The notes under the pieces are model-generated. The model was not told the DNA's origin. It saw only the letters and a list, made by a program, of their open reading frames with translations, and made no database searches. From contig SVTR01000014.1 in assembly GCA_015063685.1 (NCBI GenBank), positions 2,717-66,716 of the forward strand: 64,000 bases of DNA, read 5' to 3'. The stretch comes from Oscillospiraceae bacterium. GTDB lineage: Bacteria > Bacillota > Clostridia > Oscillospirales > CAG-272. A program made the position numbers and the translations under genes. Shown here piece after piece: positions 1-64,000 of this stretch. Numbering within the stretch: position 1 is the first letter of the stretch; each line of letters starts with the position of its first letter.

Positions 1-1213
1 CAATGCTTTCCTCAAGGTCAGCCTGCGTTGCCGCCTTTCGACCGTTTCTGACCGCGCGAAGAGCCGCTTCATTGACGATATTGGCAAGCTCAGCACCCGA
101 TGCACCCGAAGCCATACGGGCGATCTGCGTGTAGTCCACATTAGGCTCGACTTTGATCTTCTTTACGTGAACCTTGAGGATCTCCTCACGCCCCTTGAGG
201 TCGGGAAGCTCTACGGGAACACGTCTGTCAAAACGTCCGGGACGAGTCAGCGCGGGATCAAGTGTTTCGGGACGGTTGGTAGCCGCAAGAATGACAACTC
301 CTGAGTTGCCCTCAAAGCCATCCATCTCTGTAAGAAGCTGATTGAGCGTTTGCTCACGCTCGTCGTGACCGCCCATCCCACCGTTGCTACGCTTGCCGCC
401 GATGGCGTCGATCTCATCAATAAACACGATGCAAGGCGCTTTTTCCTTTGCCTGCTTGAACAGGTCTCTTACCTTGGACGCGCCCATGCCGACGAACATT
501 TCCACGAACTCTGAGCCCGACATTGAGAAGAACGGAACACCCGCCTCGCCTGCGACTGCCTTGGCAAGCATGGTCTTACCCGTACCGGGAGGGCCTACAA
601 GAAGAAGACCCTTGGGCATTTTTGCACCAATTTCTTCGTATTTCTTTGGATTATGGAGATAGTCCACAATTTCGGCAAGATTCTCCTTGGCTTCGTCCTC
701 ACCCGCAACATCGGCAAATTTAATACCATCGGAGGAATGAACGTAGACCTTGGCATTGCTCTTGCCCATATTGAACATCATGGAATTCTGACCGCCCATT
801 TTCTTCATCATATGTTTAGAAATCAGTTGACCGATGATTATAAACATCGCAATGGGAAGAATCCAATTGAAAATGATCTGTGAGAAGATACCGGGTTGCT
901 CAATGATCTCACCCTTAAACTGTGCCCCGGCTTGATGCAGACGTTCGGTAAGTCCCGGATCGTTGACAATACCTGTTTTATAAACTTGTTTTTGCGCTTT
1001 GTCGGTAAACATGATATAATTTTCAGTTTCTACGATCTGAACCAAGCCAATATCGCCTTGACTAGTCATCGTCATAAACGTACCGTAATCGGTTTCTTTG
1101 ACTTGGGCGTTCATGATCATCGGCATAATGACCATATTCAGCACGAGAAGCACGGCGAGGGCTACGAGATAGAAATTTCGCAGCATTCTTTTCGGTTTGT
1201 TTACTTCTTTCAC
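1..1213 (-). CDS. ftsH: ATP-dependent zinc metalloprotease FtsH (N-terminal ~400 aa; 3' end runs off the window)
   Basis: Reverse-strand translation gives two TM segments, Walker A GPPGTGKT, Walker [10 protein letters not shown] and the [27 protein letters not shown] lies 9 nt upstream of GTG at 1213; an alternative ATG is at 1186. Confidence 0.9.
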
Positions 1214-1311
1214 TTTTCAAATCTCCTTTAATACGAAAGAAAATTATTCATTTTACGACATCATTTTACGGTCGGTTTCTAAACTGAATCGAAACTTACA
1301 ATGATTTTTTC

Positions 1312-1352
1312 AAAATAAAAAACGAGCAGCTCCGCTTTGGTACTGCTCGCTC
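1312..1352 (-). terminator. Intrinsic terminator after plsY
   Basis: Minus-strand hairpin CGAGCAG (1349..1343) / CUGCUCG (1329..1323) followed by U6 (1322..1317). Confidence 0.7.
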
Positions 1353-1363
1353 TTGTCAATGAT

Positions 1364-1996
1364 TTATTCTTTTGTAATATTTGTTTTTTCAAGTGCTTTT
1401 TCTTTCTTCCAAAGGAAACTGAACGGCATCTCTGTTTTTTGCTTGATCCGCTTCAAATTCTCTTTATGCTTGTATATCATAAGCGGAAGGATAACAGCAA
1501 TGATCAATGTTCCCCACGCATCTTGGCGCATAATGCCGTACACGATCGGAAAGACCGCCGATGCAGTCAGAGGAACAAAGCAAATGTAATCGGTTACGAT
1601 CGCTACTATGATCTCCGCGGCAAGCATAATGAGGAACACTCGCCAGTCAAACGCAAGGATCATACCGCCAAGGCAGGCAAGCCCTTTACCGCCCTTGAAA
1701 TTCATATAGAACGGAAAGACGTGTCCGAGGATACAAGCCACACCGGTAACCGCAAACGAATATGTAAGCTCGGGAAATAGCTTTCCGCAAAGCCATATGG
1801 CAAAGGTTGCCTTTGCTATATCAAACAACGCACATCCTATACCGAGTACCTTTCCAAACAGAATCAACGCATTGGATGCTCCCGCATTCTTTGAACCCTT
1901 TTGACGAATATCAACCCCACGGATCTTACCAATTATGTAAGACGGATTGATCGCGCCTATTAAATATCCGATTAAAATGCAAAGTATGTATTTCAT
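1364..1996 (-). CDS. plsY: Glycerol-3-phosphate acyltransferase PlsY
   Basis: 210-aa polytopic membrane protein with PlsY-type motifs (GSKNAGASN, HVFPFYMNFKGGKG). ATG is preceded by a G-rich SD. Confidence 0.85.
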   Translation of the reverse strand: MKYILCILIGYLIGAINPSYIIGKIRGVDIRQKGSKNAGASNALILFGKVLGIGCALFDIAKATFAIWLCGKLFPELTYSFAVTGVACILGHVFPFYMNFKGGKGLACLGGMILAFDWRVFLIMLAAEIIVAIVTDYICFVPLTASAVFPIVYGIMRQDAWGTLIIAVILPLMIYKHKENLKRIKQKTEMPFSFLWKKEKALEKTNITKE

Positions 1997-2009
1997 TCAT
2001 ACCCCCATA

Positions 2010-3098
2010 TCATTGCTTTTTCGGTAGCATAACCGCAAAGGTGGTGATACCATTTCCGCTATTTACGCTTATTTCTCCGTTATGAAGCTCCACAATCTTT
2101 TTCACAATGGCAAGCCCAATTCCGTTTCCTTGCGTTGCATGAGATTCGTCGGCTTGGTAGAATTTCGCAAAAATCTTTTCTTGCTTTTCGGAGGGAATTT
2201 CGCTACCCGTATTGCTGACCTTCACGCAAAGATTTTCACCCGCATCGAGCACCTCAAGCTCAACGGTTCCGCAGCGAGGAACAAATTTCACGGCATTGTC
2301 AATCAGGTTGATCCATACCTGCTTGAGCATTTCCTCATTTGCTTCGATCATATATTCGTCAAAGTCAAGCTGAAGATCTATATTTTTGCTTGACCATTTT
2401 TCTTCAAGCAGAAGAACGGCGGATCGTACCTGCTCGGAAAGATTGAAGTGAGATACGTCGGTAAGTATCGTTTGATTTTCCACCTTGGTCAGATTCAATA
2501 CGTTGCTTGCCATAGAGGAAAGGCGCATGGACTCCTCGCGAATGGCTCGGGCATACTGAACACGTTGTTCTTCTGTAAGATTCCCTGATTCAAGCAAATT
2601 GGCAAGCCCTGTGATCGAAACGATGGGCGTTTTGAATTCGTGAGAAAAGTTATTGATAAAGTCGTTTCGCAGAAGCTCTGTATTTTCAAGCTCCTCTGCC
2701 ATGGTATTAAAGCTTGTCGTAAGCTCTTTTACCGCGGGATGCGCCGACATCGTATCGCCAAATTTCAGACGGGTTTTGAAGTCTCCTGCTGCAAGACGGT
2801 TCATCTTATTGATGATCTCATTCACGGGCTTCAGCGGCAGGCGGCTGCTGAAAAAGACGCTTACGCCACCGATAATCAGGCTAATCAATGACATAAACAA
2901 AATGACCTGCCCCAGTTGAAGCTCGCCATTGATATCGACGATCACCCCCGCCTTTGTTAAAAGCCACAGTCCGAGAGCCGTCAACCCGATCGCCGCGAGA
3001 AGAATGATAAATACAAAAATGGATAAAGCGATCGTCAAGGACATTCTGGACGTTTTTTCCTTGATTTTCTTTATATTGAGCTGCGGTGTCTTTTTCAT
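2010..3098 (-). CDS. Sensor histidine kinase (TM-HAMP-HisKA-HATPase)
   Basis: Two N-terminal TM helices, H-box FSHEFKTPI, N-box IDNAVKF and G-box GNGIGLAIVKKIV. Overlaps the upstream response regulator stop by 4 nt. Confidence 0.9.
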   Translation of the reverse strand: MKKTPQLNIKKIKEKTSRMSLTIALSIFVFIILLAAIGLTALGLWLLTKAGVIVDINGELQLGQVILFMSLISLIIGGVSVFFSSRLPLKPVNEIINKMNRLAAGDFKTRLKFGDTMSAHPAVKELTTSFNTMAEELENTELLRNDFINNFSHEFKTPIVSITGLANLLESGNLTEEQRVQYARAIREESMRLSSMASNVLNLTKVENQTILTDVSHFNLSEQVRSAVLLLEEKWSSKNIDLQLDFDEYMIEANEEMLKQVWINLIDNAVKFVPRCGTVELEVLDAGENLCVKVSNTGSEIPSEKQEKIFAKFYQADESHATQGNGIGLAIVKKIVELHNGEISVNSGNGITTFAVMLPKKQ

Positions 3099-3769
3099 AC
3101 CTTTTTAACCGCCTTATATCCGAGTCCGCGAACCGACTCTATTTCAAATTCACTCCACCCCTCGAACCGCTTGCGGAGTCTGCCAACGTGTACGGTAACC
3201 GTCTCCCATCCCGTCTCACTCTCAGCCCCCCATATCTCATCCATCAGCTGAATACGGGTAAAGATCTTTCCGGGATATGAAAGGAGCTTATAGAGAAGCA
3301 TAAATTCTTTCTGCGGAAGCTCCTGTACCTCGTTACCTTTTGTCACGGTCAAGGAATCATAATCAAGGATAACGTCACCGACAACGATCTTACGCTCGTT
3401 TGCGATCTTCGCGCGGCGCAGGAGTGCCTTGATGCGATACAGAAACTCGTCCTGATTGACGGGCTTTGTCATATAGTCATCCGTACCGAGCGCAAATCCC
3501 TTGTTTTTATCCGCGGGAAGCTGCTTGGCGGAAACCATCAGAATGGGGAGATTGTTATCGCACTCACGCAGAGTCCTCGTAAACTCATATCCGTCCATCT
3601 TCGGCATCATAATATCAAGCACCACAAGATCGATATGCTCTTTGTCCATCGCATCAAGCGCATCCTCGCCGTTTTTGGCAACGGTTACAGTATAGTTATT
3701 GCTTTTGAGCACCGCCTCAAAATACATCCTCGTATTTTTATCATCGTCTACCACAAGAATATGGAACAT
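3095..3769 (-). CDS. OmpR-family response regulator
   Basis: Receiver domain (VVDDD..., DLVVLDIMMPKMDG) plus a winged-helix trans_reg_C domain (RVGRLRKRF, VRGLGYK). Confidence 0.9.
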   Translation of the reverse strand: MFHILVVDDDKNTRMYFEAVLKSNNYTVTVAKNGEDALDAMDKEHIDLVVLDIMMPKMDGYEFTRTLRECDNNLPILMVSAKQLPADKNKGFALGTDDYMTKPVNQDEFLYRIKALLRRAKIANERKIVVGDVILDYDSLTVTKGNEVQELPQKEFMLLYKLLSYPGKIFTRIQLMDEIWGAESETGWETVTVHVGRLRKRFEGWSEFEIESVRGLGYKAVKKV

Positions 3770-3844
3770 TTTTTCACCGCTTTCTTAAAAGTTATCAATA
3801 TCAAAGACTCTATATCTTCACAAATCACAGCTTTTGTCACTTTG

Positions 3845-4582
3845 TTATCTTCTATTGTCTCTACGTCCAAACATTGTTAGAACGCGGACGAGAAAACGCA
3901 GGAAATAAACGAGAGAGGTCATAAGCGATGCAAGGTAGGTCAATGCCGCAGCCGAAAGGACTTCTTTTGCAGCGGGGATCTCATCCTGTGTGAGAATGCC
4001 CTCCGCAAGCAACATTTTTTGCGCTCTGTGACTTGCATTCAACTCTACGGGAAGTGTCACAAGGGCGAACAAAAGTGATCCGCCATAAAGGATTACGCCT
4101 ACCATAGCAATATAAAAGCCTGTATTAGCATCCGCTGTTGCAGAAAACCAATCAAGTAAAAGACCTACAAGCACAAGGGGCATCGAAAGACGTGTTCCAA
4201 AGTTCACAACAGGAACGAGTGCAGTACGGATTTTGTAAAGCCCATATCCGTCCTTTTTCTGCATTACGTGTCCCATTTCATGTGCGGCAACTGCAACGGC
4301 TGCGACCGAATTGTTAGCATAGGTGCTCTCGGACAAATTGACAATTGCTTTCGTTGGATGATAATGGTCTGTCAAAAAACCTCTGACAGATCCAATCGCA
4401 ATATCGTGAACGTCGTTCGCCCGCATAAGTCGGTTTACGGTATCGTATCCTGTAAGTCCTGATCGGCATCTTGTCGAATTATGCTTGTTAAACGTTGTTT
4501 TCACTTTTCCGCTTGCAATTCCCGAAAAGATCATGCAGGCGAGGATCGCAAGCATAAACCAAAAATAATCTTGTAAATACAT
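3845..4582 (-). CDS. Membrane zinc metallopeptidase (Zn_peptidase_2 / YpfJ-like family)
   Basis: HEMGH zinc motif, an N-terminal TM helix and C-terminal TM helices. Confidence 0.75.
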   Translation of the reverse strand: MYLQDYFWFMLAILACMIFSGIASGKVKTTFNKHNSTRCRSGLTGYDTVNRLMRANDVHDIAIGSVRGFLTDHYHPTKAIVNLSESTYANNSVAAVAVAAHEMGHVMQKKDGYGLYKIRTALVPVVNFGTRLSMPLVLVGLLLDWFSATADANTGFYIAMVGVILYGGSLLFALVTLPVELNASHRAQKMLLAEGILTQDEIPAAKEVLSAAALTYLASLMTSLVYFLRFLVRVLTMFGRRDNRR

Positions 4583-4663
4583 TTTTTGCTCCTTATATCT
4601 ATCTTACAGCAAAAATTTTACTTAGGTATTCTAAACCGAAAATAAACTAACCAATAATATTTC

Positions 4664-4695
4664 AAAAAGGCTCACAGACAGATTGTTTGTGAGCC
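4664..4695 (-). terminator. Intrinsic terminator after the SAS gene
   Basis: Minus-strand hairpin GGCUCACA...UGUGAGCC (4695..4669) followed by U5 (4668..4664). Confidence 0.75.
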
Positions 4696-4704
4696 AAATA
4701 TATT

Positions 4705-5502
4705 TTACTCGATAGGCGTATCGAGCTTTCTGATCCGTTCAAACAAGATCTCATCCTCGCTTGGAATGTCAACAAGGGTTTCCATTTTCGAGCGTATCTT
4801 CATCATATCATTGTCGGTTTGGCTGATCGTTTCGGCGCACCTGCGAAGCTCATCCACAAGCTCGTCCTTGCCGTCAAAATCGGTTTTGTAATGCAACTGA
4901 TGCTCCAGACTTGCCCAAAAATCCATGGCGATGGTTCGAAGCTGAACCTCTACCTCCATCTCCAAACGGCGTTCCGATAGGAACACGGGGACCTTAACGA
5001 TCAGATGTAAGCTCCTATACCCGTTTTCCTTGGGGTTGGCAATATAATCCTTTCGTGTAACGAGCGTAATATCGTCCTGCTTCAAAAGTGCTTCAGCAAC
5101 CAAATAGACGTCGTCAATATAAGAGCAGATCACCCTGACACCGGCAATATCATGAATATGCTCGTCGATGCTTTCGATATCAACGGGCATATTCAGCTTT
5201 GCAAGTTTCTCAATGATACTCGCCGTGCTTTTGAGACGGGTTTGGATCGAGTTGATCGGGTTTCGATGGTATTGAAGACTGAACTCTGTGTTTAATATGT
5301 CAAATTTTGTTTTGATCTCCTTCATCGCGCAGGCGTAGATCATTCTGAGCTCCTTGTAATTTACGATCCTGCCCATCATTTTCTTTGTCTGATGATAGAG
5401 CACGTTCATCGCGGCATTTGACATGGTTGCAAGCGCAGTCGGAAGCGCCGCCTCGTCCAGATCATCAAACAGTGTATCCTTATCTTGATATTGATTTTTC
5501 AA
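4705..5502 (-). CDS. Small alarmone synthetase (RelQ/RelP-type GTP pyrophosphokinase)
   Basis: RelA_SpoT synthetase motifs (HDIAGVRVICSY, ENGYRSLHLIV, EVQLRTIAMDFWASLEH). The best start is TTG at 5502, 6 nt after AAGGAG. The longer track ORF (to 5541) has no SD and would overlap the upstream gene. Confidence 0.85.
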   Translation of the reverse strand: MKNQYQDKDTLFDDLDEAALPTALATMSNAAMNVLYHQTKKMMGRIVNYKELRMIYACAMKEIKTKFDILNTEFSLQYHRNPINSIQTRLKSTASIIEKLAKLNMPVDIESIDEHIHDIAGVRVICSYIDDVYLVAEALLKQDDITLVTRKDYIANPKENGYRSLHLIVKVPVFLSERRLEMEVEVQLRTIAMDFWASLEHQLHYKTDFDGKDELVDELRRCAETISQTDNDMMKIRSKMETLVDIPSEDEILFERIRKLDTPIE

Positions 5503-5513
5503 CGTGTTCTCCT

Positions 5514-5933
5514 TTAATTGCCACATCCGTGATTGCCGCAATTATGCGATCCGCAGCCGTGACTACCGCAGGTGTGTCCTTCTTCGCCGTGCTCGTGATC
5601 GTGATGATCGCATCTGACCTCGGGGTTGAAGTTCAGTTTATTTGCAAGCAAAGCATTTACCGCCTCGTCGCAAGAGCCGCTGACACCGCCGTAGAGCTGA
5701 ATACCCGCGTTGGCAAGTGCCATTTGCGCACCGCCGCCAATACCGCCGCAGATCAGTACCGCGACGTTTTGTGCCGAGAGAAATCCCGCAAGCGCGCCGT
5801 GACCGCTTCCGTTCGTGTCCGCGACCTCGGAAGAAACGATCTTACCGTCCTCTACTGTGTAGATCTTGAACTGCTCGGTGTGTCCGAAGTGCTGAAAGAT
5901 CTGTCCGTTTTCATAAGTTACTGCAATTTTCAT
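5514..5933 (-). CDS. NifB/NifX-domain (dinitrogenase Fe-Mo cofactor family) protein with a Cys/His-rich tail
   Basis: The N-terminal ~100 aa match the NifX/NifB fold pattern (MKIAVT..., GHFGHT, LICGGIGGGA). The C-terminal tail is HHDHEHGEEGHTCGSHGCGSHNCGNHGCGN. Confidence 0.7.
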   Translation of the reverse strand: MKIAVTYENGQIFQHFGHTEQFKIYTVEDGKIVSSEVADTNGSGHGALAGFLSAQNVAVLICGGIGGGAQMALANAGIQLYGGVSGSCDEAVNALLANKLNFNPEVRCDHHDHEHGEEGHTCGSHGCGSHNCGNHGCGN

Positions 5934-5965
5934 TAGCTTATCTCCATTTCTTTGTTTATTGTAAT

Positions 5966-7720
5966 TTATACGTCCTGTTCCTCTACGTCAAACTGGCTCT
6001 GATAAAGCTGATAGTAGAAGCCACCCTTCTGCATAAGCTCTTCGTGATCTCCGCTTTCGATCACGTCGCCGTCCTTCATGACGAGAATCAAGTCGGCGTT
6101 GCGAATGGTGGAAAGACGGTGCGCGATGACAAAGCTGGTTCTTCCTTTCGTCAGCTCATCCATTGCTCTTTGAATAATGACCTCTGTTCTCGTATCTACT
6201 GATGAAGTCGCTTCGTCAAGGATCAGCATGGGCGCATCCTGAAGCATCGCACGGGCGATGGTAAGAAGCTGCTTTTGTCCTGCCGAGATGGTCGTTCCCT
6301 CGGTCAGTACCGTGTCAAGTCCATGCGGCAAGGAGCGAATAAATTTGTCGATTCCGCAGACCTTGGCAACGCGCATAATGTCCTCGTCGGTGATCTCTGT
6401 CATATTGTAAGCAAGATTTTCGCGAACCGTTCCTTCAAACAGCCAGGTGTCCTGCAATACCATACCGAACATATCGTGAACGTCCTCGCGACGAATGTCG
6501 TGAATGGGCGTGCCGTCAACGGTGATACTGCCGCCGTTGATCTCAAAGAATCGCATCAGAAGGTTGACCATCGTGGTCTTACCTGCGCCCGTGGGGCCGA
6601 CAATGGCAACCTTTTGTCCGGGAGTCACCTTTGCCGAGAAGTCCTTGATAATGACCTTATCGGGATTTTCGGGATAGGCAAAGCGAACGTGATCGAATAC
6701 CACCGCTCCCTTTGTATCCGTGGTTTCGTGCTTGGGCTTACCGCTTTCATCCTCCAGCTCCTCGGCTTCCATAAACTCAAAGATGCGTCCCGCACCTGCG
6801 GTAGCCGTTTGCAGGTTGGTCATTCCCTGCGCGATCTGCGTCAAGGGAGCGGTAAAGAGACGAACGTACAGAATAAAGGAAATAATAACGCCGAATTTGA
6901 TCGTCCCGTTGATGGCAAGCGCCGCGCCGATGACACACACGGCAACGTAGGAAAGATTGCCGATAACGTTCATCAGAGGCTGCATCATACCCGACAAAAA
7001 TTGAGACTTCCAGTTTGCGTCATAAACGTCTTTGTTAAGCTTACCGAATCGGTTCAGCACCTTCTTCTCGGCACGAGAAATGCGAACCACGTCGTGTCCA
7101 GAATACATTTCCTCCACGTACCCGTTCAGCGCACCGAGGCTGACCTGACGCTGCTTGAAGTATTTCTGTGAGCGTCCCATAATGAGCATCAAAAGCACCA
7201 TACCGACCATCGTGATGAGAACGGCGGTCAAGGCAAGATGCCATTCGGTCACGAACATCATAATGAGACATCCGATAAACTGCGTTGCGGCGCTGATCAT
7301 CGTGGGCAGACTGTTGGTCATTCCTTGCTGAAGCACCGATACGTCGTTGGTAATACGGCTGAGAATGTCACCCGTTGAGGTCTCGCCAAATTGCTTTTGC
7401 GGTACTTTATTGATCTTGACCGAAAGGTCGTGGCGCATTCTGCGAGAAGCCTTCAGTGTAACGGTCGCCATAATATAATGCTGAACAAAGTTCGCTAAAG
7501 CGCCGATCAGATAAAATACGATCAGCGTAATACCTACTTTGGCAATAGCCGACATATCGATGCCGCCCACAAGTCCGTCGGAAATGATATTGGTGATCTC
7601 TCCGACCTTGTCGGGCGTGATGATCGTCATGACAGCGGCAAGCGCGGCGAGAAGCAACGCAAAAATAACCAGAGGCGCGTTGCCCATGTATTTGAAAATT
7701 TTAGCAAGTGTTTGTTTCAT
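5966..7720 (-). CDS. ABC exporter, fused permease/ATPase (heterodimer subunit)
   Basis: Six-TM ABC_membrane domain plus NBD with Walker A GPTGAGKTT, signature SAGQKQ and Walker B ILDEATS. Confidence 0.9.
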   Translation of the reverse strand: MKQTLAKIFKYMGNAPLVIFALLLAALAAVMTIITPDKVGEITNIISDGLVGGIDMSAIAKVGITLIVFYLIGALANFVQHYIMATVTLKASRRMRHDLSVKINKVPQKQFGETSTGDILSRITNDVSVLQQGMTNSLPTMISAATQFIGCLIMMFVTEWHLALTAVLITMVGMVLLMLIMGRSQKYFKQRQVSLGALNGYVEEMYSGHDVVRISRAEKKVLNRFGKLNKDVYDANWKSQFLSGMMQPLMNVIGNLSYVAVCVIGAALAINGTIKFGVIISFILYVRLFTAPLTQIAQGMTNLQTATAGAGRIFEFMEAEELEDESGKPKHETTDTKGAVVFDHVRFAYPENPDKVIIKDFSAKVTPGQKVAIVGPTGAGKTTMVNLLMRFFEINGGSITVDGTPIHDIRREDVHDMFGMVLQDTWLFEGTVRENLAYNMTEITDEDIMRVAKVCGIDKFIRSLPHGLDTVLTEGTTISAGQKQLLTIARAMLQDAPMLILDEATSSVDTRTEVIIQRAMDELTKGRTSFVIAHRLSTIRNADLILVMKDGDVIESGDHEELMQKGGFYYQLYQSQFDVEEQDV

Positions 7721-7732
7721 TTCGGCACCTCC

Positions 7733-9490
7733 TTACGCAAGCTCGGCAGCCGTCAGCTGAGACTGCGCGATCTCGCGGTAGACGGGGCAGCTTTCCATCA
7801 GCTCGTCGTGTGTGCCGATACCGACCGCCTCACCGCGCTCAAGCACGATGATCTTATCAGCGTCTCGAATGGTGCTGATACGTTGCGCGACGATGACCTT
7901 GGTGGTATCCGACAGCTCCTTTGCAAGTCCGTGGCGAAGCGTTGCGTCGGTCTTATAGTCAAGTGCCGAGAAGGAATCGTCAAAGATCAGTATTTCGGGC
8001 TTTCTTGCAAGAGCGCGGGCGATGGAAAGCCGTTGCTTCTGTCCTCCCGACACGTTCTTACCAAGCTGTACGATTCGGTGCTCCTTACCACCCTCGGTCT
8101 TATCCACAAATTCCTTTGCCTGAGAGAGCGAGATCGCCATATCCACCGTTTCCTCGTCAAAGCCATCTTGGCTTTCACCAAAGGTAATATTCTCTCGGAT
8201 ACTGCCCGCAAACAAGACCGCCTTTTGGGTGATATATCCGATCTTGTTATATAAGCCGTCAAAGGAATAATCCTTGACGTTCACTCCGTCTACAAGGACT
8301 TCACCCTTAGTAGCATCATAGAAACGCGCGATCAAGGAAATGAGCGTCGTTTTACCGCATCCCGTTGCGCCGATGATGGCAAGCGTCTGCCCCTTTTCAA
8401 TGCGGAAGGAGATATCGGAAATAGCCTCCTCTTGTGCCTCGGGATAAGCAAAGGATACGTTTTTGAACTCTACAGTTCCAACCTCGTCGGCACTGCTATT
8501 TGTACCCTCGGTGACGGTTGCCTGTCTGTCAAGCACCTCGTTGATACGTTCCGCCGAGACCTGCGCGGCGGGAAGCATCATAAACACCATGACCATCATC
8601 ATAAAGGACATGACCACGTAGGTCGCATAGGTGCTGAACACGACAACGTCGCTGAACATCGCAATTCTGCCCGCAACGTCGGTAAGTGCGATTTGATTGA
8701 TGAGAGCCGCGCCGAGCCAATAGATCGCTAAGGACAGACCGTTCATACAGGTTCCCATCACAGGCTGCATCAAGGAGAATAGGCGTTGATTTTTCAACTG
8801 CGTGTTCATCATCTCGGTGTTGGGCACGTCAAACTTTTCGGTCTGATAGCCTTCCGCATTGAAGGCGTGGACCACGTTGATGCCCGTCAGATTCTCTCTT
8901 GCCATACGGTTCTGCGTATCGGTCAGCTTCTGAACCTTACGGAAACGAGGCAAACAAACCGACATAATGGCAAGGACTGTTGTGCATATCACAACTACTG
9001 CGGATGCCGTTACGGCAGACAGCTCCCAGCTCTTGCCGAGGATCTTGATGATCGCCCATACCGCCATGATCGGTGCTTTTACGAGCGATTGCAAGCCCAT
9101 AACGACGATCATCTGCAATTGGGTGATGTCGTTGGTCGTTCTTGTAATCAAGCTCGGAATTGAGAACTTGGACGTTTCGGCTTTTCCAAGCAGCATGACG
9201 TGGGAAAACAGCTTTTCTCTGACGGCATAGCTATATCCTGCGGCAATGCGCGAGGTCAAAAATCCGCAAGCGATCGCAAGTGCCGCACTTGCAAGCGTAC
9301 ATCCGAGCATTTTCGCGCCCACAGTCAGAATATCTGCCATTTCACTTCCGGGGGTATTGATCAAAACCGTCAAATCACTCATAAAGTCTGGCATCGTCAA
9401 ATCAAAATAGATCTGTCCGATGATCAAAGCAATACAACCGAGAACCATCCACCGTTCCCGCTTTTTCATGTATTTCAGCAATTTGAGCAT
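7733..9490 (-). CDS. ABC exporter, fused permease/ATPase (heterodimer subunit)
   Basis: Six TM helices plus NBD with Walker A GATGCGKTT, signature SGGQKQR and Walker B IFDDSFS (degenerate-site type, typical of heterodimeric exporters). Confidence 0.9.
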   Translation of the reverse strand: MLKLLKYMKKRERWMVLGCIALIIGQIYFDLTMPDFMSDLTVLINTPGSEMADILTVGAKMLGCTLASAALAIACGFLTSRIAAGYSYAVREKLFSHVMLLGKAETSKFSIPSLITRTTNDITQLQMIVVMGLQSLVKAPIMAVWAIIKILGKSWELSAVTASAVVVICTTVLAIMSVCLPRFRKVQKLTDTQNRMARENLTGINVVHAFNAEGYQTEKFDVPNTEMMNTQLKNQRLFSLMQPVMGTCMNGLSLAIYWLGAALINQIALTDVAGRIAMFSDVVVFSTYATYVVMSFMMMVMVFMMLPAAQVSAERINEVLDRQATVTEGTNSSADEVGTVEFKNVSFAYPEAQEEAISDISFRIEKGQTLAIIGATGCGKTTLISLIARFYDATKGEVLVDGVNVKDYSFDGLYNKIGYITQKAVLFAGSIRENITFGESQDGFDEETVDMAISLSQAKEFVDKTEGGKEHRIVQLGKNVSGGQKQRLSIARALARKPEILIFDDSFSALDYKTDATLRHGLAKELSDTTKVIVAQRISTIRDADKIIVLERGEAVGIGTHDELMESCPVYREIAQSQLTAAELA

Positions 9491-9497
9491 CTTGAAA

Positions 9498-9938
9498 TTA
9501 TTTCTCCTTTATGATCTTATCAATATTTGCATCCATCAATTTGAAGCAACGCTCCATTACGGCGCGATCCTCCTCGCTGATTCCCTCAAGCACGGCACTC
9601 GCAAACTGAATCTGACGTGCTCTTCCAAGCTCTACGATCTTTGTTGCCTTCTCTGTACATACAAGGGCGTCCTTTCTTCTGTCTCCGGGAACGGCTCGTC
9701 TTTCAATGTATCCCCCCTGCACCAAACTCTCAACGTGAGCGGATACCACGGGGCGCTTCAGTCCTCTCATATCGCAAATATAGCTTGCCGTAGCAAACTC
9801 GGGATTATTGGCAATAAAAAGAAGGATGCTGATCGCAGTATGGGGCATATCGGTTTCTTTAGCCAGTGGCAATAATGCCTTTTCGTATGCCAAGCCTATC
9901 TTTCTTGCGTGTCCATTCATTTCCTGAATCGTTATCAT
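9498..9938 (-). CDS. MarR-family transcriptional regulator
   Basis: 146-aa winged-helix protein (ICDMRGLKRPVVSAHVESLVQGGYIERRAVPGDRR), first gene of the operon with the two ABC genes. Confidence 0.85.
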   Translation of the reverse strand: MITIQEMNGHARKIGLAYEKALLPLAKETDMPHTAISILLFIANNPEFATASYICDMRGLKRPVVSAHVESLVQGGYIERRAVPGDRRKDALVCTEKATKIVELGRARQIQFASAVLEGISEEDRAVMERCFKLMDANIDKIIKEK

Positions 9939-9974
9939 AAAAAACTCCTTTTGTTCGTTTTTGAACTATTCCAT

Positions 9975-10003
9975 ATTATACTATTTGTAAATGTAATTGT
10001 CAA
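9975..10003 (-). promoter_or_regulatory. Consensus sigma-A promoter for marR-ABC, overlapped by an imperfect palindrome
   Basis: Minus strand TTGACA (10003..9998), 17 nt, TATAAT (9980..9975). TTGACAAT-TAC-ATTTACAA forms an imperfect inverted repeat over the -35 and spacer (possible MarR operator). Confidence 0.6.
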
Positions 10004-10054
10004 TGATGAAATTGTGAATTTTTATGAAGGTCAGTTGAAAGTTTTATTGCTAAC

Positions 10055-10093
10055 GCAAAAAGTAAGTGCAGACCGATTATTTCGATCTGCACT
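10055..10093 (-). terminator. Intrinsic terminator-like hairpin in the marR upstream region
   Basis: Minus-strand AGUGCAGA...UCUGCACU (10093..10065) followed by UACUUUUUG. Confidence 0.5.
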
Positions 10094-10177
10094 CGTTGAT
10101 TATAACATTGGTTGAATCACTAAAGATATTATCCTTGATTATCGCTCTCGCCGAGTATTTTAATAATCGACGTGACA

Positions 10178-10220
10178 AATAAAAGAAATAACCGCCTTCT
10201 TGCTGCAACTCGAGGCGGTT
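10178..10220 (-). terminator. Intrinsic terminator of the mini-cistron
   Basis: Minus-strand AACCGCC (10220..10214) / GGCGGUU (10196..10190) followed by AUUUCUUUUAUUU. The 5' arm contains the UAA of the 11-codon ORF. Confidence 0.7.
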
Positions 10221-10254
10221 AATTCTTTAACTTATTCGGGATAGCAACCGTCAT
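10219..10254 (-). CDS. 11-codon mini-ORF (MTVAIPNKLKN); candidate leader peptide or small RNA body
   Basis: GGAGAG SD sits 5 nt before the ATG. It lies between a perfect promoter and a terminator. It is too short to judge coding potential. Confidence 0.35.
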   Translation of the reverse strand: MTVAIPNKLKN

Positions 10255-10271
10255 CGGTTCTCTCCGTTATT

Positions 10272-10300
10272 ATTATATCACGACGAATCCGCTTTGTCAA
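10272..10300 (-). promoter_or_regulatory. Perfect consensus sigma-A promoter driving the mini-cistron
   Basis: Minus strand TTGACA (10300..10295), exactly 17 nt, TATAAT (10277..10272). Confidence 0.65.
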
Positions 10301-10544
10301 CTATTTTTTTGAACTTCATATGAGGGCTTTTTCGATCAGAAACGCTTTTTCTTTGATTGGTGACTCAGTTTTTGAGTCACCAATCTTTCTTCCATATCCT
10401 TTTGCGGCTGCTTCACCCAAGCGCTTTTGCCCCCATTCTTGACCATAGGCCGATTTGGAAGCGATGGAGTTAAGAGTGGTCCAAAGCGATCAAATCGGAG
10501 TGAAAACCACTACATATAGTTTTTTGGAGATAAAATACACTATA

Positions 10545-10705
10545 GGGCATCTCTAAATACTTAGTGTGCGGCGAGATGCGAGGGATTTTTTCGTCAGACT
10601 AAACAAAAATCTGCGCGCATAGTCGTCCCTATGCGAAAGAATTTTGTGACGTATGACGGAAAAAGCACCGTCATATCGGCGTGCGATGAGTTTTTAGAGA
10701 TGCCC
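10545..10705 (+). mobile_element. MITE family 1, copy A (161 bp)
   Basis: 13-bp perfect TIR GGGCATCTCTAAA / TTTAGAGATGCCC, flanked by TATA on both sides. By eye it differs from copy C at 2 positions. Confidence 0.85.
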
Positions 10706-10731
10706 TATACTTGCGCTTAGGGTAATAGAGA

Positions 10732-12963
10732 TCAGAAGTTCGGTGACAGAGCCAACGTTTCATTCGTTGGCTCTGTTTGGGGAGAAGCATCCTCCTCTCC
10801 TTCCGTCTTATCTTCAATATCTGTTGCTTGGGTAGACATCTCCTGCCAGACGGAAAAATGGAGATGACAGCAATCCGCGGGTTCTGTTCCCTCCACAAAC
10901 CACCCCACCATAGGTGGGTGCAGATCTCCCAGAGCGTCATAGCAATCCGGGGTAGCGATCTCTCCCGTCAGAGGACAAAGCTTGACGGGAACCACACCGT
11001 CACATACCTCAAAGGATGACCTCCTGTCGACGCCCCGATAGATCTTCTCGCAAGCCATCATGACGTCATCCCAGATATCAATGGAGGGATTGCCGATAAT
11101 GCCGTCCAAGGGTGCGGGATAGTCGTAGCCCATCCACACGCCGCAGAGCAGCTTGGGGGTATAGCCCACAAACCAGCGGTCACAGTTGTTCTGGGTAGTT
11201 CCTGTTTTACCCGCGGAGGGGATCCCCATCTCATCTGTCAAAAGCAACCCTGCGGCGGTACCATCCGACGTCACGGATGACAAAAGCTTGGTCATGACGC
11301 AAGCCTCGGCGGGAGACAGAACCCTTTCGCCCGTGGTGGAATTTTCCATGAGCACCCTTCCCTTTTCGTCCAGTACTCGGCGGTAGGAAATCGGTGGATG
11401 ATACACCCCCTCGGAGAAAATGGTATATCCCCCTGTCAACCCTCGTACGGTCACCCCCACGCTGTTCTGCCCCAACGCCAGGGAGGCTATGGTCATGTCT
11501 CCCACATTTTCCGCCGTGGGAGGTAAAAGCTCGCTTAAACGGAGGGTATCGTGAAGAAAATCAAAGGAGCGCTCCATCCCCACACGCCGCAAAATCTCCA
11601 CCGCAACCGTGTTCAAGGAATGGGAAACACTATCCCGTACCGTGACCCGTCCACGGTAGAGGCCATCCGCGTTTTGCGGCCAGGGACGCCCGTTCAGCTC
11701 TTCCAAGGGCACGTCCTCAAAAATACTGCTCCAAGTAATGACCCCATCCTTCAGGGCGGGGGTATATACGCTGAGGGGCTTGATGGCCGAGCCCGCGGGA
11801 CGGCGGGTCTGGGTGGCGTAATTTTGCAAATAGTATCCGTCTTTTTTTCCGATGGCACCCGCCACCGCCAGGATATCACCGGTATAGGGATCCATGATGA
11901 CGGCGGCAGATTGGGGTCTGCCATCGGTTCCCACAGGAAAATGCCCGATGGTTTCATAGTAGGACGTCAGGATTTCTTGAAGCGTCTCATCCATGGACGT
12001 TTCGATCCGAAGTCCGCCACTCGACAAAAGCAGCATGGCTCTTTCATAGCTGTAATCCAATCGCTCCTGCAAATCTCTCACCACGTCGGATATCACCATT
12101 TCTGTATACCAGGAGGTCACGGTGGTTGCGGACGAGGGCGCATCGCAGATCACCGGGGTTTCAGACATCGCCTCCGCGTACCGTACATCGTCAATATACC
12201 CCTGATCCCTCATCTCCCGCAGGATGATCTCCCGCCGCTGACGGTTTTCTTCGGGATGGGTGCGAGGATTGTAAAGGGTGGGGCGATTGGTGATGGCCGC
12301 TAAAGCGGCGCATTCTGCCAGGCTCAGCTCTGAGGGTTGCTTTTGAAAATAACAGGCAGACGCCGCCCCCACGCCCATACAACCGCTCCCCAAATTGATG
12401 ATATTAAGGTAGACCTCCAGGATCTTCCTTTTATCAGCTCTTCGCTCCAGGTCAAGGGCCGTAAACATCTCGGTCAGCTTTCTCTCGGGTGTCCGGTCAC
12501 GGTTCCCCGTGAGGTTTTTCACCACCTGCTGGGTGATGGTAGACCCTCCGAAGGAAGCGTTTCCCCGATGGATCAGATAATCCCAAACCGCATGGGCCGT
12601 TCGTTTGAAATCCACCCCTTCATGAGTAAAAAATCGTTTATCCTCAATGGCAACAAAGGCGTTGATCAGATCTTCGGGCACATCCTCGTAGGTCACAGGG
12701 ATCTGTTGGTGGATCTCCATCGGCAGTCCTTCGTCCAGCAAGTGATATCTGAACTCTCCCCCTCCCTTGGCTTCGGGATCCGCCGCATACAATCGGGCGG
12801 GGTTACTTTCCTCGTTCAAGGTCAAAAGACTCATATCCATGGTGGCACGGCTATAAGGCAACAGAAACAAAACCACTCCCACAACCGCCGTCATCAGCAG
12901 CAAAAAAAAGGTACACAGAACAACCAATAGTCGTTTTTTTCTTCTGATTTTTTTCTTTTTCAT
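10732..12963 (-). CDS. Class A penicillin-binding protein (PBP1A-type transglycosylase/transpeptidase)
   Basis: GT51 motifs AIEDKRFFTHEGVD and GGSTITQQ; transpeptidase SAIKP, SHSLN and KTGTT. ATG at 12963 (MKKKKIRRKK... then a TM helix) is preferred over the TTG at 13023. Confidence 0.9.
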   Translation of the reverse strand: MKKKKIRRKKRLLVVLCTFFLLLMTAVVGVVLFLLPYSRATMDMSLLTLNEESNPARLYAADPEAKGGGEFRYHLLDEGLPMEIHQQIPVTYEDVPEDLINAFVAIEDKRFFTHEGVDFKRTAHAVWDYLIHRGNASFGGSTITQQVVKNLTGNRDRTPERKLTEMFTALDLERRADKRKILEVYLNIINLGSGCMGVGAASACYFQKQPSELSLAECAALAAITNRPTLYNPRTHPEENRQRREIILREMRDQGYIDDVRYAEAMSETPVICDAPSSATTVTSWYTEMVISDVVRDLQERLDYSYERAMLLLSSGGLRIETSMDETLQEILTSYYETIGHFPVGTDGRPQSAAVIMDPYTGDILAVAGAIGKKDGYYLQNYATQTRRPAGSAIKPLSVYTPALKDGVITWSSIFEDVPLEELNGRPWPQNADGLYRGRVTVRDSVSHSLNTVAVEILRRVGMERSFDFLHDTLRLSELLPPTAENVGDMTIASLALGQNSVGVTVRGLTGGYTIFSEGVYHPPISYRRVLDEKGRVLMENSTTGERVLSPAEACVMTKLLSSVTSDGTAAGLLLTDEMGIPSAGKTGTTQNNCDRWFVGYTPKLLCGVWMGYDYPAPLDGIIGNPSIDIWDDVMMACEKIYRGVDRRSSFEVCDGVVPVKLCPLTGEIATPDCYDALGDLHPPMVGWFVEGTEPADCCHLHFSVWQEMSTQATDIEDKTEGEEDASPQTEPTNETLALSPNF

Positions 12964-13137
12964 ATGGTTTTGCCTTTCCCTGACGACATCCGCAATTTCT
13001 TTTTTCGGATCGAAGATGCCCAAAATAAATCGCCATTATTATATGTCAAAAGTGAATATTTACACCTGCGATGAGACATGATAATACCGACACGCAAGGC
13101 AGATTTTGCATTGAAAACCAAAAAGAAAGGGCATCTT

Positions 13138-13896
13138 ATGAAGACTATCACCAAAATCATCATTTTTTGTCTCATCGGCGTCACGCTGCTGGGCACGCTT
13201 CTGAACGTCGGATTTTTCTGCGAGCTTTACGCCGAGACCCGATCCATAGCGAAAAACAATCTCAGTCGCTGGATTTCCACCCAAAATGACCTGGATCGTC
13301 TGGAGGGGGCCATCTCGGTATTTTTTGATTTCAAGGGGAATCACTATCCCCAAAATACCCCAGAGAGTGAGGAGACACAAAAAATCCAAGAATTCGATAC
13401 CGCCGACGAAACCTCGGAAAGCACACCCGCAGAGACGGTAGCTATGACCGAACCTGCAACAGAGGCCGTGAGCGAGGCTGTCACCGAACCCGTGACCGAA
13501 GCCGCAACCGAAGAAGCTACAGAAGAGGTGACCGAAGTATTTGACAAAATAGATCCCGAAGATTCCACCGAGGCCGTTTTCGATGGAGAGACCGAGGCGG
13601 TGACTGATCCCCGGGAGGAAACAGAAACCGACGCGAATCAGTGGGACGAGCCCTCCGAAGAAGAAACCGCGAATACCGAGGAAACAGTAGCGGAAGTGGA
13701 TACAAGCGTCGGCATCATCTACACCATCAAAATCCACGACGGCATCATCGGCGTCTTTGACAATGAAGGCAATCTGTTGGACACCGTCAACGTGGTGGTC
13801 ATTACCCTGCCCATCGCTGACCGCGAAGCCCTGGATCGAGGCATCACCGCCTGCGGCACCGAGGAACTGCGCAAGATCCTGGAAAGAATTGCCTGA
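13138..13896 (+). CDS. Membrane-anchored hypothetical protein with an acidic T/E/A-rich linker and a small C-terminal domain
   Basis: N-terminal TM helix (MKTITKIIIFCLIGVTLLGTLL), ~130 aa of low complexity (TEPATEAVSEAVTEPVTEAATEEATEEV), then a ~60-aa folded-looking tail. No family recognised. Confidence 0.6.
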   Translation: MKTITKIIIFCLIGVTLLGTLLNVGFFCELYAETRSIAKNNLSRWISTQNDLDRLEGAISVFFDFKGNHYPQNTPESEETQKIQEFDTADETSESTPAETVAMTEPATEAVSEAVTEPVTEAATEEATEEVTEVFDKIDPEDSTEAVFDGETEAVTDPREETETDANQWDEPSEEETANTEETVAEVDTSVGIIYTIKIHDGIIGVFDNEGNLLDTVNVVVITLPIADREALDRGITACGTEELRKILERIA

Positions 13897-13908
13897 CCAT
13901 GAACAACT

Positions 13909-13966
13909 ATTAACAAAAGGGAACCTCTAAAAACTCCATTGATGAGCAAGCCGCAAGGGAGTTTTT
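13909..13966. mobile_element. MITE family 2, minimal 58-bp copy (E)
   Basis: GGGAACCTCTAAAAACTC ... GAGTTTTTAGAGGTGACC inverted ends, flanked by AAAA on both sides. Confidence 0.7.
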
Positions 13967-13984
13967 AGAGGTGACCAAAAAAGC

Positions 13985-14020
13985 ATCTAAAAAACCTCGC
14001 GAGGCCCATAGTGGCCAAGC
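13985..14020 (+). terminator. Intrinsic terminator
   Basis: CCTCGC (13985..13990) / GCGAGG (14009..14014) followed by TTTTCT. Confidence 0.55.
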
Positions 14021-14033
14021 GAGGTTTTCTTAT

Positions 14034-14194
14034 GGGCATCTCTAAATACTCAGCGTGCGGCGAGATGCGAGGGATTTTTTCGTCAGACTAAACAAAAATC
14101 TGCACGCATAGTTGACCCTATGCGAAAGAATTTTGTGACGTATGACGGAAAAAGCACCGCTATATCGGCGTGCGATGAGTTTTTAGAGATGCCC
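14034..14194 (+). mobile_element. MITE family 1, copy B (161 bp)
   Basis: Same TIRs as copy A, flanked by TTAT on both sides. Its end lies 6 nt from the murE stop codon. Same subfamily as copy D (central hairpin loop TTGACC). Confidence 0.85.
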
Positions 14195-14200
14195 TTATGA

Positions 14201-15709
14201 TCAGGAATTGCCCGAAGCATAGTCCGAAAGAGCATTCAGCAGAACGTTTTTCTCACGGTACGCCACCTTTTGCTCTCCAACGAGCTGGTAGGTCTCGTGC
14301 CCCTTGCCCGCAAGCAGGATCATATCCCCGGGCCTTGCGACAGAAACGGCATACGCCACCGCCTCGGTGCGGTCGGAGATCATCACACGGGGACAGCTCC
14401 CCTCCGGGTACGCAGCGTCGATTTCCCGAAGGATGGCCTCGGGATCCTCTCGCCCGGGGTTGTCCGAGGTCAGGATGCAAAGATCGGCACGGATCCCCGT
14501 CACCTCGGCCAGCTCCCGACGCCGTTCCTTGGTACGCTCTCCCACAGAGCCGAAAAGACAGATCAGTCTCTCAGGGTGGTAGCTCCGCAACAGATCCAGC
14601 ATGGAGGCCATGCTGACGGCGTTGTGGGCGTAGTCGATGACATACAACACATGATCGTGGAAGACCGTCTCGAACCGCCCGGGGACGGTGGCCGTCTCCA
14701 GACTTTTACAGGCGTTCTCTACGGGTATACCATAGATCAGATGAGCCATGGCCATGGCACACAGGGCGTTTTTGACGTTGAACTCCCCCGGCTGAGGCAA
14801 AAAATGCATATGGGACAAGGCAAGGCCTTGAATTTTCAGGCCGTATTCCATGCCGGGGATGCCGTTTCGGATGACCCCTTGGATGGCCGTGGTGGTCCAG
14901 GCGGCGTCGGGGTGTCCCTTCGTGGAAAAGCCGACGATATCGGCAGGATCACCTTTCGTCATATCAGGCAAAGCGGGATCATCCAGGTTGCAAACCGTGA
15001 AATCGTGGGGATAGTCGGTAAACAGACGGTGCTTACAGGCGGCATAGTCGGCCATATCGGGATGCTCGTTGCCGCCAATGTGATCCGGAGAGAGATTGGT
15101 GAAAGCACAGACACGGAAGGAAAGGCCATAGGTGCGGTAAAGCTTGAGGCCCTGGGAGGAAACCTCCATCACCGCGGCGATCATCCCAGCATCCAGCATC
15201 TCACGTAAATATGCGTAGATCAGGAGGCTGTCAGGGGTGGAATTGACGGTAGGGTAGTGCTTGTCACCGAAAATAATGCCGTTCGTCCCCATGTAACCCG
15301 TAGGAACACCTGCATCGTTCAGAATTTTTTGAAGGAACAAGGCGGTGGTGGTTTTCCCCTTCGTGCCCGTGATGGCGAACAAGTCCATTTCCCGTTCGGG
15401 ATGTCCGTAAAAGGCGGCGGCAGCTTCAGCTTCCGCGATGCGGGTATCGGGAACTAGGATCTGCAACGCGTCGTCGGGCAAATCCAGAATTCGCTCCACC
15501 AGAAAATATCGACAGCCCTGATCATAGGCCTTCCGCGCATAGGCATGACCGTCGGAGGTAAAGCCCTTGATGCATACAAAAAGGCTGTCCTCTGAGGATT
15601 TTCTCGAATCCACGCAGACGGCAGATACGCCGGCTTTTTTCGAGGGTGCTTGCCCCGAGAGCGTGGCGTTTGACAGCTCCGCTATGATGGAAAATAAGGA
15701 AACGGACAT
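14201..15709 (-). CDS. murE: UDP-N-acetylmuramoyl-L-alanyl-D-glutamate--2,6-diaminopimelate ligase
   Basis: Mur ligase P-loop ITGTKGKTTT and C-terminal TSDNPGRED (DNPR-type, meso-DAP adding). ATG at 15709 follows AAGGA. Confidence 0.85.
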   Translation of the reverse strand: MSVSLFSIIAELSNATLSGQAPSKKAGVSAVCVDSRKSSEDSLFVCIKGFTSDGHAYARKAYDQGCRYFLVERILDLPDDALQILVPDTRIAEAEAAAAFYGHPEREMDLFAITGTKGKTTTALFLQKILNDAGVPTGYMGTNGIIFGDKHYPTVNSTPDSLLIYAYLREMLDAGMIAAVMEVSSQGLKLYRTYGLSFRVCAFTNLSPDHIGGNEHPDMADYAACKHRLFTDYPHDFTVCNLDDPALPDMTKGDPADIVGFSTKGHPDAAWTTTAIQGVIRNGIPGMEYGLKIQGLALSHMHFLPQPGEFNVKNALCAMAMAHLIYGIPVENACKSLETATVPGRFETVFHDHVLYVIDYAHNAVSMASMLDLLRSYHPERLICLFGSVGERTKERRRELAEVTGIRADLCILTSDNPGREDPEAILREIDAAYPEGSCPRVMISDRTEAVAYAVSVARPGDMILLAGKGHETYQLVGEQKVAYREKNVLLNALSDYASGNS

Positions 15710-15726
15710 ACGCACATCCTTTCGTA

Positions 15727-16125
15727 TCAACAAGATTTTCGAACCAAGGGAGCAAGAAGATCTCCCTTGTCGGGCAGGCTCAGGATCACATAACGGCTTT
15801 CCAAGGCTTCGGAATTGCGGGCAACAAAATCCTCCGCTGCACGGTCACAAGGATACAGCGCTAAAATACCGTGTTGCTCTGATGCAAAGTCCAGAAGAAT
15901 CTGCAAAAGGAGATTGTCGGATATCTCATCCATCGGTGCAGGCAGGCGGTACCGCTTGGCGTAGAACAAAAGTCTGAGATTTCTTCCCCGTCCAAACCAG
16001 TGAGCCGTGACCTGATGACGGAGATAAATCTCCTCAGCGGCTCTCCCCGCGGTTTTGGGTTCGCCCAGGAGCACCGGAATAGCGGTGGTATAAAGATATC
16101 CTGTATGATCCTGTGGGTAATTCAT
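15727..16125 (-). CDS. Hypothetical protein (132 aa)
   Basis: ORF with host-like GC content, placed between a consensus promoter and murE. No motif recognised. Confidence 0.45.
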   Translation of the reverse strand: MNYPQDHTGYLYTTAIPVLLGEPKTAGRAAEEIYLRHQVTAHWFGRGRNLRLLFYAKRYRLPAPMDEISDNLLLQILLDFASEQHGILALYPCDRAAEDFVARNSEALESRYVILSLPDKGDLLAPLVRKSC

Positions 16126-16164
16126 GCCGCCGTCCCTTCTTTGAATACCTGAATTATTTATTTT

Positions 16165-16193
16165 ATTATAGCATACACCGAGGGGAATGTCAA
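16165..16193 (-). promoter_or_regulatory. Perfect consensus sigma-A promoter (hypothetical gene-murE)
   Basis: Minus strand TTGACA (16193..16188), 17 nt, TATAAT (16170..16165). It lies 12 nt from the edge of repeat array 1. Confidence 0.6.
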
Positions 16194-16204
16194 TTGATGG
16201 ATCA

Positions 16205-16469
16205 TAAATTGTTGTTTAGCGTGGGCTTACTATGAACCCGTAGGGGCGAACTGCGTTCGCCCGCCGTTCTCCAAAAGCCTTTGCTTATCAATATACTTTT
16301 TATTACGGGCGAACACAGTTCGCCCCTACGACCACGTTGGTCAGAAAACCGTAAACAACAATTTATCCGCCCAACTACCCATTGCGGGATGCGGTACGCA
16401 CAGGATGCACTACCCCGAGCGTTGGCCGCGGCACGGCCGCCCCCACCGCAGGTGGTAAACAACAATTTA
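16205..16469 (+). repeat. Mosaic repeat array 1: TIR/REP-doublet element (module I, 16205..16365) plus half-palindrome module II
   Basis: Boundaries are AAATTGTTGTTT (16206) and AAACAACAATTT (16353, 16457), with TA at the outer flanks. Internal REP doublet 16240..16329 (GTAG-GGGCGAAC-TGC-GTTCGCCC ... GGGCGAAC-ACA-GTTCGCCC-CTAC). Confidence 0.85.
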
Positions 16470-16494
16470 CACGACCAAAATTTTCTCCTCCCCC

Positions 16495-16523
16495 TTGCAA
16501 AATCTCGCCAATTATCGTATAAT
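16495..16523 (+). promoter_or_regulatory. Near-consensus sigma-A promoter for the GNAT gene
   Basis: TTGCAA (16495..16500), 17 nt, TATAAT (16518..16523). Confidence 0.55.
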
Positions 16524-16555
16524 GATATACGGTAACGCTTTTCCGGGAGGTCATC

Positions 16556-17134
16556 ATGAAAAAAAACAGTATTTACCAGCTATTTTCCCATATTCCTACC
16601 CTGGAGACTCCGCGTTTGACCCTACGCGGCATGCGCGTCTCAGATGCTGAAGACATGTTTGCCTATGCGCAGCATGAGCCCGTTACCCGCTTTCTCACCT
16701 GGACGCCTCATCCCAATATCAAGCACACCAAAGAATATTTGACCTATGTGGGTCAGCGATATCGCACGGGGGATTTCTTTGACTGGGCGGTCGTCTGTAA
16801 GAAAGACAGCCGCATGATCGGCACCTGCGGATTTACGTCCTTTAATTTCTCCTCGGATTCAGCTGAGATCGGATACGTGATAAATCCCGACTACCAAGGA
16901 CAGGGTCTTGCCACCGAAGCGGTGCAAGAGGTCATCCGCTTTGGATTTGAGAATCTGTCACTCCATCGCATTGAAGCCAAGTTCATGCAAGAAAATACCC
17001 GCTCCAGGCGGCTCATGGAGCGGGTGGGTATGCAATTTGAAGGGTATGCGCGGGAATCCATGAAAATCAAAGGTGAATACCGCACCATCGGAAGGTGCGG
17101 AATCCTCAAGAGAGAGTGGGAGGAAGCAAGGTAA
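16556..17134 (+). CDS. GNAT-family N-acetyltransferase (RimJ/RimL-like)
   Basis: 192 aa with acetyl-CoA motif QGQGLATEA and LHRIEAKF. GGGAGG SD. The TAA stop (17132..17134) is shared with the first bases of repeat array 2. Confidence 0.85.
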   Translation: MKKNSIYQLFSHIPTLETPRLTLRGMRVSDAEDMFAYAQHEPVTRFLTWTPHPNIKHTKEYLTYVGQRYRTGDFFDWAVVCKKDSRMIGTCGFTSFNFSSDSAEIGYVINPDYQGQGLATEAVQEVIRFGFENLSLHRIEAKFMQENTRSRRLMERVGMQFEGYARESMKIKGEYRTIGRCGILKREWEEAR

Positions 17135-17469
17135 ATGTTGTTGCCGGCCGTGCCGGCTGCCAAAGCTCGGGGGAGTATATCATATGCCTACTGCATCACG
17201 CGATGGGTGGTTAGGCAGCTAAATTGTTGTTTAGCGGAGGTTTAATGAAAACCCGTAGGGGCGAACTGCGTTCGCCCGCCGTCCCCCAAAAGCCTTTGCT
17301 TATCAATATACTTTTTATTACGGGCGAACACAGTTCGCCCCTACGACCATGTTGCTCAGAAAACCGTAAACAACAATTTATCTGACCAACTGCCCATCGC
17401 GGTATGTGGCCTGCATGGGTTGAATAACCCCGAGCCAAAGCCCCACCGCGGGTGGTAAACAACAATTTA
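17132..17469. repeat. Mosaic repeat array 2: II' (inverted) - module I (17220..17380) - II palindromic composite
   Basis: Boundary motifs at 17133 (degenerate AAATGTTGTTG), 17221, 17368 and 17457. REP doublet 17255..17344. The left and right arms are diverged inverted copies of each other. Confidence 0.85.
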
Positions 17470-18837
17470 CCGTGTCAGCTTTTTCATCCAACGATAGCGG
17501 TTACACTTAATAAAGGCGGCGCCGCATTTGAATACCTGATCCGAGTTCAGGCAAATGACCACCGCCACCGGGGGCCAGTGAAAGACAAATGCCGCCAGGA
17601 AGGACAGCGGGATCACGATACACCAAATGCTGATGATATCGTTGATCATGACGAACTTTCCGTCACCTCCGCCACGGATGATACCGACAGCCGTGGGCAT
17701 CTGGTAAGCCGTACCAAAGCCCGTGACGCACAAAACCAAGATAAAATCCAAGGCCATCTGCCGTGTCTCAGGAGAAAGGTCGCTATACAGATTAACGATA
17801 GGCACTCGCAGGACAAACAGAAGCGTGGATGTGATCAGTCCTATGGCCACGAACATGAGCTGAAGAGTCTGGGTATAGGATCGGATCTTCCCCATCTCCC
17901 CGCTGCCGATGGCTTTCCCGATGAGAATAGAGGCCGCCGAGGCCGCTCCGATAGAGGCCACCTTGAGCATCTGAAACAGGGTAGAGGCCACGGAATTGGC
18001 GGCAATGGCGCTGTCGTTCATATGACCCAGGATCACGGTCTGTAAAAGGATCGAGGATCCAAAGATCAAGGAGGTCAGCAAAAAGGAGCGACAAAGCTTG
18101 TAATAATCCTTCACCAGCGGCTTGTCCCATCGGAACAGGTCACGGAGGCGCCATTTGAGCTTCTTATCGATGGCAAACACATAAACAACCACGATCACAA
18201 ATTCCGCTATGCGGGCAGACAGGGTGGCGATGGCCGCGCCGGTGGTTCCCAAGGCCGGGAAGCCCAGATTACCGTAGATCAAGAGATAATTGAGGGATAT
18301 ATTGACCACCAAGGTGGACACCGATACCCAAAAGCCCACCCGAACCGTTTCCACGCTTCGGAGCATGGATAAAAACAGCATGGTCAGGGCAAAAATGAGG
18401 TAAGAATATTTCATGACCCTCAGATACGTCACACCTTCGGCCTTGATGGCAGGCGATGTGGTAAACAGGGACATGAGCCCCTCCGGCGCAACGCAAGAGG
18501 CAATAAAAAGTCCCAGGGACAGGATAGCACCAAATAGAAGCGCGCCTATGGAAAAGCGCTTGATGGGCTCGGTGCGCTTTTGTCCCCAATATTGGCTACC
18601 CAGTACCACCACGGCGTCGCCGGCGCCCATGAGCAGCTGCTGGAATAAAAACTGGATCTGGTTGACGGCGGTAACACCCGAAAGGGCATCCTCGCTGTAC
18701 GCGCCCACCATCACGTTGTCCGCAAGATTGACGCCCAGCGTGATGATATTATAAAGCACCAAAACCCACCAGACCGAGAAGAATTGCCTGTAAAAATCCC
18801 GATCACGGGTCAGAGAAAACCGTATTTTTTTCATCAT
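17467..18837 (-). CDS. MATE-family efflux transporter
   Basis: ~455 aa, about 12 TM helices with the MATE-like two-half organisation. ATG at 18837 (MMKKIRF) is preferred over the GTG at 18864. The TAA stop lies inside the array 2 terminal motif. Confidence 0.7.
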   Translation of the reverse strand: MMKKIRFSLTRDRDFYRQFFSVWWVLVLYNIITLGVNLADNVMVGAYSEDALSGVTAVNQIQFLFQQLLMGAGDAVVVLGSQYWGQKRTEPIKRFSIGALLFGAILSLGLFIASCVAPEGLMSLFTTSPAIKAEGVTYLRVMKYSYLIFALTMLFLSMLRSVETVRVGFWVSVSTLVVNISLNYLLIYGNLGFPALGTTGAAIATLSARIAEFVIVVVYVFAIDKKLKWRLRDLFRWDKPLVKDYYKLCRSFLLTSLIFGSSILLQTVILGHMNDSAIAANSVASTLFQMLKVASIGAASAASILIGKAIGSGEMGKIRSYTQTLQLMFVAIGLITSTLLFVLRVPIVNLYSDLSPETRQMALDFILVLCVTGFGTAYQMPTAVGIIRGGGDGKFVMINDIISIWCIVIPLSFLAAFVFHWPPVAVVICLNSDQVFKCGAAFIKCNRYRWMKKLTR

Positions 18838-18902
18838 AACATGCCACAATATGTAAGCCGCCACATAAAGCGGCGGCTTATGATTTTACTCAAGATAGAA
18901 TA

Positions 18903-19142
18903 TCATTTAATAACCTTTGCGAAAACAAGGATCTGGATCACGATACCGGCCAGCACATAAAGATCAAGCAGACCGCCTACCAGACCGCAAATGATATTAA
19001 CAATGGGGATCAGCGCAGTAATACCGATCACAACGCCGCCGATGATACCAACAACAAGGTAAATCAAAATACCGATAATGAGGTTGGGAACATCCTTAGT
19101 AAATTTGAAGGACAGCGGGAAGAGCTTCTTCAATGCATCCAT
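18903..19142 (-). CDS. Small membrane protein (79 aa, two TM helices)
   Basis: ATG at 19142 is 8 nt after GGAGG. Hydrophobic G/I/V-rich helices. Confidence 0.55.
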   Translation of the reverse strand: MDALKKLFPLSFKFTKDVPNLIIGILIYLVVGIIGGVVIGITALIPIVNIICGLVGGLLDLYVLAGIVIQILVFAKVIK

Positions 19143-19212
19143 AGTAAATACCTCCATAATAAAGTTTGAATAAAAGCCGGGCTATGCCCACCGATTCATA
19201 TTATAGCGCAAT

Positions 19213-19228
19213 TTGACATAAATGTCAA
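19213..19228. promoter_or_regulatory. Perfect 6-4-6 palindrome upstream of ldhA (possible operator)
   Basis: TTGACA-TAAA-TGTCAA, about 85 nt upstream of the ldhA start. The binding factor is unknown. Confidence 0.3.
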
Positions 19229-19313
19229 GCGTATTGGCGAAAAAGAGAACAACATTTTTCACATATTTGACAAATATTTCAATAAAACAATACGAAAAGA
19301 GGAGAAAATCCAC

Positions 19314-20303
19314 ATGAAAATAGCCTTTTTTGATACCAAGCCCTACGACCTGACCTATTTTGAGCCTATGGGCAAGGAAGCGGGTATTCAATTCAAATTT
19401 TACGAGACCAAGCTGAATGAGAATACGGCCAGTCTGGCCCGTGGGTGCGACGGTGTCTGCGCCTTCGTCAACGACGTGGTGACCGCCGCCGTCATTGATG
19501 CGCTTTGCGATATTGGCGTCCGCATCCTGGCGTTGCGCTGCGCGGGCTTTAACAACGTGGATATGCGCCACGCCGAGGGCAAGCTCACGGTGGTGCGGGT
19601 CCCCGCCTATTCTCCCTACGCCGTGGCAGAGCACGCCATGGCTCTGCTGCTCACCTCCATCCGCCGCATCCACAAGGCCTATATCCGCACTCGTGACTAT
19701 AATTTCAGTCTCAACAACATGGTGGGCTTTGATCTTCACGGCAAGACCGTGGGCATCGTGGGCACCGGTAAGATCGGCCGCGTATTTGCTGATATCTGCA
19801 AGGGCTTCGGCATGAAGATCCTGGCCTACGATAAATACCCCTCGCCCCTGGAGGGTGTGTCCTACGTCCCTCTCGATCAGCTCCTCAGAGAAAGCGACAT
19901 CATTTCCCTGCACTGCCCCCTTACCGAGGAGAGCCGCCACCTCATCGGATACGACACCCTGCCCATCCTCAAAAAAGGCGTTGTCATCATCAACACCTCT
20001 CGCGGCGGCTTGATCAACGCGGAGGCTCTTCTGGAGGGCATCAAATCCCGTCAGATCGGCGCGGCCTGCCTGGATGTGTACGAGGAGGAGGGTGATCTCT
20101 TCTACGAGGACAACTCGGGACATATCCTGGAGGACGACGTGCTGGCACGGCTCATCTCCATGCCCAACGTCATCGTCACCTCTCACCAGGCTTTCCTGAC
20201 GTCCGACGCCCTCTACAACATCGCCGAAACCACGGTAGCCAATCTGGTGTCCTTCCGTGAGACCGGTACCTGTGAGAATGAGATCCTGCTGAGCCACCTG
20301 TAA
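19314..20303 (+). CDS. ldhA: D-isomer-specific 2-hydroxyacid dehydrogenase (D-lactate dehydrogenase-like)
   Basis: NAD fold VGIVGTGKIGRV, catalytic R/E/H pattern and C-terminal VTSHQAFLT. AGGAGAA SD. Confidence 0.85.
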   Translation: MKIAFFDTKPYDLTYFEPMGKEAGIQFKFYETKLNENTASLARGCDGVCAFVNDVVTAAVIDALCDIGVRILALRCAGFNNVDMRHAEGKLTVVRVPAYSPYAVAEHAMALLLTSIRRIHKAYIRTRDYNFSLNNMVGFDLHGKTVGIVGTGKIGRVFADICKGFGMKILAYDKYPSPLEGVSYVPLDQLLRESDIISLHCPLTEESRHLIGYDTLPILKKGVVIINTSRGGLINAEALLEGIKSRQIGAACLDVYEEEGDLFYEDNSGHILEDDVLARLISMPNVIVTSHQAFLTSDALYNIAETTVANLVSFRETGTCENEILLSHL

Positions 20304-20331
20304 CGATGCCGTCAAAAGGGTATCTCTAAAA

Positions 20332-20367
20332 ATCTGTGCAATCCCCCTTTGCACAGATTTTTGTTTT
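20332..20367 (+). terminator. Intrinsic terminator after ldhA
   Basis: ATCTGTGCA (20332..20340) / TGCACAGAT (20350..20358) followed by TTTTTGTTTT. Confidence 0.8.
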
Positions 20368-20386
20368 CAGAATTTTTTCATTTGGC

Positions 20387-20412
20387 GAAACTTTCGGGTC
20401 TTTTTTGTCGTC
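20387..20412 (+). promoter_or_regulatory. ECF-type promoter candidate
   Basis: GAAAC (20387..20391), 17 nt, CGTC (20409..20412). It resembles the AAC-N16/17-CGT pattern of autoregulated ECF sigma promoters. Confidence 0.4.
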
Positions 20413-20488
20413 TTATTATATGAAGGGAATCTCATATGACCTTCAAGAGAGTCGGACATTTCAATCCCCACGGAAGGAGACCACAAAC

Positions 20489-21046
20489 ATGGATGACAGT
20501 CGCATCATCTCGCTATACTGGGCCAGGGATGAACAAGCCATCAGCGAGACGGCTACAAAATACGGCACCTATTGCCTTCAGATTGCCATGAACATACTTC
20601 ACAATATGCAGGATTCCGAGGAGTGTGTCAACGATACATATTTGCGTACGTGGAACGCCATCCCACCGGAGCGTCCAAACCATTTCGGGGCTTTCCTCGG
20701 AAAGATCACCCGCCGTCTGTCACTGGACCGCCTTAAAGCCCGTCACGCCGAAAAACGAACGGGAGACCGATGGAGCGTCTCCTTTGACGAGCTGGGAGAT
20801 TGTCTTCCCTCCGGAGATTACGAGGCAGACACAGATGCCCGCGCCATTGGTGATGCCATCAACAGCTTTCTGAAAAAAGAGCTGCCCACCGCGAGAAAGA
20901 TCTTCGTGTGCCGATACTTCTACGGCGACAGTCTGGAAGAGATCAGCCATCGGCTGGGCATATCCGAGGCCAAGGTAAAGTCCTCCCTGTTTCGCTCCCG
21001 CAACCGCCTGAAGGCTCATCTGGAAAAGGAGGGCATTGGATTATGA
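20489..21046 (+). CDS. ECF-type RNA polymerase sigma-70 family factor
   Basis: Region 2 (DSEECVNDTYLRTWN) and region 4 HTH (SLEEISHRLGISEAKVKSSLFRSRNRLK). GGAAGGAGA SD precedes the ATG at 20489. Confidence 0.85.
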   Translation: MDDSRIISLYWARDEQAISETATKYGTYCLQIAMNILHNMQDSEECVNDTYLRTWNAIPPERPNHFGAFLGKITRRLSLDRLKARHAEKRTGDRWSVSFDELGDCLPSGDYEADTDARAIGDAINSFLKKELPTARKIFVCRYFYGDSLEEISHRLGISEAKVKSSLFRSRNRLKAHLEKEGIGL

Positions 21047-21426
21047 ATGACAAATCCTTCCTCATGGCCGAAGCCATGAGCTATATTGACGACCGTTTTC
21101 TGGAGGAGGCTCACCCCGAGGCCCGGGGTATGACCCAGGAGCAGGTCAACAAAAGGAAGACTCTCAAGCAGATCGCCCTGGTTGCTTGTCTTTGTCTGGT
21201 GGCCATCGGTGTTGCGCGACTCCCTTCCCTGAACGAAAGCGCCAGCGACATGTGGGTAGGAAATGGGGCGGCTCCCGAAGCCAACCAACCTTTTGGGGAT
21301 ATAGCAAACGATGGGGCATCTCCCGACGGAAACACCGGTAGCAGTATGGCCCCCGGCATGTCAGAAAGTCTTGACAGCGGGGAAAGCGAGAGCTGTACGG
21401 CAGAAGAGACCGAAGACAACACCTGA
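21043..21426 (+). CDS. Putative anti-sigma factor (single-pass membrane protein)
   Basis: ATGA start/stop overlap with the sigma gene. ~45-aa cytoplasmic N-terminus, one TM helix (IALVACLCLVAIGVA) and an acidic extracytoplasmic tail. Confidence 0.55.
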   Translation: MNDKSFLMAEAMSYIDDRFLEEAHPEARGMTQEQVNKRKTLKQIALVACLCLVAIGVARLPSLNESASDMWVGNGAAPEANQPFGDIANDGASPDGNTGSSMAPGMSESLDSGESESCTAEETEDNT

Positions 21427-21446
21427 AATCAAACAAGGAGGCAAAC

Positions 21447-22718
21447 ATGAAAACCAAGCTCACCACCATCCTATCCCTGATCCTTGCCCTCGTCATAGGG
21501 GTAGGCACTACCCTGCCCATGACGGGATGCGCCGTGACGGTCAAGGCTGAGGAATTGTCCGCCGACTATACAAGAACAGCCACCGATGAGGGCGAGGTCA
21601 CCGACGCCTTCATCACCGCCATGGCTGATTTCTCCATGACATTGTTTAATACCACCGTATCCGCCGACAAAGAAACCGGCAAGGAAAATCACCTGGTCTC
21701 TCCCCTGTCCGCTATGATATGCCTTGCCATGATCGCCAACGGCGCCGAGGGCGAGACACTAACCCAAATGGAAACCGCTCTGGGCATGGATATCCAAGCG
21801 CTTAACAAAGCTCTGTATGCCTACACCCAAAGCCTGTATACCGACGAGGACTGCAAGGTGTCCATCGCTGACTCCATCTGGTATCGGGATCAGGACGGCC
21901 TCAAGGTCAAGGAGGAATTCCTGCAGGCCTGCGCCGATTGGTATCAGGCTCAGCAGTACAAGGTGCCCTTTGACGAGGAGACCCGCAAGGACATCAACAA
22001 CTGGGTCAATAAGTACACCGACGGCATGATCGATAAGATTTTAGATGAGCCCATTGCGGCGGATGTCATGATGTACGTCATCAACGCCCTGGTATTCGAC
22101 GCCAAATGGCTGGAGAAATACGAAAAGTCCGACGTCACGGACAGAGATTTCACATCTCTGGACGGCACGAAGGTTCAGCTTCCTACCCTCCATTCCGAGG
22201 AATCCGTGTACCTGTCTCTCAAAAACGGCTGTGGCTTTGCCAAGAAGTACAAGGGCGGAGCTTACAGCTTCGTAGGTCTCCTCCCCGACGAGGATGTGGA
22301 CGTGTATGCTTTTGCCGCCGCCCTGGACGGTGCCGCTTGGACATCCATGTGGAAGAGCAAGACCACCGAAACGGTGATGGTGCGTTTCCCCGAGTTCACC
22401 TATGACAGCGACATGGACCTGACGCCTATCCTGCAATCCATGGGCATGACCAACCTGTTTAAGAGCGGTGCGGCGGATCTCACAGGTCTCGGCACCTACG
22501 ACGGCGGTAATCTTTACTGCTCAGGTGTGTATCAGAAGACCTTCATTGAGGTAAGCCGCAACGGCACCAAGGCTGCCGCGGTCACCTGGGGCGCGGTCTG
22601 CGGAAACTCCGCGTCTGCGGAACCTAAATACGTTTACCTTGACAGGCCCTTCCTGTACGCCATCGTGGACAACGCTACGGGATTGCCCTTGTTTGTGGGT
22701 ATTGTCACCTCCCTATGA
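21447..22718 (+). CDS. Serpin-family serine protease inhibitor, lipoprotein
   Basis: Lipobox LPMTGC, serpin core (LVSPLSAMICLAMIANGAEGETL), inhibitory-type hinge EVSRNGTKAAAVTWG and C-terminal DRPFLYAIVD. AAGGAGG SD. Confidence 0.85.
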   Translation: MKTKLTTILSLILALVIGVGTTLPMTGCAVTVKAEELSADYTRTATDEGEVTDAFITAMADFSMTLFNTTVSADKETGKENHLVSPLSAMICLAMIANGAEGETLTQMETALGMDIQALNKALYAYTQSLYTDEDCKVSIADSIWYRDQDGLKVKEEFLQACADWYQAQQYKVPFDEETRKDINNWVNKYTDGMIDKILDEPIAADVMMYVINALVFDAKWLEKYEKSDVTDRDFTSLDGTKVQLPTLHSEESVYLSLKNGCGFAKKYKGGAYSFVGLLPDEDVDVYAFAAALDGAAWTSMWKSKTTETVMVRFPEFTYDSDMDLTPILQSMGMTNLFKSGAADLTGLGTYDGGNLYCSGVYQKTFIEVSRNGTKAAAVTWGAVCGNSASAEPKYVYLDRPFLYAIVDNATGLPLFVGIVTSL

Positions 22719-22728
22719 TAAAGTGTAA

Positions 22729-22762
22729 AGGGTTGAGTCCCCGTGACTCAACCCTTCTTTTA
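22729..22762 (+). terminator. Bidirectional intrinsic terminator (serpin / sigE convergent)
   Basis: AGGGTTGAGTC / GACTCAACCCT hairpin followed by TCTTTTAT. Confidence 0.75.
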
Positions 22763-23482
22763 TACAACTCCCTCCATCTCCCGACGGAGCTTGGCGAGGA
22801 TCCTTTTTTCCAGCCGTGAAATATAGGACTGGGAGATCCCCAGCATATCCGCTACCTCCTTTTGGGTCAGCTCCTGCCGTCCCCCCAAGCCGAAGCGATG
22901 CTCAATGATCATCCGCTCTCTGGCGGACAAATGGCTGACGGCACGGTAAAGGGCTTTCTTCTCCTCGGCCTCTTCAATGGCTCGGCTCACCGAGTCCTCA
23001 TCACTGCCCAGAACATCCGACAAAAGCAGCTCATTGCCGTCCCAATCGGTATTGAGCGGCTCATCCAGGGAGACCTCGTGCCGTCCGCTGATCTTTCTCA
23101 GATACATAAGGATCTCGTTTTCAATACAGCGGGAGGCATAGGTAGCCAGCTTGATATTCTTATCCGAGCGGAAGGTGCTGACTGCCTTCACCAGCCCCAA
23201 GGTACCGATGGAAATGAGATCCTCAATACCCACACCGGTATTCTCAAATCGGCGGGCAATAAAGGCCACCAGTCGCAAATTGCGCTCGATCAGAAGAGCG
23301 CGGGCGGCCGCCTCTCCCTCCCCGCCCGCCTCCAGGCAAGCGACGGCTTCTGCCTCCTCTTCTCTTGTCAAGGGTTGGGGCAAAAGCTCGGGGCCGTTGA
23401 TGTAATACAGTCCCTTGGCTCGGTATAGCCGCCTTTGCCAAAGCAGGCGGATTTTTCGGCGCAGGGTTTGAAACAGCTTCAT
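22760..23482 (-). CDS. sigE: Sporulation sigma factor SigE (pro-sigma-E)
   Basis: Immediately downstream of spoIIGA. Pro-sequence, then regions 2-4 ([50 protein letters not shown]). ATG at 23482 follows GGAAAGGAAGG. Confidence 0.85.
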
Positions 23483-23514
23483 AAGATCCTTCCTTTCCCG
23501 TATGTAATTCATGA

Positions 23515-24387
23515 TCATAGCAAAAGACAAGCAGGCACCAGGGCTTGGGCCGTGGTCCCCTCCAAAGCTACAGGACTGATCAACGCCTTGACTCGTTGGG
23601 GGGCGGGGGCTCCTTCCATCCCGCTCAGCCACACCTCGTCCATTTGAAAAGCAGGGAGAAGGGTGTGACCCGCGGCGGTATCCGTGGGAATCAACCGCAA
23701 TCTGTCTGCCTCAGGCAACGAGGTCACCTTTTCCACAGGCAAGGGTATCTCCGCAAGCCACGCTTGCAGCTCCCTCGATAAAAGCGGCGACAGATCTGCC
23801 ATATGCATGATCACCACGGGGGTACCGCTGATGGGGTCGGTCAGCAGATTGCCGCTATCAATCATACCCTCCACCGTCACAGACCTTTGCGCCGTTTTCA
23901 CGGTTACCAATACCTTGGTAGCACGGCGGCTTTCAGACCTACGAAAGATCCTTCCCCAAAGAAGCGTAAAAATGCCCCCAAAAGCAGCCAGCAGCAAAAA
24001 GGCCACCGTTGAAATTCCTTCGTCACCTCCCGGTAAGAGCTGAGCTACGCCCGCACGATTGAGCCAAGTGTACAGAGCGGTCATCACCCCACCCGTAACC
24101 ATAGAAACCAGGACGTAAAGACCTCCCGTCAGCCATAGCTTGACCACACCAAAGGCCACACCGCACATGAGAAAGCAAACCGCCAGGTCAGCAAGCAACG
24201 CAGGGAGAGAGCCCACCTCCAAAAAGAGGGCTATGACCCCATAGAATCCCCCTAAAGCAGCAGCAACGCCAAGGCGCGGCAAGGGCAGAGGACGGTGAAG
24301 CAGCTTGGATGTCAGAATCAGGCACAGGCTATCCATCCCGAAATTAATCAAAAACAGAATATCGGCATACACGTCAACAGGCGGCAT
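23515..24387 (-). CDS. spoIIGA: Sigma-E processing peptidase SpoIIGA
   Basis: Five N-terminal TM helices plus an aspartic protease motif [21 protein letters not shown] at 24387 follows GGAGG. Confidence 0.85.
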
Positions 24388-24542
24388 AGGCTCCTCCGTG
24401 GTCAATAAGGTTCTCTGAGATTGCCCTCCTATTATACACCGCCGCGGGTGCATTGTTTGTCGTTATGAGGAGCATGTGCAGATTTGATTCGGTCGTTAGG
24501 AAGGCTTCCATATCACTTTATGCGTCTCGCTCCCTCAATATG

Positions 24543-24581
24543 CAAAAAACGGGTGTTGCACACAGGCAACACCCGTTTTTT
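24543..24581 (-). terminator. Bidirectional intrinsic terminator after the ACP gene
   Basis: AAAAAACGGGTGTTGC...GCAACACCCGTTTTTT perfect hairpin, with A/T tracts on both sides. Confidence 0.8.
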
Positions 24582-24603
24582 AAGGTGACTCAAAGTTTTG
24601 GAA

Positions 24604-24825
24604 TCAGCGGGACTCCAGGAACTCAACCACATCGCCCACCGTGAGGAAGCGATGAATATCCTCGTCGTCAATGGTCAGATCAAACTTGTCTTCGCAGAGC
24701 ATCACCAGGTTGGCAAGCTCAATGGAATTGATACCGAGATCGGCAGACAGCTCAGCCTCGGGGGTGATGGTGGACGGATCGATCTGAAGCTCATCCACGA
24801 GAATCTTCTTTACAGTCTCGAACAT
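24604..24825 (-). CDS. Acyl carrier protein (73 aa)
   Basis: MFETVKKILVDELQID...DLGINSIELANLV, a phosphopantetheine-attachment Ser context. The long N-terminal extension in the ORF track (to 25347) is non-coding-like. Confidence 0.75.
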   Translation of the reverse strand: MFETVKKILVDELQIDPSTITPEAELSADLGINSIELANLVMLCEDKFDLTIDDEDIHRFLTVGDVVEFLESR

Positions 24826-24932
24826 AAGTAAACTCCATTCTTCAAAACGGAGAGGCATGAGCCCTCCGTGTATTATCCTTTGTATTATAACCCACTTTTT
24901 TGTGTTTGTCAAGATTAATTTTCCTTTTTTTA

Positions 24933-24961
24933 TTGACAGATAACGCGGAATTTTGTAAAAT
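24933..24961 (+). promoter_or_regulatory. Sigma-A promoter for comEC
   Basis: TTGACA (24933..24938), 17 nt, TAAAAT (24956..24961), with a TG extended -10. Confidence 0.55.
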
Positions 24962-25000
24962 ACTTGTAAAGAAACAACATTCTGGAAAGGAGCGTGTATC

Positions 25001-27316
25001 ATGGGCATTTTCAAAAATCGACCGTTATTTTCGGTGACCTGCGCCGTAATGATCACATCCTTACTCGGATTTTTTCTCATCCCACGGGCCAAGGTGCTGA
25101 TAGCGGTTCTCTGTCTGGCAGTCTGCGGTACATTGGGGATCGGTTTGATCATAAGAAAGCGCAAGCTCGGTCTCCCCTGCCCCGGTAGCCGGCTTCTCAT
25201 CTGCGGGCTCCTACTTTTCGTGTCTCTCACCCTTTTCCGCTCCGTTGTCGTCATTGACCGTGCCGAGGCCGAGGCCAAGGGCTTTGAGGGGGAGGCTTGT
25301 GAGGTGGAGGCTACCGTCACCGAACGTCGCGGCTCAGGCGGAAACATGAGCTCCTATGTCCTGGACGTGTCCTCGGTCAATGGGGAAACCGTCCATTACA
25401 ACGCTCTGCTCACCTGCTATTACGTAGCCGATCTGAAGCCGGGCTTCACCGTCCGTCTCACCGCCGAGGCCGTCTCTTTATCCGAGTCCTCAGGCGATGT
25501 GTACGAGGAATATGCCCTGATGGGCGATGGAATTTTTGGCGGTTTTCTGTCCATGACCGATGCCGATTGCCACATCATCAGCGAGGATCCCCCGTCCCTG
25601 CGCCTTCGGATCGCGCGGCACAGGATCTCCCTGTCAGAGGAGCTCAAGCTGCGCTTTGGCGACAAAGCCGGTGGCCTTCCCTCCTCCCTCCTGTTAGGGG
25701 ATCGAAGCCATCTGCCCACCGAGGTCAAGCGCGACTTCGCAAGAACCGGTGTCTCCCATCTGCTGGCCATCAGCGGCCTCCACATGACGTTGATCTTCGG
25801 CATGCTGGCCGCCATTCTGAAGTTTGTCGGCATTCCGCCCAGAGTCAGAGCTCTCCCTTTGGGCTTGGGGGCTGCGGCGTATCTATTCTACCTCGGCTTC
25901 CCTCCCTCTGCCACCCGCGCCGTGATCATGCTGGGCATGACCTATCTGGCGACCCTCTGCTTTGCGGGGGCGGATTCCCTCACCTCTTTGGGTGTGGCGG
26001 GCGCTGGCATTCTGCTGGTCTCGCCCCTGACCGTGGCGGACGTGGGCTTTTGGATGTCCTTCTCCACCGCCTTCAGCCTCCTGACCGTACTTCCCATGAT
26101 TAATCCACCCGTAGAAGCTGCCAAAAAGCCTGGCCTTGTCCGTCAGCTATGGCGCAGAGGTGTACGAAAGGTGCTGTATGGTCTCGCGGCAGGCGTGGTA
26201 GCCGTGACCTTCTCACTCTGGATCACCGTGCCTGTGATGGGGGAAATAAGCTGGTTCTCCGCGCCGTTCACCCTGCTTTTGACACCGCTGATTGGTCTGT
26301 TACTTGTGCTTGTCCCTCTGTCCGTGCTTCTGAGCAACACGCCTTTGACCCCTCTCCTGGATTCCGCCATTCAAGGCATTTCCTCCGCTATCACCGAGCT
26401 TTGTGAAACGGGCGCTCGGCAGTCCTGGGCGGTGCTCTCCCTCAGGGACGGTCTTGTAACCATTGTCGTTCTCCTTATGGTGGTGTTGACCCTGCTTCTG
26501 ATGGGTCTTTCCCTGAAAAAGAAGGGATGGATCATGGCTCCTATGGCAGCAGGATGGCTGGCCATTCTCTTGATTCTGGGCATCCGTGGGGTGATGGGAA
26601 GCCAAGAGATACAAGCGTCTTATCTGACCGCCTCCTCCACCTCCGAAATGATGGTCATGACCCGAGGACAGGAGGCGGTGATCTTTGATCTTTCGGGAGG
26701 AAGCCGTCGAGCCTTTACCGCCGCCGCCAACGAAGCGGCACAGCAGGGTGCCACCGAGATTTCGGCCTTGATCCTCACCGACTATCATTCTGCCACCGCA
26801 GGGGTTTTGTATCGCTTTGTCCGAAGTGAAACCGTCCGTGCGCTCTGGCTCCCCCGCCCCACCTGCGAGGAGGATTACTATCTCATGCTCTCCTGTCTGG
26901 AAGCGGTTGAAGACACCGACACATCGGTAACCGTCTACCGACACGGAGAGGATCTGACCCTTTTCGGGCAAGCCAAGCTAACGGTGGAGCGCACCATGAT
27001 CAGCCGTTCTGTCCGCCCCGTTCTTCTCCTCTCTCTGCAAACGCCCGCCCATGAGATGACCTTATGTGGCAGAAGTATTCTGGAAAGCGATCTCAAAGAG
27101 ACGGCGCTTCGCGCCATGACACATAGCGACACCGTCATTCTGAGCAACATAGGGCCTGAGATCAGAGAGAAAATGAACTGCGCCTTTGACCATTCCACAG
27201 AACAAGTTTGCCTGGCCAATGAAACAGTGGCCGCCCATCTGTCCCCTGAAGGCTATCCCCACGACGATACTCTTGTCACCATCGGCTCCTGTCGGTTCAC
27301 CATCAAAATCGAATAA
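25001..27316 (+). CDS. comEC: DNA internalization competence protein ComEC/Rec2
   Basis: Polytopic competence domain (GVSHLLAISGLHMTLIF) plus a C-terminal metallo-beta-lactamase-like domain. 771 aa. Confidence 0.85.
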   Translation: MGIFKNRPLFSVTCAVMITSLLGFFLIPRAKVLIAVLCLAVCGTLGIGLIIRKRKLGLPCPGSRLLICGLLLFVSLTLFRSVVVIDRAEAEAKGFEGEACEVEATVTERRGSGGNMSSYVLDVSSVNGETVHYNALLTCYYVADLKPGFTVRLTAEAVSLSESSGDVYEEYALMGDGIFGGFLSMTDADCHIISEDPPSLRLRIARHRISLSEELKLRFGDKAGGLPSSLLLGDRSHLPTEVKRDFARTGVSHLLAISGLHMTLIFGMLAAILKFVGIPPRVRALPLGLGAAAYLFYLGFPPSATRAVIMLGMTYLATLCFAGADSLTSLGVAGAGILLVSPLTVADVGFWMSFSTAFSLLTVLPMINPPVEAAKKPGLVRQLWRRGVRKVLYGLAAGVVAVTFSLWITVPVMGEISWFSAPFTLLLTPLIGLLLVLVPLSVLLSNTPLTPLLDSAIQGISSAITELCETGARQSWAVLSLRDGLVTIVVLLMVVLTLLLMGLSLKKKGWIMAPMAAGWLAILLILGIRGVMGSQEIQASYLTASSTSEMMVMTRGQEAVIFDLSGGSRRAFTAAANEAAQQGATEISALILTDYHSATAGVLYRFVRSETVRALWLPRPTCEEDYYLMLSCLEAVEDTDTSVTVYRHGEDLTLFGQAKLTVERTMISRSVRPVLLLSLQTPAHEMTLCGRSILESDLKETALRAMTHSDTVILSNIGPEIREKMNCAFDHSTEQVCLANETVAAHLSPEGYPHDDTLVTIGSCRFTIKIE

Positions 27317-27332
27317 TTCCTGATAACGTCAA

Positions 27333-27379
27333 GGGGCATGCCCAAGTCATCTCCCAGGCTCGGGTATGCCCCTTTTTTT
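27333..27379 (+). terminator. Intrinsic terminator after comEC
   Basis: GGGGCAT...ATGCCCC hairpin followed by T7. Confidence 0.75.
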
Positions 27380-27944
27380 ATGGATCGCTCAAAAACAACG
27401 GCCGTAGCTGCGTCCCGTCCATGGCAGCTTTCAAGGCGGGGATCACCTTCGAAAAATCCGCTACCAGAGAATGGGGCTTATGCTTGGGATCATCCTGATA
27501 CAGCGGAACGAAATAAACCTGCTTTCGGTTGAGTAGCGTGGCGATGTTCCCAAGATTGGCTGACATAGCGTCGTTGCTGGCCAATGCAATAACCAAGGGA
27601 CGGTCGGAGCGCAGATGAGCCTTGGCTGCCATGCAGACGGGGGTATCCGTAATGCCCCTTGAAAGCTTTGCCAGGGTGTTTCCCGTACAGGGACAGATCA
27701 CCAGCGCGTCCAAAGGTTGGGCAGGCCCCAAAGGCTCGGCTGCCTCTATGGTATGGATCACCTTGTGACCGCACAAATCCTCCGCTTGACGGATAAATTC
27801 CTCCGCGTGACCAAAGCGTGTATCCGTGCCATAAGTCATGTGGCTCATGATCGGCAACACGTCGTAGCTGTCACAAAGGGCTGCCAATATCTCCATGGAT
27901 CGGCGCAGAGTACAAAAGGAACCGCACATGGCGTAACCAATCAT
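27378..27944 (-). CDS. dpaB: Dipicolinate synthase subunit B
   Basis: 188-aa flavoprotein-fold protein (MIGYAMCGSFCT..., CPCTGNTLAKL) directly after dpaA with a 4-nt overlap. Confidence 0.85.
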   Translation of the reverse strand: MIGYAMCGSFCTLRRSMEILAALCDSYDVLPIMSHMTYGTDTRFGHAEEFIRQAEDLCGHKVIHTIEAAEPLGPAQPLDALVICPCTGNTLAKLSRGITDTPVCMAAKAHLRSDRPLVIALASNDAMSANLGNIATLLNRKQVYFVPLYQDDPKHKPHSLVADFSKVIPALKAAMDGTQLRPLFLSDP

Positions 27945-28969
27945 GGGATCACCTCCTTGTCACCCGTGTCGGAGCGCACAGCCTTTTCGACTGAGAGAAT
28001 ACAGTCCGCAATGGCGCGTCCCGCGTCCCACGGCGCATAGCGTCCCGGCAGGGAGGGGGCACGGACGATCTGCAGACCGCACCGTCTTGTGGCCTCTCTG
28101 GCGCCATCGGGATCCAATCCCCCCGGAGCCGATGCCAATTCAATAATCAGAGTATCGCAGGGCATCACGGTCAAAATCTCCTTGGAGATAATCCGCGCGG
28201 GCACCGTGTTAAAAATCACCCTGTACCCGTGACAAAGCCGGGAAACGTCCTCCGTATGCACCGCCCGACAACCCTGTGCCTCAGCCAAAGCCAAGCTCTC
28301 CCTTCTGCGCGCAAAAACCGTTACCTGACCGCCGAGAGCGGTTAGCAGCTGCGCCAGCAATTGTCCGATACGTCCGTAGCCCACCACGGCCAGGCGGGTG
28401 TTCAACAAAGCGGTATCCGTCAGCTCCATGGCTGTCATGACCGCGCCCTCAGCGGTCAAACGGGCATTTTTGATGAGAAAGCTTTCGTCATCCTCATAAT
28501 CCGTCACAGAGCATCCCCTTTGACGGAGTGATGCCGTCCACTCCGCGGGCAGACGCCCGCCGAACAGAGGAACCGAGGGATGCTCGGAAAGATACTTCCC
28601 CACCGCCTCCAGGGTGATGGTATGTTGGGTGTCCAAAGGACACGGAACCGTCAAGCCGTCCTTGGTGGAGGGATAGGGGAGCACCACTCCGTCACATCCT
28701 TCCAGCGTGCGCCTCAGATCATGGCATAGTCTGACTCCCTTTCCCAAAAGCCTGTATCCCGATCCCGGCACGCCGTTATCCTCCGCATCTCCCAGCCCCA
28801 TGATCCGAACACGATAGCCTGCCTCAACAAGGAAAGCAGACACGGCCAACTGTCTTGCGTCTCCGCCCAGCACCGAAAGGATCCTGTTTTTATCCCCACG
28901 GTCACAGCTTATTGAATAGGTCTCCGAGGACAGATTTCCTCCCTCGGGATCCTCGTTTATCCTGCACAT
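27941..28969 (-). CDS. dpaA: Dipicolinate synthase subunit A
   Basis: NAD-binding VVGYGRIGQLLAQLL. ATG at 28969 follows AAGGAGG. The upstream extension in the track ORF is not supported. Confidence 0.8.
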   Translation of the reverse strand: MCRINEDPEGGNLSSETYSISCDRGDKNRILSVLGGDARQLAVSAFLVEAGYRVRIMGLGDAEDNGVPGSGYRLLGKGVRLCHDLRRTLEGCDGVVLPYPSTKDGLTVPCPLDTQHTITLEAVGKYLSEHPSVPLFGGRLPAEWTASLRQRGCSVTDYEDDESFLIKNARLTAEGAVMTAMELTDTALLNTRLAVVGYGRIGQLLAQLLTALGGQVTVFARRRESLALAEAQGCRAVHTEDVSRLCHGYRVIFNTVPARIISKEILTVMPCDTLIIELASAPGGLDPDGAREATRRCGLQIVRAPSLPGRYAPWDAGRAIADCILSVEKAVRSDTGDKEVIP

Positions 28970-29074
28970 AAGTGTTTGCCTCCTTTCCCGGGGGCAACCT
29001 TTGGCAACCGCCCCCATACCATATGATATGCGTGCCGGAGCGGTGCGGTGCGGAGAATGTCGAAGAAGGTTGAT

Positions 29075-29155
29075 GGGAACCTCTAAAAACTCTATTGGCG
29101 AGCGAGCCGCAAGGGAGTTTTTCGTCAGATGATACAATGGTTTCGCCGTCAAGTT
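29075..29155 (+). mobile_element. MITE family 2, truncated copy (F)
   Basis: The left TIR GGGAACCTCTAAAAACTC and the internal TTTTTCGTCAGATGATACAAT ... CCGTCAAG match copy G. The right TIR is missing. Confidence 0.6.
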
Positions 29156-29262
29156 TGAAAAAACAAAAGATTTTGAGAGAATTTCTCCGCCCCCCCTTTT
29201 CAGCCAAGAAAAATTGTGGTATAATGGTAAAAACAGCGCGTTTCAAAGCAAAGGAGGATCCT

Positions 29263-30198
29263 ATGAGCGAAAAGTATTCCATTCCGCTGAAGAAGCTGGC
29301 CGAGGAATTTTCTCTGGAGGAGATCTGTATCCCCGGCAACTATGAGAACATTCTCGTCACCACCCCTGAGGTCAACCGTCCCGGATTGGCGCTGGCAGGC
29401 TTTTTTGATATTTTTGACAAAGCACGGCTCCAGCTTATCGGTTACGCAGAGCACTACTACCTTTCGGGACTTTCCTCCGCGGAGCGCTTGAAGCGCATCA
29501 CGGACTTTATCGAAGCTGAGCCCGTAGGTGTCATTTTCACTACGGGACAGACCGTTTTTGAAGAGCTCATGGAGGCGGCCACCAAGGTAGGCGTCCCCGT
29601 TCTCCGTACAGCCGAGCATACATCCCCCTTCATGGCCGCCCTCATTGCGTCCCTCAACACCCATCTGGCACCCCGCATCACCCGCCACGGCGTTCTGGTG
29701 GAGGTCTACGGTGAAGGTCTTCTGCTTCTGGGCGACAGCGGCGTTGGTAAGTCCGAGACTGCCATCGAGCTTGTTAAACGCGGCCACCGTCTCATCGCTG
29801 ACGACGCGGTGGATATCAAGCGCGTTTCTGCCAAGACTCTGGTAGGCTCCGCCCCTGAGATCATTCGCCACTACGTAGAGCTTCGCGGCATCGGCATCGT
29901 GGACGTGCGCCGCCTCTTCGGTATGGGTGCGGTCAAAATGACCGAGAAGATCGACCTGATCATCCACATGGAAAACTGGGTACAGGGCAAGATGTACGAC
30001 CGCCTGGGTCTGGACGAGGAGACCACCGAGATCCTGGGTCTCAAGATCCCCTCCATCACCATCCCCGTCAAGCCCGGCCGTAACCTGGCCATCATCCTGG
30101 AGATCGCCGCCATGAACAACCGTCAGAAGAAGATGGGCTACAATACCGCCGAGGAATTTAATAAAAAGCTCATGAGCCAGATCGGCGGCGAATTCTGA
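29263..30198 (+). CDS. hprK: HPr kinase/phosphorylase
   Basis: P-loop GDSGVGKSETAIELVKRGHRLIADD and the HprK signature ELRGIGI. AAGGAGG SD before the ATG at 29263. Confidence 0.9.
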   Translation: MSEKYSIPLKKLAEEFSLEEICIPGNYENILVTTPEVNRPGLALAGFFDIFDKARLQLIGYAEHYYLSGLSSAERLKRITDFIEAEPVGVIFTTGQTVFEELMEAATKVGVPVLRTAEHTSPFMAALIASLNTHLAPRITRHGVLVEVYGEGLLLLGDSGVGKSETAIELVKRGHRLIADDAVDIKRVSAKTLVGSAPEIIRHYVELRGIGIVDVRRLFGMGAVKMTEKIDLIIHMENWVQGKMYDRLGLDEETTEILGLKIPSITIPVKPGRNLAIILEIAAMNNRQKKMGYNTAEEFNKKLMSQIGGEF

Positions 30199-30929
30199 TG
30201 GCCAATACCGTCGGCACGGCCAAGCTATACCTTTCGGTACGGCCCGTTTTTCGGGAAGAGGATCTTTCCCTGTCAGAGCTGAAGGCAAGGGTGATCCAAA
30301 AACTCTCCGTCTGTGAGGAAAATAGCGCATACCTGGCACGATTGACCCCCCAAGGAGGGATTTCTTCGGTCATGTATCAGCGTTTGACCGCGCTTTGCTG
30401 TTTTTTGGATCTGTTGGACAAGGTGCTCCCCCGAGCTCTGCCCTTTTTGCGGCTCTGTCGGGATGAGCGTGGCCGTCCCTATGCCAAGTGTACAGACACT
30501 TCGGTGCCCTTCTTCGATTTCAATCTTTCTCACTCCGCCTACTGCGTGGCCTGTGCAATCCTCGTGGGAGAAGGACATGTGGGTATCGACATAGAGCCCC
30601 TCATTCCGTCAGACCGCGCCCCAAAAATTGCCGCTCGTTTCTTCTCAAAGAAGGAGCGGACGCATCTTGATACCATATGTGGCCCAGAAAGATACGCCAC
30701 AGCCGCCACAAGTCTCTGGACCGCCAAGGAAGCGCTATCCAAGCAGGACGGCCGAGGATCCCCTCAGTTGTTTGACAGCTTTGCCGTCCATCCCGACATC
30801 ACCCTGTTGCAAGGACAAATTTCGGCGGACGAATCAGTACCCTGTGTCCATCAACTGACCATAGCTGTTCCCACAGGTATTACCCTTCTCCCGGAGGCCG
30901 CCTTCGGATTGCCTGTGAGCTTCACGTGA
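30198..30929 (+). CDS. 4'-phosphopantetheinyl transferase (Sfp-type)
   Basis: FNLSHS, GIDIE and WTAKEALSK motifs. ATGA overlap with the hprK stop. Confidence 0.75.
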   Translation: MANTVGTAKLYLSVRPVFREEDLSLSELKARVIQKLSVCEENSAYLARLTPQGGISSVMYQRLTALCCFLDLLDKVLPRALPFLRLCRDERGRPYAKCTDTSVPFFDFNLSHSAYCVACAILVGEGHVGIDIEPLIPSDRAPKIAARFFSKKERTHLDTICGPERYATAATSLWTAKEALSKQDGRGSPQLFDSFAVHPDITLLQGQISADESVPCVHQLTIAVPTGITLLPEAAFGLPVSFT

Positions 30930-30937
30930 GGTAGCTT

Positions 30938-31888
30938 ATGGCATCGACTTATATCACCCCAAATCATCGAAAATACGTCACCCCGCGTCAGCGCAGAGCT
31001 ATCCTTCTGCTACTCGCTCGGGAGGGCGCGGCCACCCAAAAGCGGCTTTCTGAGGTGCTGGGGAGCAGCCGTATGACGGCCACACGCATGGCCGATCAGC
31101 TCTTGTCAGAAGGACTTCTGCAAGCAAAGCACGCCTCCGATCCTGTCACCGGCCGTAAGAGCTTGGTCTATATCCCGGCAGAGGAGGCGCCGCTGCTGCT
31201 TTTGTGCGCCGATTGTAACGAGTTGACCATGAGTGCCCTTTACTGCGACGGTACGCGATGGCAAGGGATTCGTGTCCCCTATCGGTTTTCTCTGGATGTC
31301 GCTGAAAACCAAGCCGCTCTTTATCGCGCGGCCAAGCAGATGTGGCCCCAAATCGAGGAGCCGTCTGTCAGAGTGATCCATTGCGGACATACGGACAACA
31401 CCTCTCTCCCGGCGGGTCACACGATGCTGGAGGTCAGCAAGACCTTCGCCGCGGCCTGTGGGCTATACTACTTTCCCGAGCTCGCGGATCTGCGCACCGT
31501 CCTTCACATACAGGCAGATACCACGGTTTCGGTCACACTTTTTGTCCGAGAGACCACCGATGATCCCTGGTTTGCGGTAAGAGAGGGACCGGCTATCTGT
31601 GATATGGCCGTGGATCCGACCCAAACGCCCGAACAGATCTGCTCAGGTCTTCGCGCTTCTCTGAAAAACCTCTGCGCTTTCATCACCCCCGACGTGGTGA
31701 TCCTGGAGCTCCCACAAGCATACGACGGCAAGCCCGTCTCCCATACTACCCTGCACAAGCTATTACCCATAAATCTTCCCTCGGATAATCCAAACGCCCA
31801 TCCTATGATTTGCCTCCTGCGAAACGGATCCCCTCTGTGGGCGATTGGCCTTTGGGATATGCTCCGTGAGGAGCGCTGGACAGAATAA
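30938..31888 (+). CDS. Hypothetical protein with an N-terminal winged-helix (MarR/ROK-like) domain
   Basis: RQRRAILLLLAREGAATQKRLSEVLGSSRMTATRMADQLLSEGLL, then ~230 aa without recognisable sugar-kinase motifs. Confidence 0.45.
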   Translation: MASTYITPNHRKYVTPRQRRAILLLLAREGAATQKRLSEVLGSSRMTATRMADQLLSEGLLQAKHASDPVTGRKSLVYIPAEEAPLLLLCADCNELTMSALYCDGTRWQGIRVPYRFSLDVAENQAALYRAAKQMWPQIEEPSVRVIHCGHTDNTSLPAGHTMLEVSKTFAAACGLYYFPELADLRTVLHIQADTTVSVTLFVRETTDDPWFAVREGPAICDMAVDPTQTPEQICSGLRASLKNLCAFITPDVVILELPQAYDGKPVSHTTLHKLLPINLPSDNPNAHPMICLLRNGSPLWAIGLWDMLREERWTE

Positions 31889-31936
31889 CACCTCCACAGT
31901 GCCCTGATTTAACAGGTCACCGTGGAGGTGCTTTTA
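31889..31936 (+). terminator. Intrinsic terminator
   Basis: CACCTCCAC (31889..31897) / GTGGAGGTG (31922..31930) followed by CTTTT. Confidence 0.65.
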
Positions 31937-32003
31937 TTGGTCATTTCTGAATACACGGCGCGCGGTCGTTTTCCGCAAAGCCTGGTCAAAGATACTCGAC
32001 AAT

Positions 32004-32534
32004 TTATTCGATGATCATCTGGCAGGTTTTCATGGCCTGCAGGGCACGGTCATGACTTTCGGGAGAAACCCCGGCACAACAGGCGGCGTCTATGGCCACG
32101 TCGATCTCAGGCAGCGCGGCCTTAATGAGCATGGCATTGGAGATGACGCAGATATCGGTACAAACGCCGATAAGGGTCACCCGTTGGATAGGCTCACCGC
32201 TATGATAACCAACCAGACGTGCCGACAGCTCGGTGGAGCCGAAGGTGGGCTTATCTATGATCTCCACGTCGGTTTTGTCCTGAGCAGCCGCCCACACCTC
32301 ATCCTTGATTTCCCAGCCCTTGGTGCCCTTGATACAATGAGGCACGGGGAGATATTTCCCTTCCCGCGTCTCCATGTAATCGTCTTCATGGGTATCTCGG
32401 GTAAAGATGATCTTACCCTCGTGATTTTTGATCTTGTCCGCCACGGCAGGCAGGATAGCAACGGCCTCGGGAGACCCCAAAGCACCGTCTACAAAATCAT
32501 TTTGCATGTCAACAACAATCAATACGTGCTTCAT
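32004..32534 (-). CDS. Isochorismatase-family cysteine hydrolase (nicotinamidase-like)
   Basis: VVDMQNDF and catalytic Cys context IGVCTDICV. ATG at 32534 is 5 nt after GGAGG. Confidence 0.8.
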   Translation of the reverse strand: MKHVLIVVDMQNDFVDGALGSPEAVAILPAVADKIKNHEGKIIFTRDTHEDDYMETREGKYLPVPHCIKGTKGWEIKDEVWAAAQDKTDVEIIDKPTFGSTELSARLVGYHSGEPIQRVTLIGVCTDICVISNAMLIKAALPEIDVAIDAACCAGVSPESHDRALQAMKTCQMIIE

Positions 32535-32691
32535 AATAACCTCCATTCAGCCACCACCGGCGGCCCAAATACACTTCGAAATTCTACCGTGTCGCTCACA
32601 GCGACAAAAATGGGTTGGGTCCCATTTTTAGGGAGAATTAGGCGTGAAACAGTTGACTTGGGTTTCTGATCTCCGAACTTTCACGCGCTCC

Positions 32692-33543
32692 TCACAAGGA
32701 CGACTTTGCCGCCCGCAGGGTGTTCTGCATAAGCATGGTGATGGTCATGGGGCCAACACCGCCGGGGACGGGGGTGATATAGGAGGCCACGGGCTCCACC
32801 GAGGCGTAGTCCACATCGCCGCAAAGCTTATTGTCAGAGGGACGGCGGTTCATACCCACGTCGATGACCACGGCACCCTCCTTCACCATGTCGGCGGTAA
32901 AGAATTCGGGCTTGCCAATGGCGGCCACCAGAATATCGGCGCGCCGAGTGGTCTCGGAGAGGTTCTTGGTGCGGCTATGGCAGATAGTCACAGTACCGTT
33001 GGCCTGAAGCAGGAGCATGGCCATGGGCTTGCCAACGATGTTGGAGCGTCCCACCACCACGCACTCCTTGCCGTTGACCTCCACGCCGCTGCGCTTCAGC
33101 AGCTCCATGACACCCGCGGGGGTGCAAGGCAGATAGTTGTAATCTCCGATCATAATGCGGCCCACGTTGTAGGGATGGAAGGCGTCCACGTCCTTTTCGG
33201 GACGGATGCGGAGCAGGATGCGTTGCTCGTCAAGGTGGCGAGGCAGGGGGAGCTGGACGAGAATGCCGTGGATCCTGGGATCGGCGTTGAGCTTGTCCAC
33301 CAAGGCCTCCAGCTCCTCTTGTGTCGTCTCCTCAGGCAACTCGTAGGCCTCGGAGTAAAAGCCCACCTCAGTACAAGCCTTGCGCTTGTTGCGAACGTAG
33401 ACCTGAGATGCGGGATCGGTACCCACGATGACCACGGCCAGACCGGGGGTCACACCGGTCTCTTCAATAAACGCCTTGGTCTCCTCTGTAATCTCGGCTC
33501 TCACAGCCGCCGAGATGGCTTTGCCATCAATGATTTTTGCCAT
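32692..33543 (-). CDS. folD: Bifunctional methylenetetrahydrofolate dehydrogenase/cyclohydrolase
   Basis: 283 aa with characteristic [22 protein letters not shown] and [11 protein letters not shown]. Confidence 0.9.
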
Positions 33544-33544
33544 A

Positions 33545-34609
33545 TTAGGATTCCTCGCTTTCTTGGGATTGATTATCAGTTACTTCGTCAGGAATAGACG
33601 TTTTTTCGTCAGGATCTTCTTTCAAAGCGTCACCGGGGGTGTCCTCATCCGGGGTACTCTCTTCCTCGGATACGCCGCCGAAGACGTTCTCATAGGCATC
33701 CCCCTCATCTGTCTCGATCTTGGTCTCACCCTCAACCGTCAGAGGTGCGGGGGGAGCTATCAGCAGGCCTCCAAACAGGCCGTCCAGCTTGCCCTTACCC
33801 TTGAGCAGCAATCCTGCCACCAAAAGGCCGCCTGCCACCGCGAAGCACACCGCACCCACCACCTGGGAAATGCGGAAGGAGCCCACGTAGAGGCTATCCG
33901 TGCGCAAGCCTTCGATGAACATCCGTCCGAAGCCGTACCATGCCAGATACATGAGGGCGTTCTGACCGTTAAACTTCTTTTTCTTGTAAAGAACCGTGAT
34001 GATCACAAAGCCCAGAATATTCCAGAGAGATTCGTAGAGGAAGGTGGGGTGATAATACTTCATTTGGTTACCTGCAAAGTCCGACATCACGCCCATACGC
34101 AAAAAGTACAACGGGCTGGACTCAGCCACCTCGTAACCGAAGGCCTCACCGTTGGCAAAATTGCCCCAACGTCCAATGGCCTGGGCCAGCATGACACCGG
34201 GTCCCACCATGTCCAGCACGCGGAAAACGTTGATCTTTTTGATCAAGCTGACCACCACCAGCGCCAAGCCGCCGGCAATGATGCCGCCGTAAATGGCAAG
34301 GCCTCCGTCCCAGATGGCAATGACGTCAACAAAGGAGTCGTAATGATGGGTGTTCAAGGTGGTCAGGACGTAGTACAGACGGGCACCGAGGACACCGAAA
34401 AGCACGATATAGATGGTCAGATCCAAAAGGTCGTCCACCTTGATCCCTTCCCGCTTGGAACGGATATAGGCGTGGAGCACAGCGGCAATCACTCCCAGCA
34501 TGATGATAACGCCGTACCAATAGATATCTTTTCCAAACAACGAAAAGGCTACGCGGGAAAAGGAAATTTCATAGATCCCAAGACCGGGAAAGGAAACTGT
34601 GGTATTCAT
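33545..34609 (-). CDS. lgt: Prolipoprotein diacylglyceryl transferase with an acidic C-terminal extension
   Basis: Lgt signature [13 protein letters not shown] and multiple TM helices. ~80-aa D/E-rich tail. Confidence 0.85.
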
Positions 34610-34625
34610 GATTTTTCTCCTTCAT

Positions 34626-35939
34626 TCAGGAATTTTCTTGTGGGGTCTCCAAGGGAGCTACCACCGAGAGAACAAACTGATCTTCGATGAAGGTCTCGTC
34701 AAGCAGCGCCGTGATCTCCTCTAAGGTGATGCTTGTCACCGTGGGAATGAAGTCAAAGAGATCAACGCCGTCCATGGCATAGGTCAGAAGAGACTGGGCG
34801 ATATCCTCGGTGTTGTCAAAGCCCGTGACGTAATCGGCGTAAAGGATGCGGCGGCTTCGCTCGAAGTCCTCCCGACACAGCCCTCGGGTTTTCACCCTTT
34901 GGATATAATCGCAAAACGCCCGATAGATCTCCTCGGGATGATCTCCCTCACCTGAGACGGCAAAGTAGCCGTATCCGCGGCCGATGGATGAGCCGTAGGC
35001 GTAGGTGGGGGTGATCCGTTCACCCTCGAAGAGCTGACTGTAAAAGTCTCCTGATCGGGAAAAGAGCATCTCCGAAAGAATAGTCATGGCAAGGTCCCGT
35101 CTGAACAGCGCCTGAGGATCGGTGGGGACATGCCCATCCTTCACTCCGATACAAAACAGGGGCTTTGTGACCTGCATCCGTGTTTCGGTATACCCTCGGT
35201 GGGGCAACGTAGGCTCTTCATATTCGGTCACCTGAGGCAAGGGCATATGCGTTTGCCAGTCCCCAAGCCATGCATCCGCCACGGCCATGACCGTCTCCGC
35301 ACTTACGTTGCCCGCTACCGCCAGGATCATCCGCTCCGGGCGATAAAAGGCTTGATAGTGCGCCTTCAGGAGCTTGGGAGTAATATGGGAAATGGCCGCT
35401 TCGGTACCGCAGATCTCCTCACGCACCCGATGCAGGCCATACATGGCGCGAAGCAGCTCTCCATAGCACCGCTCGAAGGGGCTGTCGTCATTCATACGGA
35501 TCTCCTCGGCAATGATATGCCGCTCACGGTTCACAGAGCCATTGGTCACGTGAAGCCGGGACACCAGCCGAAAAAGCTCAGCCAGCGCCTCCTCAAAGCG
35601 TTGGGTGCAGGAGATATAGTAGACCGTTCGGTCATAGGAGGTATAGGCATTGACCTCGGCCCCCAGCTCGGCAAAACGAAGATCGCAGGAGGTGCCGTCG
35701 GCCTCTTCAAACATCTTATGCTCCAGAAAATGGGCGATACCCAGGGGCGTCTTGTCTCCTGTGGGAAAGCCGCGAGACAGGTGCTTCGGGGTGTCGGCAG
35801 CGCCGTACTGTACCCCCAGCATAGCATAAGCCGTTTCCATCTCCTTGGGGCAGATCAAAATCCGAAGCCCGCTTTCATGGGTCAAGAGCTCGTAGGTCTC
35901 ACCCAAAAGCTCCGACGTAAACAGGCGTTTATCCTTCAT
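34626..35939 (-). CDS. M16-family zinc peptidase (active-site subunit)
   Basis: Inverted zinc motif HFLEHKMFE (HxxEH). ATG at 35939 overlaps the upstream gene stop by 11 nt. Confidence 0.8.
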   Translation of the reverse strand: MKDKRLFTSELLGETYELLTHESGLRILICPKEMETAYAMLGVQYGAADTPKHLSRGFPTGDKTPLGIAHFLEHKMFEEADGTSCDLRFAELGAEVNAYTSYDRTVYYISCTQRFEEALAELFRLVSRLHVTNGSVNRERHIIAEEIRMNDDSPFERCYGELLRAMYGLHRVREEICGTEAAISHITPKLLKAHYQAFYRPERMILAVAGNVSAETVMAVADAWLGDWQTHMPLPQVTEYEEPTLPHRGYTETRMQVTKPLFCIGVKDGHVPTDPQALFRRDLAMTILSEMLFSRSGDFYSQLFEGERITPTYAYGSSIGRGYGYFAVSGEGDHPEEIYRAFCDYIQRVKTRGLCREDFERSRRILYADYVTGFDNTEDIAQSLLTYAMDGVDLFDFIPTVTSITLEEITALLDETFIEDQFVLSVVAPLETPQENS

Positions 35940-37263
35940 CGTCGTCCACCTCCTCGGAGGGTCGCTCGGCATTCAAAAAGTAGACTGTATCCAACACAAA
36001 GTGGTTGGCGACCCTCACCACGTCCTCGGCGGTTACCTTCAAAAAGCGGTTGAGCCGATCTTCGGGCAGGATACACTTTTCGGGATCGTCCGACCAGAAC
36101 CAGTAAGACTCCATGGCGGCAGGACTGTCGGGAAGCTGGCGGTAGCTATTCTTCAAAGAGATCTTGGCAAGCCTCAGATCCTCCGGATCAAGCTGCCCCT
36201 TCTGAATATGGGACAGCACAGAGAGGATCGCCTCCTCTGCCCCTCGGCGGTGACGGGGATGGATCCCAGATGTCACCGATAAAATGCCCTTCTTCCCTTC
36301 AAAGGCAGCGTCGCAGTAATAGCATAACCCCAGCTCCTCTCGGACAAATCGGAACAAGAGAGAGCTTTGCATGATACCGAAAAGCTCGGAAAGCACTACC
36401 GCGGCGGCATAATCGTCACGCTCACCGTCTGCGGGAGTATGATCCGTTAACCCCGACGACCAAGCCATGCAAAGCTTGCCCTGCCCTACGGGGAAGGTCT
36501 CCTCCACACGGCGGGGGCACGCGGGAGGAATGTGAGGTTTGGACTGTGATAAAGTCAACGGCGCAGGCTTGAAATGGTCAAAAGCAGCTTTGAAGGTCTC
36601 TGCCACCCTTTCGGGATTCTCGCTGCCCACATAGTAGACCTCCCACCGCGCACGGGAAAGACGGTCACGAAGCAGATCGGTCACGCCCTCAGCCGTTGCG
36701 GCTTGGATCTGGGGAATTTTGCCGGAGAGAGACAAGCCAAAGGGCTCGTCCTCACACATGATTTGTCGGAGGCGGGTAGTGGCGTAGGAGCGGGTATCGT
36801 TGATCTCGGCACGAATGCCATCGATCAGGGCTTTTTTCTCTGCCGCCACCGTGTCTGCCCGCAAAAGCCCTTTTTCATCGGTGAGGGGATGCAACAGCAT
36901 GTCTGCCAGAAGCTCCATGGTCTCCTTCAGGATGTGGGGGCAGTCATCGGGAAGCACGTATGCATCAGCCAGCATTTCAACCGTCAGACTCAACACGTGA
37001 TTATCCCCTCGGAGGAAATTCCGCAGGGTCAGCGTGGTACCGTACAGATCATCCAACCGTCGGTTGATGAGAGCCAGTCGAGGGTATTTCTCACTTCCTC
37101 GGCGCAAAATGCCAAACAGAAGTGTTCCCAGGGGAGACTTGTTTTCATCGGCAGGGGTCATGGTATAGATGCTCAGCCTGGCGGTCTTGAAGCGTTGGGT
37201 TTTGATGGCGTATAGTGTCACGGCATCCGAGATGGGGATGCGGACAGGGATAGGAGTATTCAT
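35929..37263 (-). CDS. M16-family peptidase-like protein (no HxxEH; probable non-catalytic partner)
   Basis: M16 two-domain length and pattern, but GILRRG occupies the zinc-motif position. The ATG at 37263 lies 1 nt beyond the mazG stop codon (TGA 37267..37265). Confidence 0.7.
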   Translation of the reverse strand: MNTPIPVRIPISDAVTLYAIKTQRFKTARLSIYTMTPADENKSPLGTLLFGILRRGSEKYPRLALINRRLDDLYGTTLTLRNFLRGDNHVLSLTVEMLADAYVLPDDCPHILKETMELLADMLLHPLTDEKGLLRADTVAAEKKALIDGIRAEINDTRSYATTRLRQIMCEDEPFGLSLSGKIPQIQAATAEGVTDLLRDRLSRARWEVYYVGSENPERVAETFKAAFDHFKPAPLTLSQSKPHIPPACPRRVEETFPVGQGKLCMAWSSGLTDHTPADGERDDYAAAVVLSELFGIMQSSLLFRFVREELGLCYYCDAAFEGKKGILSVTSGIHPRHRRGAEEAILSVLSHIQKGQLDPEDLRLAKISLKNSYRQLPDSPAAMESYWFWSDDPEKCILPEDRLNRFLKVTAEDVVRVANHFVLDTVYFLNAERPSEEVDDDEG

Positions 37264-37264
37264 A

Positions 37265-38086
37265 TCAGGTGTGCTTGATCTCGTCCCAAATGGCATCCAA
37301 CTGGGGCATGGTGAGATCCTCCATGGTCAGTCCCCTATCGAGGACGGCGTTCTCCACCTTTTCAAAGCGACCAATGAACTTATCGGTGGCGTGGAACAAA
37401 GATTCCTCGGCGTCCACACCCAGCTTGCGGGCCAGGCTGGTGACGGTGAGAAGCAGATCTCCCATCTCCTCGGACACAGCAGCCTTGTCTCCCGACGCGG
37501 CGGCGGCCTTTACCTCGGCGATCTCCTCGTCCAGCTTCTTCCACACCTCATCGGCGTTGGCAAAATCAAAGCAGGCGGCCTTCTTTCCCACCTTCTGGGC
37601 GCGCATGAGGGCGGGCTCCATGGGGGGGATGGCACGGAGCTTATCTGTCATGGTGACGCGGTGCTTTTCCTCGCCCTTGATCTTGTCCCAGTTTTTCAGC
37701 ACCTCGGCGCTGTCGGCCACCTCTAAGGTGCCGAATACGTGAGGATGGCGATGGATGAGCTTCTGACAGATGTCATTGGCCACCTCATCCATGGAAAAGC
37801 GTCCTTCCTCCTCCTCAATGCGGGCGTGGAACACCACCTGGAGCAGCACGTCACCCAGTTCTTCCCGAAGGAGGGTGGGATTTTCGGTATCGATGGCCTC
37901 GATAACCTCGTAAGTCTCTTCAATAAAGTCCCGACGGATGGAGGCATGGGTCTGCTCCATATCCCAGGGACAGCCGCCCTCGGCGCGCAGGAGTGCCACC
38001 ACCAGACAAAGATCCTCATAGGTGTAGGTACCGGGAGTTTTGGTCAAAAGATAATTGACTTTTTCTTCTCTGTTTTGAATGTTCAT
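37265..38086 (-). CDS. mazG: MazG-family nucleoside triphosphate pyrophosphohydrolase (tandem MazG domains)
   Basis: EETYEVIEAID and ELGDVLLQVVFHA, with a second-domain repeat. ATG at 38086. The track ORF N-terminal extension to 38479 reads through repeat array 3. Confidence 0.85.
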   Translation of the reverse strand: MNIQNREEKVNYLLTKTPGTYTYEDLCLVVALLRAEGGCPWDMEQTHASIRRDFIEETYEVIEAIDTENPTLLREELGDVLLQVVFHARIEEEEGRFSMDEVANDICQKLIHRHPHVFGTLEVADSAEVLKNWDKIKGEEKHRVTMTDKLRAIPPMEPALMRAQKVGKKAACFDFANADEVWKKLDEEIAEVKAAAASGDKAAVSEEMGDLLLTVTSLARKLGVDAEESLFHATDKFIGRFEKVENAVLDRGLTMEDLTMPQLDAIWDEIKHT

Positions 38087-38138
38087 GGGTACATCCTTTA
38101 TGTTAGAATTAGTTTTATATTTATTATACATATTTTTG

Positions 38139-38643
38139 TAAATTGTTGTTTGCGTGGGCTTACTATGAACCCGTAGGGGCGAACTGCGTTCGCCCGCCGT
38201 TCCCCAAAAGCCTTTGCTTATCAATATACTTTTTATTACGGGCGAACACAGTTCGCCCCTACGACCATGTTGCTCAGAAAACCGCAAACAACAATTTTGT
38301 TGACCAACGCTCCATCGTGGTATGTGGTACGCATAGGATGCACTACCCCGAGCGGTGGCAGGCGGCACAGCCGCCAAACAACAATTTATTTGACCGCCAT
38401 CTCTTGCGGAAAGACGGTTGGCAAGAAGCAACCTTCTTCGGCATTTTGGGGCGGGCACTGCCCGCAAACAACAGGGCATCTCTAAATACTCAGTGTGCGG
38501 CGAGATGCGAGGGATTTTTTCGTCAGACTAAACAAAAATCTGCGCGCATAGTCGTCCCTATGCGAAAGAATTTTGTGACGTATGACGGAAAAATCACCGT
38601 CATATCGGCGTGCGATGAGTTTTTAGAGATGCCCAACAATTTA
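38139..38643 (+). repeat. Mosaic repeat array 3: module I (38139..38297) + II + III, interrupted by MITE copy C
   Basis: Boundary motifs AAATTGTTGTTT at 38140 and AAACAACAATTT at 38286, 38376 and 38466 (exactly 90-bp phasing). REP doublet 38173..38262. The last motif is split by the MITE, with an AACA duplication. Confidence 0.85.
38474..38634 (+). mobile_element. MITE family 1, copy C (161 bp), nested in array 3
   Basis: Same TIRs, flanked by AACA on both sides. Its end lies 6 nt from the stop codon of the flippase gene. Confidence 0.85.
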
Positions 38644-40224
38644 TCTTCTTTTCCTCCCCACCCCAAAAAGCACCGCCGCGCCGTACAGGCACATGACCGA
38701 GGCCACAGTACCAAGAGTATGGATGGGTGTAATCTCCTGCCAGCCCAGCCATCCACGGGCAATCCGCACAAGGATAACCGCGCCGCCTCCCGCCACCAAC
38801 GGCCAGGCCACGAGCCGAAGAAATTTTCCGCCCGACGGCAAAAGTCCGGGAATCAAACGGGCGATAAAACAGAAATTCAAAATGACGATGACAGAATCAC
38901 AGGCCAGCGTGCTGATAGGTGCCCCCATCATGCCAACCTCGGGGATACCCAGAAGGACGTAGGCCAGGATCACCTTCACGGCCGTGCCGCATATCAGCGA
39001 AATCACCGGTTTTGCGGCGTGTCCTCCGCCCTGCAGAAGCGCACCGCTGACCGTAATCAGACAAGACATAGGCACAGACAGGGCAACGCAAGTCAGCCAC
39101 GGAGTCGCCATGGCCACAGCCTCGGGCTGTGCGCCAAACAAAAGGGTCAGTACATCCTCAGAAAAGACCGACATTCCCAGGGCAGCCGGAATGGCAATGA
39201 CCAGCGTCAACCGCAGGGCCGACACCGTGATTTTTTTCGCTTGCGCCATCCCTTCACCCGTGCGCTCGTTCAAGGCCGCCGACAAAGCAGGCACCGTAGG
39301 CAAAGAGACCGCCGTCGTGAGGGTGGGAAGCATATGAAAAAGGGGCAAGACCAAGGTAGAATAACACCCGTAGAGGGCATTGGCGGCGATCTCGTCATAG
39401 CCCACCGATTGCAAACGGCGGAGGATCAACGCCAGATCCACCACCTTGGTCACACTCATGACAGCCGCCCCAAAGGTCACGGGAACGGCAGTCACAAGGA
39501 GCCGTATCAGGATATCCAGGTCCGCATTTCTGTCCCGCGAAAGCTTTGTTTGAGACTCTCGACGGTCAAGCATGATCTTGTGAATCCAAAGATAGACCAC
39601 CGAAATTCCCGTTCCCACGGTCAGTCCCAAGACGGCATAGGCCGCCGTAGTGGGCAGATCACAACCCCGTTTTTGAGCCATTGACGCAAAGGTCAGTCCC
39701 AAAAGCAGCTTGCCCAAGGCCTCCATGACCTGGGACACGGCGGTCGGGGTCATGGATCGCTTACCCTGAAAATAGCCGCGAAAGGCAGAGGACAGGCAAA
39801 TGAGCAGGACGGTGGGAGAAATCATGCGCATCCCAGCCGCCGCGCCGCTGTTTTTGAGGAGAGCCGCTAAGGCATCCGAAAAACCATACAACAGTAGCGC
39901 TCCCACTGTGCCGATGATCACAAAAGCCATCAAAGCAACTTTGAAGACCCGCCGTGCCTTATCCTGCGCCTCCTGCCCATCCTTGACGGAGGCAGAGATC
40001 AGCACCGACATAGCCACGGGAAGCCCCGCGGTGGCGATGACACAAAACAGGGCGTACAACTCGTAAGCGGTATTGAAATACCCCATTCCCTCGGTGCCGA
40101 GATAGGCCAGCATGGGAATGCGGTACAAAAGTCCGATCACCTTGACGATGAGCGCCGAGATGGTCAGCACGCTGACGCCGCCGAAAAATTTCCGTGCGGA
40201 TGTGTTTTGGTTTGCTCGTTTCAT
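38641..40224 (-). CDS. MOP-superfamily flippase (polysaccharide biosynthesis protein, SpoVB/YabM-like)
   Basis: ~527 aa, about 14 TM helices, N-terminus KFFGGVSVLTISALIVKVIGLLYRIPMLAYLGTEGMGYF typical of MurJ/SpoVB-type proteins. Located upstream of mazG, as yabM-yabN is in Bacillus. Confidence 0.75.
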   Translation of the reverse strand: MKRANQNTSARKFFGGVSVLTISALIVKVIGLLYRIPMLAYLGTEGMGYFNTAYELYALFCVIATAGLPVAMSVLISASVKDGQEAQDKARRVFKVALMAFVIIGTVGALLLYGFSDALAALLKNSGAAAGMRMISPTVLLICLSSAFRGYFQGKRSMTPTAVSQVMEALGKLLLGLTFASMAQKRGCDLPTTAAYAVLGLTVGTGISVVYLWIHKIMLDRRESQTKLSRDRNADLDILIRLLVTAVPVTFGAAVMSVTKVVDLALILRRLQSVGYDEIAANALYGCYSTLVLPLFHMLPTLTTAVSLPTVPALSAALNERTGEGMAQAKKITVSALRLTLVIAIPAALGMSVFSEDVLTLLFGAQPEAVAMATPWLTCVALSVPMSCLITVSGALLQGGGHAAKPVISLICGTAVKVILAYVLLGIPEVGMMGAPISTLACDSVIVILNFCFIARLIPGLLPSGGKFLRLVAWPLVAGGGAVILVRIARGWLGWQEITPIHTLGTVASVMCLYGAAVLFGVGRKRR

Positions 40225-40275
40225 GATCCCATGCCTGCCCTTCCGCCCACTTCGGGGACAAGGCATTATATGAGA

Positions 40276-41214
40276 TCAGACAAGGATAAATTCGTGATAA
40301 AGTGAGTTCTCGGAAAGATATTCGTGGGAAATGCTCTGCACCCCCTGAAGCTTTCGCAGAAGCTCCTCGGCGATGGGCGCGTCATCCCCCGTCACGGGAT
40401 GAGCGGCGAAAATGCGCTCCACGTGGGACTTCAGCATATGGATCTCAAAGGGCATGGTGGAATCCAGTCTGAAATCACACTTTTCTGCCTCAGGGAAAAT
40501 GGATTTTTCCTCATTTTCTCTGACGCTGTGCCAAAGGTGGAGGGTGAAGGTGGGAATAGCCCCACGCTTAGCCTCGTCTCGTACCAGTCTGCGCATGAGG
40601 CGAATCTCGTTGGGCTCAAAGGTTACGTCTCCCACGGTGATGCTTGAGGCAACGCACATAAAAACGCTGCGGTCGGGAGCCTCATCCAGCATATCAATAA
40701 CCTTGGGGTACACCGCCTGGATGCCCTCAAAGAGGAACACCGGCGCGCGCCCCCGGGTGGTGTCCAAAGGAATGGGACCTTCACGAAGTCCCGTTTTGAA
40801 ATTGAATCTGGGCATTCCCGCCTTGCCTGTAGTCATGAGATCATGAACACAGGTGTGGAGCAGCTCCAGATCCAGAGCGTCCACAGAATCATAGTCCAGC
40901 TTTCCCCCGTTTTCCTGCGCCATGGCAAAAAGCGTATTGCGATCATGGAAGAAATCATCCAGGGACACGGGATATACTTCCCTGCCCGCCGCCTCCAAAG
41001 CCTCTGTCAGCTTGCCCGCGCAGGTGGTCTTTCCGGCGCAGGTGGGACCGGACAATCGGACGATCTTGACGCCCTCACGGACGCAAGCCGCGCTGATGGT
41101 TGCGGCGGCCTTGCTGAGTCGGAGATCAAAGTCCCGATCTCCTGCCTTCACAAGCTCCACAGCCTCCTGCTCACTTGAAAAACGGGCAGGTACGCGAATG
41201 TTGTTTGAAATCAT
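40276..41214 (-). CDS. P-loop kinase, uridine kinase/phosphoribulokinase-family protein
   Basis: Walker A LSGPTCAGKTT followed by SLDDFFHDR, typical of Udk-like proteins. ATG at 41214. Confidence 0.6.
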   Translation of the reverse strand: MISNNIRVPARFSSEQEAVELVKAGDRDFDLRLSKAAATISAACVREGVKIVRLSGPTCAGKTTCAGKLTEALEAAGREVYPVSLDDFFHDRNTLFAMAQENGGKLDYDSVDALDLELLHTCVHDLMTTGKAGMPRFNFKTGLREGPIPLDTTRGRAPVFLFEGIQAVYPKVIDMLDEAPDRSVFMCVASSITVGDVTFEPNEIRLMRRLVRDEAKRGAIPTFTLHLWHSVRENEEKSIFPEAEKCDFRLDSTMPFEIHMLKSHVERIFAAHPVTGDDAPIAEELLRKLQGVQSISHEYLSENSLYHEFILV

Positions 41215-41234
41215 GTGCACCTCCTCAGGTGGGA

Positions 41235-42743
41235 TCATTCCTCCAGAAGTCTGCGGGTCTGATAAAATTCCTCAATGCGGTTGATCTTGTGGGTCATGGC
41301 ATCGGCCCCCACGGTGTCCAGGTACTCATAGGGGTACTTGGGGTTGAACATCCGCTCAATGAAGCGAGGTGAGCCGTCCACCGGCGTGTAATCCACCAGC
41401 TTGGTAACAGCACCCGCGCCTGCGGCAAAGATGGAATGAACCTCCTCCATCATGTAGATATTATAAAGACCTTCGCATCCGGGGAGAGAAAAGCCTACGT
41501 TTTCAAAATTACCCACGGTATTCTTCTGTCTGTACATATAATAGGGGAGATAGCCGTTATGTATGCACTGAATCTGCGAATAATCCACGCATTTTCCCGT
41601 ATCGCCGCCCCGCATGGAGTAAACGTCCGAGCCGGACTGGCGAAGCTCCGAGGATTTTTTTACGCAGAAGGTATGAACCGTGATGTTTTCGGGACGGAGA
41701 TTCAGAATGCCGTCAAAGGAGGCTGAGAAGGTCTTGAAATTATCCCCGGGAAGACCTGCGATGAGGTCGGTGTTGATAACGGGAATGCCCGACGCACGGG
41801 CGATCTCATAGGCCTTATAGAACATTTCGGTGTCATGGGCACGTCCGATCTTGCAGAGCACGTCATCACAAAGCGTCTGTGGATTGACGCTGATGCGCCC
41901 CACGCCGTATTCCTTGGCCACTGCCAGCTTATCCGCCGTGATGGTATCGGGTCTGCCTGCCTCCAAGGTATACTCCTCCAGGCGGGTCACGTCTGTGAGA
42001 GAGGCAATGGTGGAGAGGAGACGGCGCAGCTGATCCGTATCCAGAATGGTAGGGGTACCGCCGCCGATATAGATGGTGCGAAGATTCAGCCCCAGACGGT
42101 CAATGCAGGCAAACATACCCCTGAGATCCTCCTCCAGGCGCAAAAGATAATCGGGGATCAGAGAGAGCAGCCGCTTGGAGGTATAGGACACAAAGGAGCA
42201 ATAGGAACACCTGGTGGGACAGAAGGGGATGGACACATAGACCGAGCAATCCTTCCGACCGGGGGTACCGATGAGTCTCGCCTCGTTCAGCGCCACATCG
42301 GTGGCCAGGGCAGCCTTTTTGGGGATGACAAAATAATCCTTAGTCAATTCCTTCTTGACACGGGTCTTACTCATGCCCTTTTGCAAAAGCTCGGTGGCCA
42401 CCTTGGAGGGGCGCACGCCCGTGAGCATGCCCCAGGAGGAACGGTAACCCATGACCCGCTCGCATACGGTCGTCACGGCGTCACCCACCGCGATCTTTTC
42501 GATACGCTCCTTGGTGTACCCTTCCCGATAATCATAATGGCGGGTTTCCTCGGCAATCTGGCCCTTATAGGAGAACTTGGCCGCCGTATCCACCCCATCG
42601 GTATCCTTGGTCATGGTAATCCAAAGCTGGGGGGTATCCTCGGTGACCTCTTCATCGGCAGAAAATTTGGTGCCCGGGAAAAAGATCATGCAAAGGGTCT
42701 GCACGTAGTATTTATTTACGGGGCCGTCTATATATAGTTTCAT
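41235..42743 (-). CDS. hemZ: Radical SAM coproporphyrinogen-dehydrogenase-like protein (HemZ/HemN family)
   Basis: CPTRCSYCSF radical SAM cluster motif. 502 aa with a HemN_C-like tail. Confidence 0.75.
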   Translation of the reverse strand: MKLYIDGPVNKYYVQTLCMIFFPGTKFSADEEVTEDTPQLWITMTKDTDGVDTAAKFSYKGQIAEETRHYDYREGYTKERIEKIAVGDAVTTVCERVMGYRSSWGMLTGVRPSKVATELLQKGMSKTRVKKELTKDYFVIPKKAALATDVALNEARLIGTPGRKDCSVYVSIPFCPTRCSYCSFVSYTSKRLLSLIPDYLLRLEEDLRGMFACIDRLGLNLRTIYIGGGTPTILDTDQLRRLLSTIASLTDVTRLEEYTLEAGRPDTITADKLAVAKEYGVGRISVNPQTLCDDVLCKIGRAHDTEMFYKAYEIARASGIPVINTDLIAGLPGDNFKTFSASFDGILNLRPENITVHTFCVKKSSELRQSGSDVYSMRGGDTGKCVDYSQIQCIHNGYLPYYMYRQKNTVGNFENVGFSLPGCEGLYNIYMMEEVHSIFAAGAGAVTKLVDYTPVDGSPRFIERMFNPKYPYEYLDTVGADAMTHKINRIEEFYQTRRLLEE

Positions 42744-42792
42744 AACATTACTCCACGTCCTGAATTTTTGTTTTTCTTCGAGTGACGGATGG

Positions 42793-43260
42793 TTACGCTT
42801 GGTTTTTGGGTTGCTTCAGAACCTCGCTGTCCATACAGATGGTCACAGGGCCGTCGTTGACAAGCTCCACGGCCATGTGGGCGCCAAAGACACCCTTTTC
42901 AACAACAGCCACCTGCTCGGAGGCTTTTTTAACAAACAACTCGTATAGCCGTTCTGCCTCGGCAGGCGCGGCGGCACCCAGAAAATCGGGACGGTTGCCC
43001 TGGCGGTAATTGGCCATGAGGGTGAACTGAGAGATCACCAGAAGTCCGCCGCCCACGTCTATGATCGAGCGGTTCATCTTGCCGTTTTCATCCTCAAAGA
43101 TACGAAGCTTCAGGATCTTGGCAAGAAGCTTATCCAGATCTCCCTCGGTATCTCCTTGGGCTACGCCCAGAAGGATCATATATCCGTGGCCGATCTTACC
43201 GACCACCTGTCCGTCCACCGACACCTGGGCACGGCTGACGCGCTGAATGACTGCTTTCAT
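42793..43260 (-). CDS. dtd: D-aminoacyl-tRNA deacylase
   Basis: MKAVIQRVSRAQVSVDGQVVGKIGHGYMILLGV... and SQFTL. 155 aa. Confidence 0.9.
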   Translation of the reverse strand: MKAVIQRVSRAQVSVDGQVVGKIGHGYMILLGVAQGDTEGDLDKLLAKILKLRIFEDENGKMNRSIIDVGGGLLVISQFTLMANYRQGNRPDFLGAAAPAEAERLYELFVKKASEQVAVVEKGVFGAHMAVELVNDGPVTICMDSEVLKQPKNQA

Positions 43261-43367
43261 GTTGTGTTCCCTTTTTTATTTTCTGTTTTCAGGCTTCGGG
43301 AAGGGAGACCCCTCCCTGCGCTATTCTTAGGGCCGTGGGTATTCCCATGCCCTTTTGTATCCGGAAA

Positions 43368-45605
43368 TTACGAGAATCCTCTCACCACGTCAATGATATT
43401 GGGCAAAGAACGCAGACGGGAAACGATGGAGGTATAGTGCTCCACGTTTTTGCACCCTACCTTCATGTTAATGATGGCACGGCCGCCGCTGGCCTTTTGA
43501 GAATTGATCTGCAGGATAGAAACCTTCATTTCCACCAAGGTATTGGCGATATCCGCCAAGGCGCCTACCTCATCCAGCACATGTACCTGAAGGAGAGCCT
43601 CATACACGCTCTTGACAGGGGTAGCTCCCTGGGGCTCATCCCACCAGGCATTGACCCAGCGGTCGGCCAGATCGGGATTGCTCTGCCCCTGCGTTACGTT
43701 GGGGCAGTCCTTCTGGTGGATAGAAATGCCGTAGCCCTTGGTGATGAAGCCCACCACCGCATCTCCGGGCAAGGGGTTGCAGCACTTGGCAAATTTCACG
43801 GCACAGCCGTCGGCACCGTCCACAATGATGCCACTGTTGGAGCGGAGATGACGGGGACGAACGGCCGTCACCACATCGGCGGCGGAGGTCACGTGAGGTG
43901 CTGCCACCTCGGGCTGCTCCTCCTGGCGGTAAGCCTCCAGCTCATCCTTGAACTTGGGCAGGATCTTGGCGACGGTGATCTCTCCGTAACCGATGGCGTT
44001 GAACAAATCGTCAGCGGTGTTAAAGCCGTTCTTCTTGGCAACGCTGGAAACCATCTCCAAGCGTCTCGACTCGGAGGCGCGGGGAGCCGCTTTCTTCAGC
44101 TCAACAGTCAGCGCCTCGCGACCCATGACAATGTTATCAGCCCGTTTCTCCCGCTTGAACCACTGGCGGATCTTGTTTCTCGCCTCACCGGTACGGACGA
44201 TACCCAACCAGTCGCGGCTGGGGCCCTTGGCGGAGGATGAGGTGAGGATCTCCACAATTTCGCCGTTCTCCAGCACCCGGTCAATGGGTACGATCATACC
44301 GTTGATCTTGGCGCCAATCATCTTGTTACCCACCTCGGAATGGATGGCATAGGCAAAGTCGATGACGGTAGCTCCCTGAGGCAGGGCGCGCACGTCTCCC
44401 TTGGGAGTAAAAACGAAGACCTCGTCGTGGAAAATATCGATCTTGAGGGCGCTCATGAATTCCTCAGGATCACGAGTACCATCCTCGGTTTCGATAAGAC
44501 GGGAGATCCACTCCAGCTTCTTGTCCATGTCCTCCTTGGAGGTGGCACCCGACTTATACTTCCAATGGGCGGCGATACCGTATTCGGCGATATGGTGCAT
44601 CTCCCAGGTACGGATCTGCACCTCAAAGGGAATACCGTCGCGGCCGATGACCGTGGTATGGAGGGAGCGGTACATGTTGGGCTTCGGGGTGGAAATGTAG
44701 TCCTTAAAGCGACCGGGGATGGAGTTGAACATTTCGTGGATGATACCCAGGACAGCGTAGCACTCCAGCTCTGTATCCACGATGATACGGAGGGCGTAGA
44801 AGTCGTAGATCTCGTCAAAGCTCTTGTTTTGGTTAAACATCTTGCGATACATACTGTAGACCGTTTTGATACGGCCCTCCAGAGTAAAGCGGATGTCGTT
44901 GCTCTCCAGCTTCTCGGACACGGTGCTTCGGACGTTTTCAATGAAGTTCAGGCTCTGTCCGTACTTGCGCTCAATGCCGTCCCTTACCTCAGCATAGCCG
45001 ATGGGGTCGAGATACTGCATTCCCAGATTTTCCAATTCCTGCTTGATCTTCTGCATACCCAAGCGGTGTGCCAGGGGAGCATAGACCTGCATGGTCTCCA
45101 ACGCCGTCACGCGGCGCTTATGGTCGGGCTTGACACCCAGGGTACGCATATTATGCAATCTGTCACAAAGCTTGATAAAGATCACGCGCACGTCCTTGGA
45201 CATAGCCAAAAGCATTTTTCGCAGGTTTTCAATATGCGCTTCCTCTTTGTCGTCCACGTGCAAGGTCACGATCTTGGTCAGACCCTCCACCAGCATGGCC
45301 ACGTCGGGGCCAAAGCGCTTGGTGATGTCTTTTACGCTGGTCTGCTCACCGCAATCCTCCACAGTATCGTGAAGCAACGCCGCGCAGATGGAATCGGTAT
45401 CCAGCTCCAGGCCCGCCACGATCTCGGCTACCGAGATGGGGTGGGTAATGTAGGCCTCTCCGCTGACACGGTACTGTCCCTCGTGGAGTTTGGCGGCGTA
45501 TTCATAAGCGGCTGTGATCTTTTCCGTATCGTATTTTTTCCCCGTTGCCTTGAGGATATCCAATAACCGTTGGATATCCTCATGGGGTTGAAGGTTTTGT
45601 TCCAT
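43368..45605 (-). CDS. rel: Bifunctional (p)ppGpp synthetase/hydrolase Rel
   Basis: HD hydrolase (HDTVED), synthetase (RFKDYISTPKPNMYRSLHTTV), and TGS and ACT domains. GGAGG SD. Confidence 0.9.
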   Translation of the reverse strand: MEQNLQPHEDIQRLLDILKATGKKYDTEKITAAYEYAAKLHEGQYRVSGEAYITHPISVAEIVAGLELDTDSICAALLHDTVEDCGEQTSVKDITKRFGPDVAMLVEGLTKIVTLHVDDKEEAHIENLRKMLLAMSKDVRVIFIKLCDRLHNMRTLGVKPDHKRRVTALETMQVYAPLAHRLGMQKIKQELENLGMQYLDPIGYAEVRDGIERKYGQSLNFIENVRSTVSEKLESNDIRFTLEGRIKTVYSMYRKMFNQNKSFDEIYDFYALRIIVDTELECYAVLGIIHEMFNSIPGRFKDYISTPKPNMYRSLHTTVIGRDGIPFEVQIRTWEMHHIAEYGIAAHWKYKSGATSKEDMDKKLEWISRLIETEDGTRDPEEFMSALKIDIFHDEVFVFTPKGDVRALPQGATVIDFAYAIHSEVGNKMIGAKINGMIVPIDRVLENGEIVEILTSSSAKGPSRDWLGIVRTGEARNKIRQWFKREKRADNIVMGREALTVELKKAAPRASESRRLEMVSSVAKKNGFNTADDLFNAIGYGEITVAKILPKFKDELEAYRQEEQPEVAAPHVTSAADVVTAVRPRHLRSNSGIIVDGADGCAVKFAKCCNPLPGDAVVGFITKGYGISIHQKDCPNVTQGQSNPDLADRWVNAWWDEPQGATPVKSVYEALLQVHVLDEVGALADIANTLVEMKVSILQINSQKASGGRAIINMKVGCKNVEHYTSIVSRLRSLPNIIDVVRGFS

Positions 45606-45628
45606 AATGCCTCCTGAAATAGACTTTA

Positions 45629-45790
45629 GGGAACCTCTAAAAACTCTATTGATGAAAGAGCCGTGAAGAAGTTTTTCGTCAGATGATACAATTTTTCGAA
45701 CGCGTAGTGGCGCTACGCGAAGAAAAATATGTGAAATATGACGGGAAAGTTACCACGGATTCTCCGTCAAGAGAGTTTTTAGAGGTGACC
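45629..45790 (+). mobile_element. MITE family 2, full copy G (162 bp)
   Basis: GGGAACCTCTAAAAACTC ... GAGTTTTTAGAGGTGACC, flanked by TTTA on both sides. It lies 23 nt upstream of the rel start codon. Confidence 0.8.
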
Positions 45791-45794
45791 TTTA

Positions 45795-45860
45795 GGGGCA
45801 GCTCTGCATTCGACGGATAAAGCCCTGTCATTCGTCGCGCGATGAGCGTCAGAGATGCCC
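45795..45860 (+). mobile_element. MITE family 1, 66-bp deletion derivative (H)
   Basis: Ends GGGGCAGCTCTGCA ... CGATGAGCGTCAGAGATGCCC resemble the family 1 TIR and subterminal sequence. Flanked by TTTA on both sides. Its end lies 6 nt from the recJ stop. Confidence 0.6.
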
Positions 45861-45866
45861 TTTATG

Positions 45867-48077
45867 TCAGTTTTCGGCCACCTGCGCTCTCAACCGCCGA
45901 TACAGCGGCGATGCTTCCACACTGGTCTTGGGAGCCGAAAAGTCAACGTCAAAAGCAAAAATACCGTCCTGGGGTGCCTGGATATGGCACACACCCAGTT
46001 GGTCAAGAATACAAAGGGACAGGCGCATTTTGATATAATCCACCTTTCCGCCGCCCTCCTTGATACGGGTCAGCAGATCCCTGTCGAAAAATGTATGATA
46101 TCCCAGGCGGGCATCCCCGCGAAGCAGGGTATACACACAGGCAATATCGTCTCTTGTGGGGATGATATTTTCCTCGGGGAGGATGGGCGCGCCCGCCATC
46201 ACATCCTCGAACCGTTTCCGCTCAGAGCGGCAGGTCTTTTCATAAGCCTCGGACATACGGGCATCCTGCACGATCATCTGCAAACTGCGCACGCCCTGAT
46301 AGTCATTGATGTTCAGCTGGAACAGCACGTCTGCACGGTCCCCTACCATTACAGGCAAGCGGCTTGCCGGCATGCCGAACCACACGGCCTGCATCATATA
46401 GCCGTCGGCATACAACACCAGTTTTGAATGCTTCCCGTTGCCCAGGGGAATGATCTTCTGAACCGTTACGTCCTTGATCATAAACAGAGGAGTGGGGTTA
46501 GACACCCCGTAAGGCTCCAGCTGATCCAGCTCCTCGGCCAGGGTCATGGTCAACTCATTCATGCTGACCTCACAATCCACCTCGTATCGGACGGCAGTCA
46601 TATCATCGGTAAGGTAATGGGCGGCATACGCATTGATCTTTTCCCGGAAAGCTTCGATATTTCCGCGGCGCACCGTCAGCCCCGCCGCCAGCTCGTGGCC
46701 GCCGAAGCGAACCAGTAGCTCTCTGGCGTCAGACAGTGCCTCTACCAGGTTTAGACCCTTGACGCTTCGTCCGGAGCCCTTACCGATATCGTCCTCGGAG
46801 GGCTCCTGTCCCACCGAGCCGTCAAAGGAAATGAGAATAGAGGGCAGACCGTACTTTTCGGTGATGCGGGAAGCAACGATACCCACGATGCCCTGCAACC
46901 AGCCGTCGTCCTCCAGCACCAGGATCCTGGGTGGCACCTCTGCGGTTGCCAGTTGTTCTTCGATCATACGGTAGGCCTGCTCGGCGATACTGTTTTCCTC
47001 GGCCTGACGCTGTGTATTGATACTGCAAAGCTCTTCCGCCAAGGGAACAGCCTCCTCCTGTGACTCTGCCAGCAACAGATCCACCGCCTTCATAGCGTGA
47101 GAGATCCGTCCGGCGGCGTTGATCCTCGGCGCGATACCATAACCCACAAGCCCTGCGTTTACCTTCCGGCGGGGCTTTTGTGCCGCACCCGCGGCAGGAC
47201 GGATGGTATGATTGCCCGAAATGGCATCCAGCAGGGCGGCCAGTCCGGGGCGGTCCGTATGCTCCAGAAGGCTGAGCCCTCTGGACACGATAAATCGGTT
47301 TTCATCAGCCAGGGGCATAACGTCAGCCACCGTACCGATGGCCACCAGATCCAAAAAGCGATGGCCCACAGCCTGCAAAGCATCACGGTCACTCAGGCCG
47401 CAACGCACAGCCTCACAGGCACAGATAAACTTAAATACCACGCCCACACCTGCCAGCTCCTTGAAGGGATACGGACAATCGGGGCGATGGGGATTGATCA
47501 CCGCCGCGCAGGACGGGATCTCCGCATGGCACTCGTGGTGATCCGTCACCACGGTGTCCATACCCAGGGATTGAGCATAGGCGATCTCCTTGTTGGCGGT
47601 GATACCCGTGTCCACGGTGATGATCAGGTCAACGCCCTCTTCGGCCAGCTTATCCATCACGGGAAGGGACATGCCGTAGCCCTCCTTCTGACGGCTGGGA
47701 ATATAGCTCATCACACGAGCCCCCAATCCCGTCAGATATAGGTGAAGGCAGGTCACCGAGGTGACGCCGTCCACGTCGTAGTCACCGTAAATGGCGATCT
47801 TCTCCCCCTTTGCCAGGGCCTCCAGGGTGCGCTGAACACCTGCCATCATATCCTTCATGAGGAACGGATCGTGGAAGGTCTGCTCATCGCAGGACATAAA
47901 CGCCCGCGCGGCATCGGGATGGGTGTAGCCGCGGTTATATAAAAGCCGTGCCGTCACGGCAGATATATGCAACTCGGCGCTGAGGCGGGCGATCTCCGCA
48001 TCCCGCACCCCTTCATCAGAGGTATAGAGCAAAGACCATATTCGCTCGCGATTCAGGCCTTGTGTATTGTCTTTCAT
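45867..48077 (-). CDS. recJ: Single-stranded-DNA-specific exonuclease RecJ
   Basis: DHH motifs (IYGDYDVDGVTS, VTDHHE) and DHHA1 (GGHELAAG), plus a C-terminal OB-like extension. ATG at 48077. Confidence 0.9.
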   Translation of the reverse strand: MKDNTQGLNRERIWSLLYTSDEGVRDAEIARLSAELHISAVTARLLYNRGYTHPDAARAFMSCDEQTFHDPFLMKDMMAGVQRTLEALAKGEKIAIYGDYDVDGVTSVTCLHLYLTGLGARVMSYIPSRQKEGYGMSLPVMDKLAEEGVDLIITVDTGITANKEIAYAQSLGMDTVVTDHHECHAEIPSCAAVINPHRPDCPYPFKELAGVGVVFKFICACEAVRCGLSDRDALQAVGHRFLDLVAIGTVADVMPLADENRFIVSRGLSLLEHTDRPGLAALLDAISGNHTIRPAAGAAQKPRRKVNAGLVGYGIAPRINAAGRISHAMKAVDLLLAESQEEAVPLAEELCSINTQRQAEENSIAEQAYRMIEEQLATAEVPPRILVLEDDGWLQGIVGIVASRITEKYGLPSILISFDGSVGQEPSEDDIGKGSGRSVKGLNLVEALSDARELLVRFGGHELAAGLTVRRGNIEAFREKINAYAAHYLTDDMTAVRYEVDCEVSMNELTMTLAEELDQLEPYGVSNPTPLFMIKDVTVQKIIPLGNGKHSKLVLYADGYMMQAVWFGMPASRLPVMVGDRADVLFQLNINDYQGVRSLQMIVQDARMSEAYEKTCRSERKRFEDVMAGAPILPEENIIPTRDDIACVYTLLRGDARLGYHTFFDRDLLTRIKEGGGKVDYIKMRLSLCILDQLGVCHIQAPQDGIFAFDVDFSAPKTSVEASPLYRRLRAQVAEN

Positions 48078-48136
48078 AAAGGGATCTTTTCCTTTCAAAA
48101 CTTCTTCACACGAAGGGCCTTAAACGTCAGGTCATT

Positions 48137-49795
48137 TCAAGAAAACTTGCTGATGATGGCCTCAGCCACTCTGAGGCCATCCGTTGCCGCGCTGGTGATG
48201 CCCCCCGCATATCCCGCGCCTTCGCCGCAGGGATAGATACCGGGGTGACCCAAGGCGCAAAAGTCCTCCCCTCGCAGAATGCGCACGGGCGCAGAGGTTC
48301 TGGTCTCCGCACCGGACAAGACTGCCTCAGGCATGGCAAAGCCGGGGAGCTTTCTATCAAAAACCCTCAGTCCTTCTGCCAATGATAGTAGGACGTAGGG
48401 AGGCAGCACCTCGGACAAGGCTGCCGTTTTGAAGTGCCCGCCGCCTCTGTAGGAGGGGAGGACACGGGTAGGTTGCGTCATTCTGTTGGCAGATGCGCCA
48501 CCGAGGAAATCCCCGACGGTCATCACAGGTACGTCGTAATTTTTTCCACCTGCCACGTATGCGGCTCTCTCAATCCGCCGCTGGAACTCAATGGCGCCCA
48601 GCACGTCACTTCCCTCCCAAGGCTCATAATCCTCAGGAAACACCGACACGGCCACGGCGGAGTTGGAATTTGTCAGGTCTCGGGCGCGGTGGCTCATACC
48701 GTTGACCACCACCGTCTCCTCCTCGGAAGCGGCGGCCACCACCTCACCACCGGGGCACATACAGAAAGTATATACACCCCGCGCGCCCTTGGTGTGGGAG
48801 AGATGATACTCCCCTGCCCCAAGATCGGGATGTCCCGCCATATCTCCGTAGAGCATTTTATCCATGTCTTCTCTGAGGTGCTCAATGCGCACACCCACCG
48901 ACATGGGCTTAGGCACCAGGGTATACCCCGATTTAAGCAGCATCGCGTAGGTGTCTCTGGCACTATGGCCGGGGGCCAGCACGATGACGCCGCAATGAAG
49001 CTCCCCACGGGTAGTGACAGCGATAAAGGTTCCGTCGGCCAGAGACTTGATACCGTCCAGACGGCAACGGAACATGACTTCCCCACCCAACGCCGTGATC
49101 TCATCCAACAGATTGGACACCACCAGACGGAGCACATCGGTGCCCACGTGGGGCTTGGCGTTCAGGGTAATGTCCTCAGGCGCCCCCATATCCCGCAGAG
49201 TCTCCAACACAAAAGCGCAGCGAGGATCGTTGATACGGGTCAGAAGCTTACCGTCCGAAAAGGTTCCGGCACCGCCCGCGCCAAACTGGATATTGGATTC
49301 GGTATCCAAAACGCCCAAACTCACAAAGCGATTCACGGCGGCCACACGGTCAGCCACGTTATCTCCGCGGTCAATGAGCAGAGGACGGTAGCCCTCCTTC
49401 GCCAGAAGGTAAGCGCAGAACAGCCCCGCAGGGCCTGTCCCTACTACCAGGGGGCGAGCCAACATAGGCGTGCTTCCCTTCTCGGTTTTGAGTGCCCCCG
49501 GCAGATGGGGCTTGTATCCGCAACGGATCAGGGACGCCTCGGAAAGAGGCCTTTCTCCGTCCTTTACACGGCACAAAACCGAGTATACCAAACGGATATC
49601 CTCTCTCTTTCGGGCATCCACGGATTTTTTATAAAGTCGAAAATGAAGCGACCCGGTGTGAAATCCGGAACGCTTCATTTTTTGTTCAGCTTTGTATAGC
49701 ACGTCGGAGACAGGAGTACCCACAGGCACGGATATCCCCTCCACAATGGCCTCACGAACCTCGGCGCCGTAGCCGCCGTCCCGTTTTTCGGGCAT
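48137..49795 (-). CDS. FAD-dependent protein (COG2509-type uncharacterised dehydrogenase)
   Basis: Dinucleotide fold VVGTGPAGLFCAYLLAKEG and C-terminal GEGAGYAGGI. ATG at 49795 avoids overlap with the upstream small gene. Confidence 0.7.
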   Translation of the reverse strand: MPEKRDGGYGAEVREAIVEGISVPVGTPVSDVLYKAEQKMKRSGFHTGSLHFRLYKKSVDARKREDIRLVYSVLCRVKDGERPLSEASLIRCGYKPHLPGALKTEKGSTPMLARPLVVGTGPAGLFCAYLLAKEGYRPLLIDRGDNVADRVAAVNRFVSLGVLDTESNIQFGAGGAGTFSDGKLLTRINDPRCAFVLETLRDMGAPEDITLNAKPHVGTDVLRLVVSNLLDEITALGGEVMFRCRLDGIKSLADGTFIAVTTRGELHCGVIVLAPGHSARDTYAMLLKSGYTLVPKPMSVGVRIEHLREDMDKMLYGDMAGHPDLGAGEYHLSHTKGARGVYTFCMCPGGEVVAAASEEETVVVNGMSHRARDLTNSNSAVAVSVFPEDYEPWEGSDVLGAIEFQRRIERAAYVAGGKNYDVPVMTVGDFLGGASANRMTQPTRVLPSYRGGGHFKTAALSEVLPPYVLLSLAEGLRVFDRKLPGFAMPEAVLSGAETRTSAPVRILRGEDFCALGHPGIYPCGEGAGYAGGITSAATDGLRVAEAIISKFS

Positions 49796-49802
49796 CTGAC
49801 CG

Positions 49803-50060
49803 TCACGCTTCACCGCCGGTGCCTCCCCTGATAAGGGTATCAAAGGCAGTCTCATGGGTGATCACAGCCGAAACCGTCTCATTGCCCTTGCTTTCCTCGG
49901 GCGTCGTGGTCTTTGGAGGATTGTTGGTACCCGTCAGATACAGCCATACAAAAACAGCACAGGCAAAAGAGATCAGAAGCACCAAAAAGTTCGGTCTAAA
50001 GCGAACCTTTTGCACCTCAACCCTTCTTTTGCTGATTTTCACGAGTTTGAATCGAGCCAT
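49803..50060 (-). CDS. Small single-pass membrane protein in the cdaR position (85 aa)
   Basis: Basic N-terminus plus a TM helix (FLVLLISFACAVFVWLYL), then a short T/P/E tail. No YbbR repeats. Confidence 0.45.
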   Translation of the reverse strand: MARFKLVKISKRRVEVQKVRFRPNFLVLLISFACAVFVWLYLTGTNNPPKTTTPEESKGNETVSAVITHETAFDTLIRGGTGGEA

Positions 50061-50151
50061 GTCAAGTCCTTTCTGATACGCGATCTCCCGCAAGGATCTC
50101 TTTCCGTTGTGGGAAATCCCCACACGCGGATATCGCCGTCTTTTCAATGGT

Positions 50152-51183
50152 TCAAGAATTGTCAGCAGCGTCCTTTTCCTCGTGCTCCCCACGGGATGTG
50201 GGCCGAGCGCGGAGCTTCAACTGCTTTTCAGTACGTCTCTGCTTGCTTTTGGCCTGGCGAAGCACGCGCTTGCGCTCCTTTTCGGCCTTGCGCATTTCCA
50301 GACGGCTGACCTCCTCCAGGCTGACGTTGGTCAGCATATGGAACAGATCCTGCCGCAGATTGTTGCGGATCACCTTCACGCTTTCCTCAGCCTTCAGATC
50401 CGACACGTTTTTGTTATAGTCCATTTTGATCACGCCGGCGTTAGCCACCGAGATACGGTGACGCTCCTCGGATACCACCACGACCACGCAGTCGTTGCAG
50501 TACTCCGTAATGCCAACGGCCGCTCTGTGGCGGGTACCCAACCCCTTCATATCCTCTTCGTTGTTGGTCAGGGGGAGCTTACACCCCGCGGCGGCAATAC
50601 GGTTTTCGCTGATGATCACAGCACCGTCGTGCAGGGGGGAGCGGTTGATAAAGATATTTCTCAGCAGGGCCACCGAAATATCGGCATTCAGCTTTTGACC
50701 CTTATCCACGTACTCACCCAGCTTGGTGGTTCGCTCGATCACGATCAGGGCACCGTCGGAATCCTCCTGGGCAATGGCAATGGCGGCATCCACCACTGCG
50801 TTGATGGTGTTGGTCACCTCGGATTGCTCCTTATCGCCCATAGCGCGGAAACCAAAGGGAGTGGAGCCGATCCGCTCCAGTACGTCTCGCAGCTCGGGTT
50901 GGAAAATGATAACGATAATGATCACGCCCACCGAGATCACCGCCGAGATGATCTGATGGAAGATGTGAATATTCATGATATCGGTCAGAATATAGATCAC
51001 GATCACCATCACCACACCGATGGCCAGCTTACCCGCGCGGCGTCCCTTGACAAAGGAATAGGCAAAATAGAACAGCGCGGTCAAAAGCAGAATATCCAAA
51101 AGATCAGCAGGCATCCTGAAGCTGCTGATGGGGCCTGCTATGTACCGCTCCCATGTGCCCTGTAGCAATTCACCAAAACTCAC
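50152..51183 (-). CDS. cdaA: Diadenylate cyclase CdaA with a long basic C-terminal extension
   Basis: Three N-terminal TM helices; DAC domain motifs DGALIV, RSPLHDGAVII and GTRHRAA. GTG start 7 nt after GGAGGAG. ~70 extra K/R/E-rich residues at the C-terminus. Confidence 0.85.
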   Translation of the reverse strand: MSFGELLQGTWERYIAGPISSFRMPADLLDILLLTALFYFAYSFVKGRRAGKLAIGVVMVIVIYILTDIMNIHIFHQIISAVISVGVIIIVIIFQPELRDVLERIGSTPFGFRAMGDKEQSEVTNTINAVVDAAIAIAQEDSDGALIVIERTTKLGEYVDKGQKLNADISVALLRNIFINRSPLHDGAVIISENRIAAAGCKLPLTNNEEDMKGLGTRHRAAVGITEYCNDCVVVVVSEERHRISVANAGVIKMDYNKNVSDLKAEESVKVIRNNLRQDLFHMLTNVSLEEVSRLEMRKAEKERKRVLRQAKSKQRRTEKQLKLRARPTSRGEHEEKDAADNS

Positions 51184-51226
51184 GGTATATCTCCTCCCGT
51201 AGGGTCGTTTGAAAGTTAATAGATAT

Positions 51227-51255
51227 ATTATAACATATGTATATCATTTTTACAA
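51227..51255 (-). promoter_or_regulatory. Sigma-A promoter for cdaA
   Basis: Minus strand TTGTAA (51255..51250), 17 nt, TATAAT (51232..51227), with an upstream TGT extended -10. Confidence 0.5.
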
Positions 51256-51348
51256 ACCCCTGATGTCATAATTCAAAAAAAATTAACTTCTTTTCGACAA
51301 ATTTTACCTTTTGTACCGTGTCTTGACGAGCAGTAACGGGCAAATACC

Positions 51349-51383
51349 AAAAAAATAGGTCGGTTCCCTTAAAGGAACCGACC
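51349..51383 (-). terminator. Intrinsic terminator after the DUF4956 gene
   Basis: Minus-strand GGUCGGUUCC...GGAACCGACC (51383..51358) followed by UAUUUUUUU. Confidence 0.85.
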
Positions 51384-51414
51384 CTATGTTTCAAGGCACC
51401 GCGGGAGGCTTGCT

Positions 51415-52092
51415 TTACAGCTCCTCCATCATGTTCTGAACCAAGCTGATATTCAGGTTGCCGTTGCGCTCACGAAGCTCGTCGATAAACAGCTTTTCCT
51501 CAGTCCTGTTCTTCAGGACCACGCGGAAATCAAGCTCCAAAAGGGTACCGTAATCCGTGGTTTTGATGCGGTTGAGGTGGTAATATTTGCAATATTTCTT
51601 GAGAACGGGATCAAATACATCGGTATAGTCCAGACTTTCGGGGATGAGAATACGAAGTCTCTTACCCTTGCCGCCGGAGCGATCCAGACCAATGATGGAC
51701 ATGATGATAATAAAGGCCAGGATAAGTCCCAAAGCCACGGCACCAAAGCCGATAAAACCAACACCGCAGGCCATACCGGAGGCAATAGACAGGTAGAAAT
51801 AGATGATATCCCGAGGGTCCTCCACCGTATTTCGGAAACGGATCAGGGCGAGACCGCCACCGATAGAAATGGCGCGGGCGATATTGCTACCGATGCAGAT
51901 AACGATGATGGATACGATGGGGCCCAAAAGCATCATGGTAAACATGACCGAAGGGCGCCAGCCCGAGCGGCGGTGAGTAAACATGTACACCAGCATGATC
52001 ACAAAAGAGAAAGCAATAGCGCAGCCCATCAGCGTCAGCGCGCGGCCCAATGTGATGACTGTAATGTCTTCGCTGTAAAGCAAATGATTCAT
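51415..52092 (-). CDS. DUF4956-family membrane protein
   Basis: Four TM helices plus the IRFRNTVEDPRDIIYFYLSIASGMACG pattern typical of DUF4956. Paired with a VTC-domain gene. Confidence 0.65.
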   Translation of the reverse strand: MNHLLYSEDITVITLGRALTLMGCAIAFSFVIMLVYMFTHRRSGWRPSVMFTMMLLGPIVSIIVICIGSNIARAISIGGGLALIRFRNTVEDPRDIIYFYLSIASGMACGVGFIGFGAVALGLILAFIIIMSIIGLDRSGGKGKRLRILIPESLDYTDVFDPVLKKYCKYYHLNRIKTTDYGTLLELDFRVVLKNRTEEKLFIDELRERNGNLNISLVQNMMEEL

Positions 52093-52175
52093 AGGTAAAT
52101 CCCCCTTGAATTTCTTTGATTATTTGAGAAGTGGTCGCTTGTAAGGGTGTTTTATCGCGCGGAGTCTGTACGACA

Positions 52176-52928
52176 TTAATGGATCAGGCGAAGGTAATGT
52201 TCCTCATCGTTGGCGGCACAAGCCTGGTGATATGTATGGAGCTTGAAATCGGTACCGCACTTGGAAAAGGTGTGGAAGGAAAGGTCGAAATCACTCATAA
52301 CGTGGCAGAACCACAGGGGCACCGCCCCAGCGAATTTCACCTCCAGCACCATTTTGCCGGGGGATAGCACAGGCTCGCCGTAGCGGCCCAGAGACAAGTC
52401 AAGATCGTACCGTCTCGTGAGGATATCGCTATCCAGGGTCACACGGAAGGAGGGGTCGTCCTTGGCAAAAAAGGCTCTGCGAAGATAACTGACGTAGATC
52501 CTGGGGATCACGGTTTCGTGAGATCTGTAGTAGTCGATCTCACGGAGCACCTGCTCGTCGATGTAGGATAGCCCCGAGGGATGAATGCCCGTCTCCAGGT
52601 ACCGCTGCGCATCCTTGAGCAACAGCTTGGCGCGGCGCTTGGTGCCTACACCGTACAGCTTTTTCTTCAGCTCCAGGAAAACCTTGGTATCGGGAGTTGG
52701 CACTCCGTAGCTGCGGAGACGAAGCTTTTCCTTGTACTTAGGCAAGGTCACCGAGGTACGGATCACGTTGTCGTTGACATCATCAAAATAGATGTTGCTG
52801 ATCATGTACGGCTCGCCGTTCAAGTTATGCGAGTCAAATTCCATGCGGGGAAGAATACGTTCGAGAAAGGCCGGCATATCGGAGATCTGCATGGTGGTTT
52901 TTTTCTCCATGCGTTTGAAGGTATTCAT
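52176..52928 (-). CDS. VTC (polyphosphate polymerase, CYTH-like) domain protein
   Basis: KEKLRLRSYG ... VFLELKKKLYGVGTKRRAKL pattern of bacterial VTC-domain proteins. 250 aa. Confidence 0.65.
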   Translation of the reverse strand: MNTFKRMEKKTTMQISDMPAFLERILPRMEFDSHNLNGEPYMISNIYFDDVNDNVIRTSVTLPKYKEKLRLRSYGVPTPDTKVFLELKKKLYGVGTKRRAKLLLKDAQRYLETGIHPSGLSYIDEQVLREIDYYRSHETVIPRIYVSYLRRAFFAKDDPSFRVTLDSDILTRRYDLDLSLGRYGEPVLSPGKMVLEVKFAGAVPLWFCHVMSDFDLSFHTFSKCGTDFKLHTYHQACAANDEEHYLRLIH

Positions 52929-53214
52929 AAACGCCGATCACCTCCTGTCGGAAAATAACTGACTTAACAATTTATTATACCTTGCACATATGTACTTCTT
53001 ATGAACTTAGCATGAATTTTTCGTCGAATTTTTTGAATATCGCACGCATCTTTGAGCGTCATCCTCTCTCTCGGTCATTTCCATACAAGCCACAAATTTC
53101 AACGGCTAAACCTTCAAAAAAGCAGGGACAATAACCGAGAAGCATTTTCACGTCTTAACGTCTTAACGTCTTAACCCCATGGGGGTGCAAGACCACGTCC
53201 GAAAGGAGTTCCTT

Positions 53215-54024
53215 ATGATTCACAAAGCAATAGATAAAATCCCGAGTTCCCTCCTGTCCCTTTTGCTCTGCCTGAGCCTCGCCGTGTGGGAAGTTACCCC
53301 AATCCAAGCGGCGGGTGAAAAGCCTATAGGATGGTATTGCGTTCGCGCCAAGGAGCACAAGCAGCCCTGCGCCGATCCCACCCTTTCCTTTGTAGAGCAG
53401 TACGGCGGCTACTATATTGATCACCGCCACACTTCCCCCGATGCCGAGGATAAGGTGGTATATCTCACCTTTGACGCCGGCTATGAAAACGGTAACGTGG
53501 CCAAAATTTTGGACACCCTCAAAGCCGAGGAGGTCCCCGCCGCATTTTTCATATTGGGCAATCTGCCCGAAGCCCAGCCCACATTGGTGCGCCGCATGGC
53601 AGACGAAGGGCATCTCGTCTGTAATCACACCTTTACCCACAAAGATATGACGGGAAGCCGGGTGGATCAGCTGGCCGAAGAGCTATCCCGCCTGGAGACG
53701 GCTTGCAAGGATCTGTGCGGCGTGACGGTGGCCAAATTTTTTCGTCCTCCCGAAGGTAAATTTGACCGTCTCATGCTGATGGAAGCTCAGCGGGCAGGCT
53801 ACAAAACCGTCTTCTGGAGCTTTGCCTACGCCGATTGGGACAATCAAAAGCAGCCCCAGCCTGCGGCGGCCAGACAAAAGATCCTGGAGAATATGCACAA
53901 CGGTGCGGTGATCCTGCTTCACCCCACATCCGCCACCAACGCCGCCATTTTGGGAGAGGTGATCACCACGCTGAAGGTCGAGGGATATCGCTTCGGCACA
54001 TTGTATGAGCTGACGGAGGCATGA
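53215..54024 (+). CDS. pdaA: Polysaccharide deacetylase, PdaA-like (delta-lactam biosynthetic de-N-acetylase type)
   Basis: Signal peptide, then NodB motifs YLTFDAGYENG and GHLVCNHTFTH. GAAAGGAG SD before the ATG at 53215. Confidence 0.7.
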   Translation: MIHKAIDKIPSSLLSLLLCLSLAVWEVTPIQAAGEKPIGWYCVRAKEHKQPCADPTLSFVEQYGGYYIDHRHTSPDAEDKVVYLTFDAGYENGNVAKILDTLKAEEVPAAFFILGNLPEAQPTLVRRMADEGHLVCNHTFTHKDMTGSRVDQLAEELSRLETACKDLCGVTVAKFFRPPEGKFDRLMLMEAQRAGYKTVFWSFAYADWDNQKQPQPAAARQKILENMHNGAVILLHPTSATNAAILGEVITTLKVEGYRFGTLYELTEA

Positions 54025-54030
54025 AGCACT

Positions 54031-54858
54031 ATGAACAAATCCAACGGCGTCAGCCGTCACTGCAGAAGCCGCCGCATAGAAATGGCTTTTTTGATCTTGG
54101 GAATCAGCTTTCTCTTTCTCATAGGCATTCTTTTGTGGAGCTGGGGACGTCTGAGGGACGCTGAGCCCCGAGCGGTCGATATCACGGCTCCCGAGGCAGA
54201 AGCCGTGGTGGGTGAAAACATCCGCGAGCCTATAGAAGCCGAGACCGACCGTGACATCGTCTTCTATCGAAAGGCCAATGACAACATGGAGATCGCGCTC
54301 ACCTTCGACGACGGCCCTCATCCCTACTATACCCCTTTGATCCTGGAAATTCTCGCAGAATACGATATCAAGGCTACCTTTTTCATGATCGGTGAAAACA
54401 TCAAGTACTACCCTGCCGCCGCAGAGGCCGTGCTGGCCGCAGGGCATGAGATCGGGAATCACACCAACCATCACAGAGGGTTGAAATCCATGTCTGACAA
54501 CGAAATTTTGAAGGAGATCGAGGACTGTGAGGACGAGATCTTCGCCCTTGGAGAATACCGGCCTCAGTTTGTCCGCCCACCCGAGGGCGCCATGAACGAC
54601 CAGGTGCGTCACGTGGTGAGAGACCTGAATTACCGCATCATCCTCTGGGACGTTGACACCCACGATTGGGCTCACACCGCCCCCGCCGAGATCACACGAC
54701 ACGTCCTCAAGGAAATCGACGCGGGAGATATCATCCTCATGCACGACTTCATCGGCCACAACAGTCCCACCCCGGAGGCCTTGCGGATGATGATTCCCGA
54801 GCTTCTGGCACGGGGGTACAAGTTCGTGACGGTAGGGGAGCTTTTGGATGGCTCGTAA
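54031..54858 (+). CDS. Membrane-anchored polysaccharide deacetylase (NodB domain)
   Basis: TM anchor, then LTFDDGPHP and GHEIGNHTNHH. Confidence 0.8.
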   Translation: MNKSNGVSRHCRSRRIEMAFLILGISFLFLIGILLWSWGRLRDAEPRAVDITAPEAEAVVGENIREPIEAETDRDIVFYRKANDNMEIALTFDDGPHPYYTPLILEILAEYDIKATFFMIGENIKYYPAAAEAVLAAGHEIGNHTNHHRGLKSMSDNEILKEIEDCEDEIFALGEYRPQFVRPPEGAMNDQVRHVVRDLNYRIILWDVDTHDWAHTAPAEITRHVLKEIDAGDIILMHDFIGHNSPTPEALRMMIPELLARGYKFVTVGELLDGS

Positions 54859-54920
54859 CACAAATACGGAGGAAGCACTTGTATGCTTCCTCCGTATTCG
54901 GTATTTTGAGATAACCTACA

Positions 54921-55081
54921 GGGCATCTCTAAAAACTCATCGCACGTCGATATGACGGTGCTTTTTCCGTCATACGTCACAAAATTCTTTCGCATAGGGT
55001 CAACTATGCGTGCAGATTTTTGTTTAGTCTGACGAAAAAATCTCTCGCATCTCGCCGCACGCTGAGTATTTAGAGATGCCC
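54921..55081 (-). mobile_element. MITE family 1, copy D (161 bp, inverted relative to A-C)
   Basis: Same TIRs, flanked by TACA on both sides. By eye it has ~4 differences from the reverse complement of copy B. Its end lies 6 nt from the LRR lipoprotein stop. Confidence 0.85.
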
Positions 55082-55087
55082 TACAAT

Positions 55088-56086
55088 TCAGGCTCTCGGA
55101 GCGTCGCCGTCCGCGCAATGGATCACATCCGTGCGGACGAAGGCATCCCAGAACTCTTGCTTTTCAACGGTTGCCCATTGTGCCATAGTCCCCGTAAAGG
55201 TGATGTCGGTCAAGCTGCCGCAATCAAAAAACGCTCTCCTGTCAATGCTCGTCACACTGCCGGCTATGCTCACACGGGCAAGCCCGGTACAAAGTGCGAA
55301 GGCGTCATTGCCTATGATGGTCACGCCCTCCGGGATCACGACACCGGTCAAATGGTCTTGCTCCTGGAAAGCATAGTCCCCGATGCGGGTAACCTTATCT
55401 CCCCAAGGAGACACAGCGGGAATGACAATCTCCGCATCGGTGCATTGTCCCAATCCGATCACCTTACAGGTGCCGTCTCCGTTGGAGAGAAATTCCAATC
55501 CTTCGCTGGGCTTTCTCTCCCCGCACGCTTCGCAGATACCCTCTACGTAGACGTGGGCGGCGGCGACACGGCGCTTCTCACTTTCGCCGCAGGCACAGGA
55601 TCTTTTTTCTACACCGTCCCGTGTGCAGGTAGGTGCTGTTTCAACCGTCCATTCGCTCCACAAATGCTCATGGGGAGGCTCTGTAACCACAGGCTCTTCT
55701 GTGGAAGCGGAGGTATCGGCAGGCGGGGTATCCTCTTCCCCAACCGTCTCCGTTGCTCCCTGCGATGTGGTTTCATTCTCCGTTTCGGGTTCCAAGACAG
55801 ATTCCGGCGTGGTATCCGACGGCAGATCAGTCTCCACGGTGGTTTTCATGGGCAGAGTCGTTACTTCGGTTGTCTCTGTCTGCAAAACGGTTTCTTCGGG
55901 TGCTTCGGTCTGCGCCGGGGTCTCTTCAACCTTTTCGTTTTGCAAGGCCGTCTCTTCGGTGGCAGAGGTCACGGGCAAGGTTTCATCCCCGCCCGCCGTA
56001 CCGTTGTTGCATCCCGTGATGAGCCATGCACACAGAACAGCACACAATGCTAATGTAAGCCTTATTTTTCTCTTTGAATTATACAT
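55088..56086 (-). CDS. BspA-type leucine-rich-repeat lipoprotein
   Basis: Lipobox LITGC, a T/E/P-rich linker, a Cys-rich segment, then LRR_5-type repeats (IPEGVTIIGNDAFALCTGLARVSIAGSVTSIDRRAFFDC). ATG at 56086 follows AAGGAG. Confidence 0.75.
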   Translation of the reverse strand: MYNSKRKIRLTLALCAVLCAWLITGCNNGTAGGDETLPVTSATEETALQNEKVEETPAQTEAPEETVLQTETTEVTTLPMKTTVETDLPSDTTPESVLEPETENETTSQGATETVGEEDTPPADTSASTEEPVVTEPPHEHLWSEWTVETAPTCTRDGVEKRSCACGESEKRRVAAAHVYVEGICEACGERKPSEGLEFLSNGDGTCKVIGLGQCTDAEIVIPAVSPWGDKVTRIGDYAFQEQDHLTGVVIPEGVTIIGNDAFALCTGLARVSIAGSVTSIDRRAFFDCGSLTDITFTGTMAQWATVEKQEFWDAFVRTDVIHCADGDAPRA

Positions 56087-56100
56087 GTCAATCTCCTTTG

Positions 56101-56595
56101 TCATCCGTTATCGCCGAGCAAGCCCTTCTCCCACAGCATCTCCCCCAGCACCTCGGCGGCCAGGGCTACCATCTCGGGGCAGGGGCGTTTCTCGTAGTAT
56201 TCAGAAGTGCGGGCCTCGGCCTCGCCTCCCTTTTCTCCCGAAAGCCCCGCGTTTTGCAGGATCTCACGGCAGACGATGGAGCCGCCACGGCTTCTTTCGG
56301 TGAAGCGGCGGGCCAGCTCGCGGATATCGGCGTAGTGACGGCTCTTGCCCTCCTTGTCGGCGGGGTCGTCGTAGCCGCAGATAAGGCCCAGAACGGCAAA
56401 GGCACCCGTGACACCGCCGCAGACCTCGCGGAGTCGTCCCATGCCGCCGCCGAAGGAGGAGCCGAGCTTTGCGAGGGTGGTCTCGTCCAGACCCGTGAGG
56501 TCGGCGTAGGCCAGGAGGACGGATTGGGCGCAGCCGTAGCCTTTGAGGAAGTTTTCGCGGGCGAGGGCGGCGCGGGCGGTTATGGTTTGGTTCAT
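56101..56595 (-). CDS. C_GCAxxG_C_C-family protein
   Basis: GYGCAQSVLLAY plus downstream conserved Cys residues (CREIL, RPCPEMV). ATG at 56595 follows AAGGAG. Confidence 0.75.
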   Translation of the reverse strand: MNQTITARAALARENFLKGYGCAQSVLLAYADLTGLDETTLAKLGSSFGGGMGRLREVCGGVTGAFAVLGLICGYDDPADKEGKSRHYADIRELARRFTERSRGGSIVCREILQNAGLSGEKGGEAEARTSEYYEKRPCPEMVALAAEVLGEMLWEKGLLGDNG

Positions 56596-56762
56596 CACTT
56601 GATCTCCTTTTTTACTTCAAATACAAAGCCACTTTTTTCTCGGCATAAAGCAATCTTAAATTTCGCCACTCAAGAGCATGGAGAACAGCCCCAGCAATAA
56701 ATATTTAAAATATACTTTTTCAATCATTCGCCAATTTAAATTGACAAATAATTTGTTGCGGA

Positions 56763-57758
56763 TTACTCATTGTTGCCAACTTCTGTTTCTTCAACACTTG
56801 GTCTTTGAGGTCTTTCGTGATGACGATCATCTTCTTTTTCTAACAACTCATCAATGGTATTATGCGACTCATTGTAAGAAGGTGTTAATTCGGCTAGAAT
56901 TCCTTCACTTCCCATAAAAAGCATATCACTGCAATTGCCATAATAAATACTTGGGATATCATTATCTCGTGAGATTCCTCCTGATAGTTGTATATACCCA
57001 TATCTGAACCTATTAGAATAATCATGGCCAACCATCAAAAGTGTTCCAAAAAAGCTTTGCCTTACCCCATCTGAGACATTCTCATATCCAATGGTGTCTA
57101 TCATTCGATTAATTTGTTCAACTCCAATATCTGAACACATACCTAAATCATTTCTGAACTCACCTTTTGCAAATCCTGTAACAAATTTGTCACTACTTGT
57201 TAAATCCTCTGAAATCAATGCAAAATCATGGTCCTCTGTTATAACCAAAATAGACTTATATTGAGGATTAAACTGTCTTTCATCTAGGTATATGTCTAAT
57301 ATAACATTTTCATAATAATCATAAGCCATTTTCCCTAACCAAAATGTATATCGATCTGTTGCCGAATCAACTCGCTCAGGCCCTTCCATTTTCTTAAGAA
57401 GGTCATTAAAATTTCGCTCTAAATATTCTCTAGATGACATAGTAACAAAAACATCTTCAAACTGTAATCCAGCAAAAAATCCATTTAAACCATACCTTTC
57501 CAGCTCCGGATTTTTAATTGTTGGATATACTTCTTGCTCATGTTGATTTGAAGATTCATTTTTGTCCTCAGTATGCTCTCCCTCAACACTTCCCACTGCT
57601 GTTTCATTGGTCGTCCCATGATTACCTTGCCCAGGATTATTTCCCAACTCATCACAGCTTGCAAGCATTGATGTAAGCTGTAACACAGCAAGAATCAATG
57701 GCAATCCCCTTTTAATAAAGCCACCAAGAACCCTTGGAGAGCTGAACTTTGTTTTCAT
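56763..57758 (-). CDS. Hypothetical lipoprotein on a low-GC island (331 aa)
   Basis: Lipobox MLASC and AAGGGGAAG SD. No recognisable domain. The local GC is far below its neighbours (22 of 60 in the sampled line at 57001). Confidence 0.6.
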   Translation of the reverse strand: MKTKFSSPRVLGGFIKRGLPLILAVLQLTSMLASCDELGNNPGQGNHGTTNETAVGSVEGEHTEDKNESSNQHEQEVYPTIKNPELERYGLNGFFAGLQFEDVFVTMSSREYLERNFNDLLKKMEGPERVDSATDRYTFWLGKMAYDYYENVILDIYLDERQFNPQYKSILVITEDHDFALISEDLTSSDKFVTGFAKGEFRNDLGMCSDIGVEQINRMIDTIGYENVSDGVRQSFFGTLLMVGHDYSNRFRYGYIQLSGGISRDNDIPSIYYGNCSDMLFMGSEGILAELTPSYNESHNTIDELLEKEDDRHHERPQRPSVEETEVGNNE

Positions 57759-57861
57759 ATCTCTACTTCCCCTTTATCAGTTAATCATGTCACTTTAATT
57801 ATTTTTCTATCATCTTTCATTTGTTAATTCCTTTTTGAAAGTTCTTGAAAAGAGGGGGCAC

Positions 57862-57899
57862 GGGGGAGAAGAACTTCTTCCAAGAAGTTCTTCTCCCCC
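57862..57899 (-). terminator. Terminator hairpin after thrS (18-bp perfect palindrome)
   Basis: GGGGGAGAAGAACTTCTT-CC-AAGAAGTTCTTCTCCCCC. A U-tract follows on the minus strand only after a 10-nt gap. Confidence 0.6.
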
Positions 57900-57913
57900 G
57901 TAATCGAATCAAA

Positions 57914-59848
57914 TTATCTTCTCTTCTCGGCGATCTCCATCATGATCTCGCTGATGAACTGATCCACGGGCATGACGCCCTTCTCACCGTCCTTGCGGGA
58001 GCGGACGGCCACGGCGTTCTGCTCGATCTCCTTACCGCCGACGACCAGCATGTAAGGCACCTTCTCCTGCTGAGCGGCGCGGATCTTGTAGCCCACGGTG
58101 TTGTTGGACTTATCCACCTCCACGCGCATACCCATCTGGGTCATGCGGTCTGCGATCTTCTGGCAGTACTCGATCTCATCGTCGCCCATGGGCAGGAACT
58201 TGGCCTGGACGGGAGCCATCCAAGTGGGCAGGGCGCCTGCATAACGCTCGATGAGGTAGGCCAGGGTGCGCTCGTAGCAGCCCAGGGAGGTACGGTGGAT
58301 GATGTAGGGCTTCTTCAGCTGACCGTCGGAATCCACGTACTCCATGCCGAACTTCTCGGCCAGGAGCATGTCGATCTGGATGGTGACGATGGTATCCTCC
58401 TTACCGAAGACGTTCTTGTACTGGATGTCCAGCTTGGGGCCGTAGAAAGCAGCCTCGTCGATACCGATGGTGTACTCCACACCCAGGTTGTCCAGGATCT
58501 GACCCATGACGGTCTGGGCGTGCTCCCACTGCTCAGGAGTACCCTCGTACTTGATGCCGGCTCTTGCGGGATCCCACTGGGAGAAGCGGAAGGTGCAGTT
58601 CTCCAGCATACCCACGGTGTCGAGAACGTACTTGGCCAGCTCCAGACAGCCCTTGAACTCCTCCTCCAGCTGCTCGGGGCGCAGGACCAGGTGACCCTCG
58701 GAGATGGTGAACTGACGGACGCGGATCAAACCGTGCATCTCACCGCTGTCCTCGTTGCGGAACAGGGTGGAGGTCTCGCCCAGTCTCATGGGGAGGTCAC
58801 GGTAGGAGCGCTTGCGGTTCAGGAAGACCTGGTACTGGAAGGGGCAGGTCATGGGACGGAGGGCAAAGCACTCCTTGGTCTCATCGTGGGGATCACCCAG
58901 CACGAACATACCGTCCAGGTAGTGATCCCAGTGGCCGGAAATCTTGTACAGCTCGCGCTTGGCCATGAGGGGGGTCTTGGTCAGCAGGTAGCCGCGCTTC
59001 TGCTCCTCGTCCTCGATCCAACGCTGAAGGGTCTGGATGACGCGGGAGCCCTTGGGCAGGATGATGGGCAGACCCTGGCCGATGGATTCCACGGTGGTGA
59101 AGTACTCCAGCTCACGGCCCAGCTTGTTGTGGTCGCGCTTGCGGGCCTCCTCCACGGCGGTGAGGTAGGCGTTCATCTCGTCCTTGGTGGGGTAGGCCAC
59201 ACCGTAGACGCGCTGGAGCATCTTGTTCTTCTGGTCGCCCTTCCAGTATGCGCCGGTACATTGGGTCAGCTTGAAGGCCTTGACGGCACCCGTGGAGAAC
59301 AGGTGGGGGCCTGCGCAGAGATCCACGAAGTCGCCCTGACGGTAGAAACTGATGACGGCATCGGCGGGCAGTTCCTCGATGAGCTGGACCTTGTAGGGCT
59401 CGTCACGCTCGGTCATGAAGGCGATGGCCTCCTCCCGGGGCAGCTCGAAACGCTCGATCTTGTGGTTCTCCTTGACGATCTTCTTCATCTCGCCCTCCAG
59501 AGCCTTCAGCACATCGGGGGTAAAGGCCACGTCGGAGTCGAAGTCGTAGTAGAAGCCGTTGTCGATAGCGGGACCGATGGTGAGCTTGGTGTTGGGGTAG
59601 AGACGTTTGACCGCCTGGGCCAGGATGTGGGAGGCGGTGTGGCGGAAGACGTGCTTACCGTCGGCATCCTCAAAGGTGAGCAGCTCCACGTCGGCGTCGG
59701 CGTCCAGGATGTGGGTCATGCCCACCAGCTTGCCGTTTACGTGGGCGGCAATGTGGGCGCGGGTGACCAGCTCGGCGGCGGCCGCGGCGTCAAAGACCGA
59801 CAGGGGGGCGTCGAAGGTCAAGGATTTTTCTTTGAAATTGATGTTCAT
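57914..59848 (-). CDS. thrS: Threonine--tRNA ligase
   Basis: 644 aa with TGS, the second additional domain, class II core (HGLIRVRQFT, FRNEDSGE) and an anticodon-binding domain. GGAGG SD 7 nt before the ATG. Confidence 0.92.
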   Translation of the reverse strand: MNINFKEKSLTFDAPLSVFDAAAAAELVTRAHIAAHVNGKLVGMTHILDADADVELLTFEDADGKHVFRHTASHILAQAVKRLYPNTKLTIGPAIDNGFYYDFDSDVAFTPDVLKALEGEMKKIVKENHKIERFELPREEAIAFMTERDEPYKVQLIEELPADAVISFYRQGDFVDLCAGPHLFSTGAVKAFKLTQCTGAYWKGDQKNKMLQRVYGVAYPTKDEMNAYLTAVEEARKRDHNKLGRELEYFTTVESIGQGLPIILPKGSRVIQTLQRWIEDEEQKRGYLLTKTPLMAKRELYKISGHWDHYLDGMFVLGDPHDETKECFALRPMTCPFQYQVFLNRKRSYRDLPMRLGETSTLFRNEDSGEMHGLIRVRQFTISEGHLVLRPEQLEEEFKGCLELAKYVLDTVGMLENCTFRFSQWDPARAGIKYEGTPEQWEHAQTVMGQILDNLGVEYTIGIDEAAFYGPKLDIQYKNVFGKEDTIVTIQIDMLLAEKFGMEYVDSDGQLKKPYIIHRTSLGCYERTLAYLIERYAGALPTWMAPVQAKFLPMGDDEIEYCQKIADRMTQMGMRVEVDKSNNTVGYKIRAAQQEKVPYMLVVGGKEIEQNAVAVRSRKDGEKGVMPVDQFISEIMMEIAEKRR

Positions 59849-59877
59849 AGGTTTTACCTCCAGAAATATATGGAAAT

Positions 59878-60396
59878 TTATTTATTTTTTAATATTTTTT
59901 CGCGGGACTTGATCTGTTGCTTATATCCTATGTGCTGTGCCGCGCATGCAACCACACCGTACACGATCATACACACCACCATACCCAACAGGAAGTATCC
60001 CTGCGACGTATCTACATACGGCGCATCGCCGTTGCCGCCATGACAAAACAGCACGCCCAACCAAAAGCCCGCGCCGCTGATGAAAGACACAAAATGAAAA
60101 GCAAGTGCCAACATCAACTGCAAGACAAGTACGGGAGTCAAAGCTAATATCGTTGCCAACATATCCACGCGCTTTTGTTTATAGGCAATACGGCCCGAGG
60201 TCACACAAATGCTCCCCGACGAAATCAATAGACATATCATCGACTCTATAATGCGGCAAACCAATGCATCAGGAAACAGCTTCCACAGTAGCGATTGGAG
60301 CACTATGTCGGCAATCGTTCCGAGAAACAGGCCCAAAACAACGGCCAAAAAATATTCTCCCATCATTGGAAATATTTCTTTTTTCTCGATTTTCAT
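59878..60396 (-). CDS. Hypothetical polytopic membrane protein (172 aa), low GC
   Basis: 4-5 predicted TM helices. 29 nt upstream of thrS and 15 nt downstream of the RAYT gene. No family recognised. Confidence 0.55.
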   Translation of the reverse strand: MKIEKKEIFPMMGEYFLAVVLGLFLGTIADIVLQSLLWKLFPDALVCRIIESMICLLISSGSICVTSGRIAYKQKRVDMLATILALTPVLVLQLMLALAFHFVSFISGAGFWLGVLFCHGGNGDAPYVDTSQGYFLLGMVVCMIVYGVVACAAQHIGYKQQIKSREKILKNK

Positions 60397-60411
60397 GCAT
60401 TTCCCTTTTTG

Positions 60412-60936
60412 CTAATTACGCACTGATTTTTTGTCATCATAATACCACGCACGTGGATTATTGATAATATATTTTCTTGTTTCATAGAGATCGTCTTGAT
60501 TCCGAATCATATGATCGAAATAACTTCGTTGCCAAAAAGATTTGTTATACGGCTCGTATATCCCTTCCTTTACACCGCGAATATATTCATTGGTTGTCAT
60601 AGTCTTGAACCAATCTACGACGTCCTGTAGGGGCGACCCTGTGTGGTCGCCCGTAAAAAACAGAATAGCGTGAATATGATCGGGCATAATAACATATTCA
60701 TCAATTTCCGTGTTCGGAAACTTGTTTTCTATTTCAAGCAACCATTTTTCAATCATCCGATCAGGCTTGTTCGGGCGACCACGCAGGGTCGCCCCTACGG
60801 AATGATCCCACACGATTTCGCCAAATAAGGATTGTCTGTTATGAGTACATATCGTAATAAAGTAGGATCCTTGCTTTGAGTAATCGAGTCCTTTTACTCG
60901 CATCCGTTTTCTTTGCGGATATTGAGGGTTCTCCAT
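60412..60936 (-). CDS. REP-associated tyrosine transposase (RAYT; Y1 HUH, IS200-like superfamily)
   Basis: YFITICT beta-strand, HUH motif PDHIHAIL and catalytic Tyr context WQRSYFDHMIRN (compare the RAYT pattern RRYWEHxIRD). GGAGGGA SD before the ATG at 60936. The upstream part of the track ORF only reads through REP copies. Confidence 0.8.
   Translation of the reverse strand: MENPQYPQRKRMRVKGLDYSKQGSYFITICTHNRQSLFGEIVWDHSVGATLRGRPNKPDRMIEKWLLEIENKFPNTEIDEYVIMPDHIHAILFFTGDHTGSPLQDVVDWFKTMTTNEYIRGVKEGIYEPYNKSFWQRSYFDHMIRNQDDLYETRKYIINNPRAWYYDDKKSVRN
60627..60798. repeat. REP doublet embedded in-frame in the RAYT coding sequence
   Basis: GTAG-GGGCGACC-CTGTGT-GGTCGCCC on the plus strand (60627..60652, encodes GDHTGSPLQ) and its inverted partner at 60773..60798 (encodes VGATLRGRP). 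They are 25 of 26 complementary to each other. Confidence 0.85.
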
Positions 60937-60996
60937 ATTCTTGTATCCCTCCTTTTCCACATTTGCTTTGAAAACTATCACGGACACCATGATTCT

Positions 60997-61107
60997 GTAG
61001 GGGCGACCCTGTGTGGTCGCCCGCAAAAACAAACGCGAAATAGTATTATAGCATACGATAATTATCACAAGGGTTGAACACGGGCGACCACGCAGGGTCG
61101 CCCCTAC
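60997..61107. repeat. REP doublet between the T-box terminator and the RAYT start
   Basis: 60997..61022 is identical to 60627..60652, and 61082..61107 is identical to 60773..60798. The 59-nt AT-rich spacer contains TGCTATAAT on the minus strand (61053..61045). Confidence 0.85.
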
Positions 61108-61116
61108 AGATACGCT

Positions 61117-61351
61117 ATAAAACAAAACCCCGAAGGCTATCACAAAACAGCCTCCGGGGTGCATTTTTACAAAACACACGGTTCCACCCGAATATTTCAC
61201 TCATGGGCGCGCCCAAAAAAGCGCAGTTGCCCTATTCAGTTGGGTCACAAAAGGGCGGTACCTGCCCGAGCTTTTGCGTGGGAACTTACAGCCGATCCGT
61301 TTGGAAAGGTTCCCTTCTCTGTCGCTACCCCTCGGGGGCATATTCCTTTTG
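61117..61351 (-). promoter_or_regulatory. T-box riboswitch leader (candidate Thr ACC specifier)
   Basis: Stem I base CAAAAGG (61351..61345) / CCUUUUG (61254..61248), AG bulge AGCGA (61326..61322), ACC followed by a purine at 61259..61256, T-box GGGUGGAACCGUG (61189..61177) with a UGGAACC bulge in an antiterminator, and a competing terminator 61159..61128 plus a U-tract. Confidence 0.8.
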
Positions 61352-61373
61352 GTGGGCGGATGCCCGTAATTGA

Positions 61374-61796
61374 TTACTTTTTGCGATTATAGGCCGAACG
61401 GGGATTCATGATCTCGCGCCAGTCAAGATCGCCGCGATCCAGGGCCATGATCAGCACCTCGGCGGTGGCGATGTTGGTGGCCACGGGGATATTATACATA
61501 TCGCACATACGGATCAACTCATGCTCAGTCTCGTCATAGGCGGCGGTGGGACGGGTATCGCGGAAGTACAAAAGCACGTCGATCTCGTTATAAGCGATAC
61601 GGGACGCGATCTGTTGCTCGCCGCCCTGCTCGCCCGCCAGGAGCTTTTCGATGGTCAGGCCGGTGGCCTCAGAGATGTACTTTGCCGTAATGCTGGTAGC
61701 GCAGAGATTATGCTTACTCAGAATTCCACAATACGCAATACAAAACTGTGTCATGAGTTCTTTTTTCAAGTCATGTGCAATGATGGCAATTTCCAT
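61374..61796 (-). CDS. mgsA: Methylglyoxal synthase
   Basis: 140 aa: MEIAIIAHDLKKE..., GEQGGEQQIAS, IDVLLYFRD and NIPVATN. Confidence 0.8.
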   Translation of the reverse strand: MEIAIIAHDLKKELMTQFCIAYCGILSKHNLCATSITAKYISEATGLTIEKLLAGEQGGEQQIASRIAYNEIDVLLYFRDTRPTAAYDETEHELIRMCDMYNIPVATNIATAEVLIMALDRGDLDWREIMNPRSAYNRKK

Positions 61797-61950
61797 AAGC
61801 TACCTCTCTTTTCATTTTGCGTTACGGCGTATGGGAAATCCTCCCCCACACTACCAAGTTATGGTCTATTATACCACATCTTCACCCCATTTGTCAATGA
61901 TTTATACAAGAATTTTCAAAAAAAGTTTTATTTTTTGTTGATTTCATATC

Positions 61951-61979
61951 TTGGCATGAGATGTAAAATCAAGTATAAT
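61951..61979 (+). promoter_or_regulatory. Sigma-A promoter for glyA
   Basis: TTGGCA (61951..61956), 17 nt, TATAAT (61974..61979). Confidence 0.5.
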
Positions 61980-62056
61980 GTTATTATGGTGTGGTATTAT
62001 GTTTTATCCGTACATCCGCACCCAACTCATCAAAAAACACAAGGAAGGGTATCCCT

Positions 62057-63301
62057 ATGATCAAGGAAATGAACCAATATCTGGCCGCCCGTGACCCTGA
62101 GGTCGCCGCAGCCATTGATGCAGAGCTGAGCCGTCAGCAGAACGGACTGGAGCTCATCGCCTCCGAAAACTTTGTCTCTGAGGCCGTCATGATGGCCACC
62201 GGCAGTATCATGACCAACAAATACGCTGAGGGCTACCCTGCCAAGCGTTACTACGGCGGCTGCCATTGCGTTGACGTAGCTGAGAATCTGGCCATTGAGC
62301 GTGCCTGCAAGCTCTTCGGCGCCAACTTCGCCAACGTCCAGCCTCACTCCGGCTCCCAGGCCAACACCGCCGTCTATATTGCCCTGCTCCAGGCAGGCGA
62401 CACCGTCATGGGCATGAGCCTTGCCCACGGCGGACATCTGACCCACGGTTCTCCTGTGAACCTGTCCGGTCTGTACTACAATTTCGTCTCCTACGGCGTG
62501 GAGGATGATACCCACCTCATCGACTACGACAAGCTGGAGGCTCAGGCCAAGGAGGTCAAGCCCAAGATGATCGTGGCAGGCGCATCCGCTTATCCCCGTA
62601 TCATCGACTTCAAGCGTCTGGCAGATATTGCTCACAGCATCGGCGCATACCTCATGGTAGACATGGCTCACATCGCGGGTCTGGTGGCTGCCGGCGAGCA
62701 TCCCTCCCCCGTTCCCTACGCCGATGTAGTGACCACTACCACCCACAAGACCCTCCGCGGTCCTCGCGGTGGTCTGATCCTCTGCAACGACGAGGAAATC
62801 GCCAAGAAGATCAACAAGGCCATTTTCCCCGGCATCCAGGGCGGTCCTCTGGAGCACGTCATCGCCGGTAAGGCCGTTTGCTTCGGCGAGGCTCTGAAGC
62901 CCGAATTCAAGGCATATCAGCACCAGGTGATCCTCAACTGCAAGGCTCTGGCAGCCGCCCTCATCGAGGAAGGCTTTGACCTTGTTTCCGGTGGCACCGA
63001 CAATCATCTGATCCTGGTTGACCTGCGTCCCATGGGTGTTACCGGCAAAGAGATGGAGCACCGCATGGACGAGGTTCACATCACCGTCAATAAGAATGCT
63101 ATCCCCAACGACCCCGAGAAGCCCTTCGTGACCTCCGGTGTCCGCGTAGGTACCGCTGCCGTCACCACCCGCGGTCTTGTGGAGGAGGACATGAAGACCA
63201 TCGCTCACCTCATGAAGCTGGTGGCTGTGGACTTTGAAAACTCCGCAGACGAGTGCCGCAAGATCGTGGCCGCTCTCTGCGAAAAGTACCCCCTCTATTG
63301 A
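62057..63301 (+). CDS. glyA: Serine hydroxymethyltransferase
   Basis: PLP-lysine motif [13 protein letters not shown], full-length SHMT pattern. ATG at 62057 follows AAGGAAGGG. Confidence 0.92.
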
Positions 63302-63333
63302 TCAGACGAAACTTTTCCGAAATCTATAGAAAA

Positions 63334-63360
63334 ATCCTGTCACCGCTTGGGTGGCAGGAT
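63334..63360. terminator. Bidirectional intrinsic terminator (glyA / CYTH convergent)
   Basis: ATCCTGTCACC / GGTGGCAGGAT hairpin, with an A-tract before it and a T-rich tract after it. Confidence 0.75.
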
Positions 63361-63364
63361 TTCT

Positions 63365-63850
63365 TTATTTCTTGGCCAGCTCGGCGTTTTTATAGGCTTT
63401 TTCCCCCGTGACCTCGCGGATCACCTTGATCTCAGGAGGGAAAGCCACGGGCGCATCCTCGCTTTTCAGCTCCACCTCGGCAATAGCTTGGTCACGCCAA
63501 AAGGGATAGATGTCGATCTCAATAAGCAGTCCCTCATAGGGGATGCAGTAGCGGGTCTTGTGCAGCGTGCGCTTTTCGGGATCAGCCTCAGACAAAAGCC
63601 GTTCGTATTCGGCCTTTGCAATGACCGTCTCAGACTCCTCACGGGTCACCGCGGTGACCCTGCGCTTGACCGCGTGGTAATAGGTCACGTTATCCCCTGC
63701 CCTGCGCGCTCGCACACGGCGCTCCTCGCCCTCGGGGGCGATCAAGTAGGTTTGGGTGATTTCGCTGATGGTCATACCGGAATAGCATTCCAGCCGTGCG
63801 ATGTCGGGGTACTCGATGAGATATTTGCGTTCAATTTCAAGAGGGGTCAT
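63365..63850 (-). CDS. CYTH-domain protein (triphosphate tunnel metalloenzyme)
   Basis: N-terminal EIERKYL (ExExK) motif. 161 aa with alternating charged beta-strands. Confidence 0.75.
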   Translation of the reverse strand: MTPLEIERKYLIEYPDIARLECYSGMTISEITQTYLIAPEGEERRVRARRAGDNVTYYHAVKRRVTAVTREESETVIAKAEYERLLSEADPEKRTLHKTRYCIPYEGLLIEIDIYPFWRDQAIAEVELKSEDAPVAFPPEIKVIREVTGEKAYKNAELAKK

Positions 63851-63878
63851 GGGGGCCTCCGATTTGAATTTAGATTGA

Positions 63879-64000
63879 TAAATTGTTGTTTAGCGGCCAC
63901 CTGCGGTGGGGCTTTGGCTCGGGGGAGTATATCATATGCCTACCGCATCACGCGATGAGTGGTTAGGTAGATAAATTGTTGTTTGCGTGGGCTTACTATG
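63879..64000. repeat. Mosaic repeat array 4 (II' module plus the start of module I; runs off the window)
   Basis: AAATTGTTGTTT at 63880 and 63973. The interval matches the inverted module II of array 2, and the sequence after 63973 matches the start of module I in array 3. Confidence 0.8.

Follow-up and report, generated by a model that had tools for sequence, protein, structure and literature searches.

An inverted pair of GTAG-tagged REPs conserved at the DNA level inside a RAYT gene

Why should a RAYT gene carry, within its own reading frame, palindromes of the kind that this type of enzyme recognises? The question is raised by a locus in the 64-kb stretch of DNA analysed here (the window), in which four copies of a REP of the form GGGCGACC-N6-GGTCGCCC were located as predicted, at 60631-60652, 60773-60794, 61001-61022 and 61082-61103. 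With their GTAG/CTAC tags they occupy 60627-60652, 60773-60798, 60997-61022 and 61082-61107. The chance expectation for this pattern was 0.02 matches per window, and four or more matches were obtained in 0 of 100 shuffles. The first two copies lie inside the RAYT gene and the other two upstream of it, each intragenic copy being identical to an upstream one at 26 of 26 positions (60627-60652 to 60997-61022, and 60773-60798 to 61082-61107). Between themselves, the intragenic copies show complementarity at 25 of 26 positions, the sole mismatch (C vs T) falling in the loop.

The gene itself spans 60412..60936 on the (-) strand and, from its ORF and translation, encodes a TnpAREP-like Y1/HUH protein of 174 amino acids plus stop, with an ATG at 60936, a GGAGGG ribosome-binding site 5' of this ATG and the stop codon at its 60412 end. 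Its RAYT-type identity, proposed from sequence motifs, was borne out by both profile and structure comparisons. The Pfam profile Y1_Tnp (PF01797) scored 39.2 bits (cut-off 23, E = 8.8e-10), which places the protein in the Y1 (HUH) superfamily, and a Foldseek search with its AlphaFold2 model (pLDDT 84) returned the TnpAREP structure 4ER8_A as the top match (E = 3e-7), all of the best 30 matches being Y1 transposases. The best NCBIfam match was REP_Tyr_transpos (NF047646), at 71.6 bits and hence below its cut-off of 80; transpos_IS200 scored far lower (31.7 bits, cut-off 55). The HUH motif H87-I88-H89 is encoded at 60670..60678 (-), and both H87 and H89 are invariant in 45 homologues. Equally invariant in these homologues is the putative catalytic tyrosine Y156 (codon 60469..60471, (-)), which pairs with Y115 of E. 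coli TnpAREP in a phmmer alignment to 4ER8 and sits in helix 147-173 of the AlphaFold2 model. The protein ends 18 residues past Y156, within this last helix, and has no C-terminal extension. In the same alignment, residues W94, Q95, W99, E100, H101 and R104 of E. coli TnpAREP correspond to W135, Q136, F140, D141, H142 and R145, and N119 to N160, so that all of the GTAG contacts in the residue list of PMC6006769 have counterparts; of W94, Q95, E100, H101 and R104, only E100 is changed (E to D, D141). A tblastn search of the window revealed this single RAYT copy and no second RAYT for the GAAC-type REPs.

Both REPs inside the gene are translated. The copy nearer the start codon (REP1, 60773..60798, (-)) reads GTAG+GGGCGACC-CTGCGT-GGTCGCCC on the coding strand, in phase 0, and encodes V47-P55 (VGATLRGRP); as single-stranded DNA, its hairpin has a predicted energy of -9.9 kcal/mol. 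The second copy (REP2, 60627..60652, (+)) reads GGGCGACC-ACACAG-GGTCGCCC+CTAC on the coding strand, with GTAG on the non-coding strand; it begins one base into codon 95 and encodes (T95)G96-Q104, that is, GDHTGSPLQ. Coordinates and translation thus agree with the original prediction of two 26-nt GTAG-tagged REPs, in frame and inverted, on either side of the HUH-coding segment, as they do with the residues assigned to the two peptides. The 120 nt between them (60653..60772, (-)) encode residues 56-95, comprising helix αA, one β-strand and the strand that carries HUH, with H87-I-H89 inside as proposed. The pair spans 172 nt and carries its GTAG tags at the outer ends, as the extragenic doublets of the window do. 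In the AlphaFold2 model, residues 47-55 comprise turns and a strand (50-53), and a loop covers residues 95-102. REP1 is accordingly modelled in a small β-hairpin that follows β1, of which it forms strand two and the turn, and REP2 as giving the loop that joins the HUH strand to helix αC. The gene has a GC content of 40.8%, or 37% without its REPs (75%), against 52.8% in the rest of the window; the figure of about 35% first given for the gene was thus roughly right.

If these segments mattered as protein alone, their synonymous sites should be free to vary. A metagenome scan for near relatives produced distant homologues only (28-44% identity), and homologue DNA was obtained through exact-protein look-ups. 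The original prediction had envisaged the REP segments as hypervariable, lineage-specific insertions; on the contrary, both REP-encoded peptides are near-invariant in 45 homologues (51-98% identity), and few other parts of the subfamily are as well conserved. In a codon alignment of the window gene with 11 homologues, the codons GTA GGG GCG ACC CTR YGT GGT CGC CCG of REP1 and ACG GGC GAC CAC nnn GGG TCG CCC CTA CAG of REP2 are fixed, and the codons adjoining the REPs vary synonymously. Among 11 related sequences (the window gene and 10 homologues of 55-89% protein identity, the near-identical L096 being excluded; L and P numbers designate homologues), pairwise synonymous codon identity was 0.86 for the 18 REP codons vs 0.46 for 89 other conserved codons, with a Mann-Whitney p value of 2e-8 that disregards shared ancestry. 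Where the stems do change, they change in compensation: GGCC/GGCC is found in L106 and L114 and GCAC/GTGC in L107, and these double substitutions alter amino acids, the same change being present in both copies. Across the 120 homologues listed, a protein's REP2 variant can be predicted from that of REP1: 71 proteins combine T..G with D..S, 7 combine A..G with G..P, 2 have H..V and A..A, and 1 has N..V and E..S (Fisher p = 8e-8, again disregarding shared ancestry). The loops of REP1 and REP2, in turn, drift without co-variation (for example CTGCGT/CTGTGT and CTATGT/CTGCGT) around an invariant GTAG. An origin of the palindromes by chance or from the peptide was rejected by the shuffle test, the synonymous-site test and the occurrence of lineage-specific stems.

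All 12 loci for which DNA was available have the same intact arrangement and orientation, with a spacing of 142 nt in 11 and 133 nt in one, and position, phase and the 142-nt spacing are kept down to about 55% protein identity. The mgsA-linked locus is common to the window gene and homologues of 98%, 89% and 74% identity, and the intragenic pair is present in the last of these (L101). Losses of REP2 with an intact ORF were seen in P0050, P0075, P0080 and others, so that the protein can do without the pair; in L112 and L114, REP2 is lost and REP1 near-perfect. Because synonymous sites are frozen, stem changes are compensatory, the two copies co-vary and the loops are free around an invariant GTAG, the sequences indicate that the hairpins are ancient and are selected as DNA, for the GTAG tag and stem pairing, and not mainly as peptides. 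By the same comparisons the REP pair is not a recent insertion: the ancestor shared by a large clade, clostridial for the most part, already had it, and it has been retained since. The claim that the REP sequence is constrained both as hairpin and as protein is supported by the frozen synonymous sites and the compensatory stem changes. None of the outcomes named in advance as counting against the original prediction, such as homologues encoding these peptides with non-palindromic DNA, was observed; palindromic DNA is retained in the homologues.

The pattern extends beyond this clade. In a set of 80 homologous loci spanning many phyla, which was retrieved by two peptide patterns and is not an unbiased sample of RAYTs, 66 carried one or more perfect hairpins with a tag in the coding sequence and 34 had the split arrangement, with one REP before the HUH motif and one after it. 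Tagged hairpins reached a density of 2.74 per kb in the genes vs 0.19 per kb in the flanks, and GTAG/CTAC accompanied 83 of 90 intragenic GC-rich hairpins vs 115 of 434 extragenic ones. The GTAG copy came first and the CTAC copy after it in 28 of the 34 split genes. Stems of two copies were identical within a gene in 29 of 50 cases, and between genes in 4.8%; the GTAG/CTAC tag, in turn, was invariant across lineages with wholly different stems. Relatives of the window protein at E = 1e-26 to 1e-47 belong to Bacteroidota, Cyanobacteria, Chloroflexota and Nitrospirota, with REPs after the HUH motif. Extragenic copies are scarce. A same-stem copy within ±10 kb is missing at most split-type loci, and the flanks of the clade with GACC-type REPs (about 165 kb) contain a single GACC-type copy lying over 200 nt away from a gene. 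In the rest of the 64-kb window we found no dispersed GACC-type REPs of the kind that would make up a REPIN population. GACC-type REPs are therefore almost confined to the gene or its immediate vicinity.

REPs inside RAYT genes have a precedent. Quentin et al. 2018 (PMC6006769) reported tnpAREP genes with REPs inserted in frame and called this a "unique feature" of subclass 2.4; our literature searches for REPs within RAYT genes turned up nothing beyond this 2018 paper. The idea that in-gene REPs depart from everything known must thus be given up, as they are a published hallmark of that subclass (PMC6006769). The window gene resembles subclass 2.4 (BMC Genomics 19:475) in being a Y1/HUH RAYT with canonical GTAG-tagged REPs beside and inside the gene and the frame intact. 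It also shares an insertion in the β3(HUH)-αC loop (here REP2), the lack of a C-terminal extension after the core and the small number of associated REPs; moreover, the subclass is abundant in Bacteroidota and Cyanobacteria, the nearest non-clostridial relatives of the window RAYT. Subclass 2.4 corresponds to Group 4 in the RAYT classification of Bertels et al. 2017. Two differences stand out: here and in 34 of the 80 loci one REP is N-terminal to the HUH motif, so that the pair brackets the catalytic strand, and both REP segments of the window clade are highly conserved rather than variable. The 2018 paper words its description of the insertions as holding "generally", which leaves room for exceptions. 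On the shared features and the relatives named above, the window gene is a candidate member of subclass 2.4. The observation is thus real and is a variant of a published kind, to which the split form and the conservation at the DNA level are added here.

Comparison with better-known systems sharpens what is particular to this one. E. coli TnpAREP (Ton-Hoang et al. 2012; structure 4ER8, Messing et al. 2012; subclass 2.2) matches in fold (the Foldseek hit at E = 3e-7), HUH motif, tyrosine and conserved asparagine, and its GTAG-contact residues are largely kept, whereas sequence likeness to the window RAYT is marginal (phmmer E = 0.024) and the window RAYT lacks the C-terminal tail of its E. coli counterpart. 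Both REPs combine GTAG with a GC-rich stem-loop. The E. coli REPtron reportedly has hundreds of REPs, which flank the gene, with none inside it. The REPIN-RAYT systems of Pseudomonas and Enterobacteria (Bertels & Rainey 2011; Bertels et al. 2017) also have an inverted REP doublet as their unit, and a RAYT that, as in the window, is single-copy and occupies a conserved chromosomal locus (here mgsA-linked, with synteny kept at 74% identity). Their REPINs are said to form large extragenic populations; in contrast, the GACC-type doublets here were found only in and beside the gene, and essential coding sequence, 120 nt long, takes the place of a "spacer" between the two intragenic REPs. TnpA proteins of the IS200/IS605 family (IS608, ISDra2) share the HUH/Y1 fold with the window RAYT but are distant from it by profile, as the low transpos_IS200 score indicates. 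They, too, recognise hairpins in single-stranded DNA, but these are subterminal, fall on one strand beyond the limits of tnpA and mark out the mobile unit. In-frame palindromes as such are not confined to RAYTs: Di Nocera et al. 2013 (PMC3733652) reported GTAG/CGTC REPs and Rickettsia RPEs translated in frame in unrelated genes, where, as here, the protein presumably tolerates them. Those elements are scattered over unrelated host genes without evidence of long-term conservation, whereas the host gene here encodes the type of enzyme that recognises such repeats and the element is conserved clade-wide.

The upstream pair forms a REPIN-like doublet of 111 nt (60997..61107, (-)) with a 59-nt spacer, lying 61-171 nt 5' of the gene and ending 61 nt before the ATG. 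GTAG is on the gene's strand at 61082-61107 and on the opposite strand at 60997-61022, and the arms are 97% complementary, as an inverted-pair REPIN would be. Likeness to the intragenic copies extends a few bases past the 26-mer (CTGTAG...CCCG[T/C]AAAAA, 34 of 35 positions), the spacers being otherwise unrelated. A remnant of a duplicated RAYT was considered as the source of the doublet and rejected, the tblastn and blastn similarity being limited to the REPs and a few flanking bases. The doublet is present in the homologues of 98% and 89% identity and missing from the syntenic L101, and we infer that it is probably a younger extragenic copy of the RAYT's intragenic REP. Canonical GT[AG]G-tagged hairpins sought within about 1 kb downstream of the RAYT were absent; REPs still lie within about 1 kb of the gene, on its 5' side.

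Taken together, we consider it probable, at roughly 60%, that we are dealing with a REPtron whose gene incorporates the putative recognition element of the enzyme it encodes. The intragenic REPs would then most likely serve in cis as cognate sites for binding or cleavage, an arrangement that would keep the enzyme and its substrate specificity linked and co-inherited and could let the RAYT sense or limit its own gene. We regard the REPs as sites read by the RAYT because their conservation pattern is the one expected of such sites and because the GTAG-contact residues are kept. A stronger version, which we put forward only tentatively, would make the inverted pair a functional, selected cis-element and the protected master copy of the RAYT substrate, co-evolving with its specificity. 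Such a copy could reseed extragenic ones, the upstream doublet of the window lineage being an example; feedback on the gene might be exerted through protein bound to extruded hairpins or through an mRNA duplex, and in the split form the HUH-coding segment would serve as the REPIN spacer.

Conservation of the stems would, however, fit a long-range REP1:REP2 duplex in the mRNA equally well; this duplex is the predicted minimum-free-energy fold. The original prediction that the mRNA could form either two local hairpins or a long-range duplex held up, as both can be folded and the duplex is the optimum: a 231-nt mRNA segment folds at -94.2 kcal/mol, against -61.8±4.5 kcal/mol for shuffles (z = -7.2), with the duplex as both the minimum-free-energy and the centroid structure. 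A device acting on RNA, in which the duplex (about 29 bp, looping out the HUH segment) or the two hairpins throttle translation or serve as an RNase III target and keep the nuclease very low, would also account for the co-variation of REP1 and REP2, and the GC content of the RAYT gene, 9-17 points under that of its flanks in 12 of 12 loci, fits low expression. We nevertheless think it rather unlikely, as the loops are part of the duplex and show no co-variation between REP1 and REP2, pairing alone would not demand an invariant GTAG/CTAC across differing stems, and REP1 is near-perfect in L112 and L114, which lack REP2. Far less credible is a switch in which the RAYT or host recombination acts at the intragenic REPs to delete or invert the HUH segment and turn the gene off. 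Substrate-like inverted hairpins do lie on both sides of the catalytic segment, and the chimeric homologue P0118 fuses two RAYT subfamilies near HUH/REP2. Nonetheless, orientation and spacing are as uniform as described above, and no deletion or inversion variant occurs among the 12 loci and the 120 homologues listed, none of which lacks the inter-REP segment; nothing in these sequences points to the self-cleavage or self-excision first envisaged. Moreover, judged by the IS608 mechanism, single-strand excision of the IS200/IS605 kind is not directly applicable because the REP copies are on opposite strands.

The passenger explanation, to which we give about the same low weight as to the master copy, holds that REPs or REPINs are tolerated at two permissive surface sites, have no role in cis and are overwritten from the genome's REP population by gene conversion or re-insertion. 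This is near the reading of Quentin et al. 2018, who placed the insertions in a peripheral region with little effect on activity (PMC6006769), and it agrees with the in-frame REPs known in many unrelated genes (PMC3733652), with the homologues that have lost REP2 and still have the ORF, and with slippage-type expansions or duplications at the REP2 site in P0063, P0089 and P0111. Occasional conversion would also give the mosaic of loops in the reverse copy, ACACAG or ACATAG, upstream and within the gene (window, L096, L099). Donors are scarce, however, with only one copy away from the gene in about 165 kb of flanks in the GACC clade, and the position, phase and 142-nt spacing kept to about 55% identity point to one old event and against repeated insertions. 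Nor would conversion of the whole element yield loops that differ between REP1 and REP2 at up to 2 of 6 positions with identical stems.

RAYT genes with in-gene recognition hairpins were treated as a curiosity in the 2018 report (PMC6006769). Synonymous conservation, mirrored compensatory changes and a GTAG kept despite amino-acid change turn them into a testable case of a DNA element selected within a coding sequence. As each lineage's gene records its own REP, they also constitute a natural experiment on enzyme-substrate co-evolution, which bears on the matching of a RAYT with its REP family over millions of years. In proteins annotated as "transposase", peptides like VGATLCGRP or GDHTGSPLQ can serve as marks of embedded REPs, and the protein alignment of the RAYT family is partly shaped by DNA-level constraint, a practical consequence that is modest.

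The leader region of the gene contains further conserved elements. Against Rfam, the locus gave only miRNA-like matches, which are spurious and fall on the long hairpin of the upstream doublet, and a partial T-box hit under the threshold; no known RNA family explains the REPs. A scan for sigma-70 consensus sequences 5' of the RAYT gave nothing convincing. The spacer of the upstream doublet does contain the extended -10-like TGCTATAAT (61045..61053, (-)), a candidate RAYT promoter read from the sequence and conserved in L096 and L099, which the scan missed because there is no good -35. Directly 5' of the REP doublet, a hairpin followed by a T-run and resembling an intrinsic terminator (61117..61160, (-)) is kept in four genomes and closes a conserved leader-like region at 61110-61373.

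The whole window held exactly four matches to the pattern GGGCGACC-N6-GGTCGCCC (at 60631, 60773, 61001 and 61082), compared with an average of 0.02 expected from shuffled sequences; the four-copy REP pattern is far beyond chance and fully confirmed. Each match carries the tag on one side, giving GTAG-tagged 26-mers at 60627–60652, 60773–60798, 60997–61022 and 61082–61107, and the identities first reported for these copies (26/26, 26/26 and 25/26) were correct on recheck. As ssDNA, these GTAG-tagged elements form hairpins with energies between −9.7 and −10.4 kcal/mol. The RAYT gene runs on the minus strand from an ATG at 60936, preceded by a GGAGGG ribosome-binding site, to a stop codon at 60412–60414, and encodes 174 aa. 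Translation bore out the original observation that two REPs lie in the CDS and bracket the HUH segment: REP1 (60798 to 60773) is read in phase 0 as V47–P55, REP2 (60652 to 60627) supplies G96–Q104 together with the second and third bases of codon 95, and residues 56–95, H87-I-H89 included, are coded by the 120 nt in between. The GC content of the gene is 40.8% (37% without the REPs), that of the window 52.8%. At all 12 loci compared (the window, L001, L096, L099, L101, L102, L104, L106, L107, L109, L112 and L114), the RAYT gene (31–44% GC) lies 9–17 points under its flanks (42–58%), yet follows host GC; low-expression codon usage and mutational bias are both possibilities.

The window protein scored above threshold with Y1_Tnp (PF01797) in Pfam. 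Its best NCBIfam model was REP_Tyr_transpos, at 71.6 bits and under the cut-off of 80, the IS200 model being much weaker. A phmmer search against the PDB gave a marginal match to E. coli TnpAREP (4ER8, E=0.024), in which W135, Q136, F140, D141, H142 and R145 align with W94, Q95, W99, E100, H101 and R104, the GTAG-contacting residues of the E. coli protein (PMC6006769); Y156 and N160 align with Y115 and N119 of 4ER8. An AlphaFold2 model built from 45 homologues (mean pLDDT 84, pTM 0.78) had 4ER8_A as its top structural match, followed only by IS200/IS605 transposases. In this model the REP1-coded residues form the second strand (50–53) and the turns of a β-hairpin after β1, and REP2-coded residues 95–102 form the loop joining the HUH strand (87–94) to helix αC (103–123).

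The protein search returned 2,648 homologues. Whether the REP-coded segments are insertions or hypervariable positions had been asked originally; they are not hypervariable, VGATL[CR]GRP and TGDH.GSPL ranking with the best-conserved stretches when 45 homologues (51–98% identity) are aligned. Nucleotide sequences of 11 homologues came from exact-protein look-up and one genome locus. When codons were aligned, those of REP1 (GTA GGG GCG ACC CTR YGT GGT CGC CCG) and REP2 (ACG GGC GAC CAC nnn GGG TCG CCC CTA CAG) proved practically invariant, and the adjoining Asn and Pro codons were free to vary. The rest of the gene favours AAA, GAT and TAT, in contrast to the GC-rich REP codons. Pairwise synonymous codon identity was 0.86 in 18 REP codons versus 0.46 in 89 other conserved codons (Mann-Whitney p=2e-8, with n=11 sequences and no phylogenetic correction), the set being the window gene and 10 homologues of 55–89% identity, with the near-identical L096 left out.

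Where the stems do change, they change in pairs. In loci L106 and L114, REP1 reads GGGCGGCC-CTGCGT-GGCCGCCC (peptide VGAALRGRP), and in L107 it reads GGGCGCAC-CTGCGT-GTGCGCCC (VGAHLRVRP); both remain perfect palindromes through paired substitutions that alter the peptide. In the 120 homologues listed, the REP2 variant can be predicted from that of REP1, exactly as reverse complementarity demands: T/G in REP1 occurs with D/S in REP2 in 71 proteins, A/G with G/P in 7, H/V with A/A in 2, and N/V with E/S in 1. Exceptions are few (Fisher p=8e-8, computed on the two main classes). The REPs are thus conserved at the DNA level, with concerted evolution of the two copies. Such concerted change might also reflect a role of REP1:REP2 pairing in the mRNA, whose predicted minimum-free-energy fold is indeed the long-range duplex between them. 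A pure RNA duplex would be expected to show co-varying loops and no fixed tag, which is contrary to the pattern: the six loop bases are variable (CTGCGT, CTGTGT, CTATGT) and independent between REP1 and REP2. Taken together, a fixed GTAG, stems that are conserved or compensated, and loops that are free to vary make up the classical conservation signature of a REP that is read by its RAYT.

We infer that the REPs are kept through recognition by the RAYT, in which case the gene would carry a linked copy of its own substrate; enzyme and site could then be co-inherited, extragenic copies reseeded and feedback exerted on the gene. The weakest point of RAYT recognition is the scarcity of substrates outside the gene, no GACC-type REP (the family of these copies) being present in the remaining 63 kb of the window. 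The pair is not needed for the protein itself, because several homologues have lost REP2 and keep an intact ORF. A self-excision or inversion switch, also put forward originally, found no support in the homologous loci and listed homologues.

A genome-collection scan with the homologue alignment as query yielded 80 loci from Clostridia, Bacteroidota, Cyanobacteria, Chloroflexota, Nitrospirota, CPR and others, in which hairpins were scored by tag-blind and tag-aware scans. At least one GTAG-tagged perfect GC-rich hairpin lies in the CDS of 66/80 genes: 34 have the split layout of the window (GTAG copy before HUH, CTAC copy after), 14 have both copies after HUH, the published position, and the remaining 18 carry a single copy or are laid out differently. 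The genes hold tagged hairpins at ~14 times the density of the 1.06 Mb of flanks, and the tag is present on 83/90 intragenic GC hairpins versus 115/434 extragenic ones. The GTAG copy comes first and the CTAC copy second in 28 of the 34 genes with at least two hairpins. More than 30 stem types occur across lineages, with identical stems in 29/50 comparisons within genes versus 4.8% between genes. As the layout recurs over the family, the window architecture is no singular event but the standard one in a large clade made up mainly of Clostridia.

The departure from "classical" loci originally claimed is half right, since REPs inserted in frame in tnpAREP genes of subclass 2.4 were published in 2018, where they were judged peripheral and probably harmless (Quentin et al. 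2018, PMC6006769); the kind of phenomenon is not categorically new. This subclass is RAYT Group 4 of Bertels et al. 2017, in which flanking 16-mers are low in abundance, and GTAG REPs within other genes have also been described (Di Nocera et al. 2013, PMC3733652). Our searches found no later paper on REPs within RAYT genes. Beyond the 2018 work are the HUH-bracketing split layout, the family depth, the synonymous freezing and the mirrored compensatory changes, which together argue for selection on the DNA element.

The upstream doublet (60997–61107, 111 nt) has its tags at the outer ends, as do the other doublets of the window, and a spacer unrelated to the coding spacer. Loci L096, L097 and L099 (98% and 89% homologues) have both the intragenic pair and the doublet. 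L101 (74%), at the same mgsA-linked position, has the pair and lacks the doublet, which makes the pair ancestral and the doublet a younger extragenic copy. Its source could be the RAYT gene itself or a REPIN elsewhere in the genome. More distant homologues have 0–2 extragenic copies, and a single one of these lies farther than ~150 nt from the gene. Between strains, the reverse copies show a mosaic of loop bases, which hints at occasional conversion. The doublet spacer contains an extended −10-like element, TGCTATAAT (61045–61053, minus strand), kept in L096 and L099 and not called by a consensus promoter scan of the locus; if it is used, the 5′ UTR would hold the reverse REP copy, whose sequence is complementary to that of REP1 within the gene.

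The REP2 site appears liable to both slippage and recombination, matching the "short repeats" noted for subclass 2.4 (PMC6006769). REP2 half-units are tandemly expanded in protein P0063 (TGDHxG repeated), REP2 is present twice in both P0089 and P0111, and in the chimeric P0118 two RAYT subfamilies meet near HUH/REP2. In P0042, upstream REPs of a different type are read through in frame. A third in-frame REP occurs in some distant homologues, interrupting the β1 region in L008 (CDS 153–791; YFVTICVNVGAHLCVRPHLFGKI) and lying at the extreme N-terminus in L057 (CDS 9932–10492).

A second, related REP family (GTAG+GGGCGAAC-TG[C/T]-GTTCGCCC, 23 nt) occurs as three inverted doublets of identical sequence, at 16240–16329, 17255–17344 and 38173–38262, the first two flanking a GNAT acetyltransferase gene (16556–17134, plus strand). 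No RAYT for this family is present in the window; in homologues such as L044, L051 and L063, the intragenic REP1 is exactly this REP. Between mgsA and the REP doublet lies a structured non-coding region of ~260 nt (61110–61373, minus strand), which ends in an intrinsic terminator (61160–61127 plus a T-run). Its conservation extends to L096, L099 and L101 and includes 7 compensatory pairs. Its only Rfam match was the 3′ part of a T-box leader, below threshold (14 bits, E=0.5). Because thrS lies two genes downstream, the region may be a divergent T-box-like leader, with the RAYT gene and a 172-aa membrane ORF between it and thrS. In contrast to this mgsA–thrS locus, the 59%-identical homologue P0031 (L109–L111, around 8231–15543) lies within a type I restriction-modification cluster, between hsdM and genes up to hsdR and beside a serine recombinase gene.
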